Below, one piece after another: positions 1 through 37,228 of a DNA stretch of 37,228 nt. The notes beneath the pieces were generated by a model. It saw only the letters and a program-made list of their open reading frames with translations. It made no database searches and had not been told where the DNA came from. Numbering within the stretch: position 1 is the first letter of the stretch; each line of letters opens with the position of its first letter. The translations under genes were made by a program, and so were the position numbers. The DNA lies in contig JBEKYR010000048.1 in the NCBI GenBank assembly GCA_049510745.1, positions 1-37,228 on the forward strand, written 5' to 3'. Source of the DNA: Verrucomicrobiota bacterium. Its GTDB lineage: Bacteria; Verrucomicrobiota; Verrucomicrobiia; Limisphaerales; Palsa-1400.

Positions 1-880
1 CACGCCAGAAGCCCAGGCCGTAAAAAACGTGGCTGGCGAAGATCAGGCCGATCATCGCCGGCAGCCAGTGAAGCCTTTTCAGAGGAAGAATGGCCAGGGC
101 CTGAACGAGCGCCGCCGCGCCGTAGGCCGCCAGCGCCCAAAGGAAAACCGACGGCAGCAACGGCAATACGACCAGGAATAAACAAAAGAGCGGCGGAACG
201 AAATTCGGGGCCGACCGGAGCGTCGGATGGAGACGGACTTGTTCGGCCCGGCCACGGCCATAGTTCAACAGCATCCTGCAAAACGCCTTGAACGTCGCGC
301 GCGGGTGGCGATAGACCAGAAGCTCCGGATCATAGATCAGTTTGCCGCCGCGTTTTTGCAGCTCGTCCATCAAGGCGTTTTCCTCGTTCGGATACAACGC
401 CTCGTTGAATCCCCCCAGTTCCAGCATGGCGTCGCGCCGCGCCAGGAGATTGCACAGGATCAACTCCTTCTCGCTCGTGGCGCGCGGCTGGCCGACGCTC
501 CGGTAACGCGCGCAACTGGGGCCAAACGCCAGCCACGCGCCCATGGCCAGCGCGAACGCCTGTTCGATCTGCGGCGCGTCGGGCGGACAGACACTCGGAC
601 CGCCCACCATTTTCACGTCCGGGGAACGGAACCGCTCCAGCGCGCGCCGCAGGTTTCCCGGCAAGGGCCGCGAATCGTCGTCCAGAAAGTAAATGATCCC
701 GCCCGCGGCGGCGCGGAGGGCGGCATTGCGCTGCACCGAGGGTTGTTTGCCGCGAGCCAGGAGGATTTCCACTCTGTCCGGAGGATAATCCAGTTGCCGG
801 GTGGCCGCCACCGCGCGGACTTCGGCCTGGTCCGGGCGGGCCGCGATAATGACGGTGACTTTGGGCAGAGCGTCGTTCAC
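1..880 (-). CDS. Glycosyltransferase family 2 with C-terminal membrane helices (3' end runs off the window)
   Basis: Manual translation from GTG at 880: MNDALPKVTVIIAARP...RNAAL...IIYFLDDDS (DxD)...LELGGFNEALYPNEE...YGRGR, then hydrophobic helices. Open to the window edge, so absent from the ORF track. Confidence 0.85.
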   Translation of the reverse strand, partial: MNDALPKVTVIIAARPDQAEVRAVAATRQLDYPPDRVEILLARGKQPSVQRNAALRAAAGGIIYFLDDDSRPLPGNLRRALERFRSPDVKMVGGPSVCPPDAPQIEQAFALAMGAWLAFGPSCARYRSVGQPRATSEKELILCNLLARRDAMLELGGFNEALYPNEENALMDELQKRGGKLIYDPELLVYRHPRATFKAFCRMLLNYGRGRAEQVRLHPTLRSAPNFVPPLFCLFLVVLPLLPSVFLWALAAYGAAALVQALAILPLKRLHWLPAMIGLIFASHVFYGLGFWR

Positions 881-948
881 GGGGAGAAGCTAAAGTTTTG
901 CCGGCAAATCGCAATGAGGAAGAGCGAAAAAGGCGGGGCGGCGAAAGG

Positions 949-1010
949 TGCTAAAATTTTAACATTTAGCGCTTGACGCGCCGGGACTTGGGATGCTAAT
1001 TTCTTAGCAT
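949..1010 (+). promoter_or_regulatory. Putative BlaI-family operator pair overlapping a sigma70-like promoter
   Basis: TGCTAA-N4-TTAACA at 949-964 and perfect-arm palindrome ATGCTAA-TTTC-TTAGCAT at 993-1010; -35 TTGACG 973-978, -10 TAATTT 997-1002. Confidence 0.65.
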
Positions 1011-1392
1011 GACGAACGATCAGCATCTCAGCCGCCGCGAACGCCAGATCGTGGACATCCTTCACGCCCGCGGCCACGCCACCGCCGCTGAAGTCCACCA
1101 ACTGCTGCCCGACGCGCCCGGCTACTCGGCGGTGCGCGCCTTGTTGCGCATCCTCGAACAGAAGGGCCACGCCAGACACCGCCAGGACGGCCCGCGCTAC
1201 GTCTATCTGGCCACCGAGCCGCGCGCCCGCGCCCGCCGCTCGGCGTTGCGCCGTGTCCTTTCCACCTTTTATGGCGGCTCGGTCGAACTGGCCGTCGCCG
1301 GACTTCTGGAGGCGGCCGACACCCGCCTGACCGCGGGCGAGATGAACCAGATTCAAACCCTGATTAACAAAGCCAAAGAGGAGGGCCGATGA
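1009..1392 (+). CDS. BlaI/MecI/CopY family transcriptional repressor
   Basis: LSRRERQIVDILH...YSAVRALLRILEQKG...PRYVY winged-helix pattern; directly upstream of an M56 peptidase. Confidence 0.93.
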   Translation: MTNDQHLSRRERQIVDILHARGHATAAEVHQLLPDAPGYSAVRALLRILEQKGHARHRQDGPRYVYLATEPRARARRSALRRVLSTFYGGSVELAVAGLLEAADTRLTAGEMNQIQTLINKAKEEGR

Positions 1393-1396
1393 TCCC

Positions 1397-3880
1397 ATGA
1401 ATAACGCCGGAACTTTCCTGATCGAAGTGGCCTGCAAGAGCGTCGCGCTCATGGCGGCGGTTTTTCTGCTGATGTCTCTCTGGCGCCGGGGCGCCGCCGC
1501 AACGCGCCATTTCCTATGGTGCGCCTTCCTGGGCGCTTTGCTCGTGCTGCCGCTGGGGTCGGTCTTTGGGCCGGACTGGCACGCGCCCGCGTGGGCTGCG
1601 GAGAAAATGACGCCTCGATGGATCAACGCCGGCCGTTTGAATGAAAACGCGCCTCCCGCTGAAATGGTGGGCCGGCTCAGGCGCCTGCCACCCGCGCCGG
1701 CGGAAGCAAAAGCCGGCCCGTCGCCGGCGCCGCGACGCGTGGCTGCGGCCAGCCCTCGAATCGACTGGCAGCGATGGCTTGTTTTCGGCTGGATGGCGGG
1801 TGTGGCGGTGGCGCTGGGACGCTTGTTTTTGCGGTGGGCGCTTTTGCGCGGAATCGAGCGGGCCTCGCGAGTTTCCGATGATTCCACGGTGCAAGGCCTG
1901 TTGCGAACGGTGCAACGCGAATTGGGCCTCAGGCGCAACGTCCGGTTGCTCTCTTCCGCGCAACCCTTGATGCCGATGACCTGGGGTTGGTGGCGTCCGG
2001 TGGTGCTGCTGCCGCCGAGTGTCGCCTCTTGGGATGACGAACGGCTGCGATTCGTTTTGCGGCATGAACTGGCCCATGTCCAGCGCTGGGATTGCCTGAC
2101 CCAGGGCTTCGGCAACCTGGTCAGCGCCCTTTACTGGTTCAATCCGCTGGTCTGGCACGCCCAGCGCCAGATGCGGCTGGAGCGGGAACGAGCTTGCGAC
2201 GACGTGGTGCTGGGACTGGACGCCCGCGCGTCCGATTACGCCGGGCACCTGCTGGCGGTGGCGGGGCAATTTTGCTCCGCCCCGCGCGTGGCCGCCCTGC
2301 CGATGGCGCGGCGCTCAAACCTGGAAGGCCGCGTGCGCGCGTTGTTGGATTTTCAGCGCAAACACGACCGCCTGCATCCGTTGGCGGCCTGCGCTTTGGC
2401 GGTCGCGGTGGCGGCGGCGGCGCTGGTTGTGGGCGGCTGCAATACGGCGCCGCCGCCCGCCGCTCGCCCCACTTTTCAGCCGAAGCTGGTCCGTATCACC
2501 CCGGAAATTCGCCGCCGGGCGCAGATCAATGTTCTCAAATCCTTCGCCGTGGCCAAAGAGAAGCAGTCGATGGAGCTGGCGGCCCAGGAGGGCCAAAAAA
2601 TTTCGCCGGAATTCCAACGGTTTTTTGACGCCGCCACCAACGGGGACTCGCAGACGGTGCTGACGATGTTTGAGAGTTTTCTCCACCGTCATCACCAATA
2701 CGACCGCGGAACCAATGCCGCGGACACAAACCTGACGACCGCCTATTGGGCCCCGGTCCTGGAGCTTTGCCTGGCGTACGACATGGTGACCAAGTGCGAA
2801 CCCAGATACACCGGCATCTTCGCGGACGACATTATTCGCTCCATTCCCGCCGGCAGCATTTACTTTGGGGGCACTGATCCGGGGCGGGGCCTGCCGACGG
2901 CCTTCTGCAAATCCCACGCCTCGGGCGACCCTTTCTTCACCTTGACGCAAAACGCCCTGGCCGACGCGACGTATCTGCAATACCTGCGAGCCATGTACGG
3001 GAAAGCCATCTACACGCCAACAGACGACGACTCGCAAAGGTGCTTTGCCGAATACTTCGATGACGCGCAACGCCGCCTGACGGAGCACAAGCTCCGAGCA
3101 AATGAGAACGTGGAAATGGTGAATGGACACGTTCAGGTCAGCGGCCAGGTGGCGGTCATGAGCATCAATGGTTTGCTGACGAAAGTCATTTTCGACAAGA
3201 ATCCCGGCCGGGAGTTCTACCTCGAAGAAAGCTTCCCGCTGGATTGGATGTATCCGTACTTGGAGCCGCACGGCCTGATCATGAAGATCCGGCGCGAACC
3301 GATGGCGGTGTTGCCGGCGGAGGCAGTCACGCGGGACCACGACTATTGGAGCCGGCGTGTCAGCGGCATGATTGGCCCCTGGCTGCAAGAGGAGACGCCG
3401 CTGAAAAGCGTCACGGAATTTGTCGATAAGATTTACGTGCGAAAAGACCTGGCCGGGTTCGAGGGCGACCCGCTTTTTGTCCAAAATGATTACGCCGGCA
3501 GGGCGTTCTCCAAGCTGCGATGCACCATGGCCGGACTCTATGCGTGGCGGGTTGGCCTTAAAGGAGATCTGCCAACCCCCGCCCAGTATCTCCTCCCCGA
3601 AGGCGGCGAGCGCAAGCGCATGGCCGCGGAGGCTGACTTTGCCTACCGCCAGGCTTTCGCGCTGTGCCCCGATTCTGCCGAGCCGGTGTTTGGCTACGCC
3701 CATTTTCTGGCCGCGCAGGATCGAAGCGCCGAGGCGCTTTTGCTGGCCGAGACGGCGGAGCGCGCGCACAACTCGAGAGGCGGCGGCGACTCGCGGTTCC
3801 GGGACTTGATCGCTCAATTGAAGGCCAAGACGCTGGTCGATCCCGTCGAGCCAATCGGACCCGTCCCCGTTAGGCGGTGA
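1397..3880 (+). CDS. BlaR1-like M56 metallopeptidase sensor with a large C-terminal extracytoplasmic domain (resembles the soluble C-terminal part of DUF2723 proteins)
   Basis: TM helices, PMTWGWWRPVVLLP, zinc motif HELAH, YWFNPLVW, RERACDD; later YFGGTDPGR, TQNALAD, EESFPLDWMYPYL motifs and TPR-like helices. Confidence 0.85.
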   Translation: MNNAGTFLIEVACKSVALMAAVFLLMSLWRRGAAATRHFLWCAFLGALLVLPLGSVFGPDWHAPAWAAEKMTPRWINAGRLNENAPPAEMVGRLRRLPPAPAEAKAGPSPAPRRVAAASPRIDWQRWLVFGWMAGVAVALGRLFLRWALLRGIERASRVSDDSTVQGLLRTVQRELGLRRNVRLLSSAQPLMPMTWGWWRPVVLLPPSVASWDDERLRFVLRHELAHVQRWDCLTQGFGNLVSALYWFNPLVWHAQRQMRLERERACDDVVLGLDARASDYAGHLLAVAGQFCSAPRVAALPMARRSNLEGRVRALLDFQRKHDRLHPLAACALAVAVAAAALVVGGCNTAPPPAARPTFQPKLVRITPEIRRRAQINVLKSFAVAKEKQSMELAAQEGQKISPEFQRFFDAATNGDSQTVLTMFESFLHRHHQYDRGTNAADTNLTTAYWAPVLELCLAYDMVTKCEPRYTGIFADDIIRSIPAGSIYFGGTDPGRGLPTAFCKSHASGDPFFTLTQNALADATYLQYLRAMYGKAIYTPTDDDSQRCFAEYFDDAQRRLTEHKLRANENVEMVNGHVQVSGQVAVMSINGLLTKVIFDKNPGREFYLEESFPLDWMYPYLEPHGLIMKIRREPMAVLPAEAVTRDHDYWSRRVSGMIGPWLQEETPLKSVTEFVDKIYVRKDLAGFEGDPLFVQNDYAGRAFSKLRCTMAGLYAWRVGLKGDLPTPAQYLLPEGGERKRMAAEADFAYRQAFALCPDSAEPVFGYAHFLAAQDRSAEALLLAETAERAHNSRGGGDSRFRDLIAQLKAKTLVDPVEPIGPVPVRR

Positions 3881-3979
3881 GATTCAAATCCCGCCTTGCC
3901 TGCCCCCGGCCGGTGTCGTTTAGAAATTCAGGGGAAAGAGAATAATTGATCGAAAGCAAAAAGCTGTTATGTTGCAGGC

Positions 3980-4222
3980 ATGGCAACGCAAACAGGCGTT
4001 CACACGGCGGCTGGGGGACTGGTCATTAGCAACCCGGATATTCTGGGAGGCACTCCGGTTTTTCGCGGCACGCGGATGCCGGTAAAAACGCTTTTTGAGT
4101 ATCTGGCGGACGGATTATCACTGGATTATTTCCTCGAAACTTTTCCTTCGGTCGCGCGCGAGCAGGCGGCGGCCGTTCTGCGTTACGGCTGGCAGCGCAT
4201 CGAAAGTGAACTGGCGGTGTGA
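3980..4222 (+). CDS. DUF433 family antitoxin
   Basis: NPDILGGTPVFRGTRMPV...FPSV signature; GTGA overlap with the PIN-like gene. Confidence 0.9.
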   Translation: MATQTGVHTAAGGLVISNPDILGGTPVFRGTRMPVKTLFEYLADGLSLDYFLETFPSVAREQAAAVLRYGWQRIESELAV

Positions 4223-4551
4223 GGGTTCTGCTTGACGAGTGCGTTCCACTGCAAGTGCGCCACGCGCTGCGCGATCATGAGGTCACCACCGCGCAACAAA
4301 TGGGGTGGGCCGGCGTCGGCAACGGTGAATTGCTGGATGCGGCGGAGCGGAAGGGATTCGAGGTTCTTATAGTAGCCGATAAGAACCTGCGCTATCAGCA
4401 AAACCTCTCGTCTCGCCGCCTCGCAATTCTGGAACTTTGGACCAACCATCGGCCCACACTTGAAAGGCATTTCGCCGAAATCCGCGCCGCAGTGGAACGC
4501 GTCAAAACCGGCGAGTATCTAATTCTGGAGGCGCCGGCAAAAGATGAATAA
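4219..4551 (+). CDS. DUF5615/VapC45-like PIN-domain toxin
   Basis: MRVLLDECVP...MGWAGVGNGELLDAA...IVADKNLRYQQN signature. Confidence 0.88.
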   Translation: MRVLLDECVPLQVRHALRDHEVTTAQQMGWAGVGNGELLDAAERKGFEVLIVADKNLRYQQNLSSRRLAILELWTNHRPTLERHFAEIRAAVERVKTGEYLILEAPAKDE

Positions 4552-4629
4552 CCACGCCCTCGTCTCCGTCATGGCATGGTCCAACATCCCGCCTTGCCCG
4601 CCGCCGTCGTTTTTTCTACCCTGACGGGG

Positions 4630-5883
4630 ATGAAAACGAGGTTCGTTGTCCTGCTCACGCTCTGCAACGTCGCGGCGTTGGCGGCGGGTTTTGTCTATTT
4701 CAGCCAGTATTGGGGACGGCAAACCGCGCAGGAGCGCGCTGCGGCCGGGGCGGAAGTGGCCGCGTGGAAGGCCAGGGCTGCGGCGGCGGAATCTCCCGCG
4801 TCCGCGCCGCCCGCCGTTGTCCAGGTCACCAACGCCTTCAACTGGAACCAGGTTGAATCGACCGATTACCGCCAATACATCGACAACCTGCGCGCCATCG
4901 GCTGCCCGGAAAGCACGATCAAGGACATTGTCCTGACCGATGTCATGCGCCTCTACGCGCAACGCCTCGGAAAGTACTACCAGAACGGGCGCGCCTTCAA
5001 ATTTTGGGAAACCAACGAGAAGCGCAAACTCAAACAGGCCCAACTCGAAGAACGCGAAAAGCAACTGGCCGCCATCGACAAGGAACTGCCCGCCGTCCTG
5101 CGCGAATTGCTCGGCATCAATTACGAGCGCGAATTGAACAAATACTTTGTCGATACCGACGAGGACAATCGCCGCCTGGGCTTTCTCTCCGACGACAAAC
5201 ACGGCCAGGTGCTGGCGCTGCGCGATCAATTCGAGGGCGAGCGCGAACGGGTTCTGCGCCAGGAGCAGAACGGCAAACCGTCGCCGGGCGAGATCGAGAA
5301 ACTGCGGGAGATCGAGCGGGAACAGGACGCGGCCCTGTCGCAGCTTCTGACTCCGGAGGAAAAGGACGAATACGAATTGACCACGTCCCCGACGGCGGAC
5401 CGCCTGCGCCAGCAGTTGATCGGGTTCAATCCGACCGAGGAGGAGTTTCGCGCCCTGTTCCGCCGGCAGCAGGCCATTGACGCGGCCTACCAGTACGAGG
5501 ATGTCAGCGACGACACCGTGCGCGCGGCCAAGACCTCCGCCGAGCAGGCGATGATGGACGAATTCAAGGGCCAACTGGCGCCCGACCGCGTGGCGCAACT
5601 GGCCCGCGCGCAGGACCCGGACTATCAGAACGTGTGCATCCTGGCGGAGCGGTTCGATTTGCCCGCCGACACTGCGCAGAACCTTGTGGACATGCGCCGG
5701 GCTGCCGAGGAAGAGAAACGGCAACTCCTGTCAACCAAAGATATTCCGCCCGAACGGGTCGCTGTGGCCCTCAAGGCCATCCAGGCGGAAACCGAGAAGG
5801 CCGCGCGCGCGGCGCTGGGGGACCAGGCTTTTGCGCAGTATTCGCAGAGCGCGGCGTGGATTCAGGGCCTCGGAACGAACTGA
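4630..5883 (+). CDS. Conserved hypothetical exported or membrane-anchored helical protein
   Basis: N-terminal hydrophobic segment, FNWNQVESTDYRQYIDNLRAIGCPESTIKDIV motif, coiled-coil-rich remainder, host-like codon usage. Start 4630 chosen from promoter geometry (TTGCCC-17-TACCCT-7-ATG). Confidence 0.75.
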   Translation: MKTRFVVLLTLCNVAALAAGFVYFSQYWGRQTAQERAAAGAEVAAWKARAAAAESPASAPPAVVQVTNAFNWNQVESTDYRQYIDNLRAIGCPESTIKDIVLTDVMRLYAQRLGKYYQNGRAFKFWETNEKRKLKQAQLEEREKQLAAIDKELPAVLRELLGINYERELNKYFVDTDEDNRRLGFLSDDKHGQVLALRDQFEGERERVLRQEQNGKPSPGEIEKLREIEREQDAALSQLLTPEEKDEYELTTSPTADRLRQQLIGFNPTEEEFRALFRRQQAIDAAYQYEDVSDDTVRAAKTSAEQAMMDEFKGQLAPDRVAQLARAQDPDYQNVCILAERFDLPADTAQNLVDMRRAAEEEKRQLLSTKDIPPERVAVALKAIQAETEKAARAALGDQAFAQYSQSAAWIQGLGTN

Positions 5884-6345
5884 TCGCCGCTCCTGGTTTT
5901 AATCTTGATCTTCTTTTTGTCTTCCTTCCCAAAAACCAAAAAACCGGAGAAAACGTAACAAAATGCTTGCAACTACATCAAAACATGGGATACTCGCAAC
6001 CGTGCGAAGACTCGCTCTTTGACATAAAACGGAGTCGCCGGGAAACCTCCTGTCCCTCGCCGCGGGACAAGCCCCAGGCATGTGACGGGATTTGATACGG
6101 GCTTGTGACGGCAAATGTTACGGCCTAAGTCTCTCATTATCAAAGATTGTGACGGTGTGACGCCTTTTTCGACCCCAAGGGTGTGCAGATGCATGAATGG
6201 CCTCCCAATCGCGGTGATTCGCGGTGAATCGCGGTAGTTTTGCAGCAAACCATCGGAACTCGGACTTCATCCTTCTTCCTTCTGACTTCACACTTGCAGC
6301 TTGCCCTCCGGCGGCGCTCGATGACAATGGTTTGGAGCAACTCCT

Positions 6346-7239
6346 ATGAACACGACAATTGGATTCATCGGCCTGGGCATCATGGGAAAACCCATGAGCA
6401 AAAACTTGCGCAAAGCGGGCTACGCACTCGTCGTTTGCGGCCATGTCAATAAAGGCCCGGTCGAAGAACTGGCCGCCGCCGGCGCCAGGATCGCCGACAC
6501 TCCCCGGCAGGTGGCCGCGCAAAGCGACATTGTCATCACCATGCTGCCGAATTCCCCCCAGGTCGAACAAGTCGTCCTGGGCAAAAACGGCGTCATCGAA
6601 GGCGCCCGGCCCGGCCTGGTCCTGGTCGATATGAGTTCCATCGCGCCGCTGGCCAGCCGCAAACTGGCCGCCGCCCTGGCCGCCAGGGGCGTCGAAATGC
6701 TTGATGCGCCCGTCAGCGGCGGCGAACCCAGGGCGATCGACGGGACGCTTTCGGTCATGGCCGGCGGGAAAAAGGAGGTCTTCGACCGGTGCTATCCGGT
6801 GCTCAAGGCGATGGCGTCGTCTGTAGTATTGATAGGAGCGGTGGGCGCCGGCAACGTCGCCAAGCTGGCCAACCAGATCATCGTCGCCCTCAACCTCGCG
6901 GCCATATCGGAGGCGCTGGTCTTGGCGGCCAAGGCGGGGGTCGAGCCGCAACTGGTTTTTCAGGCCATTCGCGGCGGCATGGCGGGCGGCGCGCTTTTGG
7001 AAGCCAAGGCCCCGCTGATGCTGGACCGGAAGTTCGATCCGGGCTTCCGCCTCAAGCTGCACATCAAAGACCTCGCCAACGCGCTGGAAACCGCGCACGA
7101 CATCGGCGCGCCGCTGCCCCTGACCGCCTCCGTCATGGAAATGTTGCAGGCCCTCAAAGTCGATGGCTTGGGCGAAGCGGACCATAGCGTCTTGGTGCGT
7201 TACTATGAGAAAATGTCCAAAATCGAAGTCAAGCGTTGA
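6346..7239 (+). CDS. garR: 2-hydroxy-3-oxopropionate (tartronate semialdehyde) reductase
   Basis: IGFIGLGIMGKPMSKNL, TMLPNSPQV, DAPVSGGEP, KLANQIIVALN, PGFRLKLHIKDLANAL. Confidence 0.88.
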   Translation: MNTTIGFIGLGIMGKPMSKNLRKAGYALVVCGHVNKGPVEELAAAGARIADTPRQVAAQSDIVITMLPNSPQVEQVVLGKNGVIEGARPGLVLVDMSSIAPLASRKLAAALAARGVEMLDAPVSGGEPRAIDGTLSVMAGGKKEVFDRCYPVLKAMASSVVLIGAVGAGNVAKLANQIIVALNLAAISEALVLAAKAGVEPQLVFQAIRGGMAGGALLEAKAPLMLDRKFDPGFRLKLHIKDLANALETAHDIGAPLPLTASVMEMLQALKVDGLGEADHSVLVRYYEKMSKIEVKR

Positions 7240-7299
7240 CGCCCAATCCCTGAGAAACGATCTCTTATGATTAAGAGCTTTTCCGTAATTAGATGAGTG

Positions 7300-8766
7300 A
7301 TGACCACCCTTCTCAACATGCACATCACGCTCCAGTCCTGGCACCTCGCGGTCGCGGGACTGGCGTTGGTGCTCTCCGTGGCGGCCTGCGGTCACGCGGT
7401 CTTGTACAAACGGGACTCCCGCTCCGCCATCGCCTGGGTCGGGTTTATCTGGTTGGTGCCGTTGATCGGGTCGGTGCTCTATTTTGTCTTCGGAGTCAAC
7501 CGTCTCCGCCGCCAGGCCGCCTTGCTCCGCGGCGGCCTCTCCCGCTACCGCGCCGGCGCGCCTCACGTTGAATGCTTGCCCGAAGAACTCCACCACCACC
7601 TGCCCGGCCACACCGGACACCTCAACATGCTGGCCCGCGTCGTGGGCGGCGTCGTGCAACGGCCGTTGCTGCCGGGCAACCAGATCGATCCCCTGCTCAA
7701 CGGCGACGAAGCCTACCCCGCCATGATCGCGGCCATCGAGCAGGCGCGGGAAAGCCTTTCCCTCCAAACCTACATTTTCGATTGTGACGCCGCGGGCCTG
7801 GCTTTTGCCCGCGCGTTGGGCCAAGCCGTGCGTCGCGGCGTGCAAGTGCGGGTGTTGATCGACGCCGCCGGCCTGCGCTATTCGTGGCCCAGCATCCTCC
7901 ACTCCTTGCGCCGCCAGGGGGTGACACACGCCCGGTTTCTCCCCTCGCTGGCTCCCTGGCGGGTGACAACCCTCAACCTGCGCACCCATCGCAAAATCCT
8001 GGTGGCCGATGGCCGCGTCGGCTTTACCGGCGGCCTGAACATCCGCGCCGCCCACTGCCTGCAACCCCCCCCGCGCCATCCGGTGCAGGACATCCATTTT
8101 CGCCTGCGCGGCCCGGTGGTCACGCAGTTGCAGGAGGCCTTTGCCGACGACTGGCTGTTCACCACCGGCGAAGCCTTGCGCGGCCCGGCCTGGTTTGCCG
8201 AGCCGCAGCGGGCCGGGCCGGTCCTGGCGCGCGGCATCATGGACGGACCGGACGAGGATTTTGAAAAGCTGCGTTGGACCATCCTGGGCGCCCTGAGCAT
8301 CGCCCGCCGCTCCGTGCGCATCCTGACCCCTTATTTTCTGCCCGACACCGCCATCGTTTCCGCCCTCAACCTCGCCGCCATGCGCGGCGTGCAGGTCGAT
8401 ATCGTCCTGCCGTCGAAAAACAACCTGCCGGCGGTGCAATGGGCCTCGCGGGCAATGTGGTGGCAAGTCCTCGAACACGGCTGCCGCGTCTGGCTGACGC
8501 CGCCGCCCTTCGACCACTCGAAATTGATGATCGTGGACGAGTGCTGGGTCCTGGTGGGATCGGCCAATTGGGACGCCCGCAGTCTGCGCCTTAATTTTGA
8601 ATTCAACGTCGAATGTTACGACGCGGACCTGGCCCGGCGGCTCGACGGCGTCCTGGAAACAAAGCGCGCCGCCGCCCATCAGGTCACGCTGGAAGAAGTC
8701 GATGCCCGTTCCCTTCCCAGCCGGCTGCAGGACGGCCTGGCCCGATTGTTGACTCCCTATTTATAG
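7300..8766 (+). CDS. cls: Cardiolipin synthase (ClsA type, N-terminal TM domain)
   Basis: Two HKD motifs (HRKILVAD, HSKLMIVD), GSANWDARSLRLNFE, N-terminal TM helices. Exact start (7297/7300/7318) uncertain. Confidence 0.92.
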   Translation: MTTLLNMHITLQSWHLAVAGLALVLSVAACGHAVLYKRDSRSAIAWVGFIWLVPLIGSVLYFVFGVNRLRRQAALLRGGLSRYRAGAPHVECLPEELHHHLPGHTGHLNMLARVVGGVVQRPLLPGNQIDPLLNGDEAYPAMIAAIEQARESLSLQTYIFDCDAAGLAFARALGQAVRRGVQVRVLIDAAGLRYSWPSILHSLRRQGVTHARFLPSLAPWRVTTLNLRTHRKILVADGRVGFTGGLNIRAAHCLQPPPRHPVQDIHFRLRGPVVTQLQEAFADDWLFTTGEALRGPAWFAEPQRAGPVLARGIMDGPDEDFEKLRWTILGALSIARRSVRILTPYFLPDTAIVSALNLAAMRGVQVDIVLPSKNNLPAVQWASRAMWWQVLEHGCRVWLTPPPFDHSKLMIVDECWVLVGSANWDARSLRLNFEFNVECYDADLARRLDGVLETKRAAAHQVTLEEVDARSLPSRLQDGLARLLTPYL

Positions 8767-8820
8767 GAACGCCCCCATTACAGGATTGCATTTTGCCGCC
8801 GGGCAGGTTGAATTCCCGCC

Positions 8821-9636
8821 ATGCAAAAAACTTTCTTTTTCGTCAGCGCCGTCGTCCTCTCCGGCTTGGCCGGATGGGTTCCGCAAACATTGGCCGGGGA
8901 CAAGCCCGGCTACACCGACACCCCGATGCTGCCGTCGGGCAAGTGGCACGTGCATGACCCCAACCGGCCCGTGCCGCCGATCGTCACCCCCGGCGCCACC
9001 TTCAGCCACGGCGCGCCCGCGCCTTCGGACGCGATTGTCCTGTTCGACGGGACGGATTTCTCCCATTGGGAAGGCGACAAGGGCGCGCCGCAATGGACCA
9101 TTCACGGCGACTACATGGAATGCAAACCCCACAGCGGCTACATCCATACCAAGGAGAAGTTCGGCGATTTTCAATTGCACATCGAATGGGCCGAACCAAA
9201 AAACGTCGTGGGCAACAGCCAGGACCGCGGCAACAGCGGCGTCTTTCTCCAAGGCATTTACGAAATCCAGGTGCTCGATTCTTATGACAATCCCACCTAT
9301 CCCGACGGCCAGTGCGGCGCGCTCTACGGCCAATCCCCGCCGCTGGCCAACGCCTGCAAAAAACCCGATCAGTGGCAGACCTACGACATCATCTTCGAGG
9401 CCGCGCGCTGGAACGAGAACCATCAGTTGGTCCGCCCCGCCAGCGTCACGGTGATTCAGAATGGCGTGGTCCTCCATCACAAACAACCGCTCCTTGGCCC
9501 GACGGGCCATCGGATTCTGGCCAAGTACGACAAGGAGTATCCCGCGACCGGTCCGATTGCGCTGCAAGACCACGGCAACACGGTGCGTTTCCGCAACATC
9601 TGGATTCGCAACCTGGCCGAGGAAGAAAAGCCTTAG
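8821..9636 (+). CDS. DUF1080 family (3-keto-glycoside hydrolase-like) secreted protein
   Basis: Signal peptide; LFDG, FGDFQLHIEW, GNSGVF, YEIQVLD, GPIALQDHGNTVRFRNIWIR. Confidence 0.9.
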   Translation: MQKTFFFVSAVVLSGLAGWVPQTLAGDKPGYTDTPMLPSGKWHVHDPNRPVPPIVTPGATFSHGAPAPSDAIVLFDGTDFSHWEGDKGAPQWTIHGDYMECKPHSGYIHTKEKFGDFQLHIEWAEPKNVVGNSQDRGNSGVFLQGIYEIQVLDSYDNPTYPDGQCGALYGQSPPLANACKKPDQWQTYDIIFEAARWNENHQLVRPASVTVIQNGVVLHHKQPLLGPTGHRILAKYDKEYPATGPIALQDHGNTVRFRNIWIRNLAEEEKP

Positions 9637-9693
9637 ACAGAATCGACGCACGGCTTGCCACAGGCCGCGGATGGAATTAGAGTCCTGCTGGTG

Positions 9694-9915
9694 ATGAAAA
9701 AGATGGATTTGGCGGAAGTGTTTCACAGCGACCCCGAGATCATGGGAGGCACGCCGGTGTTCACCGGCACGCGTGTGCCCGTGCAAAACCTCGTGGACTA
9801 CCTTGAGGGCGGCGAATCCATCGAGGACTTCCTGGCCGGATTCCCCACCGTCAAGCGCCAGCAGGTCATCGCCTTCATTGAAGCGGCCAAGGAGAAACTC
9901 CTGGTTTCCGCCTGA
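9694..9915 (+). CDS. Second DUF433 family antitoxin
   Basis: SDPEIMGGTPVFTGTRVPVQNLVDYLEGG...FPTV. Start may be GTG 9691. Confidence 0.9.
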   Translation: MKKMDLAEVFHSDPEIMGGTPVFTGTRVPVQNLVDYLEGGESIEDFLAGFPTVKRQQVIAFIEAAKEKLLVSA

Positions 9916-9916
9916 C

Positions 9917-10063
9917 GTGAACGTCTTGCTCGACGAGTGCCTGGACTGGCGGCTGGGGCGCGACCTGCCTGGCCACCACGTCAAAAGCGTTCAGGACATG
10001 GGGTGGGACGGAATCACTCGATTTCCCACAAGTTTCCCTCCGCGTCGAGATTGTCCGGGTTGA
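9917..10063 (+). pseudogene. Truncated DUF5615 PIN-like toxin
   Basis: MNVLLDECLDWRLGRDLPGHHVKSVQDMGWDGI matches the toxin N-terminus, then similarity ends at about 10015 and the frame closes after 48 aa. Confidence 0.8.
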
Positions 10064-10205
10064 TGCCCAGAAAGTCTCTGGCCTCGCGGACGGCTTTCTC
10101 GTAGCTCGCGCCGTCCAAACGCATGAAGTTCCTCTTGCCCAGCCGGTTGTCGTATTCCAGGCTGAAACCATCGTCCTCGCGATCCGATATGATGGCGATA
10201 TTCAT
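10014..10205 (-). CDS. Small acidic hypothetical protein (63 aa)
   Basis: ATGA overlap with the upstream Sel1 gene; protein-like composition and host-like codons. Confidence 0.65.
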   Translation of the reverse strand: MNIAIISDREDDGFSLEYDNRLGKRNFMRLDGASYEKAVREARDFLGINPDNLDAEGNLWEIE

Positions 10206-10756
10206 GGCCGGGCCGAGACGGGGTTGGCGCGGGCGGCAACGAACGCGGTCGCGCGTTCCTCGCCCTCGGCCACCTCGGCGCGCGTCAGGCCGAGAGAAAT
10301 GGTTTCAAAAGCGGCCCCTGAGTCCCGGTAGCCTTGCGCCGCCGCCAAACGGAACCATTTGTAAGCTTCGAGATTGGATTCACGCGCGTCTTTCGACAGC
10401 CCTTCGAAGCTGGCGCGGCGATGGCTCAACCCCAAACTGTGCTGGGCGCCGGCGTCCCCTTGCTGCGCCGCCCTTTGCGTCCACATCATTGCCTTGGCCT
10501 CATCGCGGTCCACGCCCTGGCCGCCGGCGAACATCACTCCGAGATTGAACTGGGCCAGGGCATGGTTCTGATCGGCCGCCCGGAGATACCAGTGGGCGGC
10601 CCGCGTGTAATCCAGCGCCGTTCCCTCGCCGTTGGCGAATCTCAACCCGAGGCTGAATTGCGCCTCCGCATTCCCGCCGTCGGCTTGGGCTTGCGTGCTT
10701 TTCAGTGAATGCTTTTGAGGGCGGCGAAACAGTCTCCGGTACCAAGGTGTATCCAT
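10202..10756 (-). CDS. Sel1-repeat (SLR) protein
   Basis: AQFSLGLRFANGEG...AAHWYLRAADQNHALAQFNLGVMFAGGQGV...AYKWFRLAAAQG; start MDTPW at 10756. Confidence 0.88.
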   Translation of the reverse strand: MDTPWYRRLFRRPQKHSLKSTQAQADGGNAEAQFSLGLRFANGEGTALDYTRAAHWYLRAADQNHALAQFNLGVMFAGGQGVDRDEAKAMMWTQRAAQQGDAGAQHSLGLSHRRASFEGLSKDARESNLEAYKWFRLAAAQGYRDSGAAFETISLGLTRAEVAEGEERATAFVAARANPVSARP

Positions 10757-10885
10757 GATTACAAGCATACGCCGTTTGGAAACAAACACAAGCGACGGTT
10801 TGGATATGCCTGCCACTTTTCTTGCGCATTCGCTTGCCTCTGGCGGGCGGGTGCGGTAAAAAATACGACGCACTCGAAAAACCTT

Positions 10886-13800
10886 ATGACACATAGCGTT
10901 TACAGGCGGATGGCCGGAGCGTTTGTTTTGGTGGTCGCGTGTGCAATGGCGACCACCGCCTCCAGCCAGACTGCGACTCCAGGCACCCAAGATACCGTCT
11001 TATTGACCCTTTCGGGAAAGGTCGATATTGCGCCCTCCGGCACAACTGTCTGGCTCCCCGGCCACACCAACCAGATGTTGAAGCTCGGCGACCGCATCCG
11101 CACCGGCAAAAGCAGCCGCGCCACCCTCAGACTTTCCAATTTGAGCATCTTGCGCGTCTATGAATTGACCACCCTGGAAATTCAACCGCCGCCAAAACCC
11201 GGCGCCAACGCCCTCCTCAACGTCGAGTCCGGCGCCGCCTATTTCTTCAACCGCGACCGTCCCCTGGACACCCAATTCCGCACCCCGTCGGCTTCGGGAG
11301 CCATTCGCGGCACCGAGTTTAATCTGGCGGTGGCAGACGACGGCACCATGAAGCTGGCCCTGCTGGACGGGCAAGTCGATTTGAACAACGGCCAAGGCTC
11401 CGTCCAGTTGAAAACCGGCGAGCAGGCAGTGGTCGAAAAAAACAAGGCGCCCCAAAAATCCCCGCTGCTCGACGCCGTCAACGTCATCCAGTGGACTTTG
11501 TATTATCCGGCGATTCTGGACGTGGACGAGCTGGATTTGGACGCCGGCGTCAAGCAGGCGCTGGCCGCTTCACTGGACGCTTACCGCGCCGGCGATTTGC
11601 TTTCGGCCCTGGCCCAATACCCGGAAGGCCGCGCGCCGGCCTCCGATTCCGAGCGGGTCTATCGGGCGGCGCTGCTTTTGGCGGCGGGACAAGTCGATGC
11701 GGCGCAAGACCTGTTGAGCCAGCCGACGCAAGGCAGCCGCGCCGCCGCCCTGGCCGGCGCTTTGAAGGAAATGATCGCCACCGTCAAAGGCCAGCCGTGG
11801 AGCCGCTCCGCCGAGCGCACCCTCGGGACGGAGTGGATGGCCGGTTCCTACGCGGCGCAAGCGCGCCACGACCTGGCGCCGGCCTTGAAGATGGCCAAAA
11901 GCGCCGCCGCCCTGTCGCCCAACAGCGGGTTTGCCCGGGAACGGGTGGCGGAAATGGAATTCAGTTTCGGGCACACCGCACCGGCGCTGGCCGCGTTGAA
12001 GACCAGCCTGGAACTCTCGCCCCGCAACGCCCAGGCGCTGGCCTTGAAGGGCTTTGCCTTGAGCGCCCAAAACAGAACGACTGAGGCGGCCAAATACTTC
12101 GAGCAAGCGATCAGTGCCGACGGGTCGCTGGCCAACGGCTGGCTCGGACGCGGCCTGGTGCGCATCAAGAACAACAACGTCAAAGAAGGGCGGCAGGATT
12201 TGGAGACGGCGGCGGCCCTGGAACCCAATCGCGCCTTTCTCCGCAGCTATTTGGGCAAAGCCTGGAGCCTGGACGAGCCTTTCCAATATACCTGGAACAC
12301 CCAACTGGCGGACAAGGAATTCGGCCTGGCCATGCGCCTGGACCCCAACGACCCCACCGCCTGGCTTTACTCCGCCCTGCTCAACGACCAGCGCAATCGC
12401 ATCAGCCAGGCCATCCGCGACCTGGAACATTCCGAGGATTTGAACGGCAACCGCGCCCTCTACCGCTCGAAATTCCTGCTCGACCAGGACCAGGCCGTGC
12501 GCAGCGCCAACCTGGCCCTTATTTATGAAGACGCCGGGTTCAGCGACGTCGCCACGCGCGAGGCCACCCGGTCCGTCGAGGACAATTACGCCAATTATTC
12601 CGCGCACCTTTTCCTGGCCGACAGCTACGACGCCCTGATTGATCCGAAAAAGAGCAACGTCCGCTACGAAACCCCCTGGGAAAACGAGTTGCTCTTGGCC
12701 AACCTGCTCTCCCCCATTAACGCCGGCGTGCTCTCCGGCAACATCTCGCAGCAGGAGTACTCCAGCATGTTTGAGGCGAACCGCGTCGGGGCCATTAACC
12801 AGACCGAATACTTCAGCCGCGGCGCCTGGCTGGAAAACGGGTCGCAGTTCGGCCTTTTTGGAGATTTCGCCTACTCGCTGGAAGGCTATTACTACACCGA
12901 TCCGGGATTTCGGCCCAACAACAACTTCGAGAACTACGATTATTCGATCAAAGTCAAAGAGCGGTTGACCGCCCAGGACTCCGTTTTTCTGCAAGTCGAG
13001 CAGACGCACCTGACCGCCGGCGACGTCAACCAGTATTACTTCAACAATCCCGCCCAACCCGGCAGCCCGGTCCAGACGCAATTGACCCAGTCTTCCAAGG
13101 AAGACCCGAACATCCTCGTCGGCTATCATCGCCAATGGAGTCCCGGCAATGACACCCTCATTCTTTATCGCAACGTCCAGGAACTCTATACGCTGGCCGA
13201 TCCGGTCTTCCCCATCACCTTTGACCAACAAATCGGCGCCATCAACAACCCCACCACCGCCTTCGTCCCGACCAGCTACCAGGACCAGACGGAATTGAAT
13301 TCGGTGGAAGCGCAGCACATTCTTCAAACGGACGCGCAACGGTTGATCCTCGGCGTCCGTTACCAGCGGGAAGGCGATCAAGTGGCCAACAGCCTGGTTC
13401 GCTCTCTGCCTTCGTTTCCCCCGCAACCGGCGCTGGACACAACTTTCTGGCGGAGCACCGCCTACGGCTACTACCAGTTGAAGCTCTTCGATACGCTGCG
13501 CTTGACTGCCGGAGGCACCTACGACGCGATGCGCTTCCCGGAGAACATCGCCAATCCCCCCATTTCCTCGCAGGAGGAGAGGCGCGAACGGCTCTCACCC
13601 AAGGCCGGCATCGATTGGACGCCGGACAACAATACGCGGGTGCGGGCGGCCTACACGCGCTCGATGGCGGGAATCTTCAACGCCAGCAGCACCCTCATTG
13701 AGCCGAGCGAGATCGCCGGTTTCAACCAGGCCTATCGCAGCCTGCTCCCGGAATCCACCGTCCCCGGCGCGGCCTTCGAGACTTGGGGGATCGGCATCGA

Positions 13801-14401
13801 CCACAAGTTTCCCACCCGCACCTACGTCAGCCTCGAAGCGGACCTGCTCAACTCGCGGGCCGATCAGCTTCTCGGCGTCCTGACCAATTCCTTCTTTGTC
13901 GGCATCCCGGATCAGTTTTCCAGCGAGAAACAAAACCTGGATTTCCGCGAGCGCGATTTTTCGGCCAACGTCAATCAACTGATTGGCAATGAGCTGTCCG
14001 TCGGCGTCGGATACCATTTGACCTCGGCCAATGTCTCATACGAGAACCAGTTGTTGAACGTCCCCGCCTCCGAAGTGAATGGTCGTTACAAGATCAGCAA
14101 CGAAGCCACGCTGAACCGGTTGGACCTGTTCGCCAACTACTACCTGCCCTGCGGTTTCTTCAGCCAGATCCAACTCGATTGGTGGAAGCAGGCCGACATG
14201 GGATTCTCCACCCCGGAACCGGGCGCCAACTTCTGGCAATTGAATCTCTTTGCCGGCTACCGTTTCCCGCGCCGCCACATGGAAGTCATGGTCGGCCTCC
14301 TCAACGCCACCGCCCAGAACTATCAACTGGACCCGCTGACCTACTACATCGACCCGGCCCACACGCGCACTTTGGAGGCGAGCTTTAAATTCAGCTTTTA
14401 A
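10886..14401 (+). CDS. FecR-domain / TPR / outer-membrane beta-barrel receptor
   Basis: Signal peptide, FecR motif (LGDRIRTG...TPSASGAIRGTEF...LLDGQV), multiple TPRs, beta-strand-rich C-terminus ending in Phe (ASFKFSF). Start may be 10910. Confidence 0.85.
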   Translation: MTHSVYRRMAGAFVLVVACAMATTASSQTATPGTQDTVLLTLSGKVDIAPSGTTVWLPGHTNQMLKLGDRIRTGKSSRATLRLSNLSILRVYELTTLEIQPPPKPGANALLNVESGAAYFFNRDRPLDTQFRTPSASGAIRGTEFNLAVADDGTMKLALLDGQVDLNNGQGSVQLKTGEQAVVEKNKAPQKSPLLDAVNVIQWTLYYPAILDVDELDLDAGVKQALAASLDAYRAGDLLSALAQYPEGRAPASDSERVYRAALLLAAGQVDAAQDLLSQPTQGSRAAALAGALKEMIATVKGQPWSRSAERTLGTEWMAGSYAAQARHDLAPALKMAKSAAALSPNSGFARERVAEMEFSFGHTAPALAALKTSLELSPRNAQALALKGFALSAQNRTTEAAKYFEQAISADGSLANGWLGRGLVRIKNNNVKEGRQDLETAAALEPNRAFLRSYLGKAWSLDEPFQYTWNTQLADKEFGLAMRLDPNDPTAWLYSALLNDQRNRISQAIRDLEHSEDLNGNRALYRSKFLLDQDQAVRSANLALIYEDAGFSDVATREATRSVEDNYANYSAHLFLADSYDALIDPKKSNVRYETPWENELLLANLLSPINAGVLSGNISQQEYSSMFEANRVGAINQTEYFSRGAWLENGSQFGLFGDFAYSLEGYYYTDPGFRPNNNFENYDYSIKVKERLTAQDSVFLQVEQTHLTAGDVNQYYFNNPAQPGSPVQTQLTQSSKEDPNILVGYHRQWSPGNDTLILYRNVQELYTLADPVFPITFDQQIGAINNPTTAFVPTSYQDQTELNSVEAQHILQTDAQRLILGVRYQREGDQVANSLVRSLPSFPPQPALDTTFWRSTAYGYYQLKLFDTLRLTAGGTYDAMRFPENIANPPISSQEERRERLSPKAGIDWTPDNNTRVRAAYTRSMAGIFNASSTLIEPSEIAGFNQAYRSLLPESTVPGAAFETWGIGIDHKFPTRTYVSLEADLLNSRADQLLGVLTNSFFVGIPDQFSSEKQNLDFRERDFSANVNQLIGNELSVGVGYHLTSANVSYENQLLNVPASEVNGRYKISNEATLNRLDLFANYYLPCGFFSQIQLDWWKQADMGFSTPEPGANFWQLNLFAGYRFPRRHMEVMVGLLNATAQNYQLDPLTYYIDPAHTRTLEASFKFSF

Positions 14402-14410
14402 CGCGCCCTC

Positions 14411-16456
14411 ATGAGCAAGCCCGCCAGAGAACGCCTCTCCCTTGCGCGCCGGCTCAAGAGCAAATGGACCGGGCCGGTCGTCGGCACGATCCTCACCGTG
14501 GCCATCGGCCTGTTGCTGCTGAAATCGGCTTTCGGCCAAAAGCTCATTTTCATGAGCTACGACCTTCCGTTTATCTTTCGGCCGACCATCTATCCCCAGG
14601 ACGTCGTGCTCGTTTATTTGGACGACACCAGCTACAAGGCGCTCGATCAGTCAGAGACCGTTCCGTTGGATCGCCGTTTTCAGGCCAAATTGATCCGCCG
14701 CATGACCAGGGAACGGGCCAAGGCCGTGGTTTTCGACATAGTTTTCAGTGACCCCAGCCCGGACACCAACATCGACAATGAATTCATTCAGGCCGTCAAG
14801 GAAAATGGCCGGGTCATCCTCTCCGCCGACAAGGTCCCACCCACCCAAAACGCACCCGGCATCTCGGGCGTTTCACAGTTTGTCCCTCCTTTTGATGCGT
14901 TGGGGGAGGTCGCCGCCGCCGTTGGCTCGGATCAAATGCCGGTGGACGACGATCTGATGTGCCGCCAGCACCTGCCTGTGATGAAGGATGATGCCTACAA
15001 AAGCGTCAGTTGGACGACGGCAAGTTTTTTGGGGGTTCCAATCACAAAAGATGAAAGTCAATGGTATCATCCCCGCTGGTTCAATTATTACGGCCCGGAC
15101 AAGGGAATTCCCTTCCTCAGCTACTACCAGGCGCTGGAAGTTGACGCGAACTTTCCCGAGGGTTACTTCAGCAACAAAGTCGTTTTCGTGGGCGCCCGGA
15201 CTCTGACCAAGAATTTCGGCGAGCGAAAAGACGAATATCCGGCGCCTTTTCCAAACCAGAACCTGGAGAATAAATTCATGCCCGGAGTGGAGATTCACGC
15301 CACGGCCTTCCTCAACTTGTTGCGCGGCGACTGGCTCAATCGGTTCTCCCCGTCCGCCGAACGATATGACATTGTCCTGTTGGGCCTCCTCATTGGCGCC
15401 GGATTGGCTCTGCTCCGTCCTTTCGCGGCAGTCCGAATGGCGGTCTTCTCTGTGGTCGCCGTCGCGTTGGTCGATTACATCCTCTTTCTTTATTTCCATT
15501 ATTGGTTTCCGTGGCTGATCGTGGCGCTGGCGCAGATTCCCGTCGCGGCCGTCTGGTCCGTTTCGTTCAACACCGTCCAGCTTTACGTCGAAAAGCAGAA
15601 AATCGAGCAATCGCTCTCCCTCTATTTGTCGCCCAAGCTCGTCAAGAAATTCGCCAAAGACCCCACCCTCCTCAAGCCGGGCGCGGAAAAGCAAATGTTG
15701 ACCATCCTCTTCAGCGACATCGCCGGCTTCACCAGCATCTCCGAGGGCATGGACCCCGACGAATTGGCGCGCCTGATGAACGCCTATTTCCAGAGCGCCG
15801 TCAGCCACTGCATTTTCGAAACCGACGGCACAGTTGTCAAGTATATTGGCGATGCCATCTTCGCCTTCTGGAACGCCCCCGAACCGCAGGGCGACCACGC
15901 CTTCCTCGCCTGTGACGCCGCCCTGCGCTTTCGCGCCCTTCCCGCCCAGATAGCCAACGGCCGCGAGTTGGTCACCCGCATCGGCCTGCATACCGGCGTG
16001 GCCAACGTCGGCAATTTCGGCAGCGACAGGCGCGTCGATTACACCGCCATTGGCGAAAACATCAACCTCGCCTCGCGCATGGAGGGCCTCAACAAGTACC
16101 TGGGCACCAGCGTGCTCATCACCGCCGACACCCAGCGGGAAGTCGGCCCGCGCCTCATCACCCGCTTCCTGGGCCTCTATCGGCTCAAGGGCTTTGAGAG
16201 GGCCATCGGCGTTTATGAACTTGTCGCCCGCCCGGACCAGGAGGCCGAGTCGCGCCCGTTGCGGGACAGCTTTGCCCTCGCCCTGGATCAGTTCACAAAA
16301 AAGGATTTTGCCGCCGCCGAAGCCTCCTTCCGCCGCGTCCTGGACATCAACGGCGGGGACGGCCCGTCGAAGTTTTACCTCGAACAAATCACCGAACTGC
16401 GCGCCGCCGAGCTGCCCCCCGATTGGAAAGGCGAGATCACGCTCAAGGACAAATAG
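14411..16456 (+). CDS. CHASE2-domain class III adenylate cyclase with C-terminal TPR
   Basis: CHASE2 (VVFDIVFSD...KVVFVG...MPGVEIHA), 3 TM helices, cyclase motifs FSDIAGFTSISE, VKYIGDAI, YTAIGENINLASRMEGLNK. Confidence 0.92.
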   Translation: MSKPARERLSLARRLKSKWTGPVVGTILTVAIGLLLLKSAFGQKLIFMSYDLPFIFRPTIYPQDVVLVYLDDTSYKALDQSETVPLDRRFQAKLIRRMTRERAKAVVFDIVFSDPSPDTNIDNEFIQAVKENGRVILSADKVPPTQNAPGISGVSQFVPPFDALGEVAAAVGSDQMPVDDDLMCRQHLPVMKDDAYKSVSWTTASFLGVPITKDESQWYHPRWFNYYGPDKGIPFLSYYQALEVDANFPEGYFSNKVVFVGARTLTKNFGERKDEYPAPFPNQNLENKFMPGVEIHATAFLNLLRGDWLNRFSPSAERYDIVLLGLLIGAGLALLRPFAAVRMAVFSVVAVALVDYILFLYFHYWFPWLIVALAQIPVAAVWSVSFNTVQLYVEKQKIEQSLSLYLSPKLVKKFAKDPTLLKPGAEKQMLTILFSDIAGFTSISEGMDPDELARLMNAYFQSAVSHCIFETDGTVVKYIGDAIFAFWNAPEPQGDHAFLACDAALRFRALPAQIANGRELVTRIGLHTGVANVGNFGSDRRVDYTAIGENINLASRMEGLNKYLGTSVLITADTQREVGPRLITRFLGLYRLKGFERAIGVYELVARPDQEAESRPLRDSFALALDQFTKKDFAAAEASFRRVLDINGGDGPSKFYLEQITELRAAELPPDWKGEITLKDK

Positions 16457-16473
16457 GGCCGCGCAAGCGTCCG

Positions 16474-17019
16474 TTAAAACACGGTCAAACCCAGGACTGC
16501 CACGAACACTCCAAACGCGCAGCGCACCGCGCTGCCCAAAAGCAGCCGCTTTTCATTGGCCGTTTGCCAATAGATCAGGTCGCGCAGGCGCCACGGCGAA
16601 ACGGTGAACCACAAGGCCGCCATGACCAGCCCATACGCCCAGACCGCGATGACCAGCCGCCACGGGCTGCCCGTCCAGCGCTCGGTATCGACCATCAGTT
16701 TCGCCAGCAGCAGCAGCAGCACCGAAAGCCCCCGCACCGCCAGAAAATCCTGCACAAAAAAGCACGTTCCCAGCCCCACGCCAACGAACAGGGTGAAAAG
16801 AAACGGCTTGAGCGATTCAAAATCCGCCAGCGATTCGTGGCTCACATTCCACATGAACCACGCCGTCCCGCCCAGCGTCAACACACAGCCGATGGGGATG
16901 GAGCGGGGAAATTGACGCGCCGCCGCCGCAAACCGGGCCGGCTGGAGCAATGCGAACAAATTCACGCCGGCGACCAGCGCTCCCAGGCAGATCGACAACG
17001 TTGACAGCTTAATGGCCAT
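16474..17019 (-). CDS. Hypothetical multi-pass membrane protein
   Basis: About 6 hydrophobic helices, host-like codon usage; start MAIKLST at 17019. Confidence 0.75.
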   Translation of the reverse strand: MAIKLSTLSICLGALVAGVNLFALLQPARFAAAARQFPRSIPIGCVLTLGGTAWFMWNVSHESLADFESLKPFLFTLFVGVGLGTCFFVQDFLAVRGLSVLLLLLAKLMVDTERWTGSPWRLVIAVWAYGLVMAALWFTVSPWRLRDLIYWQTANEKRLLLGSAVRCAFGVFVAVLGLTVF

Positions 17020-17127
17020 TATTGCCCGCAAAAGGAACACGAAATCCCCCGCCCATGCAACAAGGAAATACCGCTGGGGTGCGATCACGCCGCGGAACGG
17101 AATCCCCCGCGCCCTTATTTAACGCGT

Positions 17128-17166
17128 GTGGCCGGGGCGCGGGAAAACTCCCGCGCACCCGGCCAC
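17128..17166 (-). terminator. Strong GC-rich hairpin after the VPDSG-CTERM gene (terminator or REP-like)
   Basis: GTGGCCGGG-GCGCGGGA-aaac-TCCCGCGC-a-CCCGGCCAC; no immediate U-tract. Confidence 0.5.
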
Positions 17167-17193
17167 TGAAAGCGCACATCCGGAGCGCGACCT

Positions 17194-17766
17194 CTAGCGC
17201 CGAGCCGTCGCCGACTGGCGGCTCCGGCTGGAATACCCAATCCCAAACAGCCCGGCCACGGCCAAACCGACCAACAATGCCGTCGAAACGGAATCAGGAA
17301 TAGCGTTCCAACTCCCCGCCGGGGATGTCAGGCCGCCAATCGTGATTGGGTCTGGCGTCAGTGACCATGAGTATAGGGTGCCCCCCAAGGTCACCTCCCC
17401 GGTCAAATCAATGGACGTGATCCGACTTGGATTCCACGTGAATGGAACCCCATTCAATGCCAAGTCAGTGCTTTGATCCAAATTGAAAGACCCATAAGGT
17501 GTTTGCAGCCAGGATTCGGCCTGATTAATATCGTTTAAAGACCCGCCGCCTGCGAACGCGGACAAGGGTGAAACGCCTGACGGCAACGCGGTAAATGAAT
17601 AGCCTGACGGTGACGAGGAAGAGTCCAGGAACAGTTCGCCCCCCCAATCGCTCGAAGGGGAAGAGGGCGTAAACACATACGGGTATTCAGTCTGGGCGAT
17701 CGTGACCGCACTACACACCACGGCAAGCGCCATGCAAGCGCAACTTGAGAAGATCAATTTTTTCAT
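17194..17766 (-). CDS. VPDSG-CTERM / PEP-CTERM-type exosortase-targeted surface protein
   Basis: Signal peptide MKKLIFSS..., Ser/Gly/Thr-rich body, C-terminal IPDSVST + TM helix + basic tail. Confidence 0.82.
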   Translation of the reverse strand: MKKLIFSSCACMALAVVCSAVTIAQTEYPYVFTPSSPSSDWGGELFLDSSSSPSGYSFTALPSGVSPLSAFAGGGSLNDINQAESWLQTPYGSFNLDQSTDLALNGVPFTWNPSRITSIDLTGEVTLGGTLYSWSLTPDPITIGGLTSPAGSWNAIPDSVSTALLVGLAVAGLFGIGYSSRSRQSATARR

Positions 17767-18333
17767 ATCAGTCCTATTATTCGGTGCCCATTGCGGGCAC
17801 ACTACGTCTCTGCCCTTTTGCAAGCTAAATCCGCGCCAAACCACCTCCATCACTTACAAAACAATTGCAAGTAATTAGTATTCAACAGAATTCACATGCT
17901 CTTTCTTTGCGCCGCTTGTGCTGATCAAGGCCAACAGAGTAAAGAAAGCCGACGTTTTGGTGCGCACAGAGCCTTGTCAAACAACACGATGATGGATGAA
18001 TCATTTTGATGCTAAACGTATTATACAAACACGGAGCCTTCAAACCATCAAACTGTAACGAGTTCCGACACAATTCCAGTTTTCGATCAGTCCTGCGACA
18101 AAATCGTTTCCGACCGCGACACTTCCAACGGTCCCGGCCAGAGCGTCCAGACATCGTCGCTCGGATGGTGGTTCCGATTGTGGATGATCTGTTTCATACT
18201 TGGGCGCATGATACCTCCTGCCATGAGGCAATGTCAACCTCAATCTGTAAGGTATCACAAAACCTGATCGTCATTGTAATCTCCTTCGTGCCACCGGCCG
18301 CTTTGAACTCCCCCGTTATCCGGGCGAAGGAGG

Positions 18334-18364
18334 TTTGAACCTTGAACCTTGAACTTTGAACCTT
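18334..18364 (+). repeat. Heptamer tandem repeat (TTGAACY)x4
   Basis: tttgaaccttgaaccttgaactttgaacctt directly upstream of folA. Confidence 0.8.
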
Positions 18365-18379
18365 AAGCTTCCCGCAAAC

Positions 18380-18853
18380 ATGAAAGCCATCGCCGCCATG
18401 AGTCAAAACCGCGTCATCGGCCGGGACGGAAAGATTCCGTGGCATCTGCCGGAGGACTTCAGGTGGTTCAAAAAAATGACCGCCGGCCACGTCCTTGTCA
18501 TGGGCCGCAAGACCTTCGAGTCCATCGGCAAACCCCTGCCCAACCGCGCCACCCTGGTCCTGAGCCGCGGCGATTTCTCCCCGCCGGGCGCGCGCCGGAT
18601 TTCGGACCTGGCGGAACTGGACCGCCTGCCGCCGGACCTGGCGGGGCGCGAGGTGTTCATCTGCGGCGGCGCGCAAATTTACGCGCAAGCCCTGCCGCGC
18701 TGCTCCGATCTTTACTTGACGCTGGTCAAGCGCGTCGTGGACGGCGACACTTTTTTCCCGCCGTTCGAGCGCCAGTTCGCGCTGGCGGAAGAAATTCTTG
18801 ACTGCGCCGAGTTCTCCATCCTGCGCTACCGCAACCAGTCGCTGCCGGATTAG
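18380..18853 (+). CDS. folA: Dihydrofolate reductase
   Basis: IAAMSQNRVIG...IPWHLPEDFRWFK...MGRKTFESIGKPLPNR...ICGGAQIY...GDTFFP. Confidence 0.96.
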   Translation: MKAIAAMSQNRVIGRDGKIPWHLPEDFRWFKKMTAGHVLVMGRKTFESIGKPLPNRATLVLSRGDFSPPGARRISDLAELDRLPPDLAGREVFICGGAQIYAQALPRCSDLYLTLVKRVVDGDTFFPPFERQFALAEEILDCAEFSILRYRNQSLPD

Positions 18854-18919
18854 GGCGCATCTCACGCTTGTGGACACCCGCCAGGGTTGCGGGAGGCCGC
18901 GCCTCGATCCAGGGGGGAA

Positions 18920-19028
18920 AATGACGAATGAATGCTCAAATGACTCAATGACGAAAAGCCGGCCCGCGTGAATTTCGTCATTGGGGCTTCGTCATTCTTT
19001 CGTGATTCGAGCTTAGACATTCGTCATT
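18920..19028. repeat. Nested inverted-repeat element built from AATGACGAA units (REP/MITE-like)
   Basis: Outer AATGACGAATG 18920-18930 / CATTCGTCATT 19018-19028; inner CAATGACGAAA 18946-18956 / TTTCGTCATTG 18973-18983. Confidence 0.8.
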
Positions 19029-19145
19029 CTTGCGGGCCTGACTGCGGCCAGCCCTAATCTCTCATTGTCAATAGGGTTGCCAAAACCGGGATGTGCCGCC
19101 AACCCCTCCTTGACAACCGGCCATTCCTCCCCACCATCAAGCGAT

Positions 19146-20249
19146 ATGATTATCGGTGTCCCTCGGGAGATTAAACTGCAAGAACATCGCGTGGCCCTCC
19201 TGCCCTCGGCCGTTTACCAACTCGTCAAGCGCGGCCACCAGGTCATCGTCGAACGCGCCGCCGGCGCCGGCGCCGGCTACCCCGACGCCGATTACGAACA
19301 GGCCGGCGCCCAAATGACCTCCGACCACGCCGCCCCTTTCCAGCGGGCCGGCCTCGTTGTCAAGGTGAAGGAACCCCAGGAATCCGAATTCCCCCTGCTG
19401 CGTCCGGGCCAGATTCTTTTCACTTACCTCCACCTCGCGGCCGACCGCGGCCTGACCGTGGCGCTGATGAAATCGGGCGTGACCGGCATCGCCTACGAAA
19501 CCATCGAAGTCAACCGCCGCCTGCCCTTGCTAGAACCGATGAGCGAGATCGCCGGGCGCATGGCCATCCTGGTCGGCGGTTTTTTCCTGGCCAAGCACAA
19601 CGGCGGCAGCGGCGTGCTCTTGGGCGGCGTGCCGGGCGTGTTGCCGGGCAAAGTCGTGGTCCTGGGCGGCGGCGCCAGCGGCATCAACGCCGCCCGCATG
19701 GCCACCGGCCTGGGCGCCGACGTCACCATTTTGGAAGTCGATTTGGAACGGATGAGATTCCTGGACATCACGCTACACACGGCCCACACGCTTTTTTCGA
19801 GCGAAGCGCACCTGACCGACTTGCTTCCGGCCGTTGACCTGCTGATCGGCGCCGTGCTGCTGCCAGGCGCCAAAGCGCCCAAACTGATCACCCGCTCCAT
19901 GCTCCGCAGTATGCGGCCCGGCAGCGTTTTGGTGGACATTGCCATCGACCAGGGCGGCTGCGCCGAGACCTCGCGGCCCACGACCCATGACCATCCGGTG
20001 TTTGTCGAAGAAGGCGTCATCCACTACTGCGTGGCCAACATGCCTGGAGCCTACGCCCGCACCGCCACCCAAGCCCTGACCAACGTAACCTATCGTTACA
20101 TCGAAACCCTGGCGGACATGGACTTGCCCGACGCCTGCCGGCATCAACCCGCCTTGATCGGCGGCATCAACGTCATGAACGGCAAAGTCACCCACAAAGC
20201 CGTCGCCGAAGCCCACGGCATGAAATACGAGTCTCCGCAACTGTCGTGA
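19146..20249 (+). CDS. ald: Alanine dehydrogenase
   Basis: MIIGVPREIK, VKVKEP, LFTYLHLAA, PMSEIAGR, DIAIDQGGC, HYCVANMPGA. Confidence 0.96.
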   Translation: MIIGVPREIKLQEHRVALLPSAVYQLVKRGHQVIVERAAGAGAGYPDADYEQAGAQMTSDHAAPFQRAGLVVKVKEPQESEFPLLRPGQILFTYLHLAADRGLTVALMKSGVTGIAYETIEVNRRLPLLEPMSEIAGRMAILVGGFFLAKHNGGSGVLLGGVPGVLPGKVVVLGGGASGINAARMATGLGADVTILEVDLERMRFLDITLHTAHTLFSSEAHLTDLLPAVDLLIGAVLLPGAKAPKLITRSMLRSMRPGSVLVDIAIDQGGCAETSRPTTHDHPVFVEEGVIHYCVANMPGAYARTATQALTNVTYRYIETLADMDLPDACRHQPALIGGINVMNGKVTHKAVAEAHGMKYESPQLS

Positions 20250-22552
20250 CTTCCAACGATTCCGCCGCCGCCTCTGCCGATGCCGGGCGACCGGATGAGG
20301 GCGCGGGGCCGGATTGGTCGGCGCCCCAACGCTTCGCCCTGATCCTGGCGGCGATGATTTTTATTCCGTTCTGGAACGTCCTGCTCGGATTTGAGACGTT
20401 CGGCCTGCGGGACTTCGGAGTGTTCAGCCTCCCGACGGCCTATTTTCAGCGCGAATGCTTTTGGCACGGCCAATTGCCGTTGTGGAACCCTTACAATTGC
20501 TGCGGCGTCCCTTTCCTGGCGCAGTTCAACACGCTGGCCCTCTATCCGCTCTCCCTGATTTACCTCCTGCTGCCGCTGACGTGGGCGCTGCCGGTGTTTT
20601 GTCTGTTCCATCTTTTCCTGGGCGGATTGGGGATGTATTTCCTGGCGTCGCGCTGGACGGGTTCGCGGCCGGGCGGGGCGCTGGCGGGAGTGGCTTTTGC
20701 CTTCAACGGGGTGTCGCTCAATGTCCTCATGTGGCCCAGTCATATCGCCACCTTCGCCTGGATGCCTTGGGTCATTTTGCTGGTGGAGAAAGCGTGGCGC
20801 GAGGGCGGGCGCAATATCGTCCTCGCCGCGCTGGCGGCGGGCATGGAGGTTTTGGCCGGCGGGCCGGAGACGATTTTGTTTACCTGGCTGGTTTTGCTGG
20901 CCGTCGCGGTAGTCCAATGTTGCCGCCAGCCGGCCCGAACCTGGACGACGGCGCAGCGGTTTCTTTCGATGGGCTGTCTGGCGTTGGGCCTGGCGGCGGC
21001 GCAAATACTGCCCTTCGTGGACTTCGCCCTTCACTCCAGCCGCAAAAGCAACTTCGCCGGCTCGGAATGGTCGATGCCGCCGTGGGGCTGGGGAAATTTC
21101 CTGGTGCCGTTGTTCCAGACCTCGAAGTGGCAGCAGATCGCGGTGCAGCGCGATCAATACTGGACCTCCTCCTACTACGCCGGCATCGGCGTGCTGTTTC
21201 TGGCGGTGCTCGCGCTCTGGCGGCGCCGCCACTGGCGCGTCTGGTTGCTCGGCGGCTTTCTCCTGGCAAGCCTTGTGCTGGCTTTGGGGAACAACGGGTT
21301 TGTTTTCGGACCGCTCAAACGGCTCCTGCCGTTCCTGGGCATGTTCCGTTACCCCGTCAAGTTCGTCATCCTGACGCTGCTCACGATGCCGCTGCTGGCG
21401 GCTTACGCGGTCGCCGATTACCAAAGCGCGCCGCCCGGCGAGAGGCGGCGCTGGGGCGCGGACATTCTTGTCGGCGCGGTGATGCTCGCTTTGATCGGAG
21501 TCATTCTGTGGGTGGCGCGCTTCTGGCCGGTCGAAAACACCTCCTGGCCCGCGACCGCCGCCAATGCGCTGTCGCGGACGATTTTCCTGCTGCTGACGTT
21601 TCTGGCGGTGATCCTTTTCTACCGGCGGCCACCGGCGCAGTCGTGGAGCATCGTGTTGCTCCTGGCGGTTTGCTGGGGTGATTTAACCACCCATATGCCG
21701 TGGCAGAATCCCACCATGGACCCCGCCTTGTTTCAACCCGGTTTTGGCAAGGCGGACGCGAAGTTCGACCCCGAACCGAACATCGCGCATTCGCGCCTGA
21801 TGATGTCCCCGTTCTCGGCGCGGCAGCTCTATTACAAGCCCGCCGCGGACATGAAAACCAATTACGTCCTGGATCGCGTCGTGTTTTTGGCCGACTGCAA
21901 TTTGCTGGATGGTTTGCCGAAAGTGGACGGTTTTTTCTCCCTGGCCTTGCGCGAGAGCGACCGGGTGCTGTGGCTGCTGGATCCGAGCATTGGCCGACAA
22001 TTGGACAGTTTGGAGGATCTTCTGTCCGTTTCCCATACAATCGCGCCGGGCAAAGTTTTCGATTGGGTGTCCCGAACGAACTACATTCCGATCGTGACCG
22101 CCGGACAGGAGCCGCTCTTTGCCGGCGACCAGGCCGTTTTCGATGCGATTGCCAATATCCAGATCGATTTTCGCAAGTTCACCTGTCTGCCGCCGCGGGC
22201 AAAGGCCGTTGTCAAGGCCCGGCGCCAACCCGACGCTCGCATTCTCTCCACAGACTTCTCGCCGACACGGCAAAAAATACAGGTGACAACTCCCGGCCCG
22301 GCATTGGTCGTTCTGTCTCAAGCCTACTACCACAATTGGACGGCGTCGGTGGACGGGGCGCCTGCGCCATTATGGCGCGCCAACTACGCCTTCCAAGCTG
22401 TCGAAGTGCCTGAAGGCAAGCATGATGTGTTGTTAACGTACAAGGACAAGGCGCTCCGGATGGGAGGCATTATTTCCCTTGTCTCGGCGCTGGTTTGCGT
22501 GGGCGGATGGATGTTTCTGCCGGGCGCCGCAGGCAGGGAAACGGCCAATTAA
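20246..22552 (+). CDS. YfhO family polytopic membrane protein (GT-C-type glycosyltransferase-like)
   Basis: LPLWNPYNCCGVPFLA, many TM helices, FRYPVKF, C-terminal YYHNWTASVDG...ANYAFQAVEVPEGKHDV. Confidence 0.82.
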   Translation: MTSNDSAAASADAGRPDEGAGPDWSAPQRFALILAAMIFIPFWNVLLGFETFGLRDFGVFSLPTAYFQRECFWHGQLPLWNPYNCCGVPFLAQFNTLALYPLSLIYLLLPLTWALPVFCLFHLFLGGLGMYFLASRWTGSRPGGALAGVAFAFNGVSLNVLMWPSHIATFAWMPWVILLVEKAWREGGRNIVLAALAAGMEVLAGGPETILFTWLVLLAVAVVQCCRQPARTWTTAQRFLSMGCLALGLAAAQILPFVDFALHSSRKSNFAGSEWSMPPWGWGNFLVPLFQTSKWQQIAVQRDQYWTSSYYAGIGVLFLAVLALWRRRHWRVWLLGGFLLASLVLALGNNGFVFGPLKRLLPFLGMFRYPVKFVILTLLTMPLLAAYAVADYQSAPPGERRRWGADILVGAVMLALIGVILWVARFWPVENTSWPATAANALSRTIFLLLTFLAVILFYRRPPAQSWSIVLLLAVCWGDLTTHMPWQNPTMDPALFQPGFGKADAKFDPEPNIAHSRLMMSPFSARQLYYKPAADMKTNYVLDRVVFLADCNLLDGLPKVDGFFSLALRESDRVLWLLDPSIGRQLDSLEDLLSVSHTIAPGKVFDWVSRTNYIPIVTAGQEPLFAGDQAVFDAIANIQIDFRKFTCLPPRAKAVVKARRQPDARILSTDFSPTRQKIQVTTPGPALVVLSQAYYHNWTASVDGAPAPLWRANYAFQAVEVPEGKHDVLLTYKDKALRMGGIISLVSALVCVGGWMFLPGAAGRETAN

Positions 22553-22593
22553 AAATCCATCTTGCACGCCTGCTTGGGTCTGGAGTACAATTG

Positions 22594-22609
22594 TGGCGTG
22601 CTCTCTGCT
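22594..22609 (+). promoter_or_regulatory. Putative sigma54 (-24/-12) promoter for the pilin gene
   Basis: TGGCGTGCTCTCTGCT has GG-N10-GC spacing; an alternative sigma70-like TTGCAC-18-TACAAT lies at 22562-22591. Confidence 0.5.
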
Positions 22610-22719
22610 ATAAATCGAGTCTTCACGGCTTTGCAAAAGGCAATTCGTGAACATTTAGCGCATTATTACATAACCGCCTTTTGCATGGTTCACGGCCGGA
22701 GGGACAGAAAGGTAGTGTT

Positions 22720-23094
22720 ATGCAGACCATGAAACAGGGGGGGAAGGGGTTTACATTGGTCGAGATAATGATTGTCGTGGCGATCATCGGGTTGTTGGCG
22801 GCCATAGCCATCCCCAACCTGGTGCGCTCGCGCACAACCACTCAGACCAATACGTGTATCGACAACCTGCGTATGCTTGACGCAGCGAAGCAGCAGTGGG
22901 CCTTGGAGCACGGGGCCGTCGCCACAACCGTGCCGCAACCGAGCGACATCCAGCCCTATCTGGGGCGGGGAAACGGCGTTTTGCCGGTGTGTCCGATTGA
23001 CTCGCAGGCCTCGTTTGCCACCAGCTACAACCTGCTCGATTGTCAAACCCGCCCCGTTTGCTTGATCTTACCATCGGTCCACGTGTTGCCGTAG
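22720..23094 (+). CDS. Type IV pilin-like protein (prepilin cleavage/methylation motif)
   Basis: KG|FTLVEIMIVVAIIGLLAAIAIP class III signal; small domain with C-terminal cysteines; GAAAGG upstream. Confidence 0.9.
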   Translation: MQTMKQGGKGFTLVEIMIVVAIIGLLAAIAIPNLVRSRTTTQTNTCIDNLRMLDAAKQQWALEHGAVATTVPQPSDIQPYLGRGNGVLPVCPIDSQASFATSYNLLDCQTRPVCLILPSVHVLP

Positions 23095-23108
23095 GCGGTT
23101 GACACCGC

Positions 23109-23981
23109 TTACGGCGCTCGCAAGGCCAGATGCCACGTTGCCACCAGCAACGCCGCCAGCGTCGCGATGCCGGCCAGGCTGGCCGCGCCGCGCTGCAATG
23201 TTTCGGCTCGCGCGTGTCCCAGCACGCACCCAAAGAGCGCGCCCGAGACAAACCCGCCCACGTGCGCGACGACATCGGATTCCGGACTAAAGCCGATCAG
23301 GACGAGGATGAGAGTCCCGGCGGCGAGCGCCCGAATGAAGACTTTGGAACCGCTCCGGTACGTGCGCCAAAAAGCGAACGATTGGGCGGAGATCAAGCCC
23401 AGCGCGCCCATGACCATTCCTGACGCGCCCAGGCCCTGGTGCGGTTGGGCATAGAGCACCAAACCGGCCACATTCCCCGCCACTCCGGCCAGGAACGCCG
23501 CCAGCAATCCGACCCCCGCCCCGTAACGGGCCATGGCCAAACCAAGCAGGATGAATCCCGTCGTCATGTTGGCCATGAGATGGGGCATGTTCTCGTGCAA
23601 GCTCACCGCCGTAAACAGCCGCCACCACTGTCCGGCCGCCACTTTGACGCTGTCCAAAATCCCCGCCTCTTTGGCCGCGGGAAAGCGCGCCGTGCTCCAA
23701 TAATAAATCGCCGCAATCGCCGCCGCCCACGCCGCGCTGCCCCAATGGAAAACCACCCCGGCCACCGGCAGCGGTTGTTGCCAGCGCCAGTTCCGGTTCT
23801 CGATCTGGTATTTCCGCAGATTGACCTGCGCCCGCTCATAATCCCGTGCCGGCACGATCAGTTCCCAACCCTCCTCGGATTGATGCAGAATCGCCTCAAT
23901 GCCCTGGCTGGCCAGCACCAAACCCCACTCCATCACCTGCCGGCGGGAGCGCGCGGGGATGCTACACCGGTCGAGTTGCAT
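23109..23981 (-). CDS. Rhomboid family intramembrane serine protease
   Basis: WWRLFTAVSLH, HLMAN, GASG catalytic Ser, AHVGGF catalytic His. Real start about 23981, overlapping the tcdA end. Confidence 0.9.
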   Translation of the reverse strand: MQLDRCSIPARSRRQVMEWGLVLASQGIEAILHQSEEGWELIVPARDYERAQVNLRKYQIENRNWRWQQPLPVAGVVFHWGSAAWAAAIAAIYYWSTARFPAAKEAGILDSVKVAAGQWWRLFTAVSLHENMPHLMANMTTGFILLGLAMARYGAGVGLLAAFLAGVAGNVAGLVLYAQPHQGLGASGMVMGALGLISAQSFAFWRTYRSGSKVFIRALAAGTLILVLIGFSPESDVVAHVGGFVSGALFGCVLGHARAETLQRGAASLAGIATLAALLVATWHLALRAP

Positions 23982-24732
23982 AAGCCGGGCCGGTCGCGAT
24001 GGCCGAGACAATGTGGGCGGCGGCCACGAAGCCAAATGTGCCGGTGACAAAGCTGGCCGCCCCGTAGCGGTGGTCGCAGCCCCGGGGCAATGCGGCCTCG
24101 CAGGCCTCGGGCAACACCGGTGGTTCCGGCGAAAAAACGCACGGCACCTGGAACGGCGTTTTGGGGTCGCGCGGAAAACCGTGCTCCTCCCGCAGTTTCT
24201 TGCGCACCTGTTGCAGCAACGGGTCGCCCCCCGTTTGCGCCAAGTCCGCCACCCGGACGGCCGCCGGGTCCCTGCGCCCGCCCGCCCCACCCGCCGCGAC
24301 GATGGGAATTTTTGTTTGACGGCAACGCGCGATGAGCAGGCATTTGTTGGGCACCTGGTCGATGGCGTCGAGCACCCAGTCGAAACGGTTTCCGAGAATT
24401 TCCGCCGCGGTCGATTCGTTGAAGAACTCCTGGAGCGCGCGCACCTGGCAGGCGGGGTTGATGGCTTGGATGCGCGCGGCCATGACCTCCGCCTTGGGCC
24501 GGCCAATGACGCCGTCCAGGGCCTGCAACTGGCGGTTGACGTTGCTGGCGCAGACATCATCCAGATCGACCAAGGTGAGGCGTCCGATGGCGCTGCGGGC
24601 CAGCGCCTCCGCCGCCCACGAGCCGACCCCGCCCAGGCCGACCACGCAGACGCTGGCCTGGCGGAGCCGTTGCAGTCCCTCCGCCGAATAGAGCCGCTGG
24701 ATGCCGGCAAAGCGAAGCTCCAAATCATTCAT
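23962..24732 (-). CDS. tcdA: tRNA threonylcarbamoyladenosine dehydratase (ThiF family)
   Basis: VVGLGGVGSWAAEALARS, DLDDVCASNVNRQ, DAID, DPLLQQVRKKLR, CVFSPE, FVTGTFG. Confidence 0.9.
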   Translation of the reverse strand: MNDLELRFAGIQRLYSAEGLQRLRQASVCVVGLGGVGSWAAEALARSAIGRLTLVDLDDVCASNVNRQLQALDGVIGRPKAEVMAARIQAINPACQVRALQEFFNESTAAEILGNRFDWVLDAIDQVPNKCLLIARCRQTKIPIVAAGGAGGRRDPAAVRVADLAQTGGDPLLQQVRKKLREEHGFPRDPKTPFQVPCVFSPEPPVLPEACEAALPRGCDHRYGAASFVTGTFGFVAAAHIVSAIATGPAYATRPV

Positions 24733-24772
24733 GCACCCGGCAATTTACGGCAAGGGCGCCGGCTGGCAACTG

Positions 24773-25420
24773 GAACCTGACTGAACCTGACTGGGTTCCT
24801 TCATTCTTTAGCACGATTTCCATGCTGTGGTCGTGGTTCTCTGAGTTTCGGTCGTGGTTCTGGTTTATTGCAGAATTGCCGCGATTCAGCGCGATTTGGC
24901 CTTAAAGCAATCCACTGGAATGCAGCCCCGAAATTCTGCGGGGTAAATGTTCAGAAGCAGACCAAAGATGGGTTCGTTTGGCAAAAAACCGCTTTTCGCT
25001 CATGGTCTTTCCGATAGCTCCATCGTCAGGGGCGGCGGAATGGCCTTGAGGAGCCTTGACTTGGCTTGACCAGCCTTGACTGGGCTTGGCCCTCACCCAC
25101 CCCCCTCCCCCTGTTGTTTGGGGTTTGATTTAGTCTGATTTAGTCTGATTTAGTTTGATTTGGGCTTGATTTACCTTGACGGAAATCTGTTGGACGGGCC
25201 GGACCGGCAAATTCTGCCGGTCGAACGCCGGCCCGTAAGTCCGGCGACGGGTTGCCAGCGGATCGCCTGGAGCCGAAGCCCCTCCTTTCCAATGTGATGG
25301 TTCTTATTCTCATCAAATGAGGTATTATCACGTTTTATTGGAATATGCAAGGGTTTTTCCCAGGAGAAAAGGATTTAACCGCAGAGGGCGCAAAAAGCAC
25401 AGAGATAAGCACTTATGAAT
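24773..25420. repeat. Non-coding mosaic of short tandem repeats and hairpins
   Basis: GAACCTGACT x2 (about 24773-24792); GGTCGTGGTTCT x2 (24829, 24850); CTTGAC at 10-bp period (about 25055-25090); TGATTTAGTY x3 (about 25126-25160); long hairpin at about 25194-25236. Confidence 0.65.
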
Positions 25421-25795
25421 GTTTTGGCCGACTCAAAACACGATTCGGTGAATTTTTTTTGCCGCCGTCCGCTCGCTCGGTTTCCTTTGTTGCTCTGGGG
25501 AGAATTGAATAACCGATTGTTTGAGCCGTCGTCGCGTTCGCTGAAATCAACGGGCAGACTTAAAAACTGGGCGACACTCCGGGTTGACGCCTGTGAGACG
25601 CTTGCGGAATTTACAGGAAGCCGCATTGGCTTTTAGAAATGCAGGCCGCTCTTTGTAAAAAGTTCTCGACACGGTTCTGAAATAGGCGTATTCAGCGGAC
25701 GGATGGAAAATGCGGGCTTCAAAGTGCCATTTTGATTTGGCCGTTGTTTTTGATTCTCCGGTTCTCCAAGGGCTCAGACAACAAACAGAATGTTT

Positions 25796-27040
25796 ATGGC
25801 AATCGACGATAAAAAGCAACCGCTTGATAACGGAGCGGCACGGGGTACCACTGTTGAAATCCCATCAAAACGTCAGGTGAATCCTGTTGTGGATAAAAAA
25901 TCCGGCGAAAAATCCAAACGCAAACATAAGCGGACTCGCGCCGTGAGACCGTATCCTTCCTCCTCTTTTGAAGAGGCTTTAAAGCTTGCCGAAGCAATTC
26001 AGACGATTGCTGCTGGCGGCAGGGTGCGTCGCCTAACCCTGTGCGAACAAATGAAAATCTCGCCGACAAGCAGTAGTACGACAATACTCATTACCAACTC
26101 CGGAAAGTATGGAATCACGAGGGGTAGTTATGCCGCTGATTGGATTGAACTAACTCCTGATGGGAAACTCGCTTCCAGCCGTGATACGCCAGCCGGAGAC
26201 AAGCTCAAGGCGAAATTCTGTCTGGCGATTGAAGGGGTTAAACCATTCAACGCTCTTTATGAGGAATACAAGAAACAGAAGTTGCCCGCACACGCTGTTA
26301 TAAAGGATTTTTTACAGTCCGCCAAACTTCGTGTGGAGAATTTCGAGGAATGTTTAGACACTTTCATCGTTAACGCGAAGTTTCTTGGGTTGCTGCGCAC
26401 CATTGCCGGGTCTGAAGTTCTTATTCCAATCGACCAAGCGATTGATGAGGCACCCACCGCGCCATTACCAGCGACCATTGGAGTTACAACATCCATCGCA
26501 TCTGGGGAGACGAGCAACGAAAAAACTGGCGAAGACAAGACGGACTGGGCGACGACCTGTTTCTATATTTCACCCATTGGCAAAGAAAATAGCGAGGAAC
26601 GAAAGCACTCGGATTTGTTTCTTAACTCGATAGTTGAGCCTGCATTGAAGGAATTCGGTTTGCGAGTTGTGCGAGGGGATAAAATTGGTGAGGCGGGAAT
26701 GATAACATCGCAGATCTTGGAACACATCCTTAAAGCAAAGCTTGTAGTTGTTGACTTGTCATTTCATAATCCGAACGCGTTTTACGAACTGGCCATCCGT
26801 CACGCGTGCAAATTGCCCATTGTACAAATCATTCGAAAGGCCGACGCCATTCCGTTCGATTTGAATCAGATACGCACAATACCCATAGATAACACGGACA
26901 TCTACACGTTAATCCCTCACCTTGAGACATATAGATCCGAGGTTGCGACTCACGTTCGGCAAGCACTTGCCAACCCAGACAGTGTCAGCAATCCGCTGAC
27001 TGTTTTTTGTCCGGGATTTCAAATTACCCTGCCGCCGTAG
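25796..27040 (+). CDS. Predicted winged-helix-like N-terminal domain fused to a nucleoside 2-deoxyribosyltransferase (NDT)/TIR-like domain; candidate defence effector
   Basis: C-terminal CFYISPIG...IVEPAL...RGDKI...GMITSQILEHI...VVVDLSFHNPNAFYELAIRHA...IPFDL pattern; AT-richer than the backbone. Confidence 0.7.
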   Translation: MAIDDKKQPLDNGAARGTTVEIPSKRQVNPVVDKKSGEKSKRKHKRTRAVRPYPSSSFEEALKLAEAIQTIAAGGRVRRLTLCEQMKISPTSSSTTILITNSGKYGITRGSYAADWIELTPDGKLASSRDTPAGDKLKAKFCLAIEGVKPFNALYEEYKKQKLPAHAVIKDFLQSAKLRVENFEECLDTFIVNAKFLGLLRTIAGSEVLIPIDQAIDEAPTAPLPATIGVTTSIASGETSNEKTGEDKTDWATTCFYISPIGKENSEERKHSDLFLNSIVEPALKEFGLRVVRGDKIGEAGMITSQILEHILKAKLVVVDLSFHNPNAFYELAIRHACKLPIVQIIRKADAIPFDLNQIRTIPIDNTDIYTLIPHLETYRSEVATHVRQALANPDSVSNPLTVFCPGFQITLPP

Positions 27041-27087
27041 CCGATCAGTCTGCCAAATTGCCTTGGGGTCTGTTAAATCCACACCCA

Positions 27088-28791
27088 ATGAACCGCCTTT
27101 TCTTCGGCGACAATCTCAAGTGGCTGCGCGACACGAAGATTTTTCCTGACGCCAGCGTTGACCTCGTTTATCTGGACCCGCCGTTCAATTCCAATGCGGA
27201 TTACAATGTCCTGTTCCGCGAGGCTTCCGGCGAGGCGAGCCAGGCGCAGTTTCACGCCTTCACGGACACTTGGAACTGGGCGGACGCGGCGCAGACCTAC
27301 GCCGAATTTGTGGACGACTGCCCGAACACCGCTGTGGTGGAGATGATGGACGCGTTGCATGATCTGCTCAGAAATTCCCCGATGATGGCGTATCTGGCGA
27401 TGATGGCGCCGCGCCTGGCGGAACTGCATCGCATCCTCAAGCCCACCGGCAGCCTTTATCTCCATTGCGACCCGACCGCGAGCCATTATCTCCGAGTGAT
27501 GCTCGACGGAATCTTCGGTTCAAAGCGGATGCTGAATGAAATCTGTTGGAAGCGTTCCGCGGCGCACAGCGACACCAAGCAGGGAATGAGGCGGTGCGGT
27601 CGGATTCATGATTTGCTTTTGCTTTATGCAAAGGCGGACAAATACACTTGGAATCCAATCTGGACCCCTTACACCGCGGATTACTTTGAGCAGGAATATC
27701 GGCACGTTGCGCCAGACGGACGAAAATACAAAGAAACCGATTTGACGGCAGCCAAACCCGGGGGAGAGGTTGAGTATGAGTGGCGGGTGAAACGGCAAAA
27801 GAAAAAGGGCAAGCGTTGGGAAGCCGATCTGACCGACGAGTACAGGTCGCCGAAAACGAATTTTGAATATCGCGGAGTCAGGCCGTACCAAGGCCGTTTC
27901 TGGGCGTACAAAAAGGACAATCTTGTTGGCTTCGCCCGAGCTGGAAAATTGATTCATCGGAAGACGGGAATGCCCCGGTTGATGCAGTTCTCAGATGAGA
28001 TGCCCGGCATTCCGCTTCAAGATTTGTGGACGGATATTCCGCCGGAGTCGGGCGCAAATGATCTGGGTTATCCAACGCAAAAGCCGCAGGCGTTGTTGGA
28101 ACGAATTATTTCCACGAGCAGCAATGCGGGCGACACCGTGCTCGATCCGTTTTGCGGTTGCGGCACAACGGTTCACGCGGCGCATAAACTCGGCCGGCAA
28201 TGGATTGGCATTGATGTCACTTACCTCGCCGTCAATCTGATCAAACGCCGGCTCAAAGACGCTTTCGGCGATGACGTCCAGTTTGAGGAACGCGGCCAAC
28301 CGACGGACTTCGAGAGCGCGAAGGAGCTGGCGAAATTGGACAAGTGGCAGTTCCAGCAATGGGCGCTTTCGCTGATTGAGGCGCGCCCGCGCACGGAAGG
28401 CGACGGCAAGGGCGCGGATCGCGGCGTGGACGGGATGCTCTATTTCTACGAGAGCAAAGAGAAGCGCGAGAGAATCCTGGTGCAGGTCAAAGGCGGCGGC
28501 GTGCAGCGCGGCGACGTGGCGAAGTTGCTCGGCGACGTCAACAATCAGAAGTTCGTCGCGGGCATTCTGGTTACTCTGGAAAAACCGACCAAGCCGATGC
28601 GCGAAGAAGCGGCGGATGCAGGCCGTTACGGATCGAAGCTGTGGCACGACAAGGATTACCCCAAAATCCAGATTCTCACGATTGAAGGATTGTTGAGCGG
28701 CGCGGAGCGGATCGAAGCGCCGCCGCAAGTGAACCCCTTCGCCAAAGCGCAACGAGAGGCCAAGCCGGAAAAGCAGCCGGATCTGATCTAG
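27088..28791 (+). CDS. Beta-class N6/N4 DNA methyltransferase fused to a C-terminal Mrr-like restriction endonuclease domain
   Basis: Motif IV DPPF, YPTQKP, motif I VLDPFCGCGTT; C-terminal FQQWA...DRGVDG...VQVKGG (PD-QxK). Confidence 0.88.
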   Translation: MNRLFFGDNLKWLRDTKIFPDASVDLVYLDPPFNSNADYNVLFREASGEASQAQFHAFTDTWNWADAAQTYAEFVDDCPNTAVVEMMDALHDLLRNSPMMAYLAMMAPRLAELHRILKPTGSLYLHCDPTASHYLRVMLDGIFGSKRMLNEICWKRSAAHSDTKQGMRRCGRIHDLLLLYAKADKYTWNPIWTPYTADYFEQEYRHVAPDGRKYKETDLTAAKPGGEVEYEWRVKRQKKKGKRWEADLTDEYRSPKTNFEYRGVRPYQGRFWAYKKDNLVGFARAGKLIHRKTGMPRLMQFSDEMPGIPLQDLWTDIPPESGANDLGYPTQKPQALLERIISTSSNAGDTVLDPFCGCGTTVHAAHKLGRQWIGIDVTYLAVNLIKRRLKDAFGDDVQFEERGQPTDFESAKELAKLDKWQFQQWALSLIEARPRTEGDGKGADRGVDGMLYFYESKEKRERILVQVKGGGVQRGDVAKLLGDVNNQKFVAGILVTLEKPTKPMREEAADAGRYGSKLWHDKDYPKIQILTIEGLLSGAERIEAPPQVNPFAKAQREAKPEKQPDLI

Positions 28792-28814
28792 GCAATCACC
28801 AAGCCGATACTAAT

Positions 28815-30128
28815 TCAGATGAACTCGTTGATCAGGTTCTCCAAGAATTCCTGCCGCCCGCTCGTGTTGGCGGCCGGTTCGCCCTTCTTCAACATGAATT
28901 TTTCCAGCGCCTCGAAGCTGCTCTTGCCCGACTCGATTTCCCGGCCAAGGCCGCTGTCCCACGAGCTGTACCGCTGCCGGATAAACTCCGCCAGACGGCC
29001 ATCCTTGCGGATCGCGGAGGCGATTTTGAGGCCGCGCGCGAAGGCGTCCATGCCCCCGATGTGGGCGTAAAAGAGGTCGATCGGCTCAAAACTCTCGCGC
29101 CGCACCTTGGCGTCGAAATTCACGCCGCCGGTGGTCAGGCCGCCGGCCTTCAAAATGGTCCACATGCACTGCGTGGTCAGGTAGATGTCGGTCGGAAACT
29201 GGTCGGTGTCCCAGCCGAGCAGCAAATCGCCGGTGTTGGCGTCGATCGAGCCGAGGGCGCCGGCGGCGGCGGCCACTTCCAGCTCGTGTTGCATGGTGTG
29301 GCCGGCCAGGGTGGCGTGATTGGTTTCCAGGTTCAGCTTCAGAGGGCCGAGCAGATCGTACTGGCGCAGAAAATTCAGGCAGGCCGCCGCGTCGGAATCG
29401 TATTGATGTTTGGTTGGCTCCTTCGGTTTCGGCTCGATGTAGAACTGGCCTTTGAACCCGATTTTCTTTTTGTGATCGACCGCCATGTGCAGGAATTTTG
29501 CCAGGTGATCCAACTCGCGCTTGAGATCGGTGTTGAGCAGGGTCCAATAGCCCTCGCGTCCGCCCCAAAAAACGTAGCCCGCCCCGCCCAGTTCATGGGT
29601 CACCTCGATCGCTTTCTTGGCCTGGGCGGCGGCGTAGGCGAAGACCTCGGCGTTGCAACTGGTGGCCGCGCCGTGGACAAAGCGCGGATGGGCAAACAGG
29701 CAGGCCGTCCCCCAGAGCAACCCAACCCCGGTCCGTTGCTGTTCCTCCCGCAGCACCTTGACGACGGCGTCGAGGTTTTTGTTCGTTTGCGCCAGGGTGG
29801 CGCCTTCGGGCGCGATATCGCGGTCGTGAAAGGCGTAAAAGGGCGCGCCGAGCTTCTCAAAAAACTCGAAGGCCACCCGCGCCCGCCGGCGGGCGTTGTC
29901 CAGCGAATCGCTGTTGTCGTCCCACGGGCGGTTCATGGTCGGGGCGCCGAACATGTCCGAGCCGCGGCCGCGGAAGGTGTGCCAATAGACGACCGAGAAG
30001 CGCAGGTGCTCGCGCATGGTCTTGCCGTCGATGACCTCGGTGGCGTTGTAATGTTTAAAGGCGAGGGGATTCTTTGACTTGGGGCCTTCGTACTGGATGG
30101 GTGATATATTTGGAAATGCTTGTGTCAT
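28815..30128 (-). CDS. xylA: Xylose isomerase (class II)
   Basis: [52 protein letters not shown]. Confidence 0.97.
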
Positions 30129-30147
30129 AATTTGTCCTGGCCAATAT

Positions 30148-30321
30148 CTAAAGAAAAACCGCGCGCGGCGCAATTAGAATTTTCAGATTTTTCAATGTTC
30201 GATGTTTTTCAAGTTGCTCATTCGGTTTGGCCAGTTCGGCGGCCCTGGCCCGGCGCAATTCGGTTTCCAGGCGCTTGCGCCGCTGCGGAAGAGAGTAGCC
30301 GGGTGGCAGGATTGGGCGCAT
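30148..30321 (-). pseudogene. Partial duplicate of the small gene at 32932-33138 (first 32 codons conserved, unrelated tail)
   Basis: MRPILPPGYSLPQRRKRLETELRRARAAELAK, then reads into AT-rich repeat-like DNA. Confidence 0.6.
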
Positions 30322-30351
30322 CGGTTTAACTCTCCCGCAGTTGCTGCGCCA
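30226..30351. repeat. Direct repeat copy A (126 bp)
   Basis: Matches 33043-33168 with 8 mismatches and no indels by manual alignment (offset 2817). Confidence 0.93.
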
Positions 30352-30447
30352 TCCGACCACCCTCAACGCCCTGCTGCCCCGCGACGTCGCCTTAAGTTTC
30401 CTGGCGGGCATCATCGCCGAAGCGAACAAACTGACCCGCGTCGCCCA

Positions 30448-31593
30448 TTACATAAAAACCCTAAACTCAGTTTGAACCGGGGACGGTGCTAAAATCGAAG
30501 TGAGCGGAAGTGGTTTGGGCCGATTCGCGAAATTGGCTGCATCAACAGCAAAAGACAAAGTGCTTTTGAAGCAGCCGTGCAAATATGCGGCAAGGGACAC
30601 AGCTTTCGCCCAAGATTTGTTTTTCTCCAATGTCAGATACGATTGTGGAGGGGTGAGGTTCTCATTCAGCAGTTGTGAGATTTGAACGAGTGGAAATCGA
30701 TCACGGTACGGCCTGACATCATCCAGTTCGATTGCATAAACCTCATCAGCGCCCTTCACGTACAGGTCAAATTCGAGGCGAGAGCAGCCCACATGGTCGT
30801 GAAATTGATTCCAAATTACTTCGGGTTTGTTGGCCACAATTCTCGTGATTGTTGCTTCGCCAACCAAACTGCTTACAGGAGCGGAAGCATATAAGTTGAT
30901 CCTGTGGCCGAGCCATCGAGTTGAAAACTTGCGCCGAATCTCAACAGTTTTTTTCTTTTGGAGAATTCGGTCGGCAAATTGTGGCTGTATTGACAACAGC
31001 AACTGATTGTCTGGAGAAAATCCGCCGAATGCGTAGAGATCAGCCAACTTTGGAATTTTCTCGAGAACCGATCTCCAGACACCTCGAAAGTTCCCGGTGC
31101 ATTGCAGTTCCTTGTCGAAAAGACGATACTGTGTTTCAGCGAGTTCTGCGGGTGAAAACCCAAAAGATGTAAAAAATCCACTCTGTCGTTGCCAAACACT
31201 TTCAGGCAATGTGAAATGAACGCTTTTTGCGAGGTCACGAATCTCAAGAGCCATGAGCGAAAAGAACACTTCACCCAAATGCGCATCGCGTATTTGTTCG
31301 TTTATGCGAAGGTGACAGAATTTCGCGTTGCTCCCCTTCTTCACTACCGCCGACGCGACAGGGCAATCATCAATATAACCGATGAATGCGACGCGCTCGA
31401 CTTGTCGGATTCCGGGCAGCACTTTCTGCTGATACCAGCGCTCGATTTCCGGGTACATTCGCTCGTTTGCCAGAATTAGATCCCTGAAATTCGAAAGATG
31501 ATCTGTTTTGCAGCGGACGTCACCCTCCGCCAAGCGAACGATCTTGAAATCTCGCCTTACTGCTTCGTGAGTTGAAATGCTTCTGGCGCTCAT
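30448..31593 (-). CDS. GNAT-like acetyltransferase fused to an ASCH/PUA-like domain
   Basis: N-part YPEIERWYQQKV...SAVVKK...KFCHLRI...RDAHLG...FFTSFGF (GNAT-like); C-part LLSIQPQFADRILQKKKTVEIRR...LYASAPV...PPQSY (ASCH). Start 31593 or 31596. Confidence 0.75.
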   Translation of the reverse strand: MSARSISTHEAVRRDFKIVRLAEGDVRCKTDHLSNFRDLILANERMYPEIERWYQQKVLPGIRQVERVAFIGYIDDCPVASAVVKKGSNAKFCHLRINEQIRDAHLGEVFFSLMALEIRDLAKSVHFTLPESVWQRQSGFFTSFGFSPAELAETQYRLFDKELQCTGNFRGVWRSVLEKIPKLADLYAFGGFSPDNQLLLSIQPQFADRILQKKKTVEIRRKFSTRWLGHRINLYASAPVSSLVGEATITRIVANKPEVIWNQFHDHVGCSRLEFDLYVKGADEVYAIELDDVRPYRDRFPLVQISQLLNENLTPPQSYLTLEKNKSWAKAVSLAAYLHGCFKSTLSFAVDAANFANRPKPLPLTSILAPSPVQTEFRVFM

Positions 31594-31602
31594 CACTATC
31601 CC

Positions 31603-32796
31603 TTAATGATACCACAGTTTAAAGAATTTTGAAAGTTGGAGGGTCTGCGTTCCATAAGTGCTCTTTTTATCCGAATCTTCCGACATGCGATAAAAGGTTA
31701 AACGGGCCATCACTTCTTCATTCGTCAGCGTCAGCCCGACATCGTGACCTCTGACCTCGAAAATCAAAGGAGTTCCATTAATTCCATCATCACGCTCGAA
31801 ACCGAACCGAGGGTGAACAAATCCAGCGTAATGGATTCTCATTTCGCCGATTGTCTCATCCGTCGCGCGGCAATACACGGCGACGCCGGGAGGAAGGGCA
31901 ATCCTTTCTTTGGAGCGCAAAATGTAGAATTTCTCCTTTTCGATCCTCAGGAATTTTCGTTCTTCTGACTCCTCACAGGGCAACAATTCCCAATACATCT
32001 TCGGGTCGGTCATTTTCTCCCCCCACAAGGGAATCCGTTCTGCATTCAAGGGTTGTTTTGCGCAAAAGGCGCACCCGGTTTCGCCCTCGCAAAGTTCTAC
32101 GTTCTGCAGATCAACGGACAAAGTACCATCGTTTTGAGTTCGACGGAAATTCGACGTGGCAGCGGTCCTGTCGCGACGCAGAACGGATTCGTATAAAACT
32201 TGTCCGCGAATCTCACAATCTTCGGGTTTGCCTTTGAACAATCGAAGCTGCGACAACGCAGTGCCGACTCTCACGCGAACGTCGAAAGTCATTGAGGTGA
32301 CTTCAATGAACATGTGGCCCGTCTGCTTGCGGCCTTTCTTCTTTCCGGCGTGGGCTGGATCAAACGACTCGTACGTGTCCATACCGTCCACGATCAGGCG
32401 AGCCAGCACATCTACACGCCCAACGGTGCTTTTCGCCGTCGCTTGACCATAAATTTCGTCTGATCCCAAGAGAGGAGAACCGAGTTCCTGTTGGACTCGA
32501 AAAACATACGTCTGACGATGCTCAAGCGGATAAACGCCATCACTTGAAGGTTTGATCCGCTCTGCAAATTTGCTGTCTTTCAGAACACTCTGTTCATAAC
32601 TTCCACCGAAAGGCTTCACGGTACCTCGAAGCATTCGGTATCCTTCGCAACTGAGGGTCAGATCGAGGGCGGAACCGTCGATTGAGTTCTTATCATCCAA
32701 ATTGACGTGGTTCAGCCAACCTTTCTTGGCGAGCTTAGTGACCTGATGTTCGGACAACACGCCTGGCACCCAACTCCGTGTACAGGACGAAATCAT
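31603..32796 (-). CDS. dcd: 2'-deoxycytidine 5'-triphosphate deaminase, long DCD family (duplicated dUTPase-like fold)
   Basis: SALDLTL, AKSTVGRVDVLARLI, LSQLRL, FYILRSKERI, GEMRIHYAGFVHPRFG, FEVRGH, YGTQTLQLSKFF. Confidence 0.85.
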   Translation of the reverse strand: MISSCTRSWVPGVLSEHQVTKLAKKGWLNHVNLDDKNSIDGSALDLTLSCEGYRMLRGTVKPFGGSYEQSVLKDSKFAERIKPSSDGVYPLEHRQTYVFRVQQELGSPLLGSDEIYGQATAKSTVGRVDVLARLIVDGMDTYESFDPAHAGKKKGRKQTGHMFIEVTSMTFDVRVRVGTALSQLRLFKGKPEDCEIRGQVLYESVLRRDRTAATSNFRRTQNDGTLSVDLQNVELCEGETGCAFCAKQPLNAERIPLWGEKMTDPKMYWELLPCEESEERKFLRIEKEKFYILRSKERIALPPGVAVYCRATDETIGEMRIHYAGFVHPRFGFERDDGINGTPLIFEVRGHDVGLTLTNEEVMARLTFYRMSEDSDKKSTYGTQTLQLSKFFKLWYH

Positions 32797-32931
32797 AACG
32801 ACAATACCACCGCATTTTAATTTCCGGGTTGAGGATACCCCAAAAACTGAAATGTGGAAAGAAAAATTCACAAAAACTCGCACCGAGTTTCGTGGCAGCG
32901 GTACGGTTCTGAACTGAATGGACGGCCCATC

Positions 32932-33138
32932 TCAGACGCCCCATAAAACGGGGCCATCTCGCCAAAACAAATCCTCTCCCAGTCGCTTCTTCACTTCGGC
33001 CTGGATTTCTTTTTCGATCTTGGCGCGCTCCGCGACGGTGGCTTTGGCCAGTTCGGCCGCCCTGGCCCGGCGTAATTCGGCTTCCAGGCGCTTGCGCCGC
33101 TGCGGGAGCGAGTAGCCGGGTGGCAGGATTGGGCGCAT
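32932..33138 (-). CDS. Small basic helical hypothetical protein (68 aa)
   Basis: Starts 4 nt after the aroD stop; 4 of 5 differences from the duplicate copy are synonymous in this frame. Confidence 0.7.
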   Translation of the reverse strand: MRPILPPGYSLPQRRKRLEAELRRARAAELAKATVAERAKIEKEIQAEVKKRLGEDLFWRDGPVLWGV

Positions 33139-33168
33139 CGGTTTAACTCTTTCGCAGTTGCCGCGCCA
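33043..33168. repeat. Direct repeat copy B (126 bp)
   Basis: Covers the last aroD codons plus the 5' half of the small gene; matches 30226-30351. Confidence 0.93.
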
Positions 33169-33844
33169 ATTCCGCCGCCGACATCTGTCCCGGCGCGGTG
33201 GGTTTGTCCAGATACCCATACGTCAGGCACGAACCGAGTTTGGCGAAGGAAATCCGCGTCCCGCTCCACGCCTGGCCCATGCCGATCACACACAACGGCT
33301 TGACCCAGGATCGCTGGAGCAGCGACTCCAGGACGCCCGCGTCGCTCTCCTGGTTGATCATCGTGGAGATTTTGACAATCGAGCCGATGGTCTGCCCGTT
33401 CTCGACAATCGCGCAAAGTTCCTCCAACGACGGCGTCTTCCGAAAATGATGATAAGAGACGATGCAGGCCTTTTGCTGTTTCGCGGCCTCCCCGGCCACC
33501 GCCCGGCAGATGACGCTGCTCAGTTCGACATCCACGCCCGCCAGTCCGCCCAGGGCCTGCCGGTAAATCTCCAGGCGCGGCGCGTCATCCGCCTCCCAGT
33601 CGCCGCCTTCGGAGCGCAGCCGCGCGGTCAGGAGCACCGGTTTGCCGCCCGCTTCGATGGCCTGGCAGCGCTCCAGCCAATTGGCCGGCCGCGAAGTTTT
33701 GTCCAGCCGCACTTCGACAATATCGCCGGCAAAGTCGCCGGCACCGGAGGCTTCCAACGACGAGAGCGTCCCCACCACGCGCGGCACGGAGCCGACCGTC
33801 AGCGCGCCGTTTGCGGTTCGAAAGACAGCAGTCGATCTGGTCAT
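33143..33844 (-). CDS. aroD: Type I 3-dehydroquinate dehydratase
   Basis: DIVEVRLD, LTARLRSEGG, VDVEL, IVSYHHFRKTP, IVKI, IGMG, TAPGQ. Confidence 0.92.
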   Translation of the reverse strand: MTRSTAVFRTANGALTVGSVPRVVGTLSSLEASGAGDFAGDIVEVRLDKTSRPANWLERCQAIEAGGKPVLLTARLRSEGGDWEADDAPRLEIYRQALGGLAGVDVELSSVICRAVAGEAAKQQKACIVSYHHFRKTPSLEELCAIVENGQTIGSIVKISTMINQESDAGVLESLLQRSWVKPLCVIGMGQAWSGTRISFAKLGSCLTYGYLDKPTAPGQMSAAELARQLRKS

Positions 33845-33920
33845 TCTGGAAATGTTACCCGGTCCACGCCGCGAAAAAAACTTTAAACCTTAACCTTGGA
33901 ACTTTAGACTCACTCCCGGT

Positions 33921-34301
33921 ATGATCAAGACCATCATCAAGCCGGCCAAGGCCGCCCCCGCCGCAGGCCCTTACAGTCACGGTGTGCGCGCGGGCGATTT
34001 GCTTTTTTGCGCCGGGCAAATCCCCGTTCTCCCGGAGTCCGGCCAATTGATCGCCGGAGACATCCGCGCGCAAACCGAACGCGTGCTGGAAAACATCAAA
34101 ATCATCCTGCAAGACCAGGGTCTGACGCTGGACAACATTGTCAAGACGACCGTTTTCATGACGAACCTGGCCGATTTCTCCGCCATGAACGAAGTCTATG
34201 CGCGGTTTTTCAACCGGAACCCGCCGGCCCGCACCACCGTGCAGGTCGCCGCCTTGCCGCGTGGCGCGCAGATAGAAATCGAACCCATCGCCCACTACTG
34301 A
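33921..34301 (+). CDS. ridA: RidA family reactive intermediate deaminase
   Basis: AGPYS, AGQIP, VKTTVF, FSAMNEVY, PARTTVQVAALP, IEIE. Confidence 0.93.
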   Translation: MIKTIIKPAKAAPAAGPYSHGVRAGDLLFCAGQIPVLPESGQLIAGDIRAQTERVLENIKIILQDQGLTLDNIVKTTVFMTNLADFSAMNEVYARFFNRNPPARTTVQVAALPRGAQIEIEPIAHY

Positions 34302-34306
34302 ATCTT

Positions 34307-35668
34307 GTGCCGCAGAACCTTGCCATAGCGATTGCCTTCGTTCTGGGCGGGTTGTCGGGCGGGCTGATCGTTTTTCTTATCAAGAAACGCCCCGCCGTCC
34401 AGCCGGACAACCGGCTGGAAGAGGAATTGCGCCAGCAACTGCAACAGCGGGAGAAGGAACTGGCCTCCAGCCGCGAGCAAGTGACCGCGCACGCCACGGC
34501 TCTGGCCGCCGCCAAAGCCAATCAGGAGGCGTCCGAACGCATGCTGGCCGAGAGCCGCGAGCTGCACGCGGCCAATCTTCGCGCGGCCAGGGAAGCCCAG
34601 GACAAAGCCCTGGCGGACCTGCGCGAAACCTTCAAGGCGCTCAGCGCCGATGCCCTGCAACAAAACGCTCCGCAGTTCCTGCAACTGGCCAACGAAACCT
34701 TCGCCAAATTCCAGGCCGCCGCCAAGGGGGATCTGGCCCAGCGCCAGGAAGCCATCGCCTCTTTGGTCCAGCCGTTGAAGGAACAATTGGAAACCTACCA
34801 GCGCCGCCTGCAGCAGAGCGAGACCAGCCAGGCCGCCGTCCTCGGCGAAGTCAAAAAGCAACTGGAAGGTTTGGCCCAAAACAGCCAGGCGCTTTCGACC
34901 GAGACCTTCGCGCTGCGCAGAGTTCTCAGTTCCAACCAGGCCCGCGGGCGCTGGGGCGAGGAAACCTTGCGGCGCGTCGTCGAAGCCGCCGGCCTGAGCC
35001 CCCACTGCGATTTCAGCGAGCAAACCCAGTCCGACGACAAAAAGCCGGACCTGCTCGTCCATTTGCCGGGCAACCGCCTGATCATCGTCGATGCCAAGGT
35101 TCCCGATTTGGATTTCCTGCAGGCCCTCGACGCCGCCGATCCGGCCGCCCGCGCCCAGGCGCTGGGAATTCACGCCGCCAAACTCAAGGACACGATCAAG
35201 GAACTGGCCAAGAAGGATTACCCCGCCCAATTCCCCAACGCGCTGGACTATGTCGTGTTGTTCTTGCCGGCCGAGTCGCTCTTCAGCGCCGCGCTCGAAG
35301 CGGACCGCGAATTGATCCTGTGGGCCGCGCAACGCCAGATCATGCTGGCCACGCCCGCTTCCTTGATTGCCTTGTTGCGCGCCGTCAGCGTCAGTTGGCA
35401 GCAACACGCCCAGACGGAGAACGCGCGCGAGATCGCCGCCGCCGCGCAGGAGTTGTTCAACCGCGTCGCCAAATTCTTCGAGCATTTCGAGAAAATCCGC
35501 GCCGGCCTGGAGCGCGCCGGGGCCGCCTACAACGACGCCGTCGGCAGCTACGAGCGCATGGTGCGGCCCGCCGGTGTCAAGCTCAACCAACTGGGCGGCG
35601 GCGCAGCCGTCCGGGAGCTGCCTGAGATCGCGCCGCTTGAAGGGACGCTGCGATTGCCGTCTGTTTGA
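34307..35668 (+). CDS. rmuC: DNA recombination protein RmuC
   Basis: N-terminal TM, coiled coil, RGRWGEETL, PDLLVHLPG...IVDAK, VVLFLPAES, ATPASLIALL. Confidence 0.92.
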   Translation: MPQNLAIAIAFVLGGLSGGLIVFLIKKRPAVQPDNRLEEELRQQLQQREKELASSREQVTAHATALAAAKANQEASERMLAESRELHAANLRAAREAQDKALADLRETFKALSADALQQNAPQFLQLANETFAKFQAAAKGDLAQRQEAIASLVQPLKEQLETYQRRLQQSETSQAAVLGEVKKQLEGLAQNSQALSTETFALRRVLSSNQARGRWGEETLRRVVEAAGLSPHCDFSEQTQSDDKKPDLLVHLPGNRLIIVDAKVPDLDFLQALDAADPAARAQALGIHAAKLKDTIKELAKKDYPAQFPNALDYVVLFLPAESLFSAALEADRELILWAAQRQIMLATPASLIALLRAVSVSWQQHAQTENAREIAAAAQELFNRVAKFFEHFEKIRAGLERAGAAYNDAVGSYERMVRPAGVKLNQLGGGAAVRELPEIAPLEGTLRLPSV

Positions 35669-35690
35669 CAGCCGCCCGACAGCGAAGCGT

Positions 35691-35798
35691 TTCAATGACC
35701 AATTTCAAATTCTCGATTTTCAATTTTCAATGTTCGTTGGATTGAATCGGGACGGCCATTGAAAATTGAAAATTGAAAATCTGTTATTGGTAATTGAA
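35691..35798. repeat. Nested inverted-repeat element built from TTGAAAA heptamers
   Basis: Perfect 17-bp IR ATTTTCAATTTTCAATG 35716-35732 / CATTGAAAATTGAAAAT 35757-35773; outer IR 35691-35703 / 35786-35798 with one mismatch. Confidence 0.82.
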
Positions 35799-35859
35799 GA
35801 TCCGTGGCGATGGACTTAGTCTCGGAACCGATCAAGTTGACATCAAACTTTTGAAACTT

Positions 35860-36891
35860 ATGGCCGAAAAGTGTTTTCATCCCAGCATCGAAGGCGCCCA
35901 GCACGGCGCGAAGTCTCTCACCGCGTTCCTCGACTATGCCAAAGCCTCCGGCGCTTCCGGCGCCCAGCCTTCCAATTTCATGCTCCAGGACGGCGCCAAA
36001 TTCAAAAAACCCGCCGAAATCAAGGCGGCCTTCGCCGCGCGCGGCATGACCTTGGACGGCATCTCCGCCCACTGCCCCTTCTGGGTGCAGACGACCGCGT
36101 GGACGGAGAGCCTTACCGTCCGTCCATTCCTGCCGCCGGAGGTTGCCAAAAAATCCGCCGCCGAAATCGAGAAATGGACCGAGTCTTACATTCTGCGCCT
36201 GCTGGACCTGGCGGCGGCCCTCGAGGTCAGAGTCATCCCGATGTTTTGGGGCGTCGCTTTCGGCTGGGAAATGGCCACGGGCTACCCTTGGGGCTTCTGG
36301 AAGGGCGGCGATTACGATCTGGCGGCCAGCGGCCGGGAACGGTTCGTGAAAAAGACGGCCAAAATCCGCGCCCACGCCAACAAGCTCGGCCTTTTTCTGG
36401 CCCATGAAATCCACCCCGGCACCGCCGCCATGTGCGCGGACGATTTCAACCTCCTGGTGGCCGCCTGCGACGGCGACAAATGCCTGGCCGTCAACGCCGA
36501 TCCTTCCCACTGCTGGGAAGGCGAGAATTGGGAAACCCGCTTTTTGAAAGTGGCGCCCCGCGTCTTCGCCTGTCATGTCAAGAATTTCGTCATCCGGCCC
36601 GGCCTGCCTTTGCGCATGATGGAAGCCGGCTGGCAAAAGCGGGCCATGCAGTTTGTCGATATTGCCAGCGGCGACCTCAACCTGACCCGCTACGTGGAAC
36701 TGCTCCTGCACATCGGCTACCCCCAACGGTATTGCGCCGCCATGAAGACCAGGACCGCCCCGCTCATCGTCGAAGCCGAGAGCGCCTACCGCGACCTGGA
36801 CCAGACCAGCGCCGACGGCATCGCCTACGTCCGCGACAACCTCTGCTTCCCCATTGCCGCCGGCTCGTTTGAAGAGGGCATGGGAGCGTAG
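35860..36891 (+). CDS. Sugar phosphate isomerase/epimerase (xylose-isomerase-like TIM barrel)
   Basis: Metal-ligand motifs HEIHP, NADPSH, HVK, EAE. Confidence 0.85.
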   Translation: MAEKCFHPSIEGAQHGAKSLTAFLDYAKASGASGAQPSNFMLQDGAKFKKPAEIKAAFAARGMTLDGISAHCPFWVQTTAWTESLTVRPFLPPEVAKKSAAEIEKWTESYILRLLDLAAALEVRVIPMFWGVAFGWEMATGYPWGFWKGGDYDLAASGRERFVKKTAKIRAHANKLGLFLAHEIHPGTAAMCADDFNLLVAACDGDKCLAVNADPSHCWEGENWETRFLKVAPRVFACHVKNFVIRPGLPLRMMEAGWQKRAMQFVDIASGDLNLTRYVELLLHIGYPQRYCAAMKTRTAPLIVEAESAYRDLDQTSADGIAYVRDNLCFPIAAGSFEEGMGA

Positions 36892-36947
36892 GGCGGATTT
36901 CCGCCGGCGCCCAGGGTGACGACGGCGATCTGCTCCGCAAAGAAAAA

Positions 36948-37024
36948 TGGTCGGGGCGGTGAGATTTGAACTCACGACCTCTTGGTCCCGAACCAAGCGC
37001 GCTACCAAGCTACGCTACGCCCCG
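36948..37024 (-). tRNA. tRNA-Pro (anticodon CGG)
   Basis: 77-nt cloverleaf CGGGGCG...cttgg-TTCGGGA-ccaag...GTTCAAATC...CGCCCCGACCA with encoded CCA. Confidence 0.97.
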
Positions 37025-37154
37025 CCCGACCGAAGATCACCACAGTGCCCGTTGCGGCCCGGGATTGCAAACAGTTTCGGAAGAAAGATTTCCGGCGCCC
37101 CCTTAATCATCGATTTCGTAAGTTGATTTAGCGGTTTTTACCTTATGCCATAAG

Positions 37155-37167
37155 AATCAAGGGGTTA
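37155..37167 (+). promoter_or_regulatory. Possible IHF-type binding site
   Basis: AATCAAGGGGTTA matches WATCAANNNNTTR in AT-rich DNA upstream of the tRNA; could be chance. Confidence 0.3.
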
Positions 37168-37228
37168 AGATCGGGAGGGGCACTTTCGCATTGGCAGAGG
37201 ATTTTCTTTTTCGCTTGCCATCTGGCCC

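Follow-up and report, generated by a model that had tools for sequence, protein, structure and literature searches.

Why does a gene for a dCTP deaminase (dcd) sit almost flush against a gene for a GNAT–ASCH fusion protein in a Verrucomicrobiota genome? The pair lies in the window analyzed here, a stretch of 37,228 nt of contig JBEKYR010000048.1, and a preliminary description of that DNA had proposed that the three domains converge on the N4 position of cytosine. Predictions that GNAT–PUA (EVE/ASCH) modules target modified nucleic acids go back a decade, and the relevant passages of the reviews call their mechanism uncharacterized. In this pair such a module is coupled to an enzyme whose active site has been studied in detail, so a construct of two genes and 2.4 kb would allow a direct test of what the GNAT and ASCH domains do.

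The dcd and GNAT–ASCH Genes Form a Conserved, Horizontally Moving Module

Both genes are on the reverse strand. The dcd gene (31603..32796; ATG at 32796, stop at 31603) encodes a protein of 397 aa, the predicted effector, and the GNAT–ASCH gene (30448..31596; GTG at 31596, stop at 30448) a protein of 382 aa, the predicted regulator or sensor. The dcd stop codon and the gap behind it (31597..31605) hold a ribosome-binding-like AAGGGA that overlaps the stop codon itself; the junction reads TAA-GGGATA-GTG-ATG, with 6 nt to the GTG and 9 nt to the ATG, and we infer translational coupling of the two genes. GC content is 50% in dcd and 48% in GNAT–ASCH, whereas the genome stands at 60%; the corresponding GC3 values are 0.54 and 0.49, compared with 0.79–0.82 in aroD, xylA, and rmuC. 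The tightly coupled, AT-rich operon of the preliminary description is thus borne out. An AT-rich leader of 135 nt precedes the pair on the same strand (32797..32931), with a σ70-like site at 32820–32792 and a hairpin at 32891–32873; both are at chance level, the promoter scan having found 2 promoter-like sites against 2.0 expected, and the terminator scan likewise gave a chance-level result.

The pairing is conserved elsewhere, as the earlier interpretation required. Among loci with at least 1300 nt of upstream sequence, dcd lies directly upstream of GNAT–ASCH in 66 of 69 from genomes, 55 of 56 from metagenomes, and 1 of 1 from viruses, and the inter-ORF gap is at most 50 nt in 92 of 100 homologous pairs. 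The identities of the two genes correlate pairwise (r 0.70, with kin not independent). No third conserved gene was found, the apparent clusters 1–3 being alternative frames over the two genes, and none of 11 ordinary long Dcds has a GNAT–ASCH gene within 1.5–2.5 kb. One locus, found from the Dcd side in genome G316, has the reversed gene order (33% and 30% identity); two further Dcd-side matches (G302 and G939) end at contig edges, so that the context of the sister GNAT–ASCH clade is seen in G316 only, and viral scans for that context returned nothing. One 724-aa protein, P0243, fuses both partners; because it is a single sequence (1 member, 1 contig), it may reflect a lost stop codon or an assembly error.

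The module is rare and patchy across phyla, and its hosts are unrelated soil and sediment bacteria. Full-length GNAT–ASCH occurred in none of 300 other genomes of the host phylum and none of 250 in the phylum of another host, G333, and module-type Dcd in none of 300 genomes in the phylum of a third, G331. Within the host family, 3 of 31 genomes carry a module-type Dcd and 28 have no match. The GC content of the module is more than 3 points below that of its flanks in 42 of 45 loci. None of the 42 matching plasmid records and none of the 33 matching phage records covers 80% of GNAT–ASCH; one viral-contig locus holds the pair. Values of dN/dS of 0.09–0.31 indicate purifying selection. The pair is therefore a real, conserved, and horizontally moving module. 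Its dcd is not the vertically inherited copy of the genome, another requirement of the earlier interpretation, as the family distribution and three other Dcd-domain ORFs in the host genome (G000) show.

An Invariant Asp-to-His Replacement in the Deaminase

The dcd product matches Pfam DCD_N and DCD_C above cut-off and has the two-domain, trimeric dUTPase fold; among solved structures, 2R9Q alone is related to it over the full length, with a fold agreement of TM 0.75–0.90. It scores 174 bits with NF005734, below the 283-bit NCBIfam cut-off, and PADLOC returned no match for it. Like the long Dcds of PRK07559 and 2R9Q, it has the KSSxGR and HYAGF motifs and the catalytic Glu in addition to the two-domain fold, but it is only ~30% identical to them. 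Module Dcds form a clade separate from ordinary long Dcds (SH-aLRT 100) in a fast IQ-TREE analysis of 42 rows, with every third module Dcd; a second tree, a FastTree run on 34 rows, carries a long-branch warning for L276.

Six residues, S123, R127, Q183, H322, A324, and E347, are invariant in module Dcds, and the aromatic deoxyribose gate F331 is kept in 97%. By motif, S123, R127, H322, A324, and E347, each present in 101/101 aligned pairs, correspond to E. coli Ser111, Arg115, His121, Ala124, and Glu138, which we take to have the catalytic roles usually assigned to them. Subtype B Dcds have Glu in place of H322, a point against the mechanism proposed below. The Asp of motif 3 (HYAGFFDPGF), present in 2R9Q and in 11 of 11 ordinary long Dcds (8/8 and 3/3), is replaced by His328 in 101/101 aligned pairs, and a counterpart of His328 is found in 136 of 136 motif-bearing ORFs (of 141) and in 119 of 120 top homologs. 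This replacement is absent from the preliminary description. H328 is equated with E. coli D128 through motif alignment, at weak HMM scores and not by a ligand-bound superposition, and the position is not Asp everywhere, since short Dcds can carry Glu there (as does L001). The Asp is indispensable for dUTP hydrolysis according to the portion of PMC3360063 that treats it. Motif alignment with the set of the bifunctional dCTP deaminase:dUTPase (M. tuberculosis Ser102, Asp119, Gln148) likewise places S123 and Q183 among the kept residues and His328 at the Asp. The invariance of His328 suggests a new role for this residue rather than simple loss. About 40 substitutions are specific to the clade, several of them near the active site (H328, E314, T120, Y308, and C309), and the second site of the long Dcd is degenerate and contains clade-invariant residues. 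In practical terms, H for D in HYAGFxD is a one-residue marker that separates module Dcds from the housekeeping Dcds with which automatic annotation lumps them.

dCTP deaminases are already known from phage defense, in a type for which we take AvcD to be the name. That type, as described by Tal et al. (10.1101/2021.04.26.441389), joins a kinase to a zinc-dependent deaminase in 576 aa. The present pair is predicted to resemble it, both in the loss of dCTP on infection and in its dependence on a control element for the effector. In contrast, the window Dcd consists wholly of DCD_N and DCD_C and has GNAT–ASCH as its partner; the preliminary description had rightly set its dUTPase fold, matched here to 2R9Q, apart from the zinc deaminases.

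Kinship of the GNAT–ASCH Partner

An AlphaFold2 model of the partner (pLDDT 87) places a GNAT fold at residues ~11–176 (Z 14–15), an ASCH fold at 195–343, and a disordered tail at 345–382, so that the earlier reading of the operon as a long DCD-family deaminase with a GNAT–ASCH fusion holds. The ASCH domain matches PDC-M11B (E 7e-28) and GevA (hhalign 99.7%, 34% identity). Fold-search matches of the GNAT domain are tied at Z 12.5–15; it has no PDC-M11A match at E ≤ 1 and aligns with GevT at an hhalign value of 4.7%, whereas sister GNATs match PDC-M11A (E 2.5e-7 to 6e-4) and, over GNAT and linker, GevT (hhalign 80%, E 1.3e-5). Judged by these matches, the GNAT–ASCH protein appears to derive, minus the EVE domain, from the GNAT–EVE/ASCH family (PADLOC PDC-M11; GevT/GevA), a link that the preliminary description did not draw. 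Like that family, the pair is sporadic, mobile, and found near defense genes, and it shares the ASCH subfamily and, judged through the sister proteins, perhaps the GNAT subfamily. Unlike it, the pair has no EVE, PIN, or separate ASCH gene, its GNAT being fused directly to ASCH, and it is tied to a dCTP deaminase as obligate partner, an enzyme absent from the passages on (PIN)–GNAT–EVE in PMC7641849 and PMC5499597. Our literature search found no named system for the pair and no publication that joins a dCTP deaminase to GNAT–ASCH or treats GevT/GevA; Iyer et al. 2013, which was outside the search, could mention the pair, as could the supplements, also outside it, of the PADLOC candidate preprint, whose text has no mention of M11 or ASCH.

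The kinship bears on which partner is toxic. Motif A of GNAT domains (R/Q-x-x-G-x-G/A), which the preliminary description called degenerate and took as a hint that the GNAT may be a sensor, reads Q/R-D/N-x-H/N/D-L-G in the core clade, where the second Gly is invariant; the first is Gly in 15 of 17 sister proteins, including the Dcd-linked one of G316, and in 29 of 75 others. At motif B, F142 is found in 101/101, at a position that in GNAT toxins is commonly taken by a catalytic Tyr. GevT and GevA, which equal PDC-M11A and PDC-M11B, are annotated as toxin and antitoxin in Escherichia phage PhiR47_2 (PV340567), a polarity opposite to the one that we propose. If it applied here, then the GNAT would be a toxin curbed by its fused ASCH, and Dcd a nucleotide-pool sensor that triggers on phage-disturbed dCTP/dTTP. 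The alignment of sister GNATs with GevT favors this, as do the slower evolution of GNAT–ASCH between close relatives (dN 0.06 against 0.13–0.15 for dcd), the clade-invariant residues of the degenerate second Dcd site, and the fact that an orphan GNAT–ASCH would be harmless if self-inhibited. We nevertheless consider it rather unlikely, since the core clade lacks the first Gly of motif A and has Phe for the usual Tyr of motif B, and since Dcd keeps a full deaminase catalytic set that a pure sensor would not need.

The best structural match of the ASCH domain is ZmASCH (5GUQ; Z 17.8, rmsd 3.0, 143 aligned), a single-stranded RNA binder and nuclease. By predicted fold and residues the two are alike, with Tyr47 kept as Y236 (98%) and Gln127/Ser128 as Q318/S319 (100%/88%), but Lys53 is not kept and the ASCH of the pair is fused to GNAT. 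On the preliminary description's proposal, GNAT would write N4-acetylcytidine in the manner of TmcA/NAT10, ASCH would erase it in the manner of YqfB, and Dcd would remove the N4 amine. All three folds are present, and within the shared ASCH superfamily the motif K216-x-x-E219-x-R221 (101/101) matches the Lys and Arg of YqfB's Lys21-x-x-Thr24-x-Arg26, as mapped by motif without direct alignment. However, neither TmcA nor NAT10 is among the fold matches listed for the GNAT–ASCH protein, and the pair lacks the helicase and tRNA-binding domains that presumably belong to the TmcA architecture. YqfB was absent from the 7 PDB sequence matches of the protein and from its top fold matches, the closest ASCHs being ZmASCH and GevA. 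Glu occupies the position of the Thr24 nucleophile in 101/101, and Thr24Ala inactivates YqfB, an N4-acetylcytidine amidohydrolase, according to the relevant part of PMC6972931. Because the ASCH lacks this nucleophile and is of the GevA/ZmASCH/PDC-M11B type, the idea of writing and erasing N4-acetylcytidine is unsupported, and we regard such a circuit as very improbable.

A different base or nucleotide modification is unlikely, though less so. Here, the His-variant Dcd would have a nonstandard substrate or product (e.g., acylated or modified dCTP), GNAT would write an acyl mark and ASCH would read it, the mark serving as a self/non-self label or a signaling nucleotide. The ~40 clade-specific Dcd substitutions suggest a new specificity, and standalone relatives of the window GNAT occur in jumbo phages. 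Passages in Bell et al. (PMC7641849) and Matelska et al. (PMC5499597) cite the proposal that (PIN)–GNAT–PUA acetylates a nucleic-acid base, and the part of 10.64898/2026.02.25.707755 on BapA models its ZmASCH-like barrel flipping out 5hmC. Against this, the pair has no conserved companion gene of a modification pathway, such as one for a nuclease, polymerase, or kinase, and all standard deaminase residues are kept together with F331.

Genomic Surroundings

Defense-type neighbors lie within two ORFs of 14 of 71 loci against 0 of 30 control sites after filtering (p 0.009), with a filter that was set after the hits were known, and of 30 of 71 against 6 of 30 in the raw counts (p 0.04). The module is thus modestly enriched near defense genes, and the defense role put forward in the preliminary description is plausible; with control sites unmatched for foreign DNA and a post hoc filter, the enrichment may reflect only an insertion hotspot. 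One locus adjoins phage terminase and portal genes. The 57 of 71 loci (~80%) without a defense-type neighbor count against a defense model.

Most loci lie among housekeeping genes, and at four (L023, L029, L038, and L043) the first or second gene upstream, in the same orientation, encodes a ribonucleotide reductase, as would suit a metabolic role and not defense. The pair would then be a metabolic or sanitizing cassette, an extra route to dUTP/dUMP or a clean-up of modified cytidine nucleotides under GNAT–ASCH control. Three of five hosts tested (G332–G334) have no other full-length Dcd, and dUTPase is largely missing from the host family: trimeric dUTPase has no match in 28 of 31 of its genomes, and no dimeric dUTPase was found in G000. 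Even so, a purely metabolic function seems improbable, given that the module is rare and patchy, that the other two hosts (G331 and G335) also carry an ordinary Dcd, that the product-hydrolyzing Asp is gone, that dcd is often broken, and that the partner's relatives are conflict modules.

A Possible Mechanism

We tentatively propose that the pair is a mobile anti-phage module in which GNAT–ASCH controls a deaminase whose action depletes dCTP and sets dUTP free. The logic would be toxin–antitoxin-like, with a repurposed long dCTP deaminase as the effector. The conserved residues suggest that Dcd still deaminates dCTP; with the Asp for product hydrolysis lost, dCTP would be drained and dUTP released, and phage DNA synthesis would be starved of dCTP and take up uracil. 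In uninfected cells GNAT–ASCH would hold the deaminase off. Binding of phage-derived or modified nucleic acid by ASCH might then release it or switch it on, through acetylation or through binding, and these steps are the least certain of the model. With the same reserve, the module can be pictured as an immune one whose dUTPase-fold enzyme may have been rewired by the Asp-to-His change so that its product, in place of dUMP, is dUTP or else some new, modified nucleotide of the pyrimidine type, with the GNAT–ASCH reader as the switch. A complex prediction for the two proteins (score 0.00, mark 0.32) was counted neither for nor against.

Since the host family is largely without dUTPase, an ungated Dcd should be toxic. 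Decay of the module is asymmetric: 13 of 107 loci combine an intact partner with a broken or missing dcd and 0 of 107 show the reverse, although some breaks may be assembly errors and the asymmetry is weakened because loci were chosen by their GNAT–ASCH gene and ranked by score (the best 80 of 105 and the best 80 of 383), which disfavors broken GNAT–ASCH. The Dcd read-out is cheap, as dCTP, dUTP, and dUMP can be followed by LC-MS. If the His variant releases dUTP, then phages would be sabotaged at dCTP by a second, unrelated fold, possibly as a form of defense by uracil poisoning. The model as a whole would imply an independent invention of such sabotage, via uracil poisoning or nucleotide signaling, and would give the long-unexplained GNAT–PUA modules their first defined enzyme partner.

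The Locus in the Window

The preliminary description had also seen a repeat-bounded insert next to a defense-like locus. A direct repeat of 126 nt (30226–30351 and 33043–33168, 94% identical, with no further copy in the genome) does bracket the pair; it duplicates the aroD 3′ end together with the first part of a small ORF that is native here, and is not the end of a mobile element. The native copy is 33043..33168, and the second (30226..30351), in which the small ORF recurs in truncated and chimeric form, is probably the scar of a rearrangement or insertion. Flanking repeats were rejected as a general integration signature, as they are atypical of the family (6 of 72 loci; 5 of 49 against 2 of 36 control sites). 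No excision joint via the 126-nt repeats was found among the contigs of 4 DNA runs, which show presence only. In the same-genus genome G301, another gene comes after aroD and the small ORF, and xylA is on a separate contig, so this arrangement offers no clean empty site for the module. The defense-like locus is there (25790–28791), with xylA between it and the pair. The native 68-aa ORF downstream of aroD (32932..33138, reverse strand) lies outside the module and is kept in relatives without it.

Conservation of the gene pair

The two ORFs that the preliminary description had read from the sequence were recovered where it placed them, both on the minus strand: dcd at 31603-32796, with Pfam DCD_N and DCD_C matches above cut-off, and, after a gap of 6 nt, a 382-aa ORF at 30448-31596. 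Although the latter has no Pfam match above cut-off, its structure model (pLDDT 87) resolves into a GNAT domain (~11-176) and an ASCH domain (195-343), confirming the proposed fusion. The pair is a real, conserved two-gene system, apparently unnamed. An alignment search with GNAT-ASCH covered the best 80 of 105 genome loci, the best 80 of 383 metagenome loci, and one viral locus; among these best-ranked loci, a dcd homologue lies alongside at 72/80, 72/80, and 1/1, respectively, and at 66/69, 55/56, and 1/1 when at least 1300 nt of upstream sequence is present, so the pairing is conserved beyond the window. The metagenome loci are partly duplicates, and 100 distinct full-length pairs are left. 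Among the best 80 of 105, the genome loci come from Verrucomicrobia, Acidobacteria, Planctomycetes, Myxococcota, Bacteroidota, Spirochaetes, Calditrichaeota, Ignavibacteria, Zixibacteria, and Proteobacteria, and no third conserved gene adjoins the pair among the loci compared. Both genes are under purifying selection (dN/dS 0.09-0.31 against two close homologues, a third being saturated). A Dcd-side search of the host family found one genome, G316, with the order reversed, the Dcd (33% identical) following GNAT-ASCH (30% identical); its two other matches both end at contig ends. In one 724-aa protein, P0243, a single sequence on one contig, Dcd, GNAT, and ASCH are fused.

Mobility and the window locus

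This breadth is accompanied by rarity: full-length GNAT-ASCH is absent from 300 further host-phylum genomes and from 250 of the phylum of another carrier, G333; module-type Dcd is absent from 300 genomes of the phylum of carrier G331, seven of which have an ordinary long Dcd, and occurs in 3/31 host-family genomes. In 42/45 loci the module has a GC content >3 points lower than that of its flanks (median -10); integrases, recombinases, or transposases adjoin it at five loci, and terminase and portal genes at one. In the window, dcd (50% GC) and GNAT-ASCH (48%) are indeed AT-richer than the genome (60%), with GC3 near 0.5 versus about 0.8 for aroD, xylA, and rmuC. The gene pair is mobile, with a defence leaning, and the neighbourhood data fall short of proof of defence.

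The supposed repeat-bounded insert holds in that a 126-nt direct repeat (94%), found nowhere else in the genome, brackets the module; such repeats are, however, atypical of the family (6/72 loci; in a separate count, 5/49 versus 2/36 control sites). The repeat copies the aroD end together with the beginning of a small ORF, one also present beside aroD in relatives; in the same-genus genome G301 that ORF is followed by a different gene, and xylA is on another contig. A GC-rich, coding-like stretch of ~95 nt (30352-30447) separates the GNAT-ASCH stop from the left repeat and has no convincing match in the host genome or in relatives' loci. The neighbouring defence-like locus also exists (25790-28791), but xylA intervenes. 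It comprises an AT-rich 416-aa ORF with a weak PADLOC TIR-effector match (E 3e-9, residues 268-363), then a DNA methylase fused to an Mrr-like/NA-iREase1 domain, and is likely a defence islet. Short 10-nt tandem repeats occur around 25123-25162 (region 25113-25172), and an AT-rich inverted repeat of 47 nt lies at 35691-35798. In contigs from four runs, position 25088 is joined to 35754, with sides of 26 nt, probably through a shared repeat.

A Dcd with an altered motif 3

The Dcd model (pLDDT 92) folds like 2R9Q (TM 0.75 by query length). In two trees, one quick and one FastTree, module Dcds form their own clade (support 100) apart from the ordinary long Dcds (8 acidobacterial, 3 alphaproteobacterial), none of which (0/11) has GNAT-ASCH in the flanks fetched. 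Motif alignment with Escherichia coli Dcd assigns S123, R127, and Q183 to the N-domain and H322, A324, and E347 to the C-domain, all invariant in 101 sequences. Motif 3 reads HYAGFFDPGF in ordinary long Dcds (FMD in Bosea) versus HYAGF(V/A)HPxF in the module. His replaces Asp in 101/101 aligned sequences, in 136/136 motif-bearing sequences among 141 ORFs, in 119/120 top homologues (the remaining one lacking the motif), and in P0243 and G316; the residue correspondence is based on motifs and on HMM alignments with weak scores. According to passages of PMC3360063, this Asp (E. coli D128, Mycobacterium tuberculosis D119) touches the 3'-OH and is indispensable for dUTP hydrolysis, and bifunctional Dcds carry an aromatic residue two positions before it. 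Ordinary long Dcds appear to match that bifunctional pattern; since the module has His instead, its Dcd would deaminate dCTP without hydrolysing dUTP, or has a new substrate. On a Bosea plasmid (L284, 2345-3562), a divergent Asp-type long Dcd has a DNA methyltransferase and an AAA ATPase as neighbours.

We tentatively favor, at somewhat less than even odds, an anti-phage module in which GNAT-ASCH would gate the Dcd, which on release would drain dCTP and set dUTP free; that the pair has a conflict role of some kind, all readings summed, is probable. A changed substrate would also suit a modification or signalling pathway built on a new nucleotide, which we consider rather unlikely.

Trimeric dUTPase has no match in 28/31 host-family genomes and weak matches in 3/31, the window host's being another Dcd; dimeric dUTPase was likewise not found in the host. 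A search there for a separate dcd gave three further Dcd-domain ORFs, making four Dcd-fold genes of non-housekeeping appearance and no dUTPase match. One, at locus L001 (1381-3448) of contig C2, is a 200-aa short Dcd in which Glu occupies the place of the motif-3 Asp; the gene immediately upstream encodes a 497-aa protein without any Pfam or PADLOC match, and the two may form another Dcd-based module. At locus L004 (473-2817) of contig C15, a run of three genes comprises a 304-aa ORF without a Pfam match, which by eye looks thymidylate-synthase-like, a divergent Dcd whose C-terminus is hydrophobic, and a deoxynucleoside-kinase-like protein; the run matches no PADLOC system. At locus L005 (1363-2631) of contig C69, a weak Dcd-like domain is joined to an ankyrin-like region. 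An ordinary Dcd accompanies the module's in genomes G331 and G335 and was not found in G332-G334.

Origin of the GNAT-ASCH protein

The ASCH domain, whose best match is ZmASCH, matches PADLOC PDC-M11B and a phage gene annotated 'GevA antitoxin'. In PhiR47_2 the annotated 'GevT toxin' lies just after cI and precedes 'GevA antitoxin', GevT scoring as PDC-M11A and GevA as PDC-M11B. Passages of Bell et al. (PMC7641849) describe PDC-M11-type operons, (PIN)-GNAT-EVE plus ASCH, as uncharacterised putative toxin-antitoxin systems, as do passages of Matelska et al. (PMC5499597). The window GNAT does not match PDC-M11A, and sister proteins outside the core clade do, aligning with GevT over GNAT and linker. 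Because of these two matches, we read the protein as a probable direct fusion of a GNAT of GevT type to an ASCH of GevA type, with no EVE. The module thus appears to be assembled from PDC-M11/GevTA parts and is no member of that type, since EVE and the separate ASCH are absent and Dcd is added. The GNAT half of one sister protein also has matches in jumbo phages, where the acetyltransferase stands alone; these phages include 201phi2-1 (gp209; L274, 3498-3947), RSL2, RP12, and AH04.

The preliminary description had suggested that the domains may converge on cytosine N4, citing hydrolysis of N4-acetylcytidine by YqfB. That convergence is not supported: by motif, the position of the YqfB nucleophile, Thr24 in passages of PMC6972931, is Glu, and an ac4C write/erase circuit is most improbable. 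Of the ZmASCH nucleic-acid residues named in passages of PMC5615036 (Tyr47, Lys53, and Ser128), the module family keeps the positions of Tyr47 and Ser128 and lacks Lys53. The core clade departs from GNAT motif A, which 15/17 sister proteins carry in full, so the imperfection is no proof of a dead GNAT.

Gene decay, neighbours, and known systems

Which gene is harmful bears on an arrangement we regard as unlikely, in which the GNAT is the toxin and the Dcd a nucleotide-pool sensor. After de-duplication, 107 loci can accommodate both genes. Both are intact in 93; dcd is broken by frameshift, stop, or truncation in 10 and missing in 3, both are damaged in one, at an assembly gap, and an intact dcd never accompanies a broken GNAT-ASCH (0/107). 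In three orphan GNAT-ASCH hosts that were checked, no module Dcd occurs elsewhere. Such an order of decay would follow from a harmful Dcd, with an asymmetry partly built in because the GNAT-ASCH gene served both to select the loci and to rank them.

The preferred anti-phage module resembles the defence of Tal et al. (10.1101/2021.04.26.441389), which depletes dCTP; the likeness is in proposed outcome, and the module is no member of that type because the enzyme fold differs. PADLOC has no model for the module Dcd. The pair is undescribed in the literature searched, which took in 10.64898/2026.02.25.707755, PMC12191111, PMC12839542, and 10.1101/2025.11.03.685801, and outside which Iyer et al. 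2013 and the PADLOC preprint supplements may bear on it.

The PADLOC and Pfam scan took in as many as two flanking ORFs per side at 71 genome loci (249 ORFs), a further 9 ORFs from L088 and L167, and 30 arbitrary control sites with four ORFs each (120 ORFs; of 36 control sites fetched, one was skipped and five were dropped for size). Any PADLOC match occurs at 30/71 loci versus 6/30 control sites (p 0.04). Dropping housekeeping cross-matches (GTPases, kinases, Clp, FtsK, ABC, sigma factors, radical SAM, and similar) removed 16 module loci and 6/6 control sites, leaving 14/71 versus 0/30 (p 0.009; 0.036 counting a control caspase), an enrichment near defence genes obtained with a post hoc filter and control sites unmatched for foreign DNA. 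Among the neighbours at these 14 are type I RM, DNA methylases, Bil, AbiEi, CapP, PDC-M30/41, PDC-S34, and pAgo-TIR with UG13 reverse transcriptase. At four loci (L023, L029, L038, and L043), a ribonucleotide reductase gene lies just upstream of dcd on the same strand, marking either a hotspot or a functional link; a metabolic role for the pair is decidedly unlikely. In three unrelated hosts (L037, L038, and L047), DUF5131 (PDC-M30/M41) pairs adjoin the module. At L078 (9005-9556), an AAA_17 protein directly follows GNAT-ASCH, a type of accessory gene that passages of PMC7641849 give as typical of GNAT-EVE/ASCH operons.
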